Source: an uncultured archaeon (GTDB lineage: Archaea > Thermoproteota > Nitrososphaeria > Nitrososphaerales > Gagatemarchaeaceae). From it: a stretch of DNA of 64,000 bases. This document shows positions 1-64,000 of this stretch, piece by piece. The position numbers and the translations under genes are program-made. The notes under the pieces were generated by a model, which saw only the letters and a list, made by a program, of their open reading frames with translations, made no database searches and was not told the origin of the DNA. The stretch covers positions 512,001-576,000 of the forward strand of contig CAWCYD010000003.1 of the NCBI GenBank assembly GCA_963799775.1, in the 5' to 3' direction. Position 1 is the first letter of the stretch, and each line of letters begins with the position of its first letter.

Positions 1-647
1 CAGGGAGGCCGCGTCGACGCTGATGCCCCTGGCTCCGGACCTCATGACGCTCGAGACGTCGCGGGCGTTCATCCTCTTCTGGTCCTGACGATCAGGGGCC
101 TTGAGGAGATGCTGGCGAGGACCCCGAGTGTGGCGACGTCTAGGGCGCTGAAGATGTGGTTCCTGCCCTGAGGGGCCACTATCGCCGCCTCAAGGGCCGT
201 GACCCCGTCAAGCTCAGACAGGCTCTTCACCTGTTCCAGCATGTATCCGGGCCCGATGGAGATCAGCTTCTCGACCCTCGTGTCCTCCAAGACGAAGGGC
301 GGCATGTGGTGGGCGAACATGTTGACAAAGCTAAACGGCTTCGAGACGATCCTCTCCCAGTTCTCCTCGATCAAGGGCCTGGAGTCCCCGATGGAGATGC
401 CCACGGGCACGCTCGCGGTGCCCAAGATGGAGTCGATGGAGTCCTCCATGAGGTCGAAGCTCCCGAAAAGGCCGGGAAGCGAGGTGTCTGTCTTGTCTAT
501 GCCTAGCATGATTGCGTTGGCGCCCGCTTGAGCCGCAACATCCGCGTATTCGCCGTTGTTCTGGGGCAGCGAGGCTATCACAGCCACAGCATCCGCTCCG
601 GAAACCAGGCTAGCAAGTGGTCTCGGCTGATGCTCGAGGCTTTCCAT
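1..647 (-). CDS. Hypothetical protein, possibly TIM-barrel-like; runs off the window edge
   Basis: ORF 69..722 with likely ATG at 647. After a 1-nt slip near 75 the frame continues (QKRMNARDVSSVMRSGARGISVDAASL) to position 1. Confidence 0.5.
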
Positions 648-760
648 TGCTTCGCACTCATTCCGGTGACGGCCCTTAGAAGAGGCGGGCTCAACAATTG
701 AAGACAAGCCGATGCATCGCAATTAACTACGAGAGGATGCTCGATGCTAGTCGTTGAACC

Positions 761-1255
761 TCAGGGAGAATGGGATCGACTGGTTCCCAAGTGAGGGAGC
801 GGCGGTGTCAAGGGCCCCGAGAGGGTCCAAGCGAAAGCCGGTTTGTAGGTGACGTCCAATCCCGTGTCGCTCAGCTCCGCTGTGAAGGTGTAGTTGAACA
901 CGTGGTCCCCACCTGGGGCAATCAGGGCTTGCTGCGGGATGTAGCCCGCATCCATTTGCTCGCCGTTCCCATCGAGCGTGTAGGAGAGGTCGTGCAACGT
1001 GACCGCCTCGGTCCCATAGTTGTGCGCATCGAAGACGACCAGTATCACTATCAAGTAGACCGGAGCCCCCAGCGGCGTTGTCGAGACAATCGAGAGCTGC
1101 AGCCCCTTGGGCGGGGGGCGAGACGATCCATTGAGCGCGACGAAAGAACCCGCGACCACGACGGTGAGAATGACGATGACGAGGAGTGCCCCGACGAGCC
1201 TCCGAGAGACTCGGCCTCCTGTGGGCTCGCCCAGGTCAGCTGCTCGAAGTTTCAA
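761..1255 (-). CDS. Membrane-anchored LEA_2/WHy-like beta-sandwich protein
   Basis: N-terminal TM helix, then HNYG...LHDLSYTLDGNG pattern resembling LEA type 2 domains. Confidence 0.45.
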   Translation of the reverse strand: MKLRAADLGEPTGGRVSRRLVGALLVIVILTVVVAGSFVALNGSSRPPPKGLQLSIVSTTPLGAPVYLIVILVVFDAHNYGTEAVTLHDLSYTLDGNGEQMDAGYIPQQALIAPGGDHVFNYTFTAELSDTGLDVTYKPAFAWTLSGPLTPPLPHLGTSRSHSP

Positions 1256-1368
1256 GGCCCAATCTCACCCTTCTCCAGCGAGCCAGATTCGAAAGACTTG
1301 GTGCCAATATGCATTTGCAGAGCCGCTACGAGGAATAGCTGAAGAACCGGCGGGTTCGCGACCGGTCT

Positions 1369-2265
1369 CTACGAGAAGAACCAGATGTTCACGACTATGA
1401 CAATGAAGATGACGGTCAGGTACGGGCTGGACAGCTTGAAGAGAGTCCATGCAGTCTTCGTCGTCTTGTCGATGGCGAGCTTCACGCTGTAGCCCAAGAT
1501 CACGGCTCCCAAAGCGACTGCGGAGATGATGTAGAACGGGCTCGCGGCGTTGGGAACGAGGAGTATCGCCAAGGAGAAGACCACCAGGAGGGAGCTTGTG
1601 ACGGCTATGCAGACCGTGGCCACTCGCTCGCTGACCACCACTGGGAGCATGGGTATCTTGGCCGCCCTGTACTCTTCCCTCTCCTTGATCGCCAGGCTCC
1701 AGATATGGGTGGGAATCCAGACTATCACCAGCGCCGACATGAAGAGCGCAAGGGGGGTGATGGCGTCTGCGACCGCCGTGTACCCTACCAGGACGGGCAT
1801 CCCTCCGGAGATCCCGCCCAGGATGATGTTGAGCCAACTCCTTCTCTTGAGCCAGAGGGAGTAGACCCCCACGTTGTCGACCAGCCCGAAGAGCATGCAG
1901 CCGGCGGCGAGCGGGTTGAAGTAGAGGCAGAGCAGCACGGAGAGCACCGACGTCACCAGGCCGAAGATGAGGGCGTTGCGCGGCGAGACCCTGCCAGATG
2001 GGATCGGGCGGTTGTGAGTCCTCTTCAGCATGCTGTCGATGTCGCGGTCATGGTAGTTCGTCAAGACCTCTGCTCCCATCGAGCCGAGGAGGATCGCCAC
2101 TAGACCGACCGTCAAGGAGACGGCCATCGTGGCCGCCGTGGGGGCTGGGTGCACCTCCCTGAACGCGACAAGCATCCCGGCCATTCCGGTGAAGACCAGG
2201 AGCGTCACGATCTTCGGCTTGGAGAGCTCCCAGTAGAGTCTAACAAGACCTACGGCCGAGCTCAT
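1369..2265 (-). CDS. ctaB: Protoheme IX farnesyltransferase (heme o synthase)
   Basis: ELSKPKI, NYHDRDIDSMLKRTHNRPIPSG, YSLWLKRR, WIPTHIWSLA, EYRAAKIPMLP motifs; multi-TM UbiA family. Confidence 0.95.
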   Translation of the reverse strand: MSSAVGLVRLYWELSKPKIVTLLVFTGMAGMLVAFREVHPAPTAATMAVSLTVGLVAILLGSMGAEVLTNYHDRDIDSMLKRTHNRPIPSGRVSPRNALIFGLVTSVLSVLLCLYFNPLAAGCMLFGLVDNVGVYSLWLKRRSWLNIILGGISGGMPVLVGYTAVADAITPLALFMSALVIVWIPTHIWSLAIKEREEYRAAKIPMLPVVVSERVATVCIAVTSSLLVVFSLAILLVPNAASPFYIISAVALGAVILGYSVKLAIDKTTKTAWTLFKLSSPYLTVIFIVIVVNIWFFS

Positions 2266-2319
2266 CCTGAGCGCAGCGTTTTTGGCGGCGTGATAAGCCT
2301 TCCGTCTGGAGATTGACTA

Positions 2320-4772
2320 TTACCGGCCGCGACGATGGCGAAAAACGGTCACCCCTGCGACGACGATGACCGCCAAGGCGACGGTCGCGAGCAGCTCGTA
2401 GGCTTGCAGGTTCCCGAAGAGCTGAGGGCCTGGACCCGTCGTTGTCGATGTGGCGGTAGTGAGAGAGGTATGAGGTGGTTGGATGGTCAAGGAGATCACG
2501 TCGCCTGGGGTCACATCGCCACGCCCGAGAGCGCCGTGCAGCCCGGCCTCCCCCAGGACGGGGTGGTTGCTCCCCCCGCTGTCGATGAGGATGTGCATGA
2601 CCCCGTTGCTGTCCGGCGCGATGCTCATCGGAGCGAGAAGAGGCACGTTGAGGTCTATTGTGTCTATGACCTGCCCCGTCGTCGACGAGAGGAATATCAT
2701 CTTGCCGTCCGGCCACTGGGTGACGACCATCCCGCCGGTCGCAATGATGCCCCCGCGGTAGTAGATCGGCCGGGTGTAGTTCCAGAGGACGTCCCCGTTC
2801 GAGGGGTCTATCTTGAGGACGGTCGCGTTCGTCGGCATCTGGCCGGAGAAGTAGAGGTTGGTCCCGAAGACGATGCCTGACTGACCCTTGTACCCTACGT
2901 CGCCGATGTAGTCCTTCTCCATCGGTCCATCCATGACGACCACGTAGAGGTATCTGCCGTCGAAGGCGTTCTCGGACTCCATGAGATACGGAGCCTCGAT
3001 GAACCCAGGCTTCCCGGTCGAGGCAAGCTGCGCGCAGAGCGTGGCGTTCGCCACCGCGCCGCAAGACTGCGCCTCGCCCACTCCCGCGAGCGCCTGACAT
3101 TGCTCATTGGTCCCCACCGGGCAGACGAACTGGTCCATCTCGGTCAGATTGAGAGGGTTGAGCTGCCCTCGCTGGCCCTGTAGGGAGCGCCCGTCACATA
3201 GCCGTGAGGGTGCGGGTTGCTCCCTTGCATCTTCAGCGTCCCTGCGTTATACATGGCGTAGATTTTGTCCCACGTCGCCCCGTAGTTGCAGCTCGAGATG
3301 TCCTGCGGCTGGCACTCGAAGGGCCTGGAGAGGGGGGAGGTGTCCGGGCCGAGAGTGCTGTAGTCAGGCATCGTCGTGTCGAGAATCCATCTCGGCTGGC
3401 CGCTGAGAGCGTCGATCCCGTAGATGACCCCGCTCTTGCAGGCTTTGAGGACCATCTTCTCACCCTGGACCGAGGCGAATATTGTGTTCAGGTTGCAGTC
3501 CTCGTCGTTGAGTGCCCCTTGCGATGCTCTTGTCAGCCCAGACTATCGCTCCGTCGGTCATGTTCACTGCGACGATCGAGTTGGCAAGGAGGTTCGGCCC
3601 CGGACGGAGCGTTGCGTTCCAGTCGGGGCCTGGCTGCGACGTCCCGATGAAGACAAGGCCGTCTTGGTCGTCGAGCGCGTACTGGCCCCACGAGTTGCTC
3701 ATCCCGGTGCTGGGAGCGATGTCGGTCCCGTTCCAGGTGCTCGATAGCGAGGGGAATTGCCAATCGTTCTGGACAAGGTCCGGCGAGAGCGCAGAACACG
3801 GGACCCTGCGACCCAGACGTTCGCGGTTTGGCAGACGGTAGATGACCACGCGGGGTCGCTTCCATCGATAGGAGGCATGAAGAAAGTTCGCCAGAGCATG
3901 CTGCTACCCGGCGAGCAGGCGCCGCCGGCCGATGTCGTGCAGGCCCCGCCGTTGGCAATGCAACCTGGGCTCTGCCCGTCCAGCGCCGCGGAGAGGCTGC
4001 AGGCCTCCACGAAGAACCTCCCTCCGCCGCTCCCTTCAGCTGACCCTCCGGCGTAGTAGAGGATCTCGTTGTGCTTCACATCGACCTGGATCGCGCTGTC
4101 GCCGAACGAATAGTATTGTCCCCACCCGCCGTATTGGCTGTAGTCGCCCGGGATGTCGTTGCACAGGCCAGTGAGGTTCGCGCGCAACGCCCCTGTGGCG
4201 GCGTCCCAGCCCTGCACCTGGCACCCGAACCCGTTCACCCATATCACGCCGTCTGCCATGTTGACCGAGTGGAGGTGGCCGGGCGCACCGGTAGGGGCCC
4301 ATGGCTCTTTGGCGTAGGCAGCCCAATCCATCGAGGGGAGGTCTTGGGTCGTCGACGACCCGGTGGCCAAGTTGAACGCATAGACCGTCAACCCATTGGT
4401 GACCACGAAGGCGGTCCCGTTCGCTGAGAGGACCGGGGCCATCGAGCCCTCAAGATTCGTCGAGTACTGAAGGCCTGGGAAGCGGCTCTGGACCGACGGG
4501 TTGGTCGAAAGTATGCTCGGCAGCGGGAACACATACGAGGCCCCGAGACTGCTGACGCTGCTGGAGTTGATCTGCGTCTGCGGCGAGTAGTTCCACCCTT
4601 GTGTGCCCGTGACCCCCGGGCCTGTGTATTCGGTCCAATCGAGCGTCGAGTAGTTGCCTCCTGAGGTCGCTAGTTGGGCCGCGCTGGCTGAGCCGGTAGA
4701 TGCCAATGCCGTCGCGGTTGAGCTCAGGGGCACTCGAGTCAACGGAAATGCGCCGATGATGAGGATGCCCAA
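2320..4772 (-). CDS. Secreted, C-terminally anchored PQQ-dependent dehydrogenase-like beta-propeller protein (split into 4 ORFs by indels)
   Basis: Consecutive fragments 3699..4772, 3460..3849, 3144..3455, 2320..3138. Motifs NYSPQTQIN, GTSQPGPDWNATLRPGPNL, SIVAVNMTDGAIVW, KSGVIYGIDALSG, IDPSNGDVLW; C-terminal TM plus basic tail. Confidence 0.8.
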
Positions 4773-4963
4773 AAGAGAGACGGCCGCCCAAGAGGGCCTT
4801 CGAGGATTTCTCGTTTCTTCCCCTTGACGGCGAAGGCCGCGTTGGCCTTAAGAATCTATCCCGAAATCATGTCAATCCTGAGACGATTTCCATCTCTTGA
4901 GCGGGTGGCTTAGACCAATCTTTCGTAAAGCGTAAATAGGCGCTTCCTCGAAAAGGAGGCTAA

Positions 4964-5251
4964 ATGGCACTCGACAGTCCGATTGAGTTGCTTATTGTGG
5001 CGGTTGTCGTGATCGTTTTCCTATGGCAGGGGCCTCAGAAGATACCTCTGTTAGCGAGGGCACTCGGGTCTGCGAAGAAGGAGTTCAACGAGGGAGCGAA
5101 AAGCCCAGCGTCCACGAGCATGATGTCAACCCCAGACGCTCAGAACGGCGAAGACCTGATGGTGGCTGCGAGGAAGCTCGGCATCTCCACGGAAGGCAAG
5201 ACGAGGGAACAGATATCCGCCGAGATAGTCCGAAAGACCGCAGGGACCTGA
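4964..5251 (+). CDS. tatA: Twin-arginine translocase TatA
   Basis: N-terminal TM, then GPQKIPLLARALGSAKKEF amphipathic helix. Confidence 0.9.
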   Translation: MALDSPIELLIVAVVVIVFLWQGPQKIPLLARALGSAKKEFNEGAKSPASTSMMSTPDAQNGEDLMVAARKLGISTEGKTREQISAEIVRKTAGT

Positions 5252-5464
5252 TTCCACCAAACGAAGCCGGCTTGCTGTCGAAAAACGTGAATAGTAGCGT
5301 GAGCGACGTCGAATCGCACTCTGCCTCTTCAATCCTTTAAATGAACAGGGTTCACAAGCCAGACCTCGGTTGAGAAAGACGACGACCTGCTGCGGCCGTC
5401 GCACGCGCGATGACGATTCCCTGGTAGTTCGTCAGCCGATTTATCACTCGCGGGTCACACGAAG

Positions 5465-6322
5465 ATGAGCTCGGACTCGCTGAACATCATGGAGCATCTC
5501 GGCGAGCTCAAGCACAGACTGAAGATAGCCTTCCTGAGCTACCTAGCAATACTGGCCGTGTTCCTTCTCGCACCGGCAGAGCCGTCGAAGGCCCTCACTT
5601 TCACAGGGACTTACGTCCCCTTCGTGGCGTTCTTCCTCGCCAGGGTGAAGCTGGACCTGCTTCCAGCGGGATGGACGCTGATGGCCAACAACCTGAGCGA
5701 GCCGCTCGAGGTATACCTGGTCGCATCCGTGATCCTGGCAGCGGTCTTCAACAGCCCGATCTTCGCCTACGAGACGATGCGTTTCGTGTCTCCGGCGCTG
5801 ACGGAGAAGGAGAAGGGGTTGCTCTACCCGTTCGTGGCCTCCTCGACCGCCCTTTTCGTCGTCGGAGTGCTCTTCGGCTACTTCCTCCTGGCCAAGTTCC
5901 TCTTCATCGCCCTGTCGCCTTTCTTCGTCACCGCCCAAGCGACCCCGATCGTGGACGTCTCTAACTTCTACTTCGTCGTCTTCCTGACGATAGGGATGAG
6001 CGGGATAGCGTTCACGACCCCGGTCTACGTCTTCATGCTCATCCGCTTCAAGGTGTTCAGCCCTCAGACCTACAGGAAGAACAGGGTGATCATCTGGGTT
6101 GTCACCTACATCGCCACCGCGTTGATCACGCCTGACGGGGGCCCCGTCCTCGACATCATCCTCTTCTTGCCGATAATCCTCTTGCTCGAGCTCGCCGTCT
6201 GGCTAGGCGGCCGCTCTATCCGGAAGCTCGAATCCCCCTCTGACCCCGACAAGTGCAGGTATTGCGGGGCTAGTCTGGGCGGGGCCACCTTCTGCCCGAG
6301 CTGCGGTCGCTCGGCCTCCTGA
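5465..6322 (+). CDS. tatC: Twin-arginine translocase TatC with C-terminal zinc ribbon
   Basis: EHLGELKHRL, FVSPALTEKE, ALITPDG; ends CRYCG...FCPSCG. Confidence 0.92.
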   Translation: MSSDSLNIMEHLGELKHRLKIAFLSYLAILAVFLLAPAEPSKALTFTGTYVPFVAFFLARVKLDLLPAGWTLMANNLSEPLEVYLVASVILAAVFNSPIFAYETMRFVSPALTEKEKGLLYPFVASSTALFVVGVLFGYFLLAKFLFIALSPFFVTAQATPIVDVSNFYFVVFLTIGMSGIAFTTPVYVFMLIRFKVFSPQTYRKNRVIIWVVTYIATALITPDGGPVLDIILFLPIILLLELAVWLGGRSIRKLESPSDPDKCRYCGASLGGATFCPSCGRSAS

Positions 6323-6373
6323 CGGATGGGCAGAATTCCTTATACGAGACCTTCTCTCCAATCACGACAGAGA

Positions 6374-6878
6374 ATGACCGAGATTCCAGCCATCGAGAAC
6401 AGTCAGAAGCTAGCCGAGGCTGAGGGCTTTGGCGAGGTCTTCGAGCTTGTCAAGAAAGCCGTGGACCAGGTGCTAGCCATCCATCGGGCGGGCCTGACAC
6501 TGGTGCTGGGGGACATACCCAACCAGGTCGGCGCGTATCACGAGATGGGTTCGAACGCCATAGTGATGAACAGGAACCTGATGAAGATCATCTGGCAGTC
6601 GAACAAGTCGAAGAACAGGAGGAACGCATACACGTTCATGATCTTGCTCCACGAGTATCTCCACTCTCTCGGCTTCACGGACGACGGTCAGGTGAGGGAG
6701 CTCTCAAGGAAGATCACAGACGACTACGTTGGCAAGGGGCACGTCGCCGCTGAGATGGCAGTGAGCCCGCTCGACAGGTTCTTCCCGGAGATCGTCGACT
6801 TCGCGCAGTTCAGGGACAACGGGCAGCTTCGAGACCGTGCACAAGTTCGACACGTCCAGCACCTCATACATCGCCTAG
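6374..6878 (+). CDS. Conserved archaeal HExxH protein (metallopeptidase-like); frameshift near 3' end
   Basis: LLHEYLHSLG motif; removing one G near 6822 gives the C-terminus DNGSFETVHKFDTSSTSYIA*. Confidence 0.6.
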
Positions 6879-6918
6879 GGGCCCACTAGAAACCCCTCGT
6901 CAAACACGAGCCCTGAGA

Positions 6919-7567
6919 TCAGCGACGCTCGGGGCTTGTCTTTTGCGTCAGTCGGAGTGTCCTCGCCAGGAATGTTAGGGTAGCCCCTGTCCTGCGAAAC
7001 CTGAAGAAGCGGTGCACGTCGTAGGGTTTGTCGACGTCGAACCCCACCCCCTTTGAGTAGTAGACGGCGACCCGGAGCCTTCGTGCCATCGCGCTTGCAT
7101 AGTGCTTGCGGAAGCTATCATCGTCGTAATGGAGCGGGAGGCTGACGCCCCGGGTGAAGAGCAGCATGTTCGTCCCATCGAAGTCCTCCGATGGAGAGAT
7201 CACTACCTGCGCGCCCTCCCTTGCGAGCATGGGGCCTGCCTTCAGGTCCATCGACGGCCAACAAAGGCAGGTCTGCCGGGATTATCAGCTGCCTCTCGTA
7301 CTCTGCTGTCTCTTCGAGTCCCCTGTTGACCGCCGCGTTCACCCCTGCGTCATCGGGCTCGTGTATGGTCCTTGCGCCGAACCTTCGCACAAACTCCAGC
7401 ACCTCTAGGTTCGAAGACACGACGAAGGCGTGCCCGATCATCTTCGCCTTGCTCAGCGTCTGGAGGGTGTCCTCCAGCATCGCGATCTGGAGCTGTCCCC
7501 TCTGACGTTGAGTGAGAAGAGGGCCAAGACGGGCCTTGGGGTCGTGGCCCTTGACCGGGACGATCAC
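6919..7567 (-). CDS. cofC: 2-phospho-L-lactate guanylyltransferase (frameshifted near 7250)
   Basis: IVPVK..PKARL, AMLEDTL, IIPADLPLL, then DGTNMLL and FDVDKPYD in the next frame; adjacent to cofD/cofE. Confidence 0.88.
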
Positions 7568-7596
7568 GGCCGTGGAACCCCTTGGGGGAGAGACCG

Positions 7597-8536
7597 CTAT
7601 CGCACCTCCATCGCGAGCTTCGCCAGCCTCAGCTCATCGTCATGCGACTTCATTAAAGTTGAGGAGAAGCGGCAGCGGACTCCCATTCTCTCGATGGCGG
7701 CGGCTTGAGCCCTGTCCCCCTCATCGAGAATCAGCATGTTCACGAGCCCTTTGTAGAGCTCGGCGACTCCTGTCGATGTCGGTTCCAACTTCATTGCCTT
7801 CATCAGGCCTGCCGCCGGGCCTGAGAAGGGCCTGTCACCGAGCATCGGCGAGATCGCCACCTTGGTCGCCTTGCTGGCCCCCAGAGCGCTCCTCAAGCCG
7901 GGAATCGAGAGGATGGGCCTGATGCTCGTCATGGGGTTTCCCGGTGCGATGATTATCCGCTCGGCCTCTGCGATGGCCTTCAAGACCTCGCCAGTCGGCC
8001 TTGCCTTGGTTGCTCCAGCGTATCTCACTCTGAGAGGCGTCGGGAGTCCCCCGTCCCTCACCCAGAATGCCTGCAGATGAAGGTTCACCCTTCTCTCGGG
8101 TGACAACGTGTGTCTCGTAGTGGTCATCGCTCGCAGGAAGTATTTTGCAGCCTCGGACCCCCAGTCTCCTGGCCACGATTGACGTCACCTCAGTGAGGCT
8201 CCGCCCTTCTCCCAAAAGAGTCGTCCTCAGGAGATGCAGAGCGAAATCGATGTCGCCGATGTTGAACCAAGTGTCCCTCGCCCCGAGTCGTTTCAGCTGC
8301 GTGAGAGTCTTGAACTCGTCACCCTCTACTCCCCATCCCCTCGGCTGGTCCGCGATTCCCGCGAGGGTGTACGTCACGGTGTCGATGTCGGGACAGACAT
8401 ACAGCCCATGAAACCAGCCGTTGTCGGCGACGTTTACAACGGCCGAGAAGGTCGATACCTGGCTCAGGCCTCGAAGCAGCTTCGCAGATCCCGTGCCGCC
8501 CGAGATTACCACGACACCCTCCCGACTTGTTGCCAA
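7597..8536 (-). CDS. cofD: 2-phospho-L-lactate transferase (frameshifted near 8095)
   Basis: SGGTGSAKLLRGL, NVADN, GLYVCPDIDTVTYTLAG, WFNIGDID; IAPGNPMTSIRPIL and FSGPA in the second frame. Confidence 0.92.
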
Positions 8537-8545
8537 CGTCTTCTC

Positions 8546-9304
8546 TCACCTGAAGAGGTCCAGCTTGCGCTCCCGAAGCATGCTCTTTACACCAGATTCG
8601 CTCCGAGCGTATTTCACACCCCTAACGACTGCCACTGGAACGAGAGCGCTCTTCCTCATCACGAGCTCAGCAGCGGCCGCGGCCTCATCGACGATGGCTG
8701 GCCTTGTCACCCTTAGGAGGTAGCCGTAGGCGTCCTTCTTGCCTGCCATGTTCTCTGTGGGGGCGATCCCGGAACAACCTATCGCGACGTCCGTCTGTCC
8801 CTCCCTCCACGGCCGCCCAAAGGTGTCGGAGACTATCACCGCCAGTCTGCGTCCCGTGGCTCTCTCGAGCTTCTTCCTTATCCTTCGCGCGCTGAGATCG
8901 GGGTCGAGGGGCAAGAGGGCCGCGTAACCCGATTCTACGTTGGAGACGTCCACCCCAGAATTGGCGCAGACGAACCCATGTCTCGTCTCAGTGATAAGCA
9001 CCCCGTGTCCCATCCTGACGATGCGCTTTGCCTCCCGCAGGACGAGTTCGACCATCTTCGGATCCTTCCCGAGCTTCGAGGACACGGCCGTGGCCCTCCT
9101 GCCCGGCCGCACATCCTTGAGGCGAACCAGCCTCCCTTCGCTCTTCGAGACTATCTTCTGGGTGACCACGATTATGTCGTCGTCAAGGAGCTCCAGCCCT
9201 TGTGCTCGCACCGCGTCAATGATGACCCCTGCCAGTTCATCCCCTTTCTTCACCCGCCCTATCCCCTCAACAGGGAATACCGTCAGGGGAGGAGGATTGG
9301 GCAA
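8546..9304 (-). CDS. cofE: Coenzyme F420-0:L-glutamate ligase
   Basis: VTQKIVSKSEGR, GFVCANSGVDVSN, LLPLDPDLSA, SDTFGRPWREGQ; start trimmed to TTG at 9304. Confidence 0.93.
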   Translation of the reverse strand: MPNPPPLTVFPVEGIGRVKKGDELAGVIIDAVRAQGLELLDDDIIVVTQKIVSKSEGRLVRLKDVRPGRRATAVSSKLGKDPKMVELVLREAKRIVRMGHGVLITETRHGFVCANSGVDVSNVESGYAALLPLDPDLSARRIRKKLERATGRRLAVIVSDTFGRPWREGQTDVAIGCSGIAPTENMAGKKDAYGYLLRVTRPAIVDEAAAAAELVMRKSALVPVAVVRGVKYARSESGVKSMLRERKLDLFR

Positions 9305-9417
9305 GGCGGATGCGGGGCTCCTGCAGAAATTGACTGGCTTATGAAAGATGTCGCATCCGCGATAACTAGGGTTATAAGGGGCCGGCAGGTCTTGCGAGAA
9401 GAAGGGCTGTATTTCTC

Positions 9418-10496
9418 TTGGTAAGCACCGAGCAGGTGCATAGACGCCTTGAGGGTGGTCAAGGGCCAGGAGCTCAAGAGGGACGTCGTCTCTTTGGGGA
9501 TGATAGAGGGACCTTAGGGTCGACGGTGGTTCGGTGTCCTTCACGCTCAATCTCACAACCCCTGCCTGCCCTCTCCGTGCTGAGATGGAGGCGGACGTCA
9601 GGGGAGCGGTAAAGGCGATCCCCGGCGTGCAGGAGGTGAAGATGAAGACCAGCGCGCACATCTCAGCTACACGGCAAGCCGAGCAAGGTGAGCTGATGAA
9701 AGGAGTGAAGAACGTCATAGCGGTGGCCAGCGGGAAGGGAGGAGTCGGCAAGACGACGGTCGCGGTCAATCTTGCGGTCAGCCTTGCATCTTCGGGGGCG
9801 AGGGTCGGGCTCCTCGATGCCGACATCTACGGGCCGACCGTGCCAGTCATGATGGGAGTGAGAGAACGGCCTGGGGCTGTTGGCAACATGATGGTCCCCC
9901 CCGCCGCCCATGGGGTCAAAGTCATATCACTGGGCTTCTTCTACAAAGACGATACGCCTCTGGTCTGGAGAGGGCCTATGGTGGCGGGCGCCGTCAAGCA
10001 GCTCCTGACGCAAGTGGAATGGGGAGACCTTGATTATTTGATAATTGATCTTCCTCCCGGGACGGGGGACGCTTCGCTTACTCTTGCCCAGACAGTGCCC
10101 CTAGGCGGCGTGGTGATCGTGACCACCCCGCAGGAGGCGTCCCTCAACATCGCGACCAAGGCGCTGGCCATGTTCAAGAAGCTCAACGTCCCGATCCTTG
10201 GGATAGTCGAGAACATGTCATACTTCACGTGCCCGCATTGCGGGGAGAAGACCTACATCTTCTCCGAAGGCGGAGGGAAGCGCGCTGCGAGCGCTCTCGG
10301 GGTCCAGTTCCTCGGCGAGATCCCCATCTACCCGATGATCAGGGAGCAGTCCGACAAGGGCGAGCCTGTGGGCGTGGTGGCCCCCGACTCGCCGGAGAGC
10401 AAGGTCTTCAAGGACATCGCGTTCCGAGTCGCGGGAATGGTAAGCATCGTGGCTTACGAGAGCAACGTCAAATCTGATGGACGCATGGGCGATTAA
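9418..10496 (+). CDS. mrp: Mrp/NBP35 Fe-S carrier ATPase with N-terminal DUF59 domain (5' part frameshifted)
   Basis: LTTPACP, SGKGGVGKTT, DADIYGP, WRGPM, DLPPGTGD, ENMSYFTCPHCG. Confidence 0.93.
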
Positions 10497-10559
10497 ATGG
10501 CCGCCCGGATATCTAGGAAAGGGTCATGCTCTGTAACCTTGGAAGAGCAGTCAGTCCAC

Positions 10560-10697
10560 CTATGCCCTTTGTGGTGATGGACTCCGAGATAAGATGTCTC
10601 GCCGTGGCTCGGCGAGGAGCGGGAGACAGATGAAGCGATGGAGCCGGAGCGAAACCGGTCAGTCGATGCCTCCAAGTCCGGGGAACTGGACAGAGCC
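10560..10697 (+). ncRNA. Orphan TnpB omega-RNA-like sequence / decayed IS200-605 right-end remnant
   Basis: Aligns to the tnpB 3' end (26689-26899): AGATA.GATGTCT-stem-GGCTC loop, GATGAAGCGATG, terminal GACAGAGCC. Confidence 0.7.
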
Positions 10698-10722
10698 CTT
10701 ACGAGAACTCGCAGTGAAGGGT

Positions 10723-11275
10723 CTAGTTCGCGGTCCGCGAGGGCCCGTGTGCAAGGCCCACGACGTGCGGGATCTCGCCCAGGAACAGCTCGAGGGCCGT
10801 CCGGACGGCGTCGGGAGAGCCTGGGAGGCACATAGCTACTTTGCCTCTGGCGATCCCGGCAGTTGCCCTCGACAGCGCGGCGGCCGCGCCTATTTTCTGG
10901 AAGCTGACCCAGCGGAAGACCTCGCCGAAGCCCTCTATCTCCTTCCCGAAGAAAGGACGGATCGACTCGATGGTGACATCCGTGGTGGAGACGCCCGTGC
11001 CGCCGGTGAAGACGATCACGTCTATGCGCTTGTCCTCCAAAGCGCGGGCCATCGTGCTCCTCAACATCTTCTTGTCGTCCGGGATTAGTCTCCTTCCCAT
11101 CACCTCGCCATTTGCTTCCTCGACCATCCGTTGTGCGACGTCACCCGATTCGTCGCTGACGTCCTTTTCGGCTCTGGCCCTGCTCTTTTCGTATCGGCTC
11201 GTCGAGACCGTAACGATCAGGTAACCCAGCCGGCCCTTGGGGGCGTGCTTTCTGTGGGTCTCAGGGGCGCCCGCG
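10723..11275 (-). CDS. moaB: MoaB/MogA molybdopterin adenylyltransferase domain (probably fused to the upstream MoaC)
   Basis: ETHRKHAP..IVTVSTSR..DESGD in frame upstream of the annotated ORF; TGGTGVSTTDVTIE, GFGEVFR, SRATAG, LPGSPDAV. Confidence 0.88.
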
Positions 11276-11709
11276 TCTCTTCACCTTCTCGACCACCTGG
11301 ATACCTTCGATCGTCGCCGACGGATACTGACCTCCCTCATCTTTCTCGTAGGCCTTCACGACGTCCCAGATATTGAGGAGTGCGACAGACACCGCCGTCA
11401 ACGCTTCCATCTCAACGCCTGTCTTCTCGTGCGCGGAGACGGTCACCCGAACCTCGACGGAGTCCTCGAGTACCGCCTCCTCAACCTCCACGTGCTCTAT
11501 CTTGAGAGGATGGCAGAGCGCCAGCAGGTCGGGGTCGTCTTCACGGCAAGGATCGCCATCGTCTTCGATATCGCGAGCGGGTCGCCTTTCTCAAGGCCTC
11601 CGTCCTTGATGAGCTCGATCGTCTTGGGTCTGAGGAGTATCCTGCCCCGCGCCGTTGCCTGCCTGTAGACCACGGGCTTCCTTGAGATGTCGGCCTGTCT
11701 GACGCTCAT
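11261..11709 (-). CDS. moaC: Cyclic pyranopterin monophosphate synthase (frameshifted near 11520)
   Basis: DISRKPVVYRQATARG, LEKGDPL, AVKTT..CHPL, KTGVEMEALTAVSVALLNIWDVVK. Confidence 0.9.
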
Positions 11710-11924
11710 GAGATGGCCTGCCCGAAGGCTCGTGGTCGATTTAGGTCTTCTTTCTCCCGAAGTGCCTCTATGGTCAATCCCCGTAGGATTCAACGCATTT
11801 CTTCCAAGGGTGTAAGGTCATTCCTGCACTAGTGCTAGGAACCAGCTCTCAATCCTGAAAATGTCTTAAAGCAGACGCACGAATTGCATGCGGGATTCCG
11901 TTATCCAAATCCAATGAGGGTCAG

Positions 11925-12329
11925 GTGATTCGCGGTAACACGCTTAGGGTTTACCTTCACTTGCTGAAGCATGGGCCCTCAGAGCTCAGGGACGTCCAAC
12001 GCGAGGTTGGCCTTTCGACCGCATCGCTCGCCTCCTATCATCTTGGAAAGCTCGTCGATGCGAAATATGTGAAGCAGGATGAGGTAGGCAGATATGAGGT
12101 CACAGGCGAGGCGGTGGGAGATATTCTGGCCGGGTACTCAAAGTTCGGCGTCACGATCGTCCCTCAGTTGTTCTTCTTCGCCCTGCTTTTTACGATTCTT
12201 ACAGCATTCTTCTCGATAGAGTGTCCTCTTCTTTGGAAACTACGTCTTCTTCCTCGTCGCCGCATCGCTCGGGATGGTGGTGGTCCTGTGGCTGGAGACG
12301 GTGAGACTATGGAGACGGCTTGTCAATGA
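11925..12329 (+). CDS. Winged-helix regulator with C-terminal TM segments (3' frameshift likely)
   Basis: GNTLRVYLHLL..GPSELRDVQREVGLSTASLASYHLGKLV; hydrophobic tail. Confidence 0.7.
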   Translation: MIRGNTLRVYLHLLKHGPSELRDVQREVGLSTASLASYHLGKLVDAKYVKQDEVGRYEVTGEAVGDILAGYSKFGVTIVPQLFFFALLFTILTAFFSIECPLLWKLRLLPRRRIARDGGGPVAGDGETMETACQ

Positions 12330-12442
12330 CTCTGGGTAATATCTTCCACTTCTTGCACTGAACTCCCGGAATCCCAGCGAACTTTCCAATTTTCAACGTC
12401 CTTGAACGCATCTTCAGCGACATAGGATAATCAATCCAGAAT

Positions 12443-12467
12443 ACTAACCTCTAACTATGTTACGAAA
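12443..12467 (+). promoter_or_regulatory. Motif shared with the upstream region of the paralogous wHTH gene at 57872
   Basis: ACTAAC-N6-CTATGT-N-ACGAAA at both 12443-12467 and 57842-57866. Confidence 0.5.
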
Positions 12468-12861
12468 TGCGAGTCCGGAAAACCCGGGCACCAGTTCTCG
12501 AAACGGAGGGTATCTCGGAATAATCGAACAAAGTCTGGGTTCAGCCTTCGGGCAGGCTCAGCCACTTCGAAAGTTGAGCTCGCGGCGATCCACCCTGGAA
12601 ATCAGGATGGACATCCTGACGGTCGTCAGGGACGGAGCAGAGGGGCCTACCCAGATAATGTTCAAGGCCAATCTGTCCTGGAAGCTCTTGATGCAGCACC
12701 TCAGAGACCTTGTTCAGCTGGAGATCCTGTCGGAACAGAAGGTCAAGAACCGCTTCTCGTACAGGCTGACCGACAAGGGGATAAGCATCCTTCGGTCCTA
12801 CTTCATGGTGACGGACCAGTTCCATCTCCCTGACCACTACGGAATCCGCGCGTTTCAGTAA
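12457..12861 (+). CDS. Winged-helix (HTH_45/ArnR1-like) transcription regulator; true start may be downstream (e.g. TTG 12574)
   Basis: RRSTLEIRMDIL..GAEGPTQIMFKANLSW..YRLTDKG; paralogue of 57872..58210. Confidence 0.8.
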   Translation: MLRNASPENPGTSSRNGGYLGIIEQSLGSAFGQAQPLRKLSSRRSTLEIRMDILTVVRDGAEGPTQIMFKANLSWKLLMQHLRDLVQLEILSEQKVKNRFSYRLTDKGISILRSYFMVTDQFHLPDHYGIRAFQ

Positions 12862-12995
12862 GGACGGTGCGGGGCTTGTCGGATTCTCGGGGTAGCCATT
12901 TCTTGCATCTACTGATGGCCTCACCTCGAAGATTTGCATCTTTCAAGGGCTTGAAAGGCCCTTCCTCGGAGTAACTTAATCAACCTGGTATCAAA

Positions 12996-14720
12996 TTGAC
13001 ATTTAGAAAAGAGTTGGCGGCGAAGCAGTCCGTCACGTACGGATTAGCCGCTATAGCGACCGCCGTACTCATCATCGGAGGGGCTGTCGTCTCCGCGTCT
13101 CTCTCGGGTCATGGCCTTCAGTCGACCCAGACCATAACGGGAAAGTCGTCGGGGCAAACGTCGACGCAGATCACCTCGACTCAGGCCCTTACTCAGAACT
13201 CCTCGAAGCTAGTGACGACCGTCCAGCTAAATACAGCCACGACCTCTTCGACCCTAGCCACGACGGCGCAGGGTCAAAGTCCTAGCGGGAGCGGAATCCT
13301 CAGCATTTGGCTTACTGATGCCCCTGCTGCAAGCCCGAATCTGAAGTATCTTCTTGTCAATATCTCAAGCTTGGCTGCGTCGTACGAAAGCAGCGCGCCG
13401 GCGAACTCGTCGTCCTCGACGAGCGGCTCCTCGGCAGGGAACCAGGCCAGCGTCTACTTCCTCACGGTCCCTCCGACTATCGGGACTAACGTGAACCTCA
13501 CCACCCTCCAAGGCCAGTCGCTCGCGCTGGGAGGCGCAGAGCTGCCTGCGGGAAACATCAGCTCGGTGGTTGTAGATGTCACCGGCGCAAGGGCGTTCTA
13601 CACAGACGGCTCGTCGGAGCAGATCCCGGTCGTTGCCAACGGGGAGTTGCCCATCCCGATCCGGTTCGGTCTTCAGCCTAACGGCGCCACTTCCTTGACG
13701 ATCGACCTGACGCCGAGCATGGTCAGCGCAGGCGAGGGCTTTGTCATGGCGCCCGTCATTCACGCGATCGCAGTTGAGTCGGGCCTAAACGGGACCACCA
13801 CGGTCACGGTGACAGCCACCGAAAGTCAGCCACCGAGCACGACGACGGTGTTTTCCACTCAGACAATCACAGCGCCGGCGATTATCACGACGATAACCAC
13901 GCCGACCACGACGACTCAGATGGTCACGGGCCAGCCCGTGACGACAACGGTCGTTTCATCGGTCACATCGACCGTGACGCAGATAACCATCACTGGAACT
14001 GTAATAACAGAGACGACAACGTACACCTCGCCGACGACCGAGACCCAGACTGTGACTCAGACTTTGACGTCGACGACCACAGTCCCGCCCACCACGACTA
14101 CGGGAACCTCGACCACGTCCACTTCGACTTCGGCTCCGACGTCGACTGTCACCTCGACCAAGACGGTCACCAGCACGGTGACGTCCACCTCGAGCCCAAC
14201 ATCAACGAGCACGACTTCGACGACGACGCAGCCTCCGACCACAACCACGACAACAGCCACCTCCACTGTGACTCAGCCTCCCACGACTAGCACGACCACA
14301 GCAACAACGACTGTCACTCAGCCTCCCACGACTAGCACGACCACAGCGACAACCACGGTGACTCAGCCTCCGACGACGACAACGACGACAGCGACTACGA
14401 CTGTCACTCAGCCGCCTACCACTACTACGACAACGACCACCGCCACGTCGACGAAGACCTCCACGGTGACGTCGACTTCTACCCAGACGTCAACCCAGAC
14501 CCAGACTTCGACGGTCACTGTGACCAGCACCACGACCAGGACCGTCACTAAACCCCACACGAGTGAATCTCCCGCTTCGGTCGGACCGGCCGGAGCACTG
14601 GCCTCGATAGGCAGTGACGCGCCTGTATGGCTGTCACCCTCCTTCGCCCTCTGGACCCTGCTGGTCACAGCGGGGATGATACTCGCTCTGCCGAGGCTTC
14701 GGCAAGCCCCACGCGGATAG
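12996..14720 (+). CDS. Cell-surface protein: DUF4382-like domain, mucin-like Thr-rich stalk, C-terminal TM
   Basis: N-terminal TM, LSIWLTDAP..NLTTLQG..IDLTP..FVMAPV pattern, long Thr/Ser/Pro tract, C-terminal hydrophobic anchor. Confidence 0.75.
   Translation: MTFRKELAAKQSVTYGLAAIATAVLIIGGAVVSASLSGHGLQSTQTITGKSSGQTSTQITSTQALTQNSSKLVTTVQLNTATTSSTLATTAQGQSPSGSGILSIWLTDAPAASPNLKYLLVNISSLAASYESSAPANSSSSTSGSSAGNQASVYFLTVPPTIGTNVNLTTLQGQSLALGGAELPAGNISSVVVDVTGARAFYTDGSSEQIPVVANGELPIPIRFGLQPNGATSLTIDLTPSMVSAGEGFVMAPVIHAIAVESGLNGTTTVTVTATESQPPSTTTVFSTQTITAPAIITTITTPTTTTQMVTGQPVTTTVVSSVTSTVTQITITGTVITETTTYTSPTTETQTVTQTLTSTTTVPPTTTTGTSTTSTSTSAPTSTVTSTKTVTSTVTSTSSPTSTSTTSTTTQPPTTTTTTATSTVTQPPTTSTTTATTTVTQPPTTSTTTATTTVTQPPTTTTTTATTTVTQPPTTTTTTTTATSTKTSTVTSTSTQTSTQTQTSTVTVTSTTTRTVTKPHTSESPASVGPAGALASIGSDAPVWLSPSFALWTLLVTAGMILALPRLRQAPRG
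14226..14450 (+). repeat. Coding tandem repeat, five 45-bp units (TQPPTTxTTTATxTV)
   Basis: Units start at 14226, 14271, 14316, 14361, 14406. Confidence 0.85.
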
Positions 14721-14737
14721 GGCCGACCTTCTGGTTC

Positions 14738-16148
14738 CTACTTGGCCCTTGTTCGCTGCGATAGCAGTTTGGCCACGAGCCCTGGCTGGGCCTTTGGCTC
14801 GGCCTTGAGGACTAGGCCTACTAGATAGCTGAAGGCCTTCTTGTCGCCACGGGCCTCCCCTAGCGCCTCTGGCCTCTCGGCGAGCACCCGGTCGATCGCG
14901 GCTCCGATGGCCTTCTCGTCCACGACCGCGGATAGGTTCTTGGCCCTTACGATGTCCGCCGGGCGGTTACCAGTGCGAAGGGCCTCTCGGAGGGCCTCCT
15001 TGGCCTGAGCGCGAGTGATCGAGCTCGATACGATCATCCCAACCAGGTCGACGAATGCCTGGGGAGGGATGGCTCGATCCCCTGTAAGCGCCGATTCGTC
15101 GAGCTCCCCAACTATCAGTCCCGCCATCTCCTGGTAGGCGTCGCTTGTGCGTGCGCATCTCTCGAAGAAGTCCGACAGGGCCTTGTGCGCCGCCAGCTCG
15201 CCCGCCAGCTGCGGGGACAGGCCGTAATCTCTGGCATATCGTGAGGCCCTGGCGTCGTTTACCTCGGGCATCCTGCTCCGCACTTCCTCAATCGCACCAG
15301 GCTCGAGCACTATCGCGTTGAGGTCGGGCTCGGGGAAGTATCGGTAGTCCTGCTCCTCCTCCTTGGAGCGGAGGGCGATGGTGATGCTCCTGCGCTCGTC
15401 CCAGTGCCTCGTCTCGCTCGTCGCGTTGCCTGAGAACGTCTTCTGCCTGAGTATCTCGTAATTGAGGGCCTTCTCCACCTCCTTGAAGGACGAGATGTTC
15501 TTCACCTCGACCCTGGCGCCCCCCTCGAGGGAGATGTTCGCGTCGCACCTCATCGCTCCCTCCAGCTCCCCGTCCGAAACTCCCAGCGACTCTATGGTCG
15601 AGCGGAGCTTCTCGAGGAACATCTTTGCCTCTCGGGCGTCCTCGATGTCCGGCTCCGTCACTATCTCTACTAGCGCGATCCCGGCCCTGTTGTAGTCCAC
15701 CAGGCTATAGGTCGACTTCTCTATCGTGCCCTCGTAGGTCAGCTTCCCCGGGTCTTCCTCGAGCTGGATCCTGGTGATTCGGACCTTCTTCCCTTCAACC
15801 TCGACGGAGCCCGAGGAGGCTATCGCCACGCCGCCGGCCTTGTCGTACTGGCTGATCTGGAACCCCTTGGGCAGGTCGGGATAGAAGTAGTTCTTCCTGT
15901 AGAAGAGCGAACGGCTCGCCACTTTGCAGCTGAGGGCGAGCGCGATCATAGTCGCGAACTCCACCGCGCGCGCGTTGAGCGTCGGCAAGGTCCCCGGGCA
16001 GTCCGAAGCAGACCGGGCAGACCTTCTCGTTCGGTTCGCATCCTCGGTAGTCCGATGAGCAAGAACAGAAGAGCTTCGTCTTGAGCGACGTGAGCTGGCA
16101 GTGCACCTCCAAGCCTATCTTGACCTTGAGCCTCATCTGTGCCTCCAT
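14738..16148 (-). CDS. gatB: Asp-tRNA(Asn)/Glu-tRNA(Gln) amidotransferase subunit B (frameshift near 15990)
   Basis: [63 protein letters not shown]. Confidence 0.95.
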
Positions 16149-16149
16149 G

Positions 16150-17606
16150 CTATGCGCCCTCCGCCAGCTCCGGGCTCGTGAGGCCCTGTTCCCTTCCGAA
16201 GAGACGGGCGGCATCAAGGAGAGCGTCTCCCTGAAGTGGGGGGCCATGAGCTGCATGCCCACGGGGAGTCCGTCGACCAGACCGCAGGGGACGCTGATTG
16301 CGGGCATTCCTGTGAGGTTCGCGGCGACAGTGTTGATGTCGATGAGGTAGTCTTCCAGCGGCGTGACCTTCTCCCCCAACTTGGGAGGCAGGACCGGCAT
16401 GGTCGGCCCGACCAGCAGGTCGAACCTCTTGAAGGCCTTCGCGAACTCCTTCGCAAGCATGGCCCTGACCTTCTGGGCTCTCACGTAGTATGCCTCGTAG
16501 TATCCAGCAGAAAGGACGAACGTTCCTAGCAGTATCCTCCTCTTGACCTCCTCGCCGAAGCCCTCGCTCCTTGTCTTCGCGAAAGCCGCGTTCCAGTCCG
16601 CGGTCCCTGTGTCAACAGAGAGGCCGTACCTTACGCCGTCGTATCGCGAGAGGTTAGAGCTGGCCTCTGCCATGGCGATGATGTAGTAGACCGCGAGCGA
16701 GTAAGGAAGGGAAGGGATCGATGTCTCCTCGACGACGGCGCCGAGACCTTCGAGCTTGTCGCAGCCGTCCAGCACCCTTCGCTTTACCGCCTCTTGCGCT
16801 CCCTCTCCGAAGAACTCCGCCACCTTGCCGACCTTGAGGCCCTTGATGCTGCCGGCGCCTGTCCGCCTCACAGCCGCTCGCGCGGAGGTCGCATCAGATG
16901 GGTCGTGCCCTGCCACGGTCTCGAACAGCAGCGACACGCTCTCTGCGTCAGGCCCAAGCTGGCCAATCTGCTCGAGGCTGTTGGCGTACGGGATCAACCC
17001 GTACCTGCTCACGCGCCCATATGTCGGCTTGAGCCCGACGACCGAACAGAAGCTTGCAGGGCACCGCACCGAGCCTCCCGTATCTGACCCGAGGGCAACG
17101 GAGGCCATCCCCGCCGCCACGGCCGCCGCGCTCCCGCCTGAGGAGCCTCCGGGCACCCGCCGCGCGTCCCAAGGGTTGAGCGTCGGGCCATACGCAGAGC
17201 TCTGGTTCGTGTTCCCCATCGCGAACTCGTCCATGTTGGCCTTTCCGATCACTATCCCGTCTTCTTTCTCTATCCTGTCGACGACGGTCGCGCTGTATGG
17301 CGGGACGAATCCGCTCAGGATCTTCGAAGCGCACGTCGCCTGCAGCGACCTGACGCAGATGTTGTCCTTGACGGCGATCCCGAGCCCTGCGAGCCTCCCT
17401 ATCTTCTCGCCTTTCTTCACCCGACGGTCGATCTCCCTGGCCTTGAAGACCGCGCCTTCCCGGTCCAGCTGGAGGTAGGCGTGGATCTTGGCATCGAATC
17501 TCTCTATCCTGTCTAGCATCGAACCGATGTGCTCCTCGGCCGATATCTCGCCCCTGCCGACCATAGTGGGTATCAGGTGAGTGGCGGACGATGCCCGACG
17601 CTTCAA
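16150..17606 (-). CDS. gatA: Amidotransferase subunit A (frameshift near 16228)
   Basis: [48 protein letters not shown]; corrected end [11 protein letters not shown]...AEGA* at 16150. Confidence 0.95.
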
Positions 17607-17609
17607 CCG

Positions 17610-17933
17610 TCAGAACACCCTCGGCGCCTTGACGTATCTTCCCTTTTTTTGTGGGACGCCTTTCAATATGGCTTCAGGCTCAGACGGCATGACGACGTCC
17701 TGCCGAAGGCTTCCTCCTTCTTCCGCTGCCTCCGAGCTGATCTTTGAGACATCGATCTTGTCCAAGGTCGCGAAGTACTCGAGTATAGAGGAGAGCTCGC
17801 GTTGCAACCTGCCCTCTTCTTGGGACGTGAGCGAGAGCCGTGAGAGGTTCGCCATCCGCTCTACTTCATGCAGGTCGACTGTTGGGGCCTTCGCGGGCTT
17901 TGGTCTGCGGGTCAAGTCTTCATTTTGGGTCAC
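17610..17933 (-). CDS. gatC: Amidotransferase subunit C
   Basis: EVERMANLSRL, ELSSILEYF, LRQDVV, YVKAPRV; directly upstream of gatA. Confidence 0.9.
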   Translation of the reverse strand: MTQNEDLTRRPKPAKAPTVDLHEVERMANLSRLSLTSQEEGRLQRELSSILEYFATLDKIDVSKISSEAAEEGGSLRQDVVMPSEPEAILKGVPQKKGRYVKAPRVF

Positions 17934-18257
17934 GTTTTCGACACCGATAAATGATTTACGCGGCCTGCAGTCAGACAAAGAGAGCAAACCCTAGGGCCAA
18001 ATATTACGTGCTGCAGACTTCCTGGGCATCGGGTCTTGGCTAGAGCACTCGATTCCTGGGGCGCCGACTAGGAATGAGTCCCCCCTCCGTCTCTGGCTCC
18101 ACTCGTCGAGCAGTCAACCCAATTCTCGAAATACTTGAATCGAAGTCCGAGGGACTATGGCACGAGACGCAGTTTTTCACCCATTTTTGGGTGATAAATA
18201 GGTCATTTTCCGCAGGTTTGTGGCTCTGACTTGAAATCGGCTGTGGGTGTTCCAGCC

Positions 18258-18593
18258 TTAGAGTATCCCAATATCTACAGAATCCTTTGCTTCGTTCACC
18301 GCTATGGCTAGCCTCGAAAGTGGTTCGTCTCCGGTTGCAGCCAGAAGACCAATGGCTCTGATTTCCCACAGGATTTTGCTGAATACCAATGCGCTACCTA
18401 GCCCAAACAATTCTCGAATGGCGAGGCAGAATCTCTCGGGCTCGTTTGGGACCAGCTGGTCCAGAGGGGTTCCAGTCTTCGTTTCAAGGAAGTATGCGGT
18501 CGACTGAGCTACGTCCTCCCCTAGAAAACCCAGTCCGCGCTTGACACAGGAAAGAGCCAAGTTCGTTCGGGATGACTCCTTTTGGATTTCCAT
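18258..18593 (-). CDS. Small helical protein resembling the archaeal DUF3227/NitrOD-type family
   Basis: LGEDVAQSTAYFLE..PERFCLAIRELFGLGSALV pattern; more AT-rich than flanks. Confidence 0.45.
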   Translation of the reverse strand: MEIQKESSRTNLALSCVKRGLGFLGEDVAQSTAYFLETKTGTPLDQLVPNEPERFCLAIRELFGLGSALVFSKILWEIRAIGLLAATGDEPLSRLAIAVNEAKDSVDIGIL

Positions 18594-18931
18594 AAATACG
18601 GCAAGTGAAGTCCGCCGTGTGGAATAAGGGTTATGAAGTTGCAAACCCACGCAGGAGGTCATTTCCTGTGCACGTTAGATTTGACTTCCCCGCACATTCG
18701 ATGTTTCGTCCTTTGGACAGGAAAGCTTTGAGCCGGATGGGTGACAGGTGAAATGGAATTGGTGGGAAGGCTGGGCTCACTTGCAGACGGCGCAGTAGAC
18801 CTTCTGGAATCGGAGGATATCGGTCCACTCGTCTTCAAAGTCCAGGTAAAGATTCCTTCACCGTTGCCGATCAAGACATGGCCAAGTGTCCAACTGCCAA
18901 TCCGCTGGACGCGACTGCGCCTCGCTTGGAA

Positions 18932-20295
18932 TCAGGGCACGAGACGCAGCTTGTCCCTGGGGAAGAGCGTGACCTCCCTTATGTTCTCCTCGCCGGCAAG
19001 CACCATGGTTAGCCTCTCCATGCCTAGCCCGAACCCGGCGTGGGGCGGCATGCCGTAGTCGAATACCTTCAGGTGGTGCTCGAAGGCCTGGGGCTTTAGC
19101 TTCTGCTCCTTTAGTCTCTTCACGAGGAGGCTCTTCGAGCTTACCCTCGACCCGCCGGACGCGAGTTCGAGCGATCCAAACATCAGGTCAAAGGCCTCGC
19201 TGAGCTTCGGCTCGTCTTCCTTGGGCTTGATGTAGAAGGGCTTCGTCTGCGTGGGCCAGTCTGTGATGAAGTAGAACGAAGGGTGGTCCTTGCCAAGCCT
19301 TTCGATGGCCTTCCCGGTGAGTTGCCCTCGCCCCAGGTGATGTCCTCTCCCACCGCCTGCAGATGCTTGACCACCTCCGTGTACGCAAGGCGTTCGAACC
19401 TCTTGGGGACGTCTTGAAGCGGGTGCCCTATCTTCTCGAGGTCACCTTGGCACTTCTCCTTCACCGACGCGAGGACGTGCTTCAAGAGCGCCTCGAGGGT
19501 GTCCATCACGTCGTTGTAGTCGACGAAGGCCTCCTCGATGTCTATTGACGTGATCTCGCTCAGGTGCCTCTGCGTCCTGGACTCCTCTGCCCTGAACGCC
19601 GGGCCTATCTCGTAGACCTTCTCGAAGGGGAGCACGAGCTCCTCCTTGTAGAGCTGGGGGCTCTGCGCTAGGAACGAAGGACGGTTGTAGTAGAGCACGG
19701 AGAAGAGCGATGCCCCGCCCTCGGTTGCAGTCGAGATGAGCTTGGGGGCCTCACCTCCAGGTACCCCCTCCCGGAAAGGAACTCCCTGACCGACGAGAGA
19801 ATCGCTCGCTGGATCTTGAAAGTCGCCTGGGCACGCTCCCTCCTGAGGTCGACGGCCCTGATGTCGAGCCGCTTGTCAAGAGAGGGCGTCTCGCCGCCAT
19901 AGACGCTGAAAGAGGGTGCCTGGGCGGCTATGCTGATGGACCCTGACCTCTTCGGGTACGACCTCGGCGCCGTTCGGCGCTTTGGCCATGGCCTTGACCA
20001 CGCCCTTCACCGCCAGGCTGCTGTGGGGCTTCAGAGCCTCAACCCTGTCGAGCGTCGCCTTGCTGGCCTTGCCCTTGTTGACCGTGACCTGGACGTTGCC
20101 GTCCCTGTCTGTGAGCATGATGAAAGTGATTCCGCCTTGGGTCCTGATGCTGCTGACCCAGCCGAAAACGGTGACCTCCTTCCCGTCAAGGTCCGGGGTG
20201 ATCTGGATGGAGTAGTGAGTCCTCCTCCACGTCCCCATTCCCTCTTCGATCTTTGTGAACCCCGACTCCTCCCGTTGACCGACCGCGACCGCCAA
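18932..20295 (-). CDS. aspS: Aspartyl-tRNA synthetase, likely non-discriminating (several frameshifts)
   Basis: RRTHYS..GWV..IR, KAPNGAEV, FLAQSPQLYKE, GPAFRAEES..RH, YGMPPHAGFGLGMERL, FPRD; near gatCAB. Confidence 0.93.
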
Positions 20296-20322
20296 ATCCT
20301 ATAAAACTCTTCGAGCGGCTCT

Positions 20323-21360
20323 AGGTGTGTCGAATAACTAATCGTTTGGTCAAGGTTCCCTCGCTCAGGTGGATGAGAGGAGAGGGAATCCTCTCATGAT
20401 GGCGTGGTCACGAAGAAGAAGCGCAACTGGAAGGAGTACAACGAGTCGCTGGTGAGGAGGGGAGAGCTCCTCTTCGATACCGATTTTTTATCTGGATGGA
20501 GCGCAGAACTAGGGAAGCTCAACGAGGAGAAGGAAGGAGCGAGATATCGCTATCCAGACTCGTTAATGAGTATGCTCGCAGCCATCCACGTCTACCTGCT
20601 CCCGTACCGGGAGCTGGAGGGGTTCCTCAGGATGTTCGCGGGACACGTGGAAGGGCTCAAGGTCCCAGACTACACCACGATGTGGTGGCGGATATCGCGA
20701 GTAAAGATAGAGCTGGACCCGAACGTAGACCCAGACGAAGACGTCACCATAGCGGTTGACTCGACCGGGATCAAGGTCTCCAACCGAGGGGAGTGGATAA
20801 GGCAGATGTGGGCGGTGAAGCGAGGCTTCATCAAGGTCCACCTGGCCGTGGACGTCAAGACCGGGAAGATACTCTCGATGGAGGTGACGAAGGACGACGT
20901 GCACGACAGGAGGATGCTCGTCCCTCTGGTGGAGGGAGCGTCGTCGAAGGCGAGCGTCACGAGGGCGATAGCGGACGGGGCGTATGACTCGAGGGAGATA
21001 TTCAGCTACCTGGACTCGAAAGGGATAGAGCCCGTGGTCAAGGTGCGAAAGGACGCCTCTGTGCACTCTCTCGGGTGCATGCCCAGGAAGCTCGTCGTGA
21101 TGGAGCAGCTGAGGGACAGGGAGCGGTGGAAGAGGAGGCACGGGTACGGTCAGCGGGCGAGGGTCGAGTCGGCGATATCCTCGTTCAAGCGTACGTTCGG
21201 GGAGCACATAACCTCGGTGAAGTGGGAGAACATGGTGAACGAGCTCCTGCTGAAGGCACAGGTCTACAACCTGTTCGTCGGGATCTCGAACCCCTAGACG
21301 AGAGGCGGGCGGAGTAGCGATGCGCGAAAGTAGCCGATCGTGAAGTTATTCGACACACCT
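20323..21360 (+). mobile_element. Complete IS5-family insertion sequence (1038 bp)
   Basis: Perfect 17-bp TIRs AGGTGTGTCGAATAACT / AGTTATTCGACACACCT; 8-bp target duplication GCGGCTCT at 20315-20322 and 21361-21368. Confidence 0.95.
20404..21297 (+). CDS. IS5-family (IS903-like) DDE transposase
   Basis: NWKEYNESLVRRG, PDYTT, AVDSTGIK, KVHLAVD, ADGAYDS, GYGQRARVESAISSFKR. Confidence 0.95.
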   Translation: MVTKKKRNWKEYNESLVRRGELLFDTDFLSGWSAELGKLNEEKEGARYRYPDSLMSMLAAIHVYLLPYRELEGFLRMFAGHVEGLKVPDYTTMWWRISRVKIELDPNVDPDEDVTIAVDSTGIKVSNRGEWIRQMWAVKRGFIKVHLAVDVKTGKILSMEVTKDDVHDRRMLVPLVEGASSKASVTRAIADGAYDSREIFSYLDSKGIEPVVKVRKDASVHSLGCMPRKLVVMEQLRDRERWKRRHGYGQRARVESAISSFKRTFGEHITSVKWENMVNELLLKAQVYNLFVGISNP

Positions 21361-21410
21361 GCGGCTCTGAAACCCTTAAGAGGGCCCTGGGCCGTTTTCT
21401 GCCGAAAAGG

Positions 21411-22451
21411 ATGGGTTTTCACTCTCTTCCCGGGGATGGCGAGGAGTCCTTCCATTCAGGGAAGCTCTCAGACTCCTTTGGTAGGGTCGCAAGGAAGCTG
21501 AGGATCTCAGTGACGGACAGGTGCAACTTCCGGTGTGATTTCTGCATGCCTGAGAAGCCCGTCTGGCTCGAGCATTCCGAGGTGCTCACCTTCGAAGAGA
21601 TCACCCGCATAACGACCATACTGGCCTCGATGGGGGTCGACAGAGTCCGAGTGAGCGGAGGCGAGCCGCTCGTGAGAAAGGAGGTCGAGCGCCTAGTAGG
21701 GATGCTTTCTCAGATACCTGGGATCAGGAGCGTCGCGATGACGACAAACGGCTCGCTCTTGAAAGACAAGGCCGCTGCCCTGAAAGAAAACGGGCTGAAG
21801 GGGGTCACGATAAGCCTGCACAGCCTGAGGCCTGAGCTCTACGACCAGATCACGGGGACGAAGGACATGTTCTGGAAGGTCATGGATGGGATGGAGGAGG
21901 CGGAGAAGGTGGGGCTCATGCCCATCAAGATCAACTGCGTCGTCACGCGGGGATGCAACGAGGCGGAAATCCTGGACTTTGCGAAGATGGCACATGACGG
22001 CAACCGGACGGTGAGGTTCATAGAATACATGCCGTTCGATGGGACCAAGTTCTGGGACACTAGCTTGGTCGTCCCCGGGAGCGAGATAGTCGATACGATC
22101 TCTCGAACCTATCCTCTCGAGCCGATCCAGAGCGAGCACGGGTCTACCTCGAGCAACTACCTCTTCAAGGACGGGTCAAAGGGAGAGATAGGGACTATCA
22201 CTTCGATGACCAAGCCCTTCTGCGGCGATTGCGACCGCATCAGGCTCAAGGCGAACGGCAACCTCGTCCCTTGCCTCTTCAGCGTCGCCGAGTATGACCT
22301 GAAGCATCTGGTTAGGGGCGGAGCAAGCGACGAAGAGGTGGAGAACTCCATACGGAAGGCGTTTTGGCAGAAGTTCGAGGGCGTGGCGAGCCTCATGGAG
22401 AACAAGGTGGAGGTCAGGCACATCCGTCCGATGTACACCATAGGGGGCTGA
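21411..22451 (+). CDS. moaA: GTP 3',8-cyclase
   Basis: LRISVTDRCNFRCDFCMP, SGGEPL, RFIEYMP, FCGDCDRIRL..G.L.PCLF, MYTIGG. Confidence 0.96.
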   Translation: MGFHSLPGDGEESFHSGKLSDSFGRVARKLRISVTDRCNFRCDFCMPEKPVWLEHSEVLTFEEITRITTILASMGVDRVRVSGGEPLVRKEVERLVGMLSQIPGIRSVAMTTNGSLLKDKAAALKENGLKGVTISLHSLRPELYDQITGTKDMFWKVMDGMEEAEKVGLMPIKINCVVTRGCNEAEILDFAKMAHDGNRTVRFIEYMPFDGTKFWDTSLVVPGSEIVDTISRTYPLEPIQSEHGSTSSNYLFKDGSKGEIGTITSMTKPFCGDCDRIRLKANGNLVPCLFSVAEYDLKHLVRGGASDEEVENSIRKAFWQKFEGVASLMENKVEVRHIRPMYTIGG

Positions 22452-22460
22452 GCGTGGCGC

Positions 22461-22712
22461 GTGGGCATCCGGGTCAGAGTGCTCTATTTCGGAAGCGCCC
22501 GCGATGCCGCAGGGACGAGAGAGGAGGAGGTGACCCTGTCCAAGGGCGCCACCGTCGGGTCGCTCGTGAGCCAGTCGACCGAGTCGCACGCCGAACTGGA
22601 GAGGCTCTGCGAAGGAATGCGTTTCTCCGTCAACGAGGAGATCGCGAGCAGGGACCAGGGGCTCCACGAGGGCGATGTCGTCGCGTTCCTCCCACCGGTC
22701 GCCGGAGGATGA
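22461..22712 (+). CDS. moaD: MoaD/SAMP ubiquitin-like sulfur carrier
   Basis: VRVLYFGSAR..SVNEE..LHEGDVVAFLPPVAGG (C-terminal GG). Confidence 0.92.
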   Translation: MGIRVRVLYFGSARDAAGTREEEVTLSKGATVGSLVSQSTESHAELERLCEGMRFSVNEEIASRDQGLHEGDVVAFLPPVAGG

Positions 22713-23207
22713 GCCGGCACGCCTGACCTCCCGAGGCTGACGAGGGAGAGGATAGAGCCTTCGAGCATCCTCCGCGCCGTCGAAGAACCTGGAGCCGGGG
22801 CGGTCGTCCTGTTTCTGGGGACGGTGAGAGACAACGACGACGGAAAGGAGGTGGAGGGCATCGAATACGAGGCCTACGGTCCCATGGCAGAGAAGCGGCT
22901 GGAGGCGACAGAGCGGGAGGTGAAGCGTCGATGGCCAGCCACTAAAGGCGTGAGGATACTCCACAGGCTTGGAGGCCTCGAGGTCGGCGATGTGAGCGTG
23001 GCGGTCGCGGTCTCCTCGCCTCACAGGACCGAGGCGTTCGAGGCCTGCAGATACGTCATCGAGACGATCAAGCACGACGTGCCAATATGGAAGAAGGAGA
23101 AGATGGCCGACGGGTCCGCGGCCTGGGTTGAAGGGAACCCGTTGCGCCCGGGTCTTGGCGGAGCGAGGAAACGGAGCGCTGGAACGAAGCGCGCGAAATC
23201 TAAATAA
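22709..23207 (+). CDS. moaE: Molybdopterin synthase catalytic subunit (indel just after the ATG)
   Basis: GAVVLFLGTVRD, YEAY..MAEK, HRLG.L.VG, SPHRTEAFEAC, VPIWKKE. Confidence 0.92.
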
Positions 23208-23223
23208 CGGCTCGAGTTTTGAT

Positions 23224-23502
23224 GTGGACACCTTGGTCGTCTGTCCCACGTGCGGCAAGGATAACAGTCAGGCTGACGCGACCTATTGCATGTATTGCGG
23301 CTCTAGCCTTCGACAGGGGGGCCAATCGACGCCGTTCACACCAATGACAGCGCTGGGAACTCAGGGGATGGGGATGTCCACTTCTGGCGTGATGCCGACC
23401 GTCAACTCTGAGAGATATCAGAGAGCCCTGGCGAGAGTCGAGCAGATGGGCTATGCCGTACTGGGCCTTTCCATCCTTGTCCTGATACTTCTCTTCGTTT
23501 GA
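23224..23502 (+). CDS. Zinc-ribbon protein with C-terminal TM
   Basis: CPTCGKDN..ATYCMYCG; hydrophobic C-terminus. Confidence 0.7.
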   Translation: MDTLVVCPTCGKDNSQADATYCMYCGSSLRQGGQSTPFTPMTALGTQGMGMSTSGVMPTVNSERYQRALARVEQMGYAVLGLSILVLILLFV

Positions 23503-23506
23503 ACCA

Positions 23507-23644
23507 ATGGAGAGCAAGATGGCGATGATCGACGGGGAAGAAGCAGCGGTCAAGAGGCTGGAGCGGTTGAGGCTCGTCCTCATGGGCTCCGCGGTGGTCC
23601 TGGTCGTCCTCGTCATCCTCCTCGCGATCGCCGACTTCGGATGA
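23507..23644 (+). CDS. 45-aa single-TM protein (not in the ORF track)
   Basis: ATG 4 nt after the previous stop; MESKMAMIDGEEAAVKRLERLRLVLMGSAVVLVVLVILLAIADFG. Confidence 0.5.
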   Translation: MESKMAMIDGEEAAVKRLERLRLVLMGSAVVLVVLVILLAIADFG

Positions 23645-23701
23645 AGCCCTTGGTCTGACGAATCCCCGGGCCGCATAGAGATTTAGACTGGAGGGTCTCG
23701 A

Positions 23702-24982
23702 TTGGCGCGCGAGTTGAGAGACAAGCGCGAATACACCTACCTGGTGGAGGCGGTCGAGAGGCTCACCCAAGTGGTCGGGACGAGGTCGAAGCCTGAGAGA
23801 GTAGACGTCAGAGCTGCCTTTGGGAGAGTCCTCTCTGCGGACGTAAGGGCTCCCTACGACTCACCGCCAAGAGACGTCTCTCATTTCGACGGGTTCGCGG
23901 TCAGGTCAGAAGACACCGCAAATGCGACGGAGACGCTCCCAGCAAGACTGAGGCCCCGAAGGACACTGGTGATCGAAGACACGGCACGCGCGCTCTCAGG
24001 AAGGGCGAAGCCGCCAAGGTGGTGACGGGCGGCGCTTTGCCGAGTGGAGCCGATGCGGTCGTGGCGCTCGAGGACGTCTCTTCCGGCGACGGCGAGATCG
24101 AGGTGCCCTCGACAAGTAAGGGCCGGAGAGCATGTCTTCCCACAAGGCGCCGATGTGAGGCGGCGAGAAGTCGTCTTGCCAGCGGGCAGGACTTTGATGG
24201 CTCAAGACCTTGTGCTTCTGGCTTCTCTTCACATCGGGAAAGTTTCTGTCTGGAAACGACCGCGCGTCTCGATAATTCCAACAGGTTCGGAGCTCACCGA
24301 CAGGATAACGGATGCCAGCAGCGGCAAGATTGCCGAGTCGCACAGCCTGCTCCTCGAGCGACTGGTCGAGGAGGCGGGGGGAAGGACGGAGACGTTCCCT
24401 ATCGTGCCGGACGAGGAGAAAGCGCTCTCTTCAGCGCTGAGGAAAGCGGCCCGTGACACCGACATAGTCTTCACCTTGGCTGGATCTTCTGTCGGCGCCC
24501 CCGACCTCGTCGACCCGGTGATCCGCGGCTTCGGCAAGTCCACTTCCCTTCTCATCCATGGTCTGAAGGTGAACCGGGGGCGGGTCATGGGGCTTGCTGT
24601 AGTCTACGACACACCCGTCGTCATCATGCCTGGCCCGATTCAAGGCGCGTTGAACGCTTTCATCGTGCTCGGGTACCCCCTCATCCGTCATCACCTGGGC
24701 ATGGGCTGGGAGGAACCCCCATGGGTGCCCGCGACCATGGAAGAAGAGTGGCTGGCTTCTGGCAAGTTCAGGGACTTCGACCAGGTGGTGTACTTGACAT
24801 TGAGCAAAGACCCCCACCGGCCCGGTCGGCTGGCGGCGTCTGCGTCAGGCGCCGAGACGGAGAAAGTCAGCTTCTTGGTCTCGAAAAACTCCTACACGAT
24901 CGTCACAGGAAGCGACCCGCGCTTGTCAAAGGGCAGCGTGGTGAAGGCCCACATTCTTCCGGGCTTCTCAAGACTGGAGTAG
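23702..24982 (+). CDS. moeA: Molybdopterin molybdotransferase (frameshifted near 23970-24110)
   Basis: GRVLSADV, DSPP.DVSHFDGFAVRSED, TGGALPSGADAVV, IIPTGSEL, GSSVGAPD, IMPGP. Confidence 0.9.
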
Positions 24983-25597
24983 CCGTCGGGCCGAGGCGAG
25001 CTCCTCAGGCGTGTCGACGTCTGATACCGTCCTCGCTTCCCGAATCTTGACTAGCACGAGCTTCGTTACGTGTCGTTGGATCACCGATCTTGCTCCCTCG
25101 TCGCCGCCTAGCGCTTCCAGCTCTCGGAAATACCGCCGTGCGAAGACAACCGGCGGGGAGATGACCCCTCCTGAGGAGACTGCGACTATGCGGTCTGAAC
25201 GACCTTCTTTCTCAAAGGCCTTGAGCAGCCTCGTGAGAAGAGACCGGGTGATGAAGGGCTGGTCGACAAGCAGCAGCAAGGCTCCTGAAGAGTCGCTGGG
25301 GAGGGCGCGGACCCCTGCTCTGATGGAGGTCCCGACGCCCTTTCGATAGTCCTGGTTCACCACCATGCGGACGGGGTACCTGTCGCCCAATGTCTTCGCG
25401 ATCGCGTCCGCCTCGTGACCTATCACGACCACCACGTCTTGGACCCTGCGCGAGGGTATCGCCTTGAGAGTCCTCTCGACCATTGTCAAGCCTCCTATCT
25501 TCGCAATCTGCTTTGTCTTGCCAAAGCGGGAGGACGTGCCGGCGGCCAGCACGACGACTGAAGGCGCCCTGGACACGGTCCTATGCTCCCTCTTCAT
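24968..25597 (-). CDS. mocA: MocA/MobA-like nucleotidyltransferase (probable Moco cytidylyltransferase)
   Basis: VVLAAGTSSRFGKTKQ, NQDYRKGVGTSIRAG, VDQP, GDEGARSVI, DVDTPEE. Confidence 0.82.
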   Translation of the reverse strand: MKREHRTVSRAPSVVVLAAGTSSRFGKTKQIAKIGGLTMVERTLKAIPSRRVQDVVVVIGHEADAIAKTLGDRYPVRMVVNQDYRKGVGTSIRAGVRALPSDSSGALLLLVDQPFITRSLLTRLLKAFEKEGRSDRIVAVSSGGVISPPVVFARRYFRELEALGGDEGARSVIQRHVTKLVLVKIREARTVSDVDTPEELASARRLLQS

Positions 25598-25708
25598 TCG
25601 GAGACCGCTGGAATGGGAGGAATAGCCCTGGCAAGGTCGACTGGACATTCGCCCCCCTCTCCAGTGCGGCGGCATGGGCGCTTATATGGACAATTCAACC
25701 CATAATGC

Positions 25709-26886
25709 GTGAAGACCGTCAAAGGAGTCAAGTTCGCGTACCAGCCAACTCCGCAGACTCATCAACTTCTTACCGTCTTCAGAGATATGGTCAACGATGC
25801 TATTCGGGTCTGCCTAACAGACAAGATCAAAGGTAGGTTGAGGCTCAGGGACAGGATCTACAAGGAATTCCAAGAGAAGTACGGGGTCTTGTCCTGCTTT
25901 CCGTACTCCGTTGCGGAAATCGCATGGTCCATCGTGAAGAAGCACAGGCGCTGGCATGGAAGACCGTACGCGAAGCGATTGATGCTCAAGATGGATGCCG
26001 CGAGCTATTCGCTCAACTACTCGATACTTTCACTGCCTTTCAAGAGAGGCGAGGGGCGGACCCTCATCCCGTTGCGATACGGCGAATACCAGCGCTCGTT
26101 CCTGATGGACAAGAGTCTGAAGCGGGGCTCGGTCACGGTGACAGGGTCATCTATTGTAATCGCCTTCTCCAACGAGACGCCACAGGTAGAGCCTTCCCGG
26201 AAGGTCGGTTACGACCTCAACGAGAAGTCGGTCATCGGGAGTGACGGGCGACTTCGTATGATATCTCCGAGGTTGCCAGGTTGCACACGCTCTACGGGGT
26301 CAGGCGGTCCCGGTTCTATGAGAGACATCCCGATGACACGCGTCTCAAGAGGAAGTTCGCATCCTCTAGAAGAGAGAAAGAGAGGGTAAGTCAAGAGCTG
26401 CACAGGGTCTCGACGCTGATAGTCGAGAAGGCCAGGGCGAACAATCAGGCCATAGTGCTCGAGAGACTCAAAGGGATAAGGTATGCGCACAAGAAGGGGA
26501 ACGGAGAAGGAAAGGCCACGAGGCGCAGGATCGCTCTCTGGCCTTTCAGACAACTGCAATCATATATCGACTATAAGGCCCGATGGGCTGGAGTACCCAT
26601 CGAGTACGTCTCCGCGGCCTACACGTCAAAGACGTGCCACGTCTGCGGGAACATCAACAGGCAACTCAAGCTGACCGATAGGAGCTGGCTATGCCCTCAT
26701 TGTGGTGCCAAGCTCGAACGCGACCCGAACTCCTCGATCAACATCGAGCCTCGCGGCAAGATACGATGTCTGGGTGAGGCTCGCCCAGGAGCGCGAGGCA
26801 TTGATGAAGCGATGAAGGGGAACGAGACGACGACGGCTCCAATCCTCCGAGCAGAAGCCTCGAAGCTAGGTCTAGAAGTCCGGTAG
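25709..26886 (+). CDS. tnpB: RNA-guided endonuclease TnpB (IS200/IS605 family, no tnpA); frameshift near 26250
   Basis: RuvC-I GYDLNE, RuvC-II IVLERL, YTSKTCHVCG..CPHCG zinc finger, RuvC-III RDPNSSINI. Confidence 0.92.
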
Positions 26887-26899
26887 ACCTGACAGAGCC
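26759..26899 (+). ncRNA. omega-RNA scaffold overlapping the tnpB 3' end; right end at GACAGAGCC
   Basis: Stem CTGGGTG/CGCCCAG with a GGCT(C) loop complementary to terminal GAGCC; boundary defined by homology with the 10587-10697 copy. Confidence 0.7.
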
Positions 26900-26948
26900 G
26901 GAGGAATAATATATCTCTCAGTTAGGGGCAACAAAAAGCGAAATAGAA

Positions 26949-27146
26949 ATGCCACTCCAAGTGCGGTCGAAGGACAAGGCTGAAGAGCTCATCGACAAGG
27001 CGTCGGAGATCAGGGTAGTGAAGGGCAAGGGGGACAGCGTGAAGCTAAAGTTCAGGACTCCCGACGCGCTCTACACCTACGTCACGACGGCTGCTGAAGC
27101 AGCAGCCATGACAAAGGGCCTGAAGACCCCGATCATCGACTTCTAG
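26949..27146 (+). CDS. rpl38e: Ribosomal protein L38e-like
   Basis: 65 aa: MP..V...EIRVVK...VKLKFRT..LYTYV, paralleling eL38 (VKFKVR..YLYTLV). Confidence 0.7.
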   Translation: MPLQVRSKDKAEELIDKASEIRVVKGKGDSVKLKFRTPDALYTYVTTAAEAAAMTKGLKTPIIDF

Positions 27147-28048
27147 TGGATGTAGTAAGCGATCAGGACGAGCAGCCCCAGGAACATGGGGATTGGGAGC
27201 CCCGGCAGCAGCCTTACCTTTCCCAACAAGTAGAGAGTTATCACCACTCCCACATCGACGGCCACGATCGCGATGAAGGCGGAGTTCAGCGTGAACTGGT
27301 AGTAGGCGAGAGCCGGGATCATGGCATAGAACACGGTGTCCCCCGTCCCTATCGAGAAGTCTCCTATCTTGGAGGAGATGGCCGTCAGGTTCTCGGCGGG
27401 CAGCGTCGTGATGAGCTGCTTGAGGGGGCCTCGGAAGACGGTATAGATGTCGTAGAGCGAGAAGGCCAGCGGTAGGAGGAGGGCTGTCAGGATGGGGATG
27501 GTGGAAGCGAAATAGCTCCCGACCTCGGCAGAGAGTATCCCTGTCAGCACGAGTGCGAACCAGGAGGGTATCTTGCGAAGCGTGACCAAGACCAGAAGGA
27601 CGACGCTCGCTCCGGCGAAGCCCAACGACAGATAGAGAGACGAGTAGGCATCCAGGTAGTTCGATGTCACGTCTATCGAGGCTAGAAGGGTCAGCAAGAA
27701 GAGAGCGAGGCCTGAGCCCACCAAGATGATCCCCATGAACACCTTCGCGCGCTTCCTCCGCGCAAGCCATACCGCAGCGAGGGTGGAGGCAAAGACGAAG
27801 ACCAGCAGGATCAGGACGTTGGTGATAGAGCCCCCAGACGATGTCCCGGCGGGGGCGTAGGTGTAGCCGCTGGCTTGCACCGCCGGCGCGTTGACCCGGG
27901 TGATGAAGATGGCGAAGATCTGTATTATGACGACGAAGATTATCGTCTTTATGGCCGCGCTAGCGCTTAGACCGGTCTCTTCGGCTTCCGGGCTCACCGG
28001 GGTGCGGGGAACCTGACTATCTGGGGCGACTGGTCCACTATCAGACAA
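27143..28048 (-). CDS. Presenilin/signal-peptide-peptidase-like GxGD intramembrane aspartyl protease
   Basis: YD (SLYDIY), GTGD and PAL-like LPGLP motifs; multi-TM. Confidence 0.88.
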   Translation of the reverse strand: MSDSGPVAPDSQVPRTPVSPEAEETGLSASAAIKTIIFVVIIQIFAIFITRVNAPAVQASGYTYAPAGTSSGGSITNVLILLVFVFASTLAAVWLARRKRAKVFMGIILVGSGLALFLLTLLASIDVTSNYLDAYSSLYLSLGFAGASVVLLVLVTLRKIPSWFALVLTGILSAEVGSYFASTIPILTALLLPLAFSLYDIYTVFRGPLKQLITTLPAENLTAISSKIGDFSIGTGDTVFYAMIPALAYYQFTLNSAFIAIVAVDVGVVITLYLLGKVRLLPGLPIPMFLGLLVLIAYYIH

Positions 28049-28061
28049 CTTTCCTCACCTG

Positions 28062-29318
28062 TCAGACTTCGTAGACCTCTCCAACGTGTGGCGCTATGGC
28101 CTCCGCCCCGAGCTCGGCGGTCAAGTCCTGAGCAAGCTGGACGCAGCTTTCCTCCTCTCCGTGGACGGTCATGAACTTGGGAGAGCCCTTGATCGCCCTG
28201 AGGTCTCCGTGCAACTCCGCCTTGCCGCTGTGGGAAGAAAAGTCGAATCTCCTCACCTGCGCCTTGACTTTGACGGGCTTTCCTCCGATGAGGACCATCC
28301 CCCTGTCGATGAGCGTCCGGCCTGGCGTCCCGGGGACCTGGAAGCTTACGATGGCGATCCCGTTCTTCTCGCCCATGGCGAGCCTCTCGTTGTAGAAGAT
28401 CGAGGTGCCTCCGACGAGCATTCCTGCTGGAGCAATGACCGCGCCAGGGCTCTTGATGAAGTTCCTGCGCTGGTTCCATCCAGTTACGCGCTCGACGTGC
28501 TCGAGAGTCCGCCTGAATTCTTCCGGGTCACGCAGGAACTCCTGGTTCCTGATGAGCACCTCGTTCACCTTGAGAGCCATGCCGTCCATAGCCACCGGAT
28601 GTCGGAACCCGTGCTTGTGAAGCGTCATCGCGAGCTCTTGAGCCCTACCCACGGAGAACGCGGGCGCGAGCATCACTCCTCCGCTCTCTACGATCGAGTT
28701 GGCGAAGTCGACGAAGTCCCTCTCGACCTGGACTCTTGCCGGATGGTCGGCCGTCGCGTATGTGCTCTCGGTGATCACCATGTTCGCGTCGCCGAGCTCA
28801 CGAGAGGACGAGTTCAGGAGCTCGGTCGCTCCTCCGTTGATATCTCCCGTGTAGATCAAGCGCTTGTTGCCCGCTTCGACCGCGACCACGCAGGAGCCGG
28901 GTATGTGCCCCGCATCGTAGAAGGTCACTGTGAAGTCCTTGACCTGGAACGACTCCTTGTACTTGTGACCGACTGTCTGCTTGTTCATGGCCATCAGGTC
29001 GATGAACTCGTAGGGCAGGTAGGGGCCCGAGATCTTGATGAAATCCTCGATGAGCATGTTCGATAGCTCTGCAGTGACGGGGGTGCAGTGCATCTTCACG
29101 TTCCCGCCCAAGAAGAAGACGGGGGCCGCCCCCGTGTGGTCGAGATGGGCGTGGCTGAGGATGAGCGCGTCCACCGACTTGGGCTGGACGTGCATAGGGA
29201 ACCCGGGCTCACGCGTGGTAAGGGCACCATAGTCGAGCACTATGTTTGAGTCGCCGTGGGAGACGAGAAAGGCGGAACGTCCCACCTGGCGTGCGGCGCC
29301 TAGAACCTTTACTTGCAT
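28062..29318 (-). CDS. Beta-CASP metallo-beta-lactamase ribonuclease (aCPSF2-like)
   Basis: LGAARQVGRS, SHAHLDH, AGHIPGS, YTGD, ESTY, FSVGRAQE, FSSHS, VHGE. Confidence 0.9.
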   Translation of the reverse strand: MQVKVLGAARQVGRSAFLVSHGDSNIVLDYGALTTREPGFPMHVQPKSVDALILSHAHLDHTGAAPVFFLGGNVKMHCTPVTAELSNMLIEDFIKISGPYLPYEFIDLMAMNKQTVGHKYKESFQVKDFTVTFYDAGHIPGSCVVAVEAGNKRLIYTGDINGGATELLNSSSRELGDANMVITESTYATADHPARVQVERDFVDFANSIVESGGVMLAPAFSVGRAQELAMTLHKHGFRHPVAMDGMALKVNEVLIRNQEFLRDPEEFRRTLEHVERVTGWNQRRNFIKSPGAVIAPAGMLVGGTSIFYNERLAMGEKNGIAIVSFQVPGTPGRTLIDRGMVLIGGKPVKVKAQVRRFDFSSHSGKAELHGDLRAIKGSPKFMTVHGEEESCVQLAQDLTAELGAEAIAPHVGEVYEV

Positions 29319-29435
29319 GGGTGAAATCTGTCTAAACGGTCGGCCCGTTCGTCCCTCTTTAAGGGTTTGGAGCCAAATCGGGGGTTCCGTCCCGTTAGCG
29401 GGTGATTTCTCTCCCCGTTTCACTACGGGTGATAG

Positions 29436-29720
29436 CTAAGTAACCTGTGGCCCGCCGCAACCGAAATACAGGTTGCTCCCATTCGTCGTGACTTGGGGCG
29501 AGTATGAGTCGCCGAGAAAGAACCCGTTAGAGCTGTCTCCTGTTAGATAGCAGCTAAGCGAGATTGTAAAGTGTATCATGCCCTCTGGACACGTGCCTGC
29601 GAAGTAGCAAGGCAGTTGTATCGAACCCGGCTCTGAGCTTGGAATGAAAGGGAGAAAGAGAAAAAGCGCAAGTGCCAAAATGGCTACGGCCATGAGAGCT
29701 ACCTTCTGTCTCTGTCTCAA
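29436..29720 (-). CDS. Small secreted/membrane-anchored Cys-containing protein
   Basis: Basic N-terminus plus hydrophobic helix; four Cys. Confidence 0.45.
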   Translation of the reverse strand: MRQRQKVALMAVAILALALFLFLPFIPSSEPGSIQLPCYFAGTCPEGMIHFTISLSCYLTGDSSNGFFLGDSYSPQVTTNGSNLYFGCGGPQVT

Positions 29721-29967
29721 GCTGATTGATTTTGCTCAAGGGATTTCTTAAGCAGTTCCATCCACTTGTCCTTGCCCTCCACGCCAACGCCTGCCGCGTC
29801 TGCGGGAGTCTGGCCCTGCAAGGCCAAGTGCGGCTTTACGAAGTTATACTGAATCCTCTGGCCTTCCGCAATCTTAGAGCCCTTCACATCACCCGACCAT
29901 TGGACAGGCCACCCCGATTGAGATATCAAACTTTAAGGACTGGGTTGGAATGGCCGGGTAAATCGCG

Positions 29968-30722
29968 ATGTCCTCGGAGCCGGAATTGCCCTACTCTTCC
30001 ATCCGGATTCTACCGGACGTGATCGCCCGTGGCAGGCTGGAGGCCAGAGCACTGATCGCGGGGTTCCACGGCATCGGCGCAACGGGCTATTGGACGGTAA
30101 AGTTCCTCATCCAGGAGCTCAAGGCGAGAAGAATCTGCTACATCGACTCGGAGTTCGCCCCTGCCGTCTCATCCACGGTCAAGAACGAGATCTCTACCCC
30201 CTACGAGCTCTATGGGGCCGACGACCTGCTCTTCCTGAAGGCTGAGGCCCCCCGCTCCGGGAGAACGAGACCCGGTTCTTCCGGGAGCTCAGCATGTGGA
30301 TAATGGGCTCGGGGATAAAGGAGGTGACGCTGATCGGGGGCCTTGACGAGTCGCTCCGCGGGGACGACTCGAAGTACAGGCTCGTCCTGACGGACGCGAT
30401 GAAGAACGGCGAGCACGGTCGGGGCCTTGAGGCAGAGCCCATACTGGAAGAAGGAAGGATGATCGTCGGCCCAGTGGCCATCATGCTGAACGCCTTCCAG
30501 ATGCGTAGCTACCCTGCCGAGGCGATATTGTCCTACTCGAACACGGAGAGGATAGACCCCCGGGCTGCCGCCGCGGCAGTCGAGTTCATATCCCGCAGAT
30601 ACTCGTTGGTGGTAAACACAGAACCGCTCATCAAGGGTGCCGAGGAGCTTGAGCGGGAGTTAGTCGGCCTGGCCCAGAAGGACAAGGACAGGGGCGGTCC
30701 GTCCGGGGCTATCTACTCCTAG
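29968..30722 (+). CDS. PAC2-family proteasome assembly chaperone (frameshift near 30255)
   Basis: LIAGFHGIGATGY, IGGLD, IVGPVA.ML, DPRAAA, PL...AEELE. Confidence 0.85.
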
Positions 30723-32235
30723 AAGTCCGGGCTGGTCCTCCGATTTTCCTGCGCCTTGCACGCGGTCTCGATCGACCTTGACCTGCGACTATCACACGCT
30801 TGTAGCCTAGGGCCTTCAGCTTCTTCACGGCCGAGTCGACCGAGGCCTCGGGGAAGCTTCGGTCTGAGACGGTCTGGGCGAAGGGGAAGACGAACTCGAG
30901 CTCGGCCGGATAGGGGCCGAGGACCGGGTTCATGCGGAACAACTGGGCCTCACCCAAGTCCTTGATCCTGCGCGCCCTTGCTGAGGTCTTGGTGAGAGGA
31001 GGTGCAGCAAGGCTAGGGACGAGCACAGCGGTTGTGGGCGACCCTGGAGACCTCCTGCGCGACATGACCCTCTCAAGATGCGCCTTTGCCAGGGCGATCT
31101 CAGGCCTGCGCGCGTCGTCATCGCTTCTCACCATAAGGCCCCGGAGCTTCAAGAAACGCGTGGGTTTCGTGAGCCAGTCTGCGTGGTCGCGGACCAGCGC
31201 GCGGAATGCGACCGCGGCGCTTGTGTGGGCCATGGCGCGCTCCTCCACGAGGTCCCAAAGCCTTCCCTCCAAGATGGCCTCCTTGCACCTCAGGACATCC
31301 GCGCGGAGGATATGCAGGTTGTGAAGCGCGATCTTCCTGATGCGTTCCTCTCTGGGGCTTGACCTGAGGTCGCTCAGGGAGGTGCCGTTGCAGATCGGGC
31401 AGCTGCACGGCAGATAGGACATCCTGTCCAGCTGAAGGGTGCCCCTTTCGGTCATGTAGCGCTCCTTCTTCGCGTAGAGCATGTAGCTGGCGGAGTCGAA
31501 GGTGTCGCAGCCTAGGGCGATCGAGAGGGGAAGGGTGAGGGCGTGTCCCGCTCCGAACAGGTGCAATGGCATCGAATAGGGCATCGACCTCTTCGCGTTC
31601 ACGATCATCTCCACGAGTGGGCCGAAAAGGTACCCCTCCATGAGCTCAACAGGGCTTCCCAGGGCGAGCATCTGGAAACCCGACTCGACGAGACCCCGTG
31701 CAGACGACCTGACGAGGTCGCTGAATATGCCTCCCTGGATGGGTCCGACCCAGTTTGTGTTCGAGTCGCCGAACTTCTGGATCGTCGCTTTCGCCGCTCG
31801 GAGGCTCTCTTGCATCGTGCCCCGGGCATAGGCTTTCGAGTTCGAGTAGCCCGTGGGCCTGTCGAGAGTCACGGCGAGGTCCGAGCCAATTCCAGACTGA
31901 AACTCCGCGATCTCCTCGGGGGTGAACCCCGTGTCGCCGTACTCGAGCACCTGGTAGCCTCCGGAGTCCGTCATCATCACCCCGTCGAACCCGATCAGGC
32001 GGTGGAGGCCCTTGCTGAGGGCTTCAGAGCGCTGCCGCTTGTAGAGGATGTAAGAGTTCGTCATCAGGACCTTGAAGCCCATCGACTCGAACTGTGAGAC
32101 GGGGATGTCTCGCCAGACCGGGTGAATCACGGGAGTTAGGCATGGGGTCTCGAAGCTCTTTTTGCCCACGGTGACGACCCCGATTCGCCCCATGAGGTCG
32201 GTCTCCCGGACCTCAAAGGAAAACGGGGTAGGCAT
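30709..32235 (-). CDS. tgtA: tRNA-guanine(15) transglycosylase (archaeosine pathway)
   Basis: GRIG..FETP, MTDSGGYQ, GPIQGG, HLFGAGH, GCDTFDSASY, PCSCPIC, ALHNL. Confidence 0.94.
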   Translation of the reverse strand: MPTPFSFEVRETDLMGRIGVVTVGKKSFETPCLTPVIHPVWRDIPVSQFESMGFKVLMTNSYILYKRQRSEALSKGLHRLIGFDGVMMTDSGGYQVLEYGDTGFTPEEIAEFQSGIGSDLAVTLDRPTGYSNSKAYARGTMQESLRAAKATIQKFGDSNTNWVGPIQGGIFSDLVRSSARGLVESGFQMLALGSPVELMEGYLFGPLVEMIVNAKRSMPYSMPLHLFGAGHALTLPLSIALGCDTFDSASYMLYAKKERYMTERGTLQLDRMSYLPCSCPICNGTSLSDLRSSPREERIRKIALHNLHILRADVLRCKEAILEGRLWDLVEERAMAHTSAAVAFRALVRDHADWLTKPTRFLKLRGLMVRSDDDARRPEIALAKAHLERVMSRRRSPGSPTTAVLVPSLAAPPLTKTSARARRIKDLGEAQLFRMNPVLGPYPAELEFVFPFAQTVSDRSFPEASVDSAVKKLKALGYKRVIVAGQGRSRPRARRRKIGGPARTSRSR

Positions 32236-32362
32236 CGCTGGGACGGCCGTTCGCTGATAGACATATCAGGATTCCTAGGGGCCAGGAAGCCAGGCCGTCG
32301 CAAGCAGTCGAGCAAAACGCTTATCCAAACAAGGCCTGCTACAACCAACCGAAGGACAAGGG

Positions 32363-32593
32363 ATGTCGCGGCGTCGCGTTGCAAGCTTCAGGATGCAGCT
32401 CCTAGTTGCCCTGTGCATCCTCGTCGGGCTCTTCTTCGTCGAATATCCTCCAATATTCCTAGTGGGCTATTGGGCTTGGGGAGCCCTCGTACACAAGACG
32501 CTGTCGGGAGTGTTTATCGTCCTGAACCTGTTGATCACACAATATGCGACTAGGCGCCTGGGTTTCTTTCAGAGCGCCACGATCAAGGCCTGA
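32363..32593 (+). CDS. Small two-TM membrane protein
   Basis: Two hydrophobic segments; promoter-like AAAACGCTTAT upstream. Confidence 0.5.
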   Translation: MSRRRVASFRMQLLVALCILVGLFFVEYPPIFLVGYWAWGALVHKTLSGVFIVLNLLITQYATRRLGFFQSATIKA

Positions 32594-32621
32594 AAGCTGG
32601 GCGAGCCGCGGACCCGCTAGT

Positions 32622-34380
32622 CTACGCCGTCCCGAAGGCCCTTCGTGACTTGGCCTTGTGGTCGCTCGAGCGTTTGAACCTCTCCTCTTCGTCGACGTTG
32701 GCCCGCTCGTGGTACCCGAAGCTCTCCCAGTATCCGTCGACGTATTCGGGGATGAACTCTATCTTCGTCAGCCACTTGGCGCTCTTCCAGCCGTAGAGGT
32801 GAGGCATGAAAGGCCGGGCGGGGAACCCTTGCTCTGCCGAGAGGGGCTTCCCGTTCATCTTCAGGGCGACGATAGAGTCCGGCCGCAGGGCGTCCTCGAC
32901 GGGTATAGGGGCCGTGTAGCCATCTGCGCAGTGGAACATCACCCACTTCGCTTCCTGCTTCACCTTGGCGGCGTCTGCCAGGTACTTGATCGGCACGCCC
33001 TCCCAGAGGGGTCGCTCGATGGACCACGAGGTAACGCAGTCTTGAGTAACGAACGGCGAAAGCATCGTGAATGCGGGCGGCGCCTGGAAATCATAGACGC
33101 TACCCGTGTACCAATCGGACCAGACTCTTCGTATGGGATAGTAGAATCCTTCTGGCGTCTCCTTGTAGTGCATCCTGTCCACCCGTTCCTTCGTCCTGAA
33201 GTCAGGGATGAGGCTGCTAATCTTGCTCCCACAGACCCTAACGCTATACGCCATCCTTACGGAGCCCGGGTGATTTACTAGTTCCCCAGGTACGCCCAGC
33301 TTTGACAGCGCCAGGAGGAGTTGATACGCGAGGATTCTGGAGGAGGTTGTGAAGTCAATAAGCTCCGACCTGGTTTTTTCGATGGCCTCCTTTGTATATC
33401 CGTCCCCCCGGAGGTACCTTTCAAGGAATTCTCTAACGGACCTTGGGCTCGGCGTCCATGATGAAATCGGGTATGTATTTGTTCGCGGCTCCGATTCCAC
33501 ACCAGTCAGCGAATATCGTACGAAGACGACCGGCTCGACTGCTCGTCGCCACGACGGTCATTCCTGTCCCCCTCTCGTTGAGGTAAGTCCCCATCCGAGC
33601 TCCCATCAAATCCTCCATGAGCTCGATTATCTCGAGCCTGTGCTCTTGCTCTGAGCTATTCAGGGCGAATGCCACAGCCCGATCGTAACTGCTTGCAGCG
33701 GATCCCTCTGCTAGGTACCATCCGAGCAGCCTGGCAAGCTTCTCGTCAATACTGAAGGTGACGCCTTGCGACGTGACTCGTTGTTCGGGGGAGATGAACT
33801 TGTATTTCGGAAAGAAAACATAGTCTCCCTGCTTCAACGCGTCTCCCCTTATCCACTCAGCTCTCCATCCCTGTCGGAAGGTCAATTTTCTCCGCTTGCT
33901 CCTCGCCTTCCCGTAACCTGGATGGGCGCGAACCGCCCAAACTGGGTGGTCCGGGGTCAACAACACGGTAGGAAGATAGCTGGCCTTCACGCCGATGACC
34001 TGCCCGCTGTGGGGGATACGAACGAGTTCGGTCACCTTGTGATTAAGACCATCGTGGCCGACGATTTCCATGCCGGGACGGATGTCTTCGATTGCCAAGG
34101 GCCTGGGCTTCGCGTAGACCAGGCTACCCGGGAGAAGGCAGTGGAAGCTCTTCGAGTAGCTCGTCATGGGAAGCGTCATGAACTCCGCGTAACCGAAGAT
34201 GAGTGGGGTCTCCACCAAGCCGCTGACCTCCAGCCTCCACTTCGCTGGGTCCACGTGCTGGACGCCCATAGCAGCGTAGATGACGAACTTCTTGCCCCAC
34301 ACTTGGCCCGGCGGGAGGGGTTCTCTTGGTGCTGCAGCCGCCGTGGCGCTGGACTGTGACAAGATAGGCTGTTGCAACAC
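32622..34380 (-). CDS. Sulfite oxidase-family molybdopterin oxidoreductase interrupted by an intein
   Basis: [17 protein letters not shown]|CVTSWS after splicing, [36 protein letters not shown]. Confidence 0.92.
33039..34140 (-). mobile_element. Intein with LAGLIDADG homing endonuclease (about 367 aa after correcting one indel near 33445)
   Basis: Block A CLLPGS, block [18 protein letters not shown] and [10 protein letters not shown], block F VYDF, ends TQD before +1 Cys. Confidence 0.92.
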
Positions 34381-34545
34381 ATCCGCTGGATAAAACGCTT
34401 ACTCGCGCATGAACCGACTCGATGAACCGACTTTTTACGCTGCCCCCCGCTTGCACGACGTGGCGCCCATGGCGACCTGATATTCGAAATCCATTGGGTA
34501 TAAATAACGTCAGCCAAGTGAAATATTTCAGGAAAACGGCAAGCT

Positions 34546-35367
34546 ATGCCCGCTCATGTGGAGGCTGACCATATCGATGCCCGCGAGGCCCCCGTCCACG
34601 ACGCCAGGGAGATAGTCACAATATTATACAAAAAGAACCACAGGCTCTTCCAGATAGCGTTTCGGTCTCCGCTCCAAGTAGGCCCTTTGGGTCAAGTATG
34701 GACTGCTCTGATAGGAATGGGGGTCAAAATCCGTCATACCACGATGTATAGCACCGACGGAAACACCGGAATTTGGAACGTCTTCTTGGACTCGGAAGAC
34801 TACGGCTTGACATCGAAGGCCCTGAGGTCCAAGTTGGAGAGCGTCTCGATTCTCAGCAGTCTTAGAATCACTCAGGGAGACGAACTCGTCGCGGACCAGC
34901 TGTTCTTTCCTATAGTCGGGTCCACAGGAAATCGACTGATGATTCTTAGTCAAGTGGCGTTTCAGGGCATGCTCACCAAGATGGACTCGGTGCTCGGAAC
35001 GGGAGAGAGCGTGATAGCCTATCAAGAAGGCCGCGCCATAGGCGCCGCGCAAGGGGAAGGAATCATGTCGCTGGTTGGCGGAGACTCGAGGAAGCATCTG
35101 GGCGAAATCGCCAAGGTCTTGACCGCCATGGGGGCAGGGATCTGCGAGATCGTCGAGATGGACCTCGATAACCTTCATTTCGTACTGCGGCTGAGAGAAA
35201 GCCTGGAGTGCCAAGGCAAGACTTCGGAACAACCGAGGGGATACTGGCTGAAGGGAATCCTAGAGGGGGGAGCCTCCGCGCTGCTAGAAACGCCGATGGT
35301 CTGCCAGGAGCGAAAGTGCCTCGCAGTGGGAGACCCCTATTGCGAATTCGAGCTGTCTGCCAGCTAA
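34546..35367 (+). CDS. ACT-like plus V4R ligand-binding protein
   Basis: C-terminal ESLEC..G.L.G..CQERKCLAVGDPYCEF (V4R); N-terminal ACT-like segment. Confidence 0.75.
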   Translation: MPAHVEADHIDAREAPVHDAREIVTILYKKNHRLFQIAFRSPLQVGPLGQVWTALIGMGVKIRHTTMYSTDGNTGIWNVFLDSEDYGLTSKALRSKLESVSILSSLRITQGDELVADQLFFPIVGSTGNRLMILSQVAFQGMLTKMDSVLGTGESVIAYQEGRAIGAAQGEGIMSLVGGDSRKHLGEIAKVLTAMGAGICEIVEMDLDNLHFVLRLRESLECQGKTSEQPRGYWLKGILEGGASALLETPMVCQERKCLAVGDPYCEFELSAS

Positions 35368-35594
35368 GGGCGAGAGGCACCGCCGGGATGCTTAACGTCC
35401 GGCGGAAGCGAGCGAAGTCACTCTAAAAGGGTAAGGAACACAGTTTTTGTCAAAGGATAGATCCGGAGCAAAACGCTTTTCCCGACTCGACGAGGCGCCT
35501 CCTTCTCTAGGCGCCTAGGGCAGCCAGAGTGACCCCTGACCACAGTTTTATACGCCTTGGGAAGAGGCCTCCAGAAGGACATAGCCATCACGCC

Positions 35595-36059
35595 ATGAAG
35601 TTGTCAGCAACGACAAGCAGTTCTTCCGGCCAGACTCAAACACGACGCGGCCCTGCCCTATTGCCGATAGTGATACTCGTCCTGATAGCCATCGTGCTCG
35701 TGGCCACCGGAGTCGGCGTGGCAGGAAGCATAGGGGGCCCCACCAGCTATGCCTGCATGAGCGTATCGCACTCTGGTAGTGACGTCAAGGTCACGACGAG
35801 CGGGCTCATACACTACGTAAAGTCGCAATACTACATCAGCTGCAACGAAGGATCGCCACTTCCAACAAGCGGATACAAGTACTCTTGCCTCACCATCTCT
35901 CCGCAGGTGATTCTCGCCCCAATCGGTGTCGGCGCCTCCACGGAATACTACTACGTCTCCGGCGGAGCGAACGGGATTGCCGTCCAGGGAGCTCCCCAGA
36001 TGGCAAACGGGACAGAGATAATCAATCCGACTAACGTCAGCTTGCAGGCATCCTGCTAG
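35595..36059 (+). CDS. Membrane-anchored secreted hypothetical protein
   Basis: TM helix after RRG; Cys-containing beta-rich body. Confidence 0.5.
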   Translation: MKLSATTSSSSGQTQTRRGPALLPIVILVLIAIVLVATGVGVAGSIGGPTSYACMSVSHSGSDVKVTTSGLIHYVKSQYYISCNEGSPLPTSGYKYSCLTISPQVILAPIGVGASTEYYYVSGGANGIAVQGAPQMANGTEIINPTNVSLQASC

Positions 36060-36185
36060 GCCTCGTTCTTCGGACTCCCAACGCCAATCTCTGCGAAAAT
36101 CTCTCTGAGACTCTCCGTCTAGTCGGATTCGATTAAATACGCCACCAATAGGAGGCGTGGCCGAGCCGAGGAATACCTAGAGAGA

Positions 36186-37409
36186 ATGTCATCATCTTCT
36201 TCTTACCCATATCTCAGCAGACTGGAAAGCGCGTTGAAGCAGCACGAGACCTGGAGGCTCGGAGAGTGCCTGAACATGATAGCCTCCGAGAACTTCAGCA
36301 GCCCTCAGACGAGGGGGATGCTGGTCAGCGACTTTGCGAACCGCTACACAGCCCCTGACCACTTCTACAGGGGCGCCAAGTTCCTGGACGAGGTCCAGGC
36401 GCTCGCGGAGGAGGTCGCGCGCAAGGTCTACAGCGCGAAGTTCGCTGACGTCAGGTTCACCTCGGGTCACGCGGCCGACCTGGCTCTCCTATTGACGCTC
36501 GTCGAGAAGGGGGACACGATCATGTCCGCGCCGCTCGAGAAGGGCGGGTACCCTGGCATCTCGCATATCGGGCTAGGGAGGATACTCGGGCTCAAGAACT
36601 CCTACTTCGCGTTCGACGACAAGACGTTCAACGTCGACGTCAAGGCTACCAAGAGCCGAATCGAGATGGAGGCGCCCAAGCTGATCATCTTCGGCTCGAG
36701 CTTCATCCCCTTCCCCCACCCCGTAAGGGAGATTTCCAGCTTCGTGGACGGCGACGCGATCTGCGTATACGACGGGTCGCACGTGATGGGCCTGATCGCG
36801 GGCGGCGAATTCCAGGACCCACTTCGCGAAGGATGCTCGCTCATCATCGGCTCAACCCACAAGAGCCTTCCTGGTCCGCAAGGGGGCCTGATGCTCGGCA
36901 ACAACGAGGCGATCTTCAGCAAGGTCAGCTCGCAGATACACCCGGGGATTATCGACAACGTGCACTGGAACAGGGTGGCGGCACTGGCGGTAACCCTCCT
37001 AGAGATGATGCAGTTCGGCAAGTCCTACGCCCAGGCGGTCGTCAAAAACTCCCAGGCGCTGGGCAAGGGGCTGGCAGACAGGGCCATCCCGGTCAAGGGC
37101 GCCTCGCAGGGATACTCAAAGTCCCACCAGCTCATCCTGGACTGCGAAAAGCCACGGGCCGAGCTCTACGCCAAGAGGCTCGAGGAGGCCAACATAATCA
37201 TCGACAACGGGGGCAGGGTAGGGACCGCAGAGGCGACCCGCATGGGCATGGGTCCGAATGAGATGGATCAGATCGCCGAGCTGATGAGCACGGCCATGCA
37301 GGGGAGGAAGCCCGCGGACTTTGTCAAGAAGAAGGTGAAGTCCCTCACCAAGGACTTCCGGACTCCTCGCTACGTCCTGCGGACGGTCGCGGAAGCCAGA
37401 GTGGACTAG
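36186..37409 (+). CDS. glyA: Serine hydroxymethyltransferase
   Basis: [49 protein letters not shown]. Confidence 0.95.
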
Positions 37410-37413
37410 TCGC

Positions 37414-38467
37414 TCAGTTCGCGCGGGCCTGGACAGCCTGCATCTTCATGGGCTCGGCGATGCCCATCGTGCTGTTGGTCATCCGGACCGACTCTGCCTG
37501 GCTCATCGTCCCCATCATGGCCCGGATCGCGTCCACGTTCTCGGGCACGACGATCGACTCCTGCTGGACTCCCAAGAAGAGATAGAGCTCGTTCTCGTCC
37601 ACCACGGTCACCGACTCCTTCCAGATCGCCGCCTCGTAGACGTCGTTCTTGGGCCTTCCCTTCCACCTGGCCCAGTCTATGACGTGCGAAGTCGATTTGA
37701 AACCTTCTTTCCCGGCGATGACCATGATCCGGTTCTCTCTCTGGAAAGCGCTGACGACCTCCTCCGCTGTCGCCTTCTTCCCAAGGGTGATTATGAGGGA
37801 GTGGAGGTGCATGTGCGTTGTCGGAATCTTGATTGCCATCGTGGTGATGTTGATGTCGGGCAAGACGGTCATCACGTCCGGGCCGTGGTGAGACGGTAGG
37901 GTAACCGGGTCCGGCACGACCGCGTCGATGGTGCCCCTTCCCAACCTCCTGCGGATCCGCAGCCCTGCGCGCCAAGACTGCTCTGGCCTTCTTGACGCCG
38001 AAGTTGGTCTGCAGAGCGTGCAGCGTCCTGCAAAGGCCCGTCGTGTTGCAGCTGACGACCCTGATGAACCTGCGTCCCTTGGCGCCGTCGTAATTGCAAT
38101 TGGAGTTGAACGAGAAGCCGGTGAGCTCGTGCTCCTCCCCGCCCTCGAAGATGGCTCTGACGCCCGCCTTCTCATACATCTCCTTGTTCCCCGAGGCGAT
38201 TTCCTCCCCTGTGGCCTCGATCATGACATCGACCTTCTTCATCAGGTCTTGGAGGCTTCCGACAGTCTGAATCCTCGCCTTGGCAAACTTCGCCTTGCCG
38301 TCGTCGTCCAGGTGATAGATCTGGACGCCCTTGTCGACCGCAATCCGGGCCTTGTAGTCCGGAGTGAACTTTGTCACCCCGACAAGCTCCATGTCCTTCT
38401 GCATCATGACAGCGTCAGCGACTCTGCCGCCTATGGTCCCATAGCCGTTCACGCCCACTTTAATCAT
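37414..38467 (-). CDS. gap: Archaeal type II glyceraldehyde-3-phosphate dehydrogenase (frameshift near 37940)
   Basis: [32 protein letters not shown]; SHHGPDV and [16 protein letters not shown] in the second frame. Confidence 0.95.
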
Positions 38468-38791
38468 TGGCAAGCACCCTCTGGCTGCGGGATTTAAAGA
38501 GCCTTTGGACTTTCTGGTTGTTTCGCTTCGACAAAGAGGATTGCGGAAGCGTATTGACGCCTTCAAACTTTTCTGGGTGGCGATGCCAGCTCGACTTGGT
38601 CTCGGCCGCGAGGAAACGGACACAAGGACCGGTAGCCGGCAAGTACGTAGCGCCGGGCCATTGGTTGCCGACCGGCAATGTCGGGTGACTACAATAATTG
38701 TGTGTCTATGCGTGTAAAGACGTAGGATTTGGAATACAATTGCAATCTTACAAGTAAGACGATTCTCCTCTCGTGTAGTGCTTGGAGATAG

Positions 38792-39637
38792 CTAGGTCGG
38801 AAGCAGGCCCGGAGTCAAATTGAAGGTCGCTACAATGGCTCCCAATGAGATAGCCACGACCCCGAGAAACAAGGTGATGATGTAGACGTGTTTCGTCCGT
38901 GCAAATCTCAGGAGGGCGCCTATGACTATGAAGCTTGTCACCGCAGCGGTAGCCAGGGCTACAGCGATCCCCGAGGCATCGAAGGTCGTCAAAGCAGTTC
39001 CGATCTCAGGTCGGCTGAAGACAATGGTGGTAAGAAAGCCGCCAAGGGAGGCAGGCATGTAAGCTAGGTACGAGAGCTTGAACGCCTCGCGGGGAGCGAC
39101 TCGCATGAACAACATGGTCGAGACGGTCATCCCGGACCTGCTGACCCCTGGAAGGGCCGCGAGGCCCTGTGCGGCGCCGATGATGAGATACTGCTTCCAT
39201 GAGAGGGTGCCGAGGCTCCCCGAATGAGGCTGCTTCCTCGAGTATCGGATGTAGAGCCCGTCAAAGATGAGGAAGGCTCCCAGGACCATCATCGGATAGC
39301 CGAGGTTGTATGCGTTGGCGAGGAGCTTCTCGCTGAGCAAGTAGAGGGGCACCCCCTCAAGGCCAGTGATTATCGTGACGACCAACAGGAAGACAAGGAG
39401 CTTTCGGTCGTGAAAGAGGGAGAGGATGTCCTTTCGAAAGTAAGCTAGCGCCGCGACGAGAGAGCCCACCTCCATGAAGAGGCCGAACGCGTACGCGACG
39501 GTCAGGGGGAAGCCGAAGAGAAAGGAAGAGACCAAGAGAACCTGCGTCTTGCTGCTGATCGGGAGCCACTCTGAGACGCCTTGGACGAGTCCGACGATGA
39601 TCGAATAGAGCAGGTTCGACAAGGCTCGCGAAAGCAT
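38792..39637 (-). CDS. uppP: Undecaprenyl-diphosphatase BacA/UppP family
   Basis: GLVQGVSEWLPISSK, IGAAQGLAALPGVSRSGMT, AFKLSYL. Confidence 0.9.
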   Translation of the reverse strand: MLSRALSNLLYSIIVGLVQGVSEWLPISSKTQVLLVSSFLFGFPLTVAYAFGLFMEVGSLVAALAYFRKDILSLFHDRKLLVFLLVVTIITGLEGVPLYLLSEKLLANAYNLGYPMMVLGAFLIFDGLYIRYSRKQPHSGSLGTLSWKQYLIIGAAQGLAALPGVSRSGMTVSTMLFMRVAPREAFKLSYLAYMPASLGGFLTTIVFSRPEIGTALTTFDASGIAVALATAAVTSFIVIGALLRFARTKHVYIITLFLGVVAISLGAIVATFNLTPGLLPT

Positions 39638-39739
39638 CGGTCTTCCAAATGTCTACTTAACCTCTCCAAGATTCGAGAGCTCACCGGGGTCGGCCTTCGC
39701 TGCCCCACCTTATATCGTCAGTATGGGCAATCGCCTGTC

Positions 39740-40108
39740 GTGAGTGAAGCCGACCTTCGGGTGGCGATGCTTGAGGCCTTGGAGCGCTACCTCTCCAAGA
39801 GGAGGCTGGTCAATGTCACTAGGGTCGCGGTGGCTGGACGGGAGCAACCCCGGAATGTCAATGGTTTCGTTCCTGACATTGAAGGTATGACTTCAATCAT
39901 CGGGCAGCCCGCATACGGGGTCGCGGAGAAGTGCGATACCTACGCTGCGGAAGGAGCTCGTGCGCGTCTGGACGCGCTCTCGCGAACTTCGTCGCATGCG
40001 GTATTCTTGCTTGTGCCACGTTCATGCTACGATCGCGCAAAGGAATACGTCGAGATTAGCCTTCCGGGGCGAAATATCGAGGTATTGCCATACGGTAAGA
40101 AAGATTGA
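39740..40108 (+). CDS. Hypothetical protein, possible restriction-endonuclease-like fold
   Basis: GFVPDIEG..GVAE pattern; start GTG after a TATA-like ttatat. Confidence 0.4.
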   Translation: MSEADLRVAMLEALERYLSKRRLVNVTRVAVAGREQPRNVNGFVPDIEGMTSIIGQPAYGVAEKCDTYAAEGARARLDALSRTSSHAVFLLVPRSCYDRAKEYVEISLPGRNIEVLPYGKKD

Positions 40109-40265
40109 ACATCTTAACGTCTGGTCTACATGAGCCCAAGACGAGTCGTTTCTTTTGAGAACTCACAATGACGTCCTAAGGATAAATTGGCCTCGCTCCG
40201 ATGATCAAGGTGCGCGCCCTCGCTACAGTTATATACAGAAAGCGACCACGTATCTATTTGTTTTG

Positions 40266-40829
40266 GTGAACAAAGTCACCGTCGGTGTTCTCGTCACACT
40301 CTCTGCGTTATTGGCGGTCCCGTTTGCCATAAGTTACGCGACTGGATCCGCATCACAGGTTCCTACACCGTCTGGTCAACTCTTTCAGTTTCAAGACATG
40401 ATCGGCAATGAGTGCACACCCGCCGCCGGCTATACTCAACCTCCGCAGTGTGGAGGCAACCCATCACCCGCAGTGGCAGGAATTAACCCGGCTGGCGCGC
40501 CATGGGTTGTGAACCAGCAGGCGCAGGTCCAGCTCAACGGAAACGGCCAACTGCAGGTCAACATCCAGGGGCTTGTGCACGCCAGCGGTGCGAATACTGG
40601 CTTGTCGGGCGGGGCGAATGTCGTAGCAACGCTAGCATGCCAAGTCACAGCGACGACCTGGAGCTACACCACAACTGGCTTCGTGCAGCTGGACCCGAAC
40701 GGTAACGCGCAGATAAACCAAGTAGTAACCCTCCCCAGCTCTCCATGTTATGGGGCCATAGTTCTGGTTAGGTCTTACAGCACGACCACGGGCCTAGCAG
40801 GCAATTGGTTCGCGGTCACGGGCTACTAG
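40266..40829 (+). CDS. Secreted hypothetical protein
   Basis: Signal peptide; PW, LxVxIxGLV, ATLAC, L..NGNA.I, C..AIVLVR, WFAVTG. Confidence 0.55.
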   Translation: MNKVTVGVLVTLSALLAVPFAISYATGSASQVPTPSGQLFQFQDMIGNECTPAAGYTQPPQCGGNPSPAVAGINPAGAPWVVNQQAQVQLNGNGQLQVNIQGLVHASGANTGLSGGANVVATLACQVTATTWSYTTTGFVQLDPNGNAQINQVVTLPSSPCYGAIVLVRSYSTTTGLAGNWFAVTGY

Positions 40830-40952
40830 AGTCCTAGCCGCGGGTTCCAAGAAAACGGTTGCAGCTCACGCGAGTGCGTCGGAGGCCCGCGTGCAGTTTG
40901 TCTAAAAGACGCCTATGGAAGGAGCAAGCCCAGCGTTTCCCCCTTGCAATAT

Positions 40953-40980
40953 AAATCGACCTCGATATCGACTTCGATAA
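40953..40980. repeat. Palindromic site, copy 1
   Basis: AAATCGACCTC GATATC GACTTCGATAA, intergenic. Confidence 0.75.
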
Positions 40981-40998
40981 CTCACTGGGAGCGGATGA

Positions 40999-41436
40999 TT
41001 AGTTGCTTTGGACCTTGACGAGGTCGTTCCAGCCCTTGGCAAGCTGCCAGGCCTGCTTCACAAAACCGCCTTGGGGCCCCCTCTCCGGGATGGGCTGGAG
41101 CTTGAGCTGGTAGACTGCCTCGGTCTTCTTGCGCTTTTCGTCCCATATGAGCACGTCTTTCTCGATGAAGCCGAGATCGAGCAGCTTCCTGAGCAACTTG
41201 ACGTAGAAGTTGTGATAGCTATATTTCACTCCGAGCTTTCCCTCCCCGAGGTCTTTGGCAAAGAACCTCAATTGCCTCTTGGTCATCGCCAGATGTTGGT
41301 CCCCTCTCATCCTCTCGACCAGGATCTTCGCGGCCAAGATCGTGTCCTCACGGTCGCCGAACAACAGCGTGAGTATGTCCCCGTTGGAAACTGTCTTGTC
41401 GTTCCAGTACAACTTGATCGACTTCGGGGAAGACAT
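40999..41436 (-). CDS. Conserved hypothetical winged-helix-like protein
   Basis: Clean 145-aa ORF; YSYHNFY..LLRKLLDLGFIEK..VYQL. Confidence 0.65.
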   Translation of the reverse strand: MSSPKSIKLYWNDKTVSNGDILTLLFGDREDTILAAKILVERMRGDQHLAMTKRQLRFFAKDLGEGKLGVKYSYHNFYVKLLRKLLDLGFIEKDVLIWDEKRKKTEAVYQLKLQPIPERGPQGGFVKQAWQLAKGWNDLVKVQSN

Positions 41437-41617
41437 CTACCCCAGTAGTTCCCCTGCAGGGTCTATTCTCTTGCCCGGGTGAAATGCGTTGAGCGTGTGC
41501 TCAAAATGTCCTCAGTTGAACCGCAAGATATCCGAGAATCTTCGTCCCTTGACGAATTGCACTAGTTAGATTCATGCTCACAGAAGCTGTATATCTTCGA
41601 CAATCGAAGAACAACGC

Positions 41618-42070
41618 ATGTCGACAAGTGACGGACCTGCATTACTGAGCCTCTCAGAGCAAAGAAAGGAAGAGGCTGGCCAGTTGAAGTTCTGGTCTCC
41701 GGAGTTTTTCGAGCTCGCTTCGCGGTCCTTGAACAGCAACCCGGTCTTCTCTCCAATCTTCAAGGGGATACGGACGACTATCCTGGCCGAGTCAACGGAT
41801 TCAGGAGGCTCGTACCTGATTCGCATCGCCGACGGCGTGATTTCGGTGAGACCGGCCGTGCAGGGGGAGCGTGCCGATTTCCGGTTCAGCGCCCCCTACT
41901 CGGAATGGGTCGCCGTGGTGAGAGACGGCGTTGAGCTGCGAGGAGACGTCGTGAAAGGGAAGGTCAAGTTCAGGGGTTCCATGCCAATGATGCTGCTTAT
42001 GCTGGGGAAGGTGTCGCGCGCTGAGAAGGAGATTGTTTCGCAGATGCGGTCCATGAGGCCGGAGTACTAG
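41618..42070 (+). CDS. SCP2 sterol-binding-domain protein
   Basis: ADFRFSAPYSEW, VVKGKVKFRGSM. Confidence 0.7.
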   Translation: MSTSDGPALLSLSEQRKEEAGQLKFWSPEFFELASRSLNSNPVFSPIFKGIRTTILAESTDSGGSYLIRIADGVISVRPAVQGERADFRFSAPYSEWVAVVRDGVELRGDVVKGKVKFRGSMPMMLLMLGKVSRAEKEIVSQMRSMRPEY

Positions 42071-42082
42071 GAGGGATGGTCC

Positions 42083-43058
42083 ATGGCGAAGATCAGAGTC
42101 TACACATCCTTCTCCTTCATGCTTGACACATTCGACGTCTCACTGAGGTCGCGATACCCCGATGACCACCTCCACCTCATCACGTTCAGGGACCACCCCA
42201 AGATGGTCTACGAAAGGATCGTCCGTGAGGTCAAAGACGAAGGCCGCTCTGCGGACATCATCATCGGGCCTCACTGGATGGTCATGAACCTCCTCCTGAA
42301 CGGATACCTCCGGGCATATGAGAGCCCCGAATTCGCCCAGTACAAGCCCGAGTACTACGATGCCAAGGCGGGATGGTGCGGGATGGCTCTCTCTCCGGTG
42401 GGAATGTGCTACAACAGCGACCGGGTCAAGGAGGCTGACGAGCCCTCAGGGCTCTGGGACCTGGTGGGGGGAAGGTGGAAGAACAGACTTGCAGTCCATG
42501 AGATCACCGAGAACAAGGAGGGCCAGATGGGGCTGACCTACCTCACCGTCTTGCGTGAGGTCATGGGAGAGTCCAAATGGACCGAGTTCGTAAAGTCGAT
42601 GTTCCTCTCGCGGCCCACGACGTACGACTGCATGCCTGAGATGGCCCTCAACATCGCATTGGGGAACAACGAGGTCGGCTTCCCGGCGACCCTTTCGTGC
42701 GTCGCCTACTACGTCGAGATGCAGGCCAGGGCTGTGAAGCACAAGATGCCGAAAGACGTCCCATACATGGTGACCTTCGCACCCACAATCGGGATACTCA
42801 AGCACGGGGAGTAACCGAAACTGGGCCGAGAGGGCGTTCGACTACGGCATCTCAGAGGACTGGCAGTCAAAGGTGGAGTCGTTCGGGGGGAAGATTCCAA
42901 TGAGGACGGGCGTGGCGGCCGCGTCGACTATACCCAGCGATGCCAAGATCTTCCCGACATTGGCTCACGCGAGGAAGATTCCCGAGACTAGGGAGGCGGT
43001 CCTCCGCATCCGCGAATCGGTAGTGCCCGGAATCCAGCCATTGCACGTGACGAGCTAG
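42083..43058 (+). CDS. ABC-type substrate-binding-fold protein (Fe3+/thiamine class), frameshift near 42810
   Basis: ADIII, GYLRAYESPE, MCYNSDRV..P..LWDL...WKNRL; continues GKIPMRTGV in the next frame. Confidence 0.7.
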
Positions 43059-43428
43059 GTCAGAGTTAGGCGTGGCCGGTCCAGACTGGCCCCAAACCCA
43101 CCTGACATTTGCGAGAGGCCCTCTGCAAGAAGTTCCCCTCTGGGGTCCAGACGCTTGCGTGAGCCGCAAAATGTTTAGTGTATGCTCTAGGGTCACTAAC
43201 CTACCCCTAGGAGCAAAGGATGGTGATGGCTGGACGGAGGCATATCGGTGTGGAGTCTGTGACCCTGCAGGAGAACAACGATTGGGGCGACCCCGTGTGT
43301 CGCCGCTGCATCTCGGATGTGCGCCCAAGGGAATGCCCCGTGCTTGGTCCGAGGCTCACGGATCGGACTTCTATGGGTCCGATACCATGCTGTCCGAGGC
43401 CTAACTCTGCCTCTCGTGAGCGGTGATG

Positions 43429-43860
43429 TCACCTTAGGAATATCGGCTCGAACCTGAACGGGTTCCTCGACATCTCGAGGCTGAGGTCTTTTTCCCTCGC
43501 GACGAACACCGGCCTCGTGCTCGTGATTTCGGAGACGGCAAGAGTGTAGCAGTCTCCCAGAGAGATAGCGCTGTGGCACTTGATTCTCGACACAACCACA
43601 TGTAGGTCTGAGTCTTGTTCTACCGCCAACACCGATGAGGCAACTAGGTCCTTGACGGCAGACTCCGCCTTTTCATTGCCAATCTTCCTGCATAGGACAT
43701 AGCCCGCTTCCGCCAAGTTAACGTAGCTGGTATGAGCCGAAATCACGCCGCCTTCTAACCGGGTGGAGACTCCGTTTCCGGTTTCAGATCCATCCAGCAT
43801 CTCCACGAGGACGCTCGAATCGAGTGTAAGGTCTCCCTCAAGAGGGTTATCTTCGCTCAA
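43429..43860 (-). CDS. vapC: VapC PIN-domain toxin
   Basis: LDSSVLV, NLAEAGY, SLGDCYTLA; overlaps the upstream antitoxin stop. Confidence 0.85.
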   Translation of the reverse strand: MSEDNPLEGDLTLDSSVLVEMLDGSETGNGVSTRLEGGVISAHTSYVNLAEAGYVLCRKIGNEKAESAVKDLVASSVLAVEQDSDLHVVVSRIKCHSAISLGDCYTLAVSEITSTRPVFVAREKDLSLEMSRNPFRFEPIFLR

Positions 43861-44107
43861 GGAATTCCTCGTGCCTCCTGTCTTCTTTCCGTCCTTCACG
43901 TAACGTCCTCTGCAGCTCCTCAGAAGAGGCACCCTTCGGAGCGATGGCCCTCCTGAACAGCGCGTAGTCCTTTTGAGATTTTTGGACCAGATACTCGATC
44001 GCCTCCTCGTAACCGACTTTTTCCCCTCTCTTCGATTGCAGCTGGGCAGCGACCCTCAGTAAGTCCTGCCGAGTCTTCTCTGAAATCGTTATCGTTGTCA
44101 TCTTCAT
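43847..44107 (-). CDS. vapB: VapB-type antitoxin
   Basis: MTTITISEKTRQDL..GYEEAIEYL; upstream inverted repeat CATTGGAT/ATTCAATG at 44114-44135. Confidence 0.75.
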   Translation of the reverse strand: MKMTTITISEKTRQDLLRVAAQLQSKRGEKVGYEEAIEYLVQKSQKDYALFRRAIAPKGASSEELQRTLREGRKEDRRHEEFLERR

Positions 44108-44168
44108 GATTTCCATTGGATTCATATATTCAATGATATTTAAGAGTCAAGGTTCGTCGCGGCAGCGG

Positions 44169-44196
44169 ATATCGACCTCGATATCGACGTCGATGA
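44169..44196. repeat. Palindromic site, copy 2
   Basis: ATATCGACCTC GATATC GACGTCGATGA, intergenic. Confidence 0.8.
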
Positions 44197-44203
44197 GGAA
44201 GCG

Positions 44204-44617
44204 TCAGACCTTATCCAACCCGCGAGGTCTGCATGGCCTGGCGAAGGATTCCCGCGAGCACGAATCAATCGTCAAGGCAAGGCTTCGAATACCGTCCATC
44301 CCAAGCAGAATCTCCTCAGCACCTTCACAAGTCTGAACTCTCCCATCGAGTTCGACCTCGACGTCGGATATCTCAATCGTCCCATACGAAGAAAGCATCC
44401 GAATCACGGACCCGTCGGCCAAGCGGGCATAGGTCGTCTCGGTTCTCAAGTCCATGAACCCCAGGCGCTTGAAGAGCTCCTCGGGAAGCATAATGAAGCC
44501 GCCGTAGCCCGTGTCGACGACAGCCATCACGCTCGCAGTTTCCGTTTTTCCTCCGCCCGCCAGAGTGTTCTTGATGCTCAGAGGGATTGCCGGGCTTCTC
44601 TCAAGGAAGGGCCACAT
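44204..44617 (-). CDS. Clan AA (retropepsin-like) aspartyl protease
   Basis: AVVDTGYGG, LADGS, EILLGMD. Confidence 0.85.
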   Translation of the reverse strand: MWPFLERSPAIPLSIKNTLAGGGKTETASVMAVVDTGYGGFIMLPEELFKRLGFMDLRTETTYARLADGSVIRMLSSYGTIEISDVEVELDGRVQTCEGAEEILLGMDGIRSLALTIDSCSRESFARPCRPRGLDKV

Positions 44618-44635
44618 CGAGAATCTTCCGTTCCC

Positions 44636-44959
44636 TCAACGCGTGCGAAGCCCCAATCTAACGAGATCGGGCTCGGTGGGGATCGTCCGGATTTCGACGC
44701 TCCTTGGATCGATTCCGCTCTCCCTGAGGGTTCTTGCCAAGAGGCTGAGGTTGTTTGCCTCCGCTACCTTCTTTCCATCAATCATCGCAATGAACTTCCT
44801 AGACGCCAACCTTTCGGCGCGGGGAGCGGAAAGCCACAAGGTGAGGGCCTCTTCGACGCTTTTCGAGATTGCGCCTTTTGCAGCTCCGTGCGTCTCACCT
44901 GCTTTTCGACGCAACCGCTGCTCTATCTTATCATCTATCTTGAGAGTGATGACTCCCAT
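44636..44959 (-). CDS. Ribbon-helix-helix protein with DUF5678-like C-terminal domain
   Basis: ITLKIDDKIEQRLR..GAISKSVEEAL..W; KFIAMIDGKKVAEA. Confidence 0.7.
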   Translation of the reverse strand: MGVITLKIDDKIEQRLRRKAGETHGAAKGAISKSVEEALTLWLSAPRAERLASRKFIAMIDGKKVAEANNLSLLARTLRESGIDPRSVEIRTIPTEPDLVRLGLRTR

Positions 44960-45003
44960 GCGCTGTAAATATTCTTTTATATATTTAAACGCCACCTCGA
45001 ACT

Positions 45004-45031
45004 CTATCGAGCGCGATATCGACGTCGATAC
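45004..45031. repeat. Palindromic site, copy 3
   Basis: CTATCGAGCGC GATATC GACGTCGATAC, intergenic. Confidence 0.8.
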
Positions 45032-45181
45032 CGTTTGAAATGACCAGGGCCGACCGTTGCCTAGCTGACTTGCGCCAGAACCGGTCTCTAGGGCCCTTTC
45101 GCGTCCGTGAGGGTTGTTTCAGAACATTCTTCCATGCGCGCTTAAGAAAACCCTCGTCAGGCACCCTGCGTCGAGTGTAGG

Positions 45182-45403
45182 TTGGTCGAGGAGTATGTCT
45201 ACCACGTTGATGTGAGAGCGAACGAGGCGTTTGCCAACGCCGTCAGGAGGGAGGGCGTCAACTTGCCAGATGTTGCACTTGGCAGGATTGTCTTCTCTCA
45301 CGAAGGTCTTCTCGACATGAAGAGCTACAAGAGGCGCGGTTTGATCTGGTCTTACAGCATAGTGCGGATCGTTCGAAACGAAGAGGAGATAGAGCGAGGT
45401 TGA
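45182..45403 (+). CDS. Small hypothetical protein
   Basis: 73-aa ORF with plausible composition; cttaag upstream. Confidence 0.35.
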   Translation: MVEEYVYHVDVRANEAFANAVRREGVNLPDVALGRIVFSHEGLLDMKSYKRRGLIWSYSIVRIVRNEEEIERG

Positions 45404-45424
45404 CGATCGCCCCTCGCCGGGGTC

Positions 45425-45736
45425 TTACGGCGAATCGGCGACATAGACATCTCTGGGAAGGGAGGGTCGCCAGACGATGAGAAGAGCGGCCCTGCAAGCT
45501 TTGGAGATGGGTTTTCGCAGCCAGACAACGATTATCGCGTCGAAGATCGCGTAAGCAAATCCAAGGAGCAGGCTGGACTGCGTGATACCTATCGTGTAGG
45601 CTATCATCACGCTAAGGACGTCCACAACAGAAGCAACCAGGTTCTCGAAGACCTCGTGGTTCCCTATCGCGTTCGTCTTAGGTCGGTTTCTATGATTGCC
45701 TGGCGGATTAATAACGTCTCTGAATCTCAAATCCAC
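45425..45736 (-). CDS. Small membrane protein (start uncertain)
   Basis: Two hydrophobic segments; follows 45753..46280 on the same strand. Confidence 0.35.
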   Translation of the reverse strand: MDLRFRDVINPPGNHRNRPKTNAIGNHEVFENLVASVVDVLSVMIAYTIGITQSSLLLGFAYAIFDAIIVVWLRKPISKACRAALLIVWRPSLPRDVYVADSP

Positions 45737-45752
45737 GTTCTAGATAGGACTA

Positions 45753-46280
45753 CTACGGCCTGGAATCTGAGATCTTCTCAATCAGTTTCTTCAACGTCCC
45801 GTTCATCACAACGAGATTGTCGTTTATTTCTTTCATCGGCGCGAGGTTCGTCACAAGCGAATCCAACTTCGTGGAAACATTCGTGAGAGTCACCCCTATG
45901 ACTCCAAACTTGGCTTCGATATCCTCCAGCTTGGAATATGTCTTTTGCAGGTAGACCACGCCCTTGGCGGTCTGTTCGGCGCTGAACATGGAAGAATACG
46001 ACTGCCAATCAGGTTCAAGGCCCTTGTAATCTTGCGGGGATTCAATGGAAGACTTGGGTATTTTGAACTCGTCCTTGCACATGGTGAGAACGTCAGAGTG
46101 AAAACTGGCTATGGCATCTTCGTCGCCAGACACGACGATTCTCACCAGGGCCTTCGAAACGTTTACCGGGGCAACCTTGACATGATATACGTACCCGATC
46201 GAATACAATCTGGCTCTGAGTCCAACATCTATCACGCTTATCCCTTGGGTAGCCTTAATCGAGAATTCTTTGGTAGGCAA
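45753..46280 (-). CDS. Acylphosphatase-like domain plus C-terminal coiled coil
   Basis: VIDVGLR..N..VRIVVSGDEDAIASF resembles ACP VQGVGFR..N..VE..EG; heptad-rich C-terminus. Confidence 0.55.
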   Translation of the reverse strand: MPTKEFSIKATQGISVIDVGLRARLYSIGYVYHVKVAPVNVSKALVRIVVSGDEDAIASFHSDVLTMCKDEFKIPKSSIESPQDYKGLEPDWQSYSSMFSAEQTAKGVVYLQKTYSKLEDIEAKFGVIGVTLTNVSTKLDSLVTNLAPMKEINDNLVVMNGTLKKLIEKISDSRP

Positions 46281-46495
46281 CTAGCCAGCTGCTCCTCGCC
46301 TCAAAGACCTCGGCACACGGCGTCACGTCGCCTTACAGTATTAATAAGTTGTGAACGTGGTTTCCCGCACAGAGCAGCATTCTGCTCTGCCAGGGCTGGC
46401 GGATGCGAGCGTAGGACGAGGTAGAGTAGAAACCATCGAGAAGGAGCCTTGTTTGGGAGTGCGAAAAAAGGAAGAGTAGAAACCAGGCGCGTGGC

Positions 46496-47551
46496 CTAGT
46501 TTCTTGAGCCTACTCTGATGGGCCCCATCTGGAAGCGCGACTGCGCCTGCTGGGACAAGAACGTGCTCTCGACGCCTGTGAGGACCACCATGACCCTCGC
46601 GGCACCGCGCATGTTCGGCTCGACGCGTGCTCCCCAGACGATCCTTGTGCTGGGGGGAAGTGACTTTGTCACAAGCTCTCCAGCCTTCGTGACCTCCTCG
46701 AGGCTTACGTCGTCTCCGCCGGAAACGTGTACAAGTACGCCCTTCGACCTTGTTACGTCCTTGATGTCGAGGAGCTGCCCGTCGATGGCCTGCCTGACAG
46801 CGACTTCAACCCTATCGGGTCCGGTCGCCTGGCCTACGCCTATCGCCGCTAGCCCTCTCCTTTCCATGATCGCCCTCAGGTCCGCGTAGTCGATGTTGAT
46901 GAGACTCGCTGTTGTGATTGTCTCGGTGATCCCCTTGATGAACTGGCCGACCAGCTCATTCGCGACGCCAAGCGCCTGCTGCAACGGGAGGTCTCCCGCT
47001 ACTTTCGAAAGCTTGGTGTTGTCGATCGCGACAACGGTGTCGCAGTACTCCCTGAGCCTCAGCAGGGCCTTCTTCGCGTTCTCGTATCGATAGCTCTCGA
47101 TCGAGAACGGGAGCGTTACCACTCCGATGGTCAAGCCGCCGTTGCCCCTCAGCTCTCTTGAAAGAGCCATGATGGCGCCGGTGCCCGTCCCTCCGCCAAG
47201 ACCTGCGCAAAGGAAGGTGATGTTCGACCCGTTTACCTCCTTCTTCAGCTCGGACATGCTCTCCATGGCGGCCCTCTCGCCGCGCTCTGGGTAGCCGCCG
47301 CAGCCTGTGCCGTGGGTGAGCTTCTCACCGATTAGGAGTCGTCTGTCCGCTTTGGTGATTCCGAGGTGTGCTGCATCTGTGTTGGCAGCGATGAGCTTGC
47401 CTCCCGCGACGCCGCGTTGCTTGATCCAAGAGACGATGTTGCTTCCAGCGCCTCCGAGACCAACGACCGCTACGTTTGGACGGGCTGCACGCATCGCTGC
47501 TTCGATGCGTTCTGCTTCCAAGAAGTCTGTGCTTTCCGTGGACAGTTCCAT
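46496..47551 (-). CDS. ftsZ: Cell division protein FtsZ
   Basis: VVGLGGAGSN, AANTDAAHL, AGLGGGTGTG, VTLPF..E, IDN.KL, LINIDYADLR, VWGAR, VVLTGV. Confidence 0.96.
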   Translation of the reverse strand: MELSTESTDFLEAERIEAAMRAARPNVAVVGLGGAGSNIVSWIKQRGVAGGKLIAANTDAAHLGITKADRRLLIGEKLTHGTGCGGYPERGERAAMESMSELKKEVNGSNITFLCAGLGGGTGTGAIMALSRELRGNGGLTIGVVTLPFSIESYRYENAKKALLRLREYCDTVVAIDNTKLSKVAGDLPLQQALGVANELVGQFIKGITETITTASLINIDYADLRAIMERRGLAAIGVGQATGPDRVEVAVRQAIDGQLLDIKDVTRSKGVLVHVSGGDDVSLEEVTKAGELVTKSLPPSTRIVWGARVEPNMRGAARVMVVLTGVESTFLSQQAQSRFQMGPIRVGSRN

Positions 47552-47785
47552 GCCTCGCTAACAATGTTCTGGCACATAAAAGCCCCGTGAACATGAGGAC
47601 TGTATGGAGGATTCATACGCGCTAAATAGATGGTCCATGCGCGACACCGGTCGTAGGCACGCCTAGAAATCAGACCGAAATCGACGAAGATTTCGAAAAC
47701 GAGGCCTTTGCCTTGCGATAATTGCTTCAAGAATTCTGTCGGTTCGGTAGGTTTATGAACGAAACCCTTCCTTTCATGCGCTTGA

Positions 47786-47938
47786 ATGCCTAGGCTGGAG
47801 AGCCCGGGTCACGTCTGCGCCTTCTGCATGCTTGTGATTCAAATCGGGTACGACGAGCTGACGAAGGAAGACATGATCAAAATTGCGGCGCACTTGCGAA
47901 TCGCACATGGCCTCAGACCTTACGAGATTTCGCGATAG
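47786..47938 (+). CDS. 50-aa CxFC/HxxxH zinc-finger microprotein (not in the ORF track)
   Basis: MPRLESPGHVCAFCMLVIQIGYDELTKEDMIKIAAHLRIAHGLRPYEISR; matches the 51021 and 58870 proteins; tttatgaa about 30 nt upstream. Confidence 0.7.
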   Translation: MPRLESPGHVCAFCMLVIQIGYDELTKEDMIKIAAHLRIAHGLRPYEISR

Positions 47939-47970
47939 TTCACCCGGGCCTCTAGGGTGCAGTTTTGCCT

Positions 47971-47998
47971 ATATCAAGGACGATATCGACGTCGATAT
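47971..47998. repeat. Palindromic site, copy 4
   Basis: ATATCAAGGAC GATATC GACGTCGATAT, intergenic. Confidence 0.8.
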
Positions 47999-48028
47999 TT
48001 ATCCATTTCTCGGTGGACGCGTCCTCAT

Positions 48029-48430
48029 TCAACTTTGCCCTCCTAGCATCGACTTCGCTTTGGAGAGAATCCTCGAAGCCCTTTTCACAGCGTCGACCGC
48101 GTCTCCATCGCTCATCAGGTCCGGCTGGTACTCCGACCTGTTCTTCAGCTCGATCAGGCCGATGAACTGCTTGGATATTTCGCTGAATTCCAAAGGACTG
48201 ATCGAACCTTTTACTGAGGACAACGCGTCCTCATGCCTTCCTGCATGGCGCTTGCCACGATTAAAGACGGAAATCGCATCCAACGAATTGATGGCGCTAT
48301 GAATCGAATCTGTCACGGCGGCGTTATTCCTAGAACTGTCTCGAGCAAATTCTGCTACGGCTAACAGCTCTTCCGCCTTCTTGAGGAAGTTATGCGCAAG
48401 TTTCGCAGGGACAGGTCTACTCGTTTGCTG
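48029..48430 (-). CDS. HEPN-domain protein (start unresolved)
   Basis: Frame extends upstream as NFLKKAEEL..A..NAAV..IHSAINSLDA; RHEDA, KNRSEY, AVKRASRIL; follows the MNT gene. Confidence 0.8.
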   Translation of the reverse strand, partial: QQTSRPVPAKLAHNFLKKAEELLAVAEFARDSSRNNAAVTDSIHSAINSLDAISVFNRGKRHAGRHEDALSSVKGSISPLEFSEISKQFIGLIELKNRSEYQPDLMSDGDAVDAVKRASRILSKAKSMLGGQS

Positions 48431-49028
48431 ACAACTCTTTCAGGTCAGTTCCACATACGTGAATGTATTCCTCTAGAATCGACTTGGCAAGATCGCTCGA
48501 TGGGAACCGAAGGAATTCGGCCCTGGTCATGACAATCGGGGAAATGGCTGGTCCAAATTGGCCCTTGACTGCATCCCAGGCTCTTGAGGCGCAGCTTAAG
48601 GCGAGTTCTCTATCTGGCGTGATGATCAAGAGGTCGATATCGCTCTCGGGACGCTCGCTTCCTCTTGCGAAGCTGCCGAAGATTGCCACGGAGATTATCC
48701 TCTTGTCTTTGAAGAAGCGGGCTATGAGGGAGACGATTCTCTCAACGGTCGCTCTTTCCGCTGCGAACATCGGTTCGAGGATCGACCTGGTGACGTAGCT
48801 ATCCTTGTTTAGTGCGACTTGAAGCGCTCTGCCGACCGGTTGGATTGTCACGATGGATTTCTTCTCAAGCTTTCTTACTATCATTGAAACCTCAGGATGC
48901 GAGACGCCCGCGGTTCGCCCCAGCTCCCTGATTGTGAAGATTTTTCCCCTGTAAGTCGAGAGGGCCCTAAGTACACGCGCGTCCGCCTCGCCATTGAAGA
49001 TCTCAGGGATGTACTCGTGCAAGCTCAT
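48417..49028 (-). CDS. wHTH-fused minimal nucleotidyltransferase (MNT)
   Basis: FTIRELGRTAGVSHPEV HTH; IFGSFARG..ESDIDLLII. Confidence 0.88.
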   Translation of the reverse strand: MSLHEYIPEIFNGEADARVLRALSTYRGKIFTIRELGRTAGVSHPEVSMIVRKLEKKSIVTIQPVGRALQVALNKDSYVTRSILEPMFAAERATVERIVSLIARFFKDKRIISVAIFGSFARGSERPESDIDLLIITPDRELALSCASRAWDAVKGQFGPAISPIVMTRAEFLRFPSSDLAKSILEEYIHVCGTDLKELSANE

Positions 49029-49045
49029 GGAGTTCGTCTAGTGCC

Positions 49046-49087
49046 CATGGTAGATAAGGCTTCCATATGGTAACGTCCTCTACCATG
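49046..49087. promoter_or_regulatory. Double inverted-repeat operator upstream of MNT-HEPN
   Basis: ATGGTA-N8-TTCCAT abutting ATGGTA-N8-TACCAT; whole unit palindromic about CCATATGG. Confidence 0.65.
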
Positions 49088-49261
49088 CCCCCGCTTCGAG
49101 AGTTATTGCGCCCGTCTCTCTTTGGCGCGATGTCGTTGCGTCCCATCTCCTTCGAAGAGTTATCCCGAGGAGTGGCCTTGTGCGGGACTCCTGCCAGACC
49201 GATTTGTATTTGAGAGGGTCAATTCAGCCCTCTCGAACAACGAGCGTGTTATCGAGCAGAG

Positions 49262-50078
49262 ATGTCTAAGGCCCCTGTCAGAGGGAAGCTCCGGAATCCG
49301 CCCCGAGCGCGGCAATACGCAATGATCGCGGTCGTCATCGTGCTCCTAGTAGCAGGTGGCTCAGGGGTATACCTATACGAAAGCCATGCAGCAACTTCGA
49401 CCACGACGACCAGCCCTAGCTCATCATCAAGCGCCTCAGGATCGACCTCGTCCAACTCTTCGAGTTCCGCGTCCACCACATCGACGACGGGCTTCACGAA
49501 CCCTCCGTGTTCACCCTCCAGCACGAGCGCGACGACGAGCGGCAGCAGCACAAAATACGCCCTCATTTGCACCAACCTTGGTCTCATCGAGGTCGAGCTC
49601 TATCCTCAGTATGCGCCACAGACCGTCGCAAACTTCGTGAACCTCGCGAACCAGGGATTCTACAACGACATCGTCTGGCACAGGATCGACCCAGGGTTCG
49701 TGATCCAGGCAGGAGATCCCAACACCAGGAACGGACAGGGAGACAGGTCCACGTGGGGGACCGGGACGTCCGGGACGAACGTGCCATTCGAAGGGACCTC
49801 CATCCAACCCTCTTAGCAATGTCGTCGGGAGCGTGGCAATGGCCAGCACCGCCGCCAAATCTGGAGGAAGCTCCCAATTCTACATCAATCTGGCGGACAA
49901 CGCCCAGTCCCTCGATGGCAGCTACGCTGTCTTCGGCCAGGTCATCAGTGGGATGAACGTCGTGAACGCCTTGGCGCAAGTGCCGATAAACACAAGTCAG
50001 AGCTCTTCAGAATACGACCAGCCGCTGACGGCATCGTCCGCCTATATCGTCAGCATCACACTCCAGAGCACCCCTTAG
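49262..50078 (+). CDS. Membrane-anchored cyclophilin-type PPIase (frameshift near 49795)
   Basis: TM plus Ser/Thr linker; APQTVANFV.LA..GFY..WHRIDPGFVIQAGDP; AMA..GSSQFYIN..LDGSYAVFGQV. Confidence 0.9.
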
Positions 50079-50129
50079 CGGGGGCACAGTCAATTCTTAC
50101 TGCTCTTACCCGTAAGACCTACATCCATC

Positions 50130-50937
50130 TCATGCGATGATTCCTGCGATGACAAGGAAGAGAAGCGCTAGCGGCGCGAACACACCCGCCCAGTAAAGCT
50201 TGTTCCATCTCCATACCTTGGCGCCGTCCAGAGGCATAATCGGAAGCAAGTTGAAGAGCGCCAAGAAGATGTTGACGGGGAACCCGATGGCCCCAATATC
50301 ATAGACGATGCCGGTCCCCACGGATGCCACAACAAGGAAGAGGGCGGCGATCACTATGTTCGTCGCCGGTCCTGCCAGAGAGATAATCCCGTTCTGCCTC
50401 GGCGTGACGTTGTTGCCTTGGATGTAGGTCGCTCCCGGCGCTGCAAAGATGAAGCCCAAGGTAGAGGTGACCAGAGCCAACACTATGCCCATCACCCACA
50501 TCCGAAACTCCGCCCAGTACCCGTAGCGCTCCGCGGTGAACTTGTGCATGAGCTCGTGGAGGACAAAGCCGCTCCCCACCGCCACGAACGAGATCACGAA
50601 GAGGGTCGGAAGGTTATGGCCAATCACCGAGCTTCCCGCAAGTACGCCGCCGCTGTAGGCGATCGTGAATGCTAGAGCCAGGGCGGCCCAGGCGATCAAT
50701 ATGTCCCTGACTTCCTTCTGGGAGAATAAGTACGGATTGGCCCTCTGGGTAGAGTGCCCTGAGAACACGGACCCATCCCACGAACCGGTCATTCCTGGGC
50801 TCATCGCCCTCCTTCTAGTGAGGGTCACCTGTGCACGCGTGCGACTCGGGCAGCCTGTGCTCGGCGCAGAACGTCCCGCCGCAGTAGCTGCATGTGAAGG
50901 GAAGGTCATCTTCCTTCCCACAGTAGTCGCACTTCAA
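50130..50937 (-). CDS. AN1 zinc finger fused to an M50 site-2 protease (indel near 50822)
   Basis: KCDYCG..LPFTCSYCGGTFCAEHRLPESHAC, then HELMH, LAGPATN, FNLLPIMPLDG. Confidence 0.85.
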
Positions 50938-51020
50938 GAAGGAAGTTCTCGCGCCAGCCGGGTCTTATTTAACGATGACAACGAACTAGGTTACCAGGAC
51001 CAAGGGTTCGCGCCACTGAT

Positions 51021-51230
51021 CTACTGCGGGATCTCGCTGACGAGGCCGTGGCTCTTCTCGAGGTGCGTCTTGAACGTCACGTGGTCCCTGTCAGGCATCC
51101 CTTTTAGAGCAGGGTAGAGGGTCACCACGAACCAGCAGAACGAGCAGCTCGTGCTCGACTGGGCCTTTGCGTGGATGTTCACCGCGTACGTCTTAGCGCC
51201 GTTGTCAGCCGCGTTTTGTCCGTGTGTCAT
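51021..51230 (-). CDS. Small CxFC/HxxxH zinc-finger protein
   Basis: SSTSCSFCWF..HLEKSHGLVSEI; close paralogue at 58870..59076. Confidence 0.75.
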   Translation of the reverse strand: MTHGQNAADNGAKTYAVNIHAKAQSSTSCSFCWFVVTLYPALKGMPDRDHVTFKTHLEKSHGLVSEIPQ

Positions 51231-51424
51231 GTTTCGACATCCTGCATGAAGGGAGCTGCTCTACTTTTCGATTCTAGGCGAAGGAGGAGCGGCTGTAAGC
51301 CGAAGTTCTGGATTCCCTGAGGAGACTGAATATGGATTCGGAGTTCATGTTTCTGGCCTTGCGAGCGACCTTTGCCGAAGCGGCAGCGTCCCAGGAACGG
51401 GCCATGAGCGATGGAAGGCATGGC

Positions 51425-54400
51425 CTACGTGTGCTGGAAGGTCATGAACGCCGAGTTCACGTAGTCGGTCACGATTATGGTATAGTAACCAGCGGCAGCG
51501 GTGGGCACCTGGAACGTCGTCCCTGCAGGTATGTTGCCAGAACTGGTCATCGTGAACGTCTTGAGCGTCGTTATCACGCCCACCGAGTTCATCCATCCTA
51601 TCGTGGCCTTTGCGTTCGCGTTGAACCCGCACGGGCTAGTGCAGGTGACGGAGATGGTCGCGCTCGTGGCCCCTGCCTGCGGGGATGTGGCCGCGTTCGC
51701 GTTTGTGACGTATCCTGTAGGATAGGGGATGGTCGCGCCGAACAGGGTGTGGTCGCTGTAGATCCCGCTCAGCTCGAACGTGGCCTGGAACCCCGCTATC
51801 TCGTCCAGGAGGTCAGTCGTGGTCGCTAGCGGCGTCATCGAGCCGAAGTACATCGTCACCGGGGTGTCGTACGGCAGCGTCACAAAGTCCTGGCTGGAGT
51901 TGTAGGCGACGAGCCCCGTACCGTCGATGTTCACACCCTGTATTATGAAGAAGACCGTGTTCTCGAAGAACTCGTCCTCGTCCGTCCCCACGGTCAGCAC
52001 CGATGTCGGGAAGACGGTTATTGTGCGGTGCTCCGGGTCGAGGTTGGTGAAAGACTCGCTCCACTCCAGCTTTATGTTCTCGGGCACCGCCAGCGCCGGG
52101 TATCCTCCCACCTGCTGCCCGTTCTGGGGATTGACCAGCGCGCTCAAGGCGATGGCGGACTCCACCCAGGTCTCTGAAGTGCTAAGGGTAAAGGATGCTG
52201 TCTGAGCACCTGTCGCAGTAGTCAGCGACTCAGTGCACCCGTTCGAGGCGTCGCTCCCGTCACACCCACCGGATCCGGTCTTCACGCTGGTATAGCCGGT
52301 CCCGACGGTGTACGTGGTTGACGAGGAAAACGTTTCCACGCTGCCTATCATGATCGGGCCGCTGCCGGGCGGCGTGATCGAACCGACGGACGCTGATGTC
52401 GACCCTGTCGCTGAGCTCCCAGTCGAACTTTCCATTCCTGTAGTTGTGTATCCGGCGAGCTCGTAGATGGAGACGGTGCCTACCACCGTCGAGCCGAACG
52501 TCGCCTTTATCGAGTCGGTGCCTGAACCCGCCGCCGTAGCGTACCAGATGTAGGAGTAATAGGTCTGGGTCTTGGGGGCGAACGCCAGCGCGACCTCGAC
52601 CCAGGGAGAAATGGGGCTGATCGTCATCGGGACCGTGGTCGCGGAACCGACTCCGAGCTGGTATTCTCCGCACCCAGTCACCGATGGGGAACTGCACGTT
52701 CCGGACAAGGTGTAGCCTGACCCGACCGTGTAGCCGGTAGACGCACTCTCTGTGTTACCTATGACCACCGAGCTTGCGCTCGGGGTCATCGAGGTGACCG
52801 AGGTCGAACCAGAGTTCGAAAACGAGCTTCCGGTCTCGCTCAGGAGCCCTGTAGCCGTCACGCTGCTAAGCTCATAGATTGAGACCGACCCCGCCACAGA
52901 CTGCCCGAAGCTCGCCGAGATGGTGTCCGATCCGGTGCTCCCCGCCGTGGCGTACCACATGTAAGAATAGTACGTCACAGCTGTGGCCGGCGTGAATGAC
53001 ATGGCTACCTCGACCCATGGAGTTGAGGCGCTAATCGTGAACGGCACTGTCGTAGCGGACCCGAGGCCCGTGGCGTATTCGTTGCAGCCCTGGGAGGCGT
53101 GGCTCGCATCGCATCCTCCGGCACCTGTCGCCACCGTCGCGTAGCCGCCGCCAGCTGTGTACTCTGTCGAAGCCGAGCCTGTCTCCACGTTGCCTACCAC
53201 GAACGAGTTCGAGTTCGGCGTTATGGAGCTTACGCTAGAGGCTGTTGATCCAGCGGATGAACTGCCTGTCGACGAGAGTATGCCCGAGGTCGAGTACCCG
53301 GCTATCTCATAGATCGAGATCGAGCCGGCGACGGCCGAGGCGAAAGTCGCAGTCACTGTGTCGGCTGCGGAGCTCGATGCCGTCGCGTACCAGATGTATG
53401 ATTCGTACGTCGTTCCCCCGCTGAGCACGGAGAGGGAGGTGCCCACCACGAACGTGTCCCCGAGAGTGTCCGTCACAGAGGTGGGAGACGCCGTGCCCTG
53501 CACCAAAGTCCCCAATGAGGTGGACGGCATAACTCCATTCGGCGGGTAGGCCCGCGCTCGCCCCCAATTGTACTCCATGCTTGCAGTGGAGCCTGAGGCC
53601 GTGCTGAACAGAAAGCCAAGATAGAGGTGCCCCGCGGCAGAAATGGGGTTCACGTTCACGACGCCGCTGTAGCCGTTTGTCGTCGAGTATAGCTGGGGAG
53701 CAACGTACCCGCTGTACCACGTCGAGGTGGTCCCAGGGTAAGACACTGAACCGAACTGCCATGCGGTGGAAGCGCTTCCCTGAGGGTTGACGTCTGTGGT
53801 TGCCGCCCCGCCTGTCACGTAGTCTTGGTTGAAGTACGCGCTGTTGTAGCCGTTGTTGGTCCCTATCGCGTTCTGGACGCTTCCTGCTGCGGAATTGTCA
53901 ACCAGACCGGCGGTGCCCGAGTCCGTTCCCGTCTTGGAGTTCTCGAAGTTGCTCTCGACCACTGTCCCCGTCGTCGTCATCTGAGTGCTGAAGACGAGAG
54001 GCGTTTCACTGGTGCCGTAGCCCGTCAGCTTGATCGCGGAGATGGTGCCTGCGCCGTAGGTCACGCCTGTGGCCTGCGCCAGTGCGTAAGACTGGCCTGC
54101 GACGAGAGAGAAGCTACCGGTGGCGGTGTTGCCGTTGAAGTACGAGTTGAAGACGTTTGCTCCGTTGTCGTACTGGCCGTACGTCGAGGTCAGGTTGGGA
54201 GCCTCTCCCCAGTAGTTGTCGTCGAAGTTCACGTTCGTGGATTCGAAGACAAGATAGACCGTCAAAGTCCCTCCGTTGCCCGCAATCGAGGATGTGAGCT
54301 TCACCCATGCGTTCGCGGAGGTGGAGCTGGAGCCGCTGGTGCTGCAGGTGCTCGAGCACGACTCGAGCCACGCGTAGAGGGGAGTGTTGCAGGCGTCGTC

Positions 54401-57046
54401 TGCACAGAAGCGGACGTTCCCCAAGTTCGTCGCCTCGTATGTCGAATATGAAGAGGGGTTCCAAGACACGAGTTCCTGGAACGTGGTCGGGGTGGCCGTC
54501 GCTGGCGCCGCCTGGATGGCGTCCGCGGTCATCATCCAGTTGTCGGACGAGTCGGTGGCAGTTCCGAACGACTCGGTGACGGTCGTTTGGGTGGTTGTAA
54601 CCGTCTTGTATTGGACCGCGGCCTCTGAACCCCCGCTGCCGCCTGTATTCTTCTGGACTTGAATCAGGCTGTATCCGGCACCCCCTGTCTCCGTCGGAAA
54701 GCTTGAGTCAGAGGTCGTCGTGAGCCCTGCAAACCCAAGGATCATATCGTTCGCATTGCTCGTGGAGATGCCAGTCACGGAAGGTGTTCCCGCCGTTGTG
54801 GCCGTCGCGCTCTTCGGCAGCGCTACGTTCGCGTCCCACGGGGTCACTATGTTCGCGCCGTTTACGCCGAGCGCCACTATCGAGCAGTCGTCCGTGGACC
54901 CTGAAAGCGTGACCGTGATCTGCACTGAGGAGAGCGCCAAAGGAGAGTATGCCCACCAAACTTCCCCATCGGAGTACGGGGAGGAACTGATAGAGCTCGT
55001 CGACCTGTGTGCGAAGGACAGCCCGGTCGCAGTTACGCTGCTCACCGACCTGACCGAAGCGTGCGTGGTGTCCTCGTTGGCTACATAGACTAAGATGATG
55101 TCGTTCGAGTCCGCAGTCGAGAGGGTGACATGGCCCGAAGTGGCAGTGGAGAACGAACCAGTCGCCGAACCGTCAAGGAAATGACCCGGAGTTGCGCAAC
55201 TGGAGGAGGCGGCCTGGATCGCGTCCCCAATCATCGTCCAGTTGGTGTTGGCGACTCCGAACGACGCAGAGACTCCCGCTTGGGTCGAGCTTACCAGCTG
55301 ATACTCGGCCGCCACCTCGTCGGCACCAGTGCCTCCCGAGTTCACCTGTGTCTGTATCAGGGTGTATCCGGAGCCCGCGGTCTCGGTGGAAGGGGCACCT
55401 GCGCCCGGAACGGAGTCCCCGTTCACTCCGAACAGGATGTCTGCCGCGTTGCTCGTGGAGATGCCGCTCACCGACGGGGCTTGAGATGCGGTGTTGCTGT
55501 TGTAAGCGGGTATCGCGCCGTTGGTGTCCCAAGGGGTGCTCGTGTTTGCACCGTTCACTCCAAAGGCCACTATAGATGCGTCGTCGATGGAGCCCGTCAA
55601 GGTCACGGTTATCGAGGCGGATGACAGGGTCGATGATGCCAGCGCCCACCAGACCTCGGTGTCTTCATAGGGCGCAGAGTTCTGCGTGACTGCCGATCTG
55701 TTGTGGAAGGTGAGGCCTGTCGACGTCACCCCGCTCACGGTCCTTAGCACGCCGTTCGCGGTGTTCTCGTTGTTCACCGCGACCACTATGATGTCGTTCG
55801 TCTTGCCCGTGGTCAGCGTGACGGCACCCGTGTTCGTGCTCGAGAAGGAACCTGTGGCGCTCCCGTCGATGGATAGCGACGACGACAGCAACTGGCAGTT
55901 CGTTATGGTCACGGGCACGTAGTTGTATGGCGTCGTGGTTGGCCAGCCGAGCCCGTAGACGAGAGTATTGCCGTAGGTGACAGCCGAAGAGTACGCCAAG
56001 GCGCACGTCGCGGCGTTGCAGTTCGCAAGGTACCTATGCTGGACGACCGACGGAGACGGTGGGTTGTAGGTCACAGACTGCGACGCTCCCAGCGTGAACG
56101 CATCGTTGAAGGTGTCAGTGGGCGCAGAAGGGGCAGCCTCGTTGGCCCATCCCAACCCGAAGACCAGGGTGTCGCCCGATGATACCGCCGAAGAATAGGC
56201 CAGCCCGCACGCCGCCGCGTTGCAGTTCGAAGTGTATCTCTCCTGTACGAGCCCCGGGCTGTAGGTGTGTATGACGGAGTTCGAGGCGCCCAGGGTGAAG
56301 GTAGAACCGAGGGTGTCGGTCGGGGTGGATGGGGGACTCTGCCCATACCAACCTAGTGCGTAGAGCAACGTGTCCGCCACGGTCACCGCCGAGCCGTACG
56401 AGAGTGAGCATTGGTTCGAGTTGCAGTTCGCGGTGTAGCCTTTCTGCACTATCGACGTCGGCTCCGCGTTCAGGGCGTGCCACCTGAACTGGTTGAGGTT
56501 GACCACAACGGACTCGCTCGATGCTGCGTTGTTCACGTTGTTCGCGACCGTGGCCGGGTAGGTCTGGGAGAACGTGTTCCCCCGAGCCGTGAGCACTATC
56601 ACTTCGTCCACTCCGCTGACGTACAGATACCCGGTGTCGAATATCGCCGATCCGCTGCCTACGTTGACGACGCTCCATAGCGTAGGGGTCGTGTTCCCGC
56701 AGGACGCGGAGGCAGGCTGACCGACCCCGTCGCACTTCAAGAGAGCGCCCGTCTGAGATTGGACGTATACGGCAGTCATGTTGATGACAACGCCCGAAGT
56801 GTTATTCACGTAGAACCCTACGTCCCCGTTGGGTTCCAGAGTCGTAGTGACCTGGAGGCTCTCGGCAGAGGCTCCTTGCAGCTTGTTGGTTGCGCCGACG
56901 AGGTTCTGCGCGTAGGATGCGTTCAGGTTGTTCACGAAGATGAAGTACGACGTTCCGACGGTGAACAGGATCGCAAACATGATGATCGTCGCGATGATGC
57001 CTGCGATACCCCTCCTCCTGCGCCGTGCTATCGGTCCCATCTTCAT
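51425..57046 (-). CDS. Giant (1873 aa) type IV pilin-like adhesin with nested beta-sandwich repeats and a DUF2341-like domain
   Basis: Class III signal RRRRRG|IAGIIATIIMF; Ser/Thr/Gly-rich repeats; downstream of a pilin gene. Confidence 0.85.
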   Translation of the reverse strand: MKMGPIARRRRRGIAGIIATIIMFAILFTVGTSYFIFVNNLNASYAQNLVGATNKLQGASAESLQVTTTLEPNGDVGFYVNNTSGVVINMTAVYVQSQTGALLKCDGVGQPASASCGNTTPTLWSVVNVGSGSAIFDTGYLYVSGVDEVIVLTARGNTFSQTYPATVANNVNNAASSESVVVNLNQFRWHALNAEPTSIVQKGYTANCNSNQCSLSYGSAVTVADTLLYALGWYGQSPPSTPTDTLGSTFTLGASNSVIHTYSPGLVQERYTSNCNAAACGLAYSSAVSSGDTLVFGLGWANEAAPSAPTDTFNDAFTLGASQSVTYNPPSPSVVQHRYLANCNAATCALAYSSAVTYGNTLVYGLGWPTTTPYNYVPVTITNCQLLSSSLSIDGSATGSFSSTNTGAVTLTTGKTNDIIVVAVNNENTANGVLRTVSGVTSTGLTFHNRSAVTQNSAPYEDTEVWWALASSTLSSASITVTLTGSIDDASIVAFGVNGANTSTPWDTNGAIPAYNSNTASQAPSVSGISTSNAADILFGVNGDSVPGAGAPSTETAGSGYTLIQTQVNSGGTGADEVAAEYQLVSSTQAGVSASFGVANTNWTMIGDAIQAASSSCATPGHFLDGSATGSFSTATSGHVTLSTADSNDIILVYVANEDTTHASVRSVSSVTATGLSFAHRSTSSISSSPYSDGEVWWAYSPLALSSVQITVTLSGSTDDCSIVALGVNGANIVTPWDANVALPKSATATTAGTPSVTGISTSNANDMILGFAGLTTTSDSSFPTETGGAGYSLIQVQKNTGGSGGSEAAVQYKTVTTTQTTVTESFGTATDSSDNWMMTADAIQAAPATATPTTFQELVSWNPSSYSTYEATNLGNVRFCADDACNTPLYAWLESCSSTCSTSGSSSTSANAWVKLTSSIAGNGGTLTVYLVFESTNVNFDDNYWGEAPNLTSTYGQYDNGANVFNSYFNGNTATGSFSLVAGQSYALAQATGVTYGAGTISAIKLTGYGTSETPLVFSTQMTTTGTVVESNFENSKTGTDSGTAGLVDNSAAGSVQNAIGTNNGYNSAYFNQDYVTGGAATTDVNPQGSASTAWQFGSVSYPGTTSTWYSGYVAPQLYSTTNGYSGVVNVNPISAAGHLYLGFLFSTASGSTASMEYNWGRARAYPPNGVMPSTSLGTLVQGTASPTSVTDTLGDTFVVGTSLSVLSGGTTYESYIWYATASSSAADTVTATFASAVAGSISIYEIAGYSTSGILSSTGSSSAGSTASSVSSITPNSNSFVVGNVETGSASTEYTAGGGYATVATGAGGCDASHASQGCNEYATGLGSATTVPFTISASTPWVEVAMSFTPATAVTYYSYMWYATAGSTGSDTISASFGQSVAGSVSIYELSSVTATGLLSETGSSFSNSGSTSVTSMTPSASSVVIGNTESASTGYTVGSGYTLSGTCSSPSVTGCGEYQLGVGSATTVPMTISPISPWVEVALAFAPKTQTYYSYIWYATAAGSGTDSIKATFGSTVVGTVSIYELAGYTTTGMESSTGSSATGSTSASVGSITPPGSGPIMIGSVETFSSSTTYTVGTGYTSVKTGSGGCDGSDASNGCTESLTTATGAQTASFTLSTSETWVESAIALSALVNPQNGQQVGGYPALAVPENIKLEWSESFTNLDPEHRTITVFPTSVLTVGTDEDEFFENTVFFIIQGVNIDGTGLVAYNSSQDFVTLPYDTPVTMYFGSMTPLATTTDLLDEIAGFQATFELSGIYSDHTLFGATIPYPTGYVTNANAATSPQAGATSATISVTCTSPCGFNANAKATIGWMNSVGVITTLKTFTMTSSGNIPAGTTFQVPTAAAGYYTIIVTDYVNSAFMTFQHT

Positions 57047-57053
57047 TTCAGGG

Positions 57054-57650
57054 TCACCGGGTCGCCGAGTGGGTCACGACGTTGCCGTATAGTCCGGTGA
57101 CGACTACCGAGTAGGTCGTCCCCGAGACGAGGCTGTAGCCAAAGGACGGGCAGTTGGTGACCGTTCCTGGGATGGTCAACGTGTAGATCTGCGCGTCAGA
57201 GCTCTTCACGTCGGTCCCCGAGACGGTGGGAACCTCGTAGGCTGACGCAGCCGTCTTGCATTTTGTGGCAAGACTACTCGAGAGGTCGTACACGTAGTCC
57301 GTCTTGACGCCTTGGGCGTTGGTGGTGTAGTTGTAAAGGAGGTTGATGGTCCCCGACGGGCCGAAAAATCGAACAGAGTACGCCTGATACGTCAGCGCGC
57401 CCGTGTTGTAGACCCAGAAGGTCGTAGAGGTCGCGGCGCTGTAATATTGGTCGATTACGTTGAAATGTTCGGCAAGATAGTTGTTGGTTCCTACCACTCC
57501 GTTCTGCAGTGCCAGCTCGCTGACCGCCGATTGAGACCTGACAAAGCTCCAAGCGGCAGCGCCCGCGATCAGCGTCATAGCAATAGCTAGCATCGCCCCT
57601 ATTGTCTCTGATACGGCAACGCGCCTGTTCTTACGACTAGAATACCTCAA
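57054..57650 (-). CDS. Archaeal type IV pilin
   Basis: Class III signal KNRRVA|VSETIGAMLAIAMTLIAG; VYNTG motif. Confidence 0.85.
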   Translation of the reverse strand: MRYSSRKNRRVAVSETIGAMLAIAMTLIAGAAAWSFVRSQSAVSELALQNGVVGTNNYLAEHFNVIDQYYSAATSTTFWVYNTGALTYQAYSVRFFGPSGTINLLYNYTTNAQGVKTDYVYDLSSSLATKCKTAASAYEVPTVSGTDVKSSDAQIYTLTIPGTVTNCPSFGYSLVSGTTYSVVVTGLYGNVVTHSATR

Positions 57651-57871
57651 GATTTGGCGATTTTTGCCCTTCCATCTATATTATCGGTTATGGACTTACA
57701 ATCTGTATCTCTGCTCGCCCATTCTTACAAGAAAACGCTGCTTGCGGGTTGCGTGCGGCGAAGAGCGCGTATCAGACTTGGTAATATCGGATAAGGATGT
57801 TAGCGGTTGCATGAACTATTTCATAAACTATATATGGATACACTAACACTCTTCTATGTGACGAAAACAGA

Positions 57872-58210
57872 ATGACATACCTGCAAAAATCGGCGGGCGT
57901 GGCGCAAATGGATCAGACATCTGTTCGAAAGACGGTGAACAGGAGATCGCAGCTCGAGATCAGGATGGACATCCTGCGGGCAATCATGGAAGGGGCGGAA
58001 GGACCGACTCAGATCATGTACAAGGCGAACCTCTCCTGGATCCTGCTTTGCGACCACTTGACGGCCCTTGGAGAGCAGGGGTTCGTAGGCGAAAAGAGCG
58101 TCGGCAACAGGAAAAAGTACTCCTTGACCGGTAAGGGCATCGAGATCGTCGGAGCCTATCTTAACTTGATAAGGGAGATAGTCTTTGACACGGCCGCGGC
58201 TCCGATGTAG
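57872..58210 (+). CDS. Winged-helix (HTH_45/ArnR1-like) regulator, divergent from the pilin operon
   Basis: RRSQLEIRMDIL..GAEGPTQIMYKANLSW..YSLTGKG. Confidence 0.85.
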   Translation: MTYLQKSAGVAQMDQTSVRKTVNRRSQLEIRMDILRAIMEGAEGPTQIMYKANLSWILLCDHLTALGEQGFVGEKSVGNRKKYSLTGKGIEIVGAYLNLIREIVFDTAAAPM

Positions 58211-58279
58211 AGTCAAAAAGCAGCTCAAGCAAAGCAAAGCGAATGCAACGGGCATTCGGTTGAAAGGTTAATATCCCGA

Positions 58280-58546
58280 ATGAGGGGCAACAAGCCCGGC
58301 TACGGAATGGGCGAAAGCGAAACAGCCCCTGGGTCTTACATAATTTGCAATATCTGCAATAGGGACTTTCGCGACCGAACCGAGCTGATCGAGCACCTCC
58401 GCACCGAGCACGAGATCCTCGAGCTCGCGTCTTACACCGCGGCGACCATGGCGGCCGAACAGGAGCGCGACAGGACCGCGGCAGAGTTCAGGAGGAGGTT
58501 CGAGCTGCTAAAGAGGGAGCTCGCCGGACACACCGAGCAGCGCTAA
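58280..58546 (+). CDS. C2H2 zinc-finger protein
   Basis: CNICNRDF....L..HLRTEH classical C2H2 spacing. Confidence 0.75.
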   Translation: MRGNKPGYGMGESETAPGSYIICNICNRDFRDRTELIEHLRTEHEILELASYTAATMAAEQERDRTAAEFRRRFELLKRELAGHTEQR

Positions 58547-58593
58547 GAGCGTCTAGCCTTTATTAAGGCCCTGACGTGGAAGTCAAATTCCGC

Positions 58594-58824
58594 ATGGCCG
58601 ACGAGCCTATCATCGACATGACCAAAGTCTCCGACAAGGGGCAGGTTGTCATCCCCAAGGAGATCCGTGATAAGTTAAAGTTCAGCGAAGGCTCGAAGCT
58701 CCTCGTGATAGCCACAGAAGACGCCGTGATACTTCAGAGGATCGAGACGGTGGCTGGCAAGATGCGAGTCAAGGACATAATGGACAAGGTCAGGTCCATC
58801 GCGAGCAAGATCTCTCTCGGCTAG
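58594..58824 (+). CDS. AbrB/MazE/SpoVT-family DNA-binding protein
   Basis: TKVSDKGQVVIPKEIRDKL..EGSKL. Confidence 0.88.
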   Translation: MADEPIIDMTKVSDKGQVVIPKEIRDKLKFSEGSKLLVIATEDAVILQRIETVAGKMRVKDIMDKVRSIASKISLG

Positions 58825-58869
58825 TGCCGAGGGTTCGGATGTCTAGGATTCTGGTTTGCGGGCGCAGAC

Positions 58870-59076
58870 CTACTGAGTTATCTCGTCGCCGAGCCCGTGT
58901 TCCTTTTGCAGATGCTCACGGTATGTCGATTCGTCTCTCGGCGTCATCTTGGCCAGGCTGGGATAGATGTTCAGCACAAACCAGCAGAACGAGCAGCTGG
59001 TGCTCGAGTGTGCCTTTGCCTGGACATCAACTGAGTATGCCTTCTCTGCCTCTCTTCCTGGAGCCTGAGCCGTCAT
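58870..59076 (-). CDS. Small CxFC/HxxxH zinc-finger protein
   Basis: MTAQ..AKAHSSTSCSFCWF..HLQKEHGLGDEI. Confidence 0.75.
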   Translation of the reverse strand: MTAQAPGREAEKAYSVDVQAKAHSSTSCSFCWFVLNIYPSLAKMTPRDESTYREHLQKEHGLGDEITQ

Positions 59077-59185
59077 TGTCGAAGGGGAAGCCGTCGACGA
59101 GCTACTTGTCGTTTCTAGCCCAAACCCCCATGACAAACAGCTCGCCGTCTGGAAATCGGCTACGACCCGCCATCCGGGTATGTGC

Positions 59186-61812
59186 TTACTCCAGGGACGT
59201 GTCGAAGTCTTCCTCGCCGGAGCCGCCCTTGCCTCTGCGCCTCCTGACAAGGAATATGGCTGCCACCGCGCCGCCAGCGCCGCCGATGGGAAGAAGCAGC
59301 ATGGGGAAAGTGGTGAGCTGCTGCGTAAGCGTGGGCTTTGGCTTCAGAGCGTGCTTGGGTGGTGGAGGAAGGCTGACCTTCACCGTGAAATTGAGGGTCT
59401 TGGTGGAGAGACCATATGGGACTGTCACGGAAACGATAGCTGTGCCGACCTTGTTCGGCTTGTATATTGCGGTTGAGGAACCCTGAGCGTCTGTAGTTCC
59501 ATTCACCTGCGGTGTTCCTGTCGGGGCAGCCGTCGTGGTGGATCTTGTGGAGGTCGTGTTGGTCTCGGTCGTGCTGGTTGAGCTGTTGGAGGGAGGCGCT
59601 GCGAGGACCACGTTGCCGATGGATGCCTTCCAGAGCACCTGAGCGCCAGCATTGGGCAGGCCGTCCACTAGGAGGCTCACTGATATGACGGCCGATTGGT
59701 TCGTAAAGATCGCGGCGGGGCACTCCGGTAATAGTCGCCTGAGTTGGGAAGGGGAGGAACGTGACGGAGACGAGGGCGATCGCCAGGCCCGGAACAGAGA
59801 TAGTCAGCGTCGTGGTGCCTGGGACTCGCGGTTGCAGAGGCACGTACACAAAGTCTTGTCCGAGGCCAACCGAGGCGCTCGTCACTTGCGATATCACGGT
59901 GCTGTTCGAGGACGTAAGAGTCATGTTCATCGGAGCTCTTGCTCGCGCCGGATTCCCGGCTGAATCGGTGAGCTGGACGGCAATCGAGGAATAGAGATTG
60001 GAGGCTTTGGGGCTGAAGATGAGAACATTCAAGTCAGGCACCTCCGGCCGATATCGCGGATGGAGCAGGGATTACAGCCTCGACACCCACGGTGGAGCTT
60101 GTGGTGCCGCTCGTGAAGGAAGAGACAAGTGCGGTGACATTGGACCCGCCCTGCAGAAACCCTGTGGTGACGTTGAGGACAGCGAACGTCTGACCGGCCG
60201 GAATAACGGCATTGCTGACTCCGATGATCTCACTTTGAGACGACGTGAGGCTGACCGGGACGTCGGAGGCAGCGATCGCCGGATTGCCAAGGGCATCCTC
60301 CAACGAGAGTTCCAGTGCTGGATGTGACGCTCCGTCAGCAGGAAGATTCCCAGAGATTGCGCTAACGACAACTTGTGCTGGAACAGAACCATAGGTCTGA
60401 AGGGGAGTCTGGGCCGGCAGCATGTTCTGGGCAGAAGCAGTCAGCTGGGTTGTCCCGACTTGATAGGTTGAGGTGAAGGTGACAGCCGCCCAGTTTTGGC
60501 CCTTTGGAATAGCGAAAGTGATGGTGGTAAAGTTACCCACGCCTGTGATCGACGACGTGAGGGTGATCTCGGTCGGTCCAGTGTCGTTGACGGCGGGAGC
60601 CCCGCTGAGTACCGCCTGGAGCGAGACGACTACTGAGCTGTACGACCGATGATCGGCCAAGACTGGATTGGGCCCAGCATAAATCTGCAGCTGACAGCTT
60701 GACGATGGCCCAGTCTTGCAGTATGTGGGGCTGATTACGGTAGGTGAGGTCACCGTGATTGTGGCGAAGCTGGATTGCAATCCTGGAGAACTCGCGGTGA
60801 CTTCAGCCTCATCGGGGGTCGAACCCACTATCGATGTCGCAGTTACCGTGAAAGTAGCGATGGCGGTTATGTTTCCTTCCTTGATTGTCGTCGTTTCCGT
60901 TGCATTTACGACGGCAAGATCAGAGCTTCGAATCTGCACCTGGATATCCCTGGTTGCCCTGGTCGGGTTGCCGTTCGAGTCGGTGAGTGCCACTACAAGT
61001 CTTCCATTACAAGAGGTGACGTTGTTCGTGCATGCAGGCATGAAGCTAGGCTGTGCCAGCATCTTGAGTGTCAGAGGAGGAGAACCCAACACCGTTATGG
61101 CGACGGCTCCGGAACCGAAGCCCGGCGCAGTGGCTGTGATGAAGGCAGAACCGGGGACAAACCCGCTGGTGTAGTTCAGTTCCCGCAGATACTCTCCCTG
61201 CTTCATCACTGTGGATGCTGCTGTGACGTTCACGACGTTTGAGTTTGAAGAATAAAGCGATATGGGGACATCATCTATCGCCTTCGCCGGCAGTCCTAGA
61301 TCGTCCACCAGCTGAAGAACAACGAAACCAGTGCTGGCTGCGCTCGCTGGAACGATGTTCGGCACCGCGCTGACCACCAGGCGCGTCGGATAGCCGACCG
61401 CGACCACGGTGGTGACCGAGGTCGAAGCTGTCTGCAGACCTGTAGTCGTCGCCGTGATAGTTGTGACACCAGGAGTGTGCGTCGTGGTAAAGTTCGCAAC
61501 CGCATAAGCATCGTCGGCGGGTATCACGACCTGATTCGTCACCTTCCCCACGTTTGCGGTCGACGAAGTGAGAGAGATGTCGAGGTCGGTCAGCGCCACA
61601 GTAGGCCTGCCTGATCCGTCGACGACAGAAACGATGATTGCCGGGTAGGTGTTATTGTCGGCAGGTAGCTTCGAGGGTATTGGAGAGACAGCAAGGGATA
61701 GCGGAGCGCGTCCCGTGGCAGCTGATGTTGCATCTCCCATAGGAATCGTTCCCATTGCTATCAGAGAGGCCAGAAAGATGCAAATGCCAAACCTGACCGA
61801 ATTACTTCGCAA
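59186..61812 (-). CDS. Large surface protein with invasin/Ig-like repeats and C-terminal TM (3 fragments)
   Basis: Signal peptide; repeated LPAD..V.L.D..G.P..A..I.LTSS..G...ITA units; anchor AVAAIFLVRRRR. Confidence 0.75.
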
Positions 61813-61901
61813 CTATTTCGCAAAACAAGCGCTTATGATGATATTTAGACATGGTAGATGTCGTAGTCCAGATTTGGAATCCATCGCTAAGGGCGGTCTG
61901 G

Positions 61902-63627
61902 CTAGATCGCGTGGCCGAGGATGACGCCGGACAGGGCCACCATCATACCCCCGATGACCACGAGGGCCAGCGAGTGTTTGAAGCCGTCGGCTACCGTCCC
62001 ACCACCCATCTTCCCGGCGACGAATCCGATTACCCAGCCGTCGAAGATCGAGGCCGTCAGCAGTCCCTGTACTGCGTCGGGGGTGATGGTCAGCCCCGGC
62101 GTGGGTGCAGCGGTCCCGCCTAGCTTTATCGGTGTGGAGAGGAAGTAGACCATCATGAAGGTCGTGAGCGTGAGCATGATCCCCGCCATGTACACGACGA
62201 AGATGTACGACCTCAAAGCGGATTTCTTGTCTGACTCGAGCTCGTTCACCTTCTGGGTGAAGTCGGCCATCTGCGAGAAGCTCGTGACTGTTCCGCCGCC
62301 GACGTCGACCACTTCGACCATCAGCGTCCCGATCGCCATGGTGATCCAACTGTCGACAGATGACGCGAAGGTCTTGATGACTTTGATGATTGGAAGGCCC
62401 CGATGATATCTGGGCCCCCATCGTCTTGATTGACTTTGAGAGACGGCCGTAATTCTTGGACGCGAGCTGCTCGATGCTCCCTTCGGGAGAAAGACCGATC
62501 TTTCTCCCCTCCGCGACGTCACGGATAAAGTCAGGAAGGGCTTTCTCCAGTCCGTTCCTTTCCCTTGACTGCCTGAATGCCGCGATCGAGGGAATCACCA
62601 TTATCGAGCCGAGAGCAATGGACACATGGAGGCTCAGTTGAAGGGGCAGGGGCAGTAGGTAGATGACCAGCCCGATGGGGCAGCAGGCCAAGAACACATA
62701 GTACGGACTCTTGTTGAAGTACGGCTGTTTCGGCTGCGTCCCGTCGATGATGAAGATGAAGAGCGCGGATATTGCGGGGACTACGAGGTAAGAGAAGATG
62801 TAGAGGCTCTGCAATCCGCTGCTGTTGTGGGCCACCACTCCCTCTAGTTGGTAGAGGCTGAACAGAGTTATCCCCATGACGGCGGTGACCGTGAGATACG
62901 CCTCGGCGAGCGTTCCCACGGAGTCGGTGATCCTCCTCACTTTGGAGCTTCTTAGCTCCAATGTCTCTTTCAACTTGTTGTTCACGTAGTTCTTGACGTC
63001 GCCCCCTACCTTCAGCACCGTGGTGTATCCGTAAAGGAACTCTGCGAACGGCTTGTTGGGCATATGTCTTGCCGCGGTCTCGAACGCAGTGATAGGGTCG
63101 GTTCCGAAGACCTCTATGTCGACCAGCAACCTCTTCGCTTCCTTCGCGGACGCGGGAAATATCTTGGACATGCCGGAAATCCTACGAAGGGTCGAAACAG
63201 GTGAGACTCCCCCGCCTGAAAGGACGCCTAGGAATCCGATCAACATGGGGAGCTCGTTGTCTAGGGCTTGGGAGCGGGAGCTCTGTGATGCCTTCGGTGC
63301 GTTCCATATCATCACGAAGACGATCGGTGGGGCGAGGAAGGCGAAGTAGAGGTAGATTATGTGTAGTTCCATCCCGAGAATGATGCAGACTACGACCGGT
63401 ATCAAGGACAGGATGGTCGAGAAGAGCGCAAGGGAGACAAGGGCTTCAGGAGTAATTCGCATGCTCGATTTCAGTATCTGCTCCCTCATGTCCGGGGAGG
63501 ACTTCGCTATCTTCTTCCCCTGGGATCCGAAGATCTTGTAGGCTATCGCCGCCGTCCGGTCGAAGAGACCGAGCTTGGTGCCTCCGTTCTTCCTGCGGGC
63601 TGCGGTCTCGATCGCGACCTGGGTCAA
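61902..63627 (-). CDS. Type IV pilus membrane platform protein (TadC/ArlJ-like, T2SSF); frameshift near 62400
   Basis: LDNELP..GVSP, GTDPITAFE..P, LAEAY, LPDFIRDVAE..GLS, GFVAGKM..GFKH. Confidence 0.88.
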
Positions 63628-64000
63628 AGCTTGAACCCTTCGCGCATCTCTGCCTGGATGGCCAAGCCGGCCTTCCCAAGGCCCATCCCTTGCGCGATCG
63701 AACACCTCGCGCGAGTGGGCCCTGTACTCCTCGAAGACCAAGGAGAGCTCTCGAAAGTTCCGGATCTCCCTTTGTTGGGCCCACCGCATGACCATGCTCC
63801 TCCGTTCGATCTCCATCATCAGGTCGGGTAGGGTAGTCCCGGTGTCCCTTGCCAGCCTTGCGAGCTTGACGCTCGTCTTGTAAGGCGATGCGACCTGCTT
63901 GTCGGTCGCTGGATCCCACTTGAACATCCTGACGTAGTTTCCGACGCTGACAACCTCGTCGACCGAGAGAACCCTCCTCATCGTCTTGAAGCCACCGCCT
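63624..64000 (-). CDS. C-terminus of a type II/IV secretion ATPase (PilB/ArlI-like), truncated by the window edge
   Basis: RRVLSVDEV..FKWDPATD..EIERR..L.W..IRNF; corrected stop overlaps the TTG of the platform gene. Confidence 0.8.

Follow-up and report, generated by a model that had tools for sequence, protein, structure and literature searches.

A gene of an archaeal pilus-like locus probably encodes a giant pilin-like surface protein with nested domains

One gene on the minus strand of the window (the whole analysed stretch of 64,000 nucleotides) quite probably encodes a giant pilin-like surface protein belonging to a type IV pilus-like system of a Nitrososphaerales-type archaeon, in which domains A, D and B are nested one inside another. 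The arrangement may be written as A1[A2[A3[D[B1 B2]D]A3]A2]A1. It had been proposed in a sequence-only reading of the DNA and is supported by the alignment of A with B, the counts of half-domains, predicted contacts, a continuous D in relatives and the varying depth of nesting among homologues. The designation of the carriers as Nitrososphaerales-type was taken from the source names of the homologues.

The reading frame 51425–57046 (minus strand) is open throughout, and its translation is an intact protein of 1873 amino acids. The source genome was assembled into 3 contigs and is incomplete, with a completeness of 81.67%. An AmoA search of this genome gave no match, but neither did its control, so that nothing follows from it. 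A homologue search at E ≤ 1e-3 gave 40 proteins, including the query, P0001. The features of the gene, with the evidence for each of them in brackets, are as follows.

51425..57046, minus strand: whole gene, 1873-aa pilin-like giant surface protein, query label P0001 (open frame and translation)
56456..57046, minus strand: H head, aa 1–197, with a basic N-terminus, Gly and ~25 hydrophobic residues, then a globular head (sequence)
56252..56455, minus strand: A1 N-half, aa 198–265 (self-similarity and module HMM)
56051..56251, minus strand: A2 N-half, aa 266–332 (self-similarity and module HMM)
55931..56050, minus strand: A3 N-half, aa 333–372, ending early at insertion site 1, after LGW (self-similarity, module HMM, alignment)
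55871..55930, minus strand: first strand of D (YVPVTITN) and linker, aa 373–392 (homologue alignment)
55178..55870, minus strand: B1, aa 393–623, a complete all-beta domain, guest within D (self-similarity, module HMM, AlphaFold2)
54482..55177, minus strand: B2, aa 624–855, second B, in tandem (self-similarity and module HMM)
53498..54481, minus strand: D body, aa 856–1183, DUF2341-related, with the motif RARAYPPNGVMP at its end (module HMM, PF10102 in co-linear homologues)
53411..53497, minus strand: returning middle strand of A3, aa 1184–1212, segment ..TDTLGDTF..G.S.SV (BLAST and alignment)
52976..53410, minus strand: A3 C-half, aa 1213–1357 (self-similarity, module HMM, two-chain model)
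52565..52975, minus strand: A2 C-half, aa 1358–1494 (self-similarity, module HMM, two-chain model)
52127..52564, minus strand: A1 C-half, aa 1495–1640 (self-similarity, module HMM, two-chain model)
51428..52126, minus strand: T region, aa 1641–1873, conserved C-terminal region (module HMM)

The order and coordinates of the modules given by the earlier reading were matched within a few codons (aa 198, for example, corresponds exactly to nucleotide 56455). The repeat pattern was recovered by comparing 120-aa fragments with the whole protein, with E-values that exclude chance similarity, and was seen again in 27 further complete A-bearing homologues, which originate from independent metagenomes. 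N-halves of A were located by this self-comparison at aa 198–265, 266–332 and 333–~382, the best pair being aa 201–300 and 268–368 (58% identity, E 2.9e-36). The three C-halves share 53–57% mutual identity (E to 6.5e-35), and B1 and B2 are ~55% identical (E to 6e-35). A segment of the first two N-halves had been noted as absent from the third and present again directly before the first C-half; BLAST confirmed this, since aa 235–271 resembles aa 1184–1217 (46% identity, E 1.1e-4), so the segment lost from A3-N does reappear at that place. No Pfam family was found for the T region.

Joined halves of A had been seen to resemble an intact B, and uninterrupted A domains were found in the homologues P0013 (753–955), P0032 (420–622) and P0033 (395–598 and 640–836). 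The natural uninterrupted A aligned with a 36-sequence alignment of B over 180 columns covering both halves, with an hhalign probability of 96.8% and E 3e-10. Judged by sequence, B is homologous to uninterrupted A. The number of N-halves equals that of C-halves in 27 of the 28 complete A-bearing homologues (16 with three, 12 with four); the exception, P0033, balances if one degenerate N-half is counted by hand. When four-level proteins are compared with three-level ones, N1–N3 match N1–N3 with N4 as the added unit, and C positions 2–4 match positions 1–3 with C position 1 as the added unit; the addition is therefore innermost on both sides. Conservation per level was a weak test of pairing, as level 1 shows the lowest conservation in N- and C-halves alike but levels 2 and 3 swap rank.

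Pairing of the halves in reverse order, also noted before, was recovered in a two-chain ESMFold2 model of aa 198–392 against aa 1184–1640, calculated with its own 16-row alignment, in which N1–C3, N2–C2 and N3–C1 are the contacts of least error. The ipSAE values were 0.79, 0.79 and 0.78, against 0.01 for the best of 3 controls, a mark reached by 58 of 80 solved complexes and 2 of 110 mismatched pairs; ipSAE is a single model's own confidence, here on a self-made alignment, and a beta-sandwich may be completed from homologous halves by likeness. Contact agreement was at least 94% and partner pLDDT at least 84; the N-half chain had pLDDT 84–86 in the complex and 56 with unrelated partners, and the C-half chain 91–92 and 75, respectively. 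Modelled contacts connect residues 227–231 and 250–252 with 1499–1503 and 1529 in A1, 294–296 and 317–319 with 1364–1365 and 1392 in A2, and 362–365 with 1217–1223 and 1246–1247 in A3. From the alignments and this model, the host domain A is predicted to be built from segments on both sides of its guest.

In the proposed arrangement, A1–A3 would be three homologous all-beta domains of ~200 residues, each composed of two separated pieces. One hairpin of A1 would hold A2, the same hairpin in A2 would hold A3, and an earlier loop of A3 would hold D; B1 and B2, both complete, would be placed after the first strand of D. The chain would return via D, A3, A2 and A1 and end in the conserved T, so that T would have to lie near H.

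The central domain D had been called DUF2341-like, and this name is justified through homologues but not in the query itself, where a Pfam search gave no match for D at E ≤ 1, PF10102 included. In P0020, which has the same architecture, PF10102 matches the region aligned to D at E 5.1e-6 (27.3 bits, cut-off 23.4), and it also matches P0012 (30.2 bits), P0038 (36.9) and P0037 (70.7). According to the module HMM, D of the query matches the PF10102-positive regions of homologues along its full length. Among PHROGs, the D body matched phrog_7548 with E 1.9e-48. The insertion of B1–B2 into D, another claim of the first reading, is borne out by homologues that lack B and carry a continuous D at that place. 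The gap between the YVPVTITN strand and the D body is 465 residues in the query, 440–447 in seven homologue rows with two B, 224–231 in three rows with one B and 2 in three rows without B; in P0018, P0019 and P0024, 2 residues separate the strand from the D body. An I/VTITN strand of its own also stands in front of the second D in P0012 and P0022, both D-D proteins.

B1 alone was modelled by AlphaFold2 from a 40-row alignment with mean pLDDT 95.3, pTM 0.92 and 15 strands. Insertion site 1 falls in loop 36–44 of this confident model, and site 2 in loop 64–68, between strands 56–63 and 69–78. In P0164, P0201, P0223, P0054–56 and P0109, it is B that accepts D, or B plus D, as a guest at residues 63–69. 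The guests, as far as alignments and models indicate, are complete and independently folding domains in loops of their hosts, and the A/B fold has two permissive loops acting as sockets. AlphaFold2 applied to aa 333–1357 with a 13-row alignment gave a mean pLDDT of 48.9, with only B1 and B2 confident (B2, at about residues 290–515 of the model, has pLDDT about 60–85); D and both pieces of A3 remained below 50, and AlphaFold2 therefore gives no independent support for D in A3 or B in D. This longer model was rejected as a fold probe, as Foldseek against the PDB returned no row at E ≤ 0.001, TM did not exceed 0.10 and the best VIA Z was 5.3.

The fold of B is shared with predicted phage tail proteins. 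Foldseek with the B1 model gave no PDB match at E ≤ 0.001, and phmmer with the whole protein gave 0 matches at E ≤ 1 among PDB sequences. VIA placed 4jdn_A first (Z 5.4, rmsd 3.1, 104 aligned residues); jelly-roll, TNF-like and pilin-domain rows came next, many of them tied, and no fold family can be assigned from them. Pilin domains of Gram-positive bacteria occur only among these weak rows, for example SpaA, 3htl_X (Z 5.0, rmsd 3.7, 121 aligned). Against BFVD, 28 matches were obtained at E ≤ 0.001 (best E 3.3e-8, TM 0.77), including two mycobacteriophage proteins with the name 'minor tail protein', and in the Atlas the matching clusters are unnamed and mostly viral, with a top score of 0.96. 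A search of PHROGs with B1, B2 and P0205 gave no match.

Homologues of other nesting depth were also looked for, as the earlier reading had advised, and were found at depths 0, 2, 3, 4, at least six and at least seven. At depth 0, H is followed directly by T (P0159, P0193 and P0208, about 425 aa); P0125 has the order H-B-T, and P0053, of depth 2, the order H-N-N-C-C-T; P0032 is of depth 4. The deepest nests are known from fragments, P0035 with at least six levels and P0043 with at least seven. Depth and cargo vary between close relatives and between tandem paralogues, and relatives retain the outer shells and exchange or multiply the innermost content.

The N-terminus of the protein, conserved across homologues, consists of an R-rich stretch, G and then IAGIIATIIMFAILF..., and is similar to a class III signal peptide; such peptides are cleaved after a basic stretch with Gly or Ala at −1, before a hydrophobic helix of ~20 residues. 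No pilin HMM reaches its threshold on the giant protein: TIGR02537 gave E 0.074 and 12.6 bits (cut-off 20), and Pfam pilin families, including Pilin_N, gave no match with the query, its first 100 residues or the depth-0 members. The sole Peptidase_A24 (PF01478) match in this incomplete genome has E 2.8e-5 and 25.7 bits (cut-off 26.5). The following genes lie upstream of the giant gene.

57054..57650, minus strand: small pilin-like gene, 198 aa, 8 nt upstream of the giant gene (Pilin_N E 0.0034, below cut-off)
59160..61812, minus strand: gene of a large repeat-rich (Ig-like) surface protein, apparently frame-broken
61813..63981, minus strand: gene of a T2SSF-type platform protein, with an apparent frameshift (PF00482 E 5.5e-11)

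The C-terminal part of the Ig-like protein, with a membrane anchor, lies in the frame 59186–59680, and the second T2SSF domain goes on in another frame (61902–62522, E 1.1e-6) with a G-run at the switch. A PF00437 (T2SSE-type ATPase) gene and a Pilin_N gene are situated directly upstream of the window, where the ATPase region also looks frame-broken. The broken frames are either assembly indel errors or signs of decaying machinery. The gene order is shared with the related loci L007 and L008, where the genes are intact, and partly with L009. At the place of the Ig-like gene, L007 and L008 have a gene of 759–894 aa without a Pfam match; in L009, a 674-aa gene with a weak Big_1 match stands upstream of the giant gene, and a similar N-terminus is encoded at the position of the 198-aa pilin-like gene. 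The giant protein is thus co-encoded with a T2SSE-type ATPase and a T2SSF-type platform protein, and on the grounds of gene content and order the locus can be regarded as type IV pilus-like and as conserved among archaea of Nitrososphaerales type. The designation of the protein as a type IV pilus subunit is supported by context, with the class III-like N-terminus and the nearby secretion ATPase, platform protein and small pilins in its favour, but with pilin HMMs all under threshold.

Read linearly, the sequence does consist of two tandem arrays, and the N- and C-halves might be two unrelated families of small self-folding repeats, with B and D merely lying between the arrays and no nesting at all. 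Three adjacent N-halves of P0035 (N3–N5) are 87–92% identical, as in ordinary tandem arrays, which points to an array-type expansion of half-domains, and AlphaFold2 produced no confident fold of A3. We nevertheless consider this explanation very improbable, because A domains also occur uninterrupted and then align with B along their whole length, half counts are balanced with a single exception, the added unit is innermost on both sides, and the modelled contacts follow a mirror order with ipSAE far above the controls and pLDDT falling in both chains when the partners are unrelated. Still less credible is an artefact of assembly or gene calling in a repeat-rich metagenome-assembled genome. The apparent frameshifts in neighbouring genes and the incompleteness of the assembly would suit it, but the 5.6-kb frame of the giant gene has no interruption, the identical module order is found in six other complete proteins from other sources at 46–65% identity (P0003, P0015, P0020, P0021, P0025 and P0026), and repeats only ~55% identical are too diverged for collapse or misjoining.

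As to function, the class III signal peptide would be cut and the N-terminal helix would anchor the protein in a pilus, where it would most likely be a minor subunit or a tip subunit. A spacer would be formed by the nested A shells, perhaps as the double-stranded, tension-resistant stalk with B1/B2 at the tip that was supposed earlier, and the innermost D/B would be the binding part. The latter is proposed because the fold of B is shared with predicted phage tail proteins and an adhesin role has been suggested for DUF2341 proteins of pilus loci; as the fold of B has no PDB match, binding, and with it a putative adhesin function of the whole protein, is drawn by analogy. It is rather unlikely that the nesting is real and the protein is nevertheless not a filament subunit, the N-terminus only anchoring a cell-surface binding or spacer protein in the membrane or a short pseudopilus, similar to the sugar-binding proteins with class III signal peptides in the Sulfolobus bindosome. 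The missed pilin thresholds would agree with this, as would an intact giant gene beside machinery genes that look frame-broken and a length of 1873 residues, probably far above what packing in a filament body would allow. Against it stand the conserved arrangement of the gene beside those of the ATPase, the platform protein and small pilins, the intact genes of relatives and the H-T members of the family, which have ordinary pilin size. A subunit of the pilus remains the preferred reading.

Bacterial flagellin, giant flagellins included, is also nested, as D0[D1[D2[D3]]]. In this filament subunit the chain leads outwards and returns, the outer parts are conserved, and the centre, displayed outside, is hypervariable and expandable; in these respects it resembles the giant protein. 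However, both termini of flagellin make the filament core and its nested units are unlike one another, whereas the giant protein is pilin-like at its N-terminus alone, carries a separate T behind the nest and has homologous copies as its shells. In RrgA, the tip adhesin of the sortase pilus-1 of Streptococcus pneumoniae, D3 is inserted in D2 and D2/D3 in D1; as presented in the part of the source drawn on here, it is a pilus-borne adhesin with stalk domains made of N- and C-terminal pieces, each accepting the next domain, and with the binding domain innermost (PMC5333627). In this respect RrgA appears to work like the giant protein, although it is bacterial, sortase-linked and isopeptide-stabilised, with two nesting steps of unlike domains. 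The giant protein has four steps (five levels), three of its hosts are copies of one domain, it is attached by a pilin-like N-terminal helix, and its folds differ; no solved chain was found to be related to it in sequence.

In 2016, Makarova et al. proposed that large DUF2341 proteins encoded in the pilus loci of archaea (arCOG03508 and others) are tip adhesins (PMC4858521), and adhesin-like proteins of archaeal T4F loci are described in a study whose 'System 1' is stated to occur in methanogens and Nitrososphaerota (PMC13705601). They are similar to the giant protein in size, a DUF2341-related domain, location in an archaeal pilus locus and a proposed adhesin role; in the portions of both sources used here, they are described by domain content and not as nested A/B (PMC4858521, PMC13705601). 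Modular type IV pilins, such as PilB of Streptococcus sanguinis, combine a pilin moiety with a bulky grafted module for which an adhesion role was proposed or shown, but, as far as the consulted part of that report goes, one module is appended there, whereas ~1440 residues are recursively inserted between head and tail in the giant protein (bioRxiv 10.1101/2021.01.27.428410). A recursive nested pilin architecture was not found in the literature on DUF2341 pilins, archaeal pilin domain insertion and nested adhesins, supplements excluded. The opinion that no described pilin is nested so deeply is consequently retained for recursive self-nesting with exchangeable cargo but not for nesting itself, which is known from RrgA and flagellin. 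Adhesins built by nesting are known, and among natural examples the five levels of this protein are unusually deep.

Growth by insertion rather than by tandem duplication had been postulated, and it can be accepted only in part: the guests do occupy two fixed loops, but duplication in tandem has acted as well (B1–B2; D-D in P0002, P0012 and P0022). We tentatively suggest, with slightly less than even confidence, that A/B is a natural 'socket' domain, two loops of which take whole domains, including its own copies, giving a recursive telescopic scaffold on a pilin with depth from 0 to at least seven and swappable innermost cargo. The cargo variants would be B, B-B, D, D-D and D plus A plus B, with the outer shells kept; arrays of half-domains on the two sides of the cargo would need to expand together. 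If this is true, proteins would be growing here in a way that differs from tandem repeat expansion as well as from the insertion of single domains.

Nested insertion usually comprises one or two steps with unlike domains, and here one family is repeatedly inserted into itself. The series of depth and cargo offers natural material on the folding of discontinuous domains and raises the questions of how a protein grows when each nesting step needs matching additions at two distant places of the gene, and whether the reach or mechanics of a binding module carried on a pilus are set by nesting depth. In protein engineering, the two permissive loops could be used as a scaffold for display, and for soil Nitrososphaeria the family points to a variable surface-attachment organelle.

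When 200 further genomes of the class were searched with the three C-halves, no match was obtained at E ≤ 1e-10, which means that the family is rare among those sampled, and no more. The A/B domain has no Pfam family and defines a large unannotated domain family. A profile search for it yielded 3296 cluster representatives, the profile having also taken in flanking regions, and the A/B family is common to archaeal pilins, bacterial secreted proteins and phage tail-like proteins.

At the level of sequence and structure prediction, the giant protein P0001 (1873 aa) is a five-level nest, A1[A2[A3[D[B1 B2]D]A3]A2]A1, with one domain copied in each of its three outer shells and an exchangeable innermost cargo. 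It is encoded in window 51425-57046 (-) by a single open frame of 1873 codons with no interruption. The N-terminus carries an arginine run, a glycine and about 25 hydrophobic residues; beyond it Ser, Thr, Gly and Ala are abundant. The Pfam scan of this protein gave no family at E <= 1, and in NCBIfam its first residues matched the archaellin/type IV pilin N-terminal model below threshold (E 0.074, 12.6 bits, cut-off 20). Comparison of 120-residue fragments with the whole protein by BLAST gave the following repeats.

Repeat units of P0001 (amino acid positions; fragment self-comparison)
198-265, 266-332 and 333-~382: three N-terminal halves of domain A (A-N); best pair 58% identical, E 2.9e-36
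393-623 and 624-855: two complete B units; ~55% identical, E 6e-35
1213-1357, 1358-1494 and 1495-1640: three C-terminal halves of domain A (A-C); 53-57% identical, E to 6.5e-35

Residues 235-271 also match residues 1184-1217 (E 1.1e-4). This short linking segment is present in A1-N and A2-N, is absent from A3-N, and recurs directly after the D domain, before the first C-half. The repeat pattern described in the sequence-only reading was thus reproduced exactly, and its boundaries were correct to a few codons once amino acid positions were converted to nucleotides.

A search of 5.8 billion proteins found 40 homologues in the size class of the query (itself included) at E <= 1e-3 and 60 shorter ones; the large homologues are named by their sources as Nitrososphaerales or Thaumarchaeota MAGs. 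All were scanned with HMMs built from the query's own modules: pilin-like head (H), A-N, B, D, A-C and C-terminal region (T). Several relatives contain an uninterrupted A, consisting of an N-half, a four-residue turn and a C-half (P0013 753-955, P0032 420-622 and two copies in P0033). In hhalign, four such natural A domains aligned with 36 B domains over 180 columns (probability 96.8%, E 3e-10). Since this match runs through both halves, an N-half and a C-half together make a single domain of ~200 residues homologous to B, which bears out the proposal that joined A halves resemble B.

The pairing of the A halves is nested, and four independent lines of evidence agree on this: half counts, the depth series, the position of extra units and a two-chain model. 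N- and C-halves are equal in number in 27 of 28 complete A-bearing proteins, 16 with three of each and 12 with four. The sole exception, P0033, has one degenerate N-half scored as a fragment; read by hand as N N n [N C] t [N C] C C C, it is balanced. The homologues of other nesting depth that had been suggested as a check were found: T comes straight after H in P0159, P0193 and P0208 (~425 aa), the order is H-B-T in P0125 and H-N-N-C-C-T in P0053, depths three and four occur as well, and the fragments P0035 and P0043 carry six and seven N-halves. When four-level proteins are compared with three-level ones, N1, N2 and N3 correspond and N4 is additional, while C positions 2, 3 and 4 match 1, 2 and 3, leaving C position 1 as the additional one; the added unit is therefore innermost on both sides. 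Such a placement is expected from nesting and not from parallel pairing.

Complex prediction with aa 198-392 (N-side) and aa 1184-1640 (C-side) entered as separate chains, from a 16-row alignment, gave ipSAE values of 0.79, 0.79 and 0.78, whereas the highest of three controls had 0.01. Of 80 solved complexes, 58 attain the mark used, as do 2 of 110 mismatched pairs. Between runs at least 94% of contacts were in common, with partner pLDDT of at least 84. In the model, the contacts of least error join residues 227-231 and 250-252 to 1499-1503 and 1529 (N1-C3), 294-296 and 317-319 to 1364-1365 and 1392 (N2-C2), and 362-365 to 1217-1223 and 1246-1247 (N3-C1). This score is one model's confidence on an author-built alignment and could partly mirror the likeness to complete A and B domains. 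The model agrees with the three sequence-only lines. Taken with the balanced counts and the innermost extra unit, the modelled contacts uphold the reverse-order pairing of halves claimed from the initial inspection.

The position of the D domain can be followed in the same 16-row alignment, where the strand YVPVTITN comes after the LGW motif of A3. It is separated from the D body by 2 residues in P0018, P0019 and P0024, by 224-231 in three rows (one B), by 440-447 in seven (two B) and by 465 in the query. P0012 and P0022, which carry D-D, have a separate I/VTITN strand for their second D, so the strand belongs to D. Past the conserved end of D, A3 continues with its missing strand and then the C-half, and D thus occupies an earlier A3 loop (site 1). 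Site 1 precedes site 2, the hairpin holding A2 in A1 and A3 in A2. When the sites are placed on the B1 model through the hhalign alignment, site 1 maps to loop 36-44 and site 2 to loop 64-68, with strands 56-63 and 69-78 on either side. B itself serves as a host at residues 63-69, with D inside in P0164, P0201 and P0223, and B plus D in P0054-56 and P0109. The query D (window 53498-54481 (-)) appears to be DUF2341-related through its homologues P0020 (27.3 bits, cut-off 23.4, at the place aligned with the query D) and P0037 (70.7 bits). It also matches the phage family phrog_7548, of unknown function (E 1.9e-48, over positions 256-583 of the 591 in the profile). Relatives that have D only come from MAGs of Micrarchaeota, Bathyarchaeota and Nanoarchaeota, and others from records titled Streptomyces gamaensis, Planomonospora alba, Kribbella hippodromi, Chitinophagales bacterium and Binataceae bacterium.

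As guests are confined to two fixed loops, insertion is the organising principle of the nest. The suggestion that it grew in this way rather than by tandem duplication holds only in part, since tandem duplication is seen too (B1-B2 in the query; D-D in P0002, P0012 and P0022). In residues 300-494 of P0035, a fragment with its C side missing, three adjacent N-halves are 87-92% identical vs 45-75% for most other pairs, a sign that the N-half array has recently expanded from within. This suggests that half-arrays may expand like ordinary repeats, a matching change then being needed on the far side; an unpaired additional half in a permissive hairpin could be a tolerated intermediate.

AlphaFold2 prediction of aa 333-1357 from 13 rows had a mean pLDDT of 48.9 and was confident for B1 and B2 only; this model speaks neither for nor against D in A3, and structure searches with it were uninformative. 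B1 alone (40 rows) was predicted with pLDDT 95.3, pTM 0.92 and 15 strands. A Foldseek search of the PDB with the B1 model gave no chain at E <= 0.001, and the best VIA-align row (4jdn_A, Z 5.4, rmsd 3.1, 104 aligned) stands among tied jelly-roll, TNF-like and pilin-domain rows; no fold family is assignable. Predicted viral structures gave 28 matches at E <= 0.001 (best E 3.3e-8, TM 0.77), mostly tailed-phage proteins without a name, although two bear the label mycobacteriophage minor tail protein; the Atlas search with B1 returned unnamed, mostly viral clusters. A 962-position profile that included A-C and T flank columns found 3296 proteins at E <= 0.001 among 1.84 billion representatives, and many of the listed hits match the B part alone. 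Among the listed members are arrays of B in tandem that follow a bacterial-type signal peptide, as well as ~230-aa proteins that stand alone. B (window 54482-55870 (-)) is part of a large family for which Pfam has no model. In the query's own genome, a second, small 398-aa pilin-like protein (L002:1255-2451 (-), C3:633519-634715) has a single B, 56% identical to query aa 632-852; the B module is thus also displayed on a pilin of ordinary size.

The nested topology means that the chain runs out and back, every junction is crossed twice and T ends beside H. A class III signal peptide would be cleaved and the N-terminal helix would anchor the protein in a pilus, where, because of its size, it is probably a rare or tip subunit. 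The A shells may serve as a spacer, and the binding end may be formed by D and B; for binding, the support is indirect and comes from the DUF2341 proposal, adhesin-like proteins of T4F loci and the phage tail-like relatives of B. As to the putative tension resistance, anchorage would be by the N-terminus only; a force applied to the cargo would then bear on the N-side strands of every shell, and double crossing alone would not guarantee strength.

Bacterial flagellin is built by out-and-back nesting around a centre that varies. In RrgA the binding domain is carried on nested discontinuous domains, D3 in D2 and D2/D3 in D1 (PMC5333627), and the giant protein is likewise proposed to hold its binding domains innermost. 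Also known are modular pilins such as S. sanguinis PilB (bioRxiv 10.1101/2021.01.27.428410), large DUF2341 proteins in archaeal pilus loci, proposed to be tip adhesins (Makarova et al., PMC4858521), and adhesin-like proteins in archaeal T4F loci (PMC13705601). In the literature searched, supplements aside, we found no account of one domain family self-inserted to a depth of three or more, of variable nesting depth among relatives, or of the A/B family.

The family is rare among species representatives: at E <= 1e-10 the C-half array matched only its own genome among 201 genomes of the class. The archaeal AmoA family PF12942 was matched neither in that genome (2.47 Mb, 3 contigs, 81.67% complete) nor in the control genomes, so the result does not bear on ammonia oxidation. 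A scan of genome contigs found long relatives at four loci only, in three MAGs (L006-L009); most other kept loci matched in the D region alone and come chiefly from Micrarchaeota and Bathyarchaeota, with a few from bacteria.

Genes around the giant gene, in the direction of transcription (same strand)
just beyond the window, upstream, same strand: Pilin_N gene and T2SSE ATPase
61813-63981 (-): T2SSF platform gene
59160-61812 (-): large Ig-like-repeat surface protein
57054-57650 (-): small pilin-like gene, ending 8 nt before the giant gene
50130-50921 (-): Peptidase_M50, downstream of the giant gene
48417-49028 (-): MarR/TrmB-type HTH fused to a nucleotidyltransferase domain, downstream
46496-47551 (-): FtsZ/tubulin-family gene, downstream

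In the related loci L007 and L008 the order is intact: ATPase (397 aa), platform (577-578 aa), large protein, small ORF and giant gene; in L009 it is conserved from the large protein onward. The platform gene of the window has its first T2SSF domain in one frame (E 5.5e-11) and the end of the second in an alternative frame, 61902-62522 (E 1.1e-6), with the switch near 62395-62405 at a G-run, vs one intact 577-578 aa frame in relatives. Just upstream of the window (L004:2-1624 (-), L004:1275-2249 (-)), the T2SSE match is limited to positions 103-256 of the profile and lies in a 541-aa frame, which passes without a stop into the platform frame (window 63000-64000); as the ATPase of relatives is a separate 397-aa protein, further frame breaks are suggested. 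The surface-protein gene is apparently split into frames 60034-61812, 59160-60041 and 59186-59680, the last holding a sensible C-terminal part with a hydrophobic anchor followed by arginines. These apparent breaks near the giant gene may be indel error or decay.

L008 and L009 likewise have Peptidase_M50 downstream of their giant genes, and each of these loci has two tandem giant paralogues with different cargo. Both (L008:7986-18003 and L009:4473-14810) come from one related MAG. In L008, 3N-B-B-D-3C adjoins 4N-B-4C, and in L009, 3N(D)-N-B-4C adjoins a broken D-bearing second gene; in both pairs, one of the two genes is divided between two frames.
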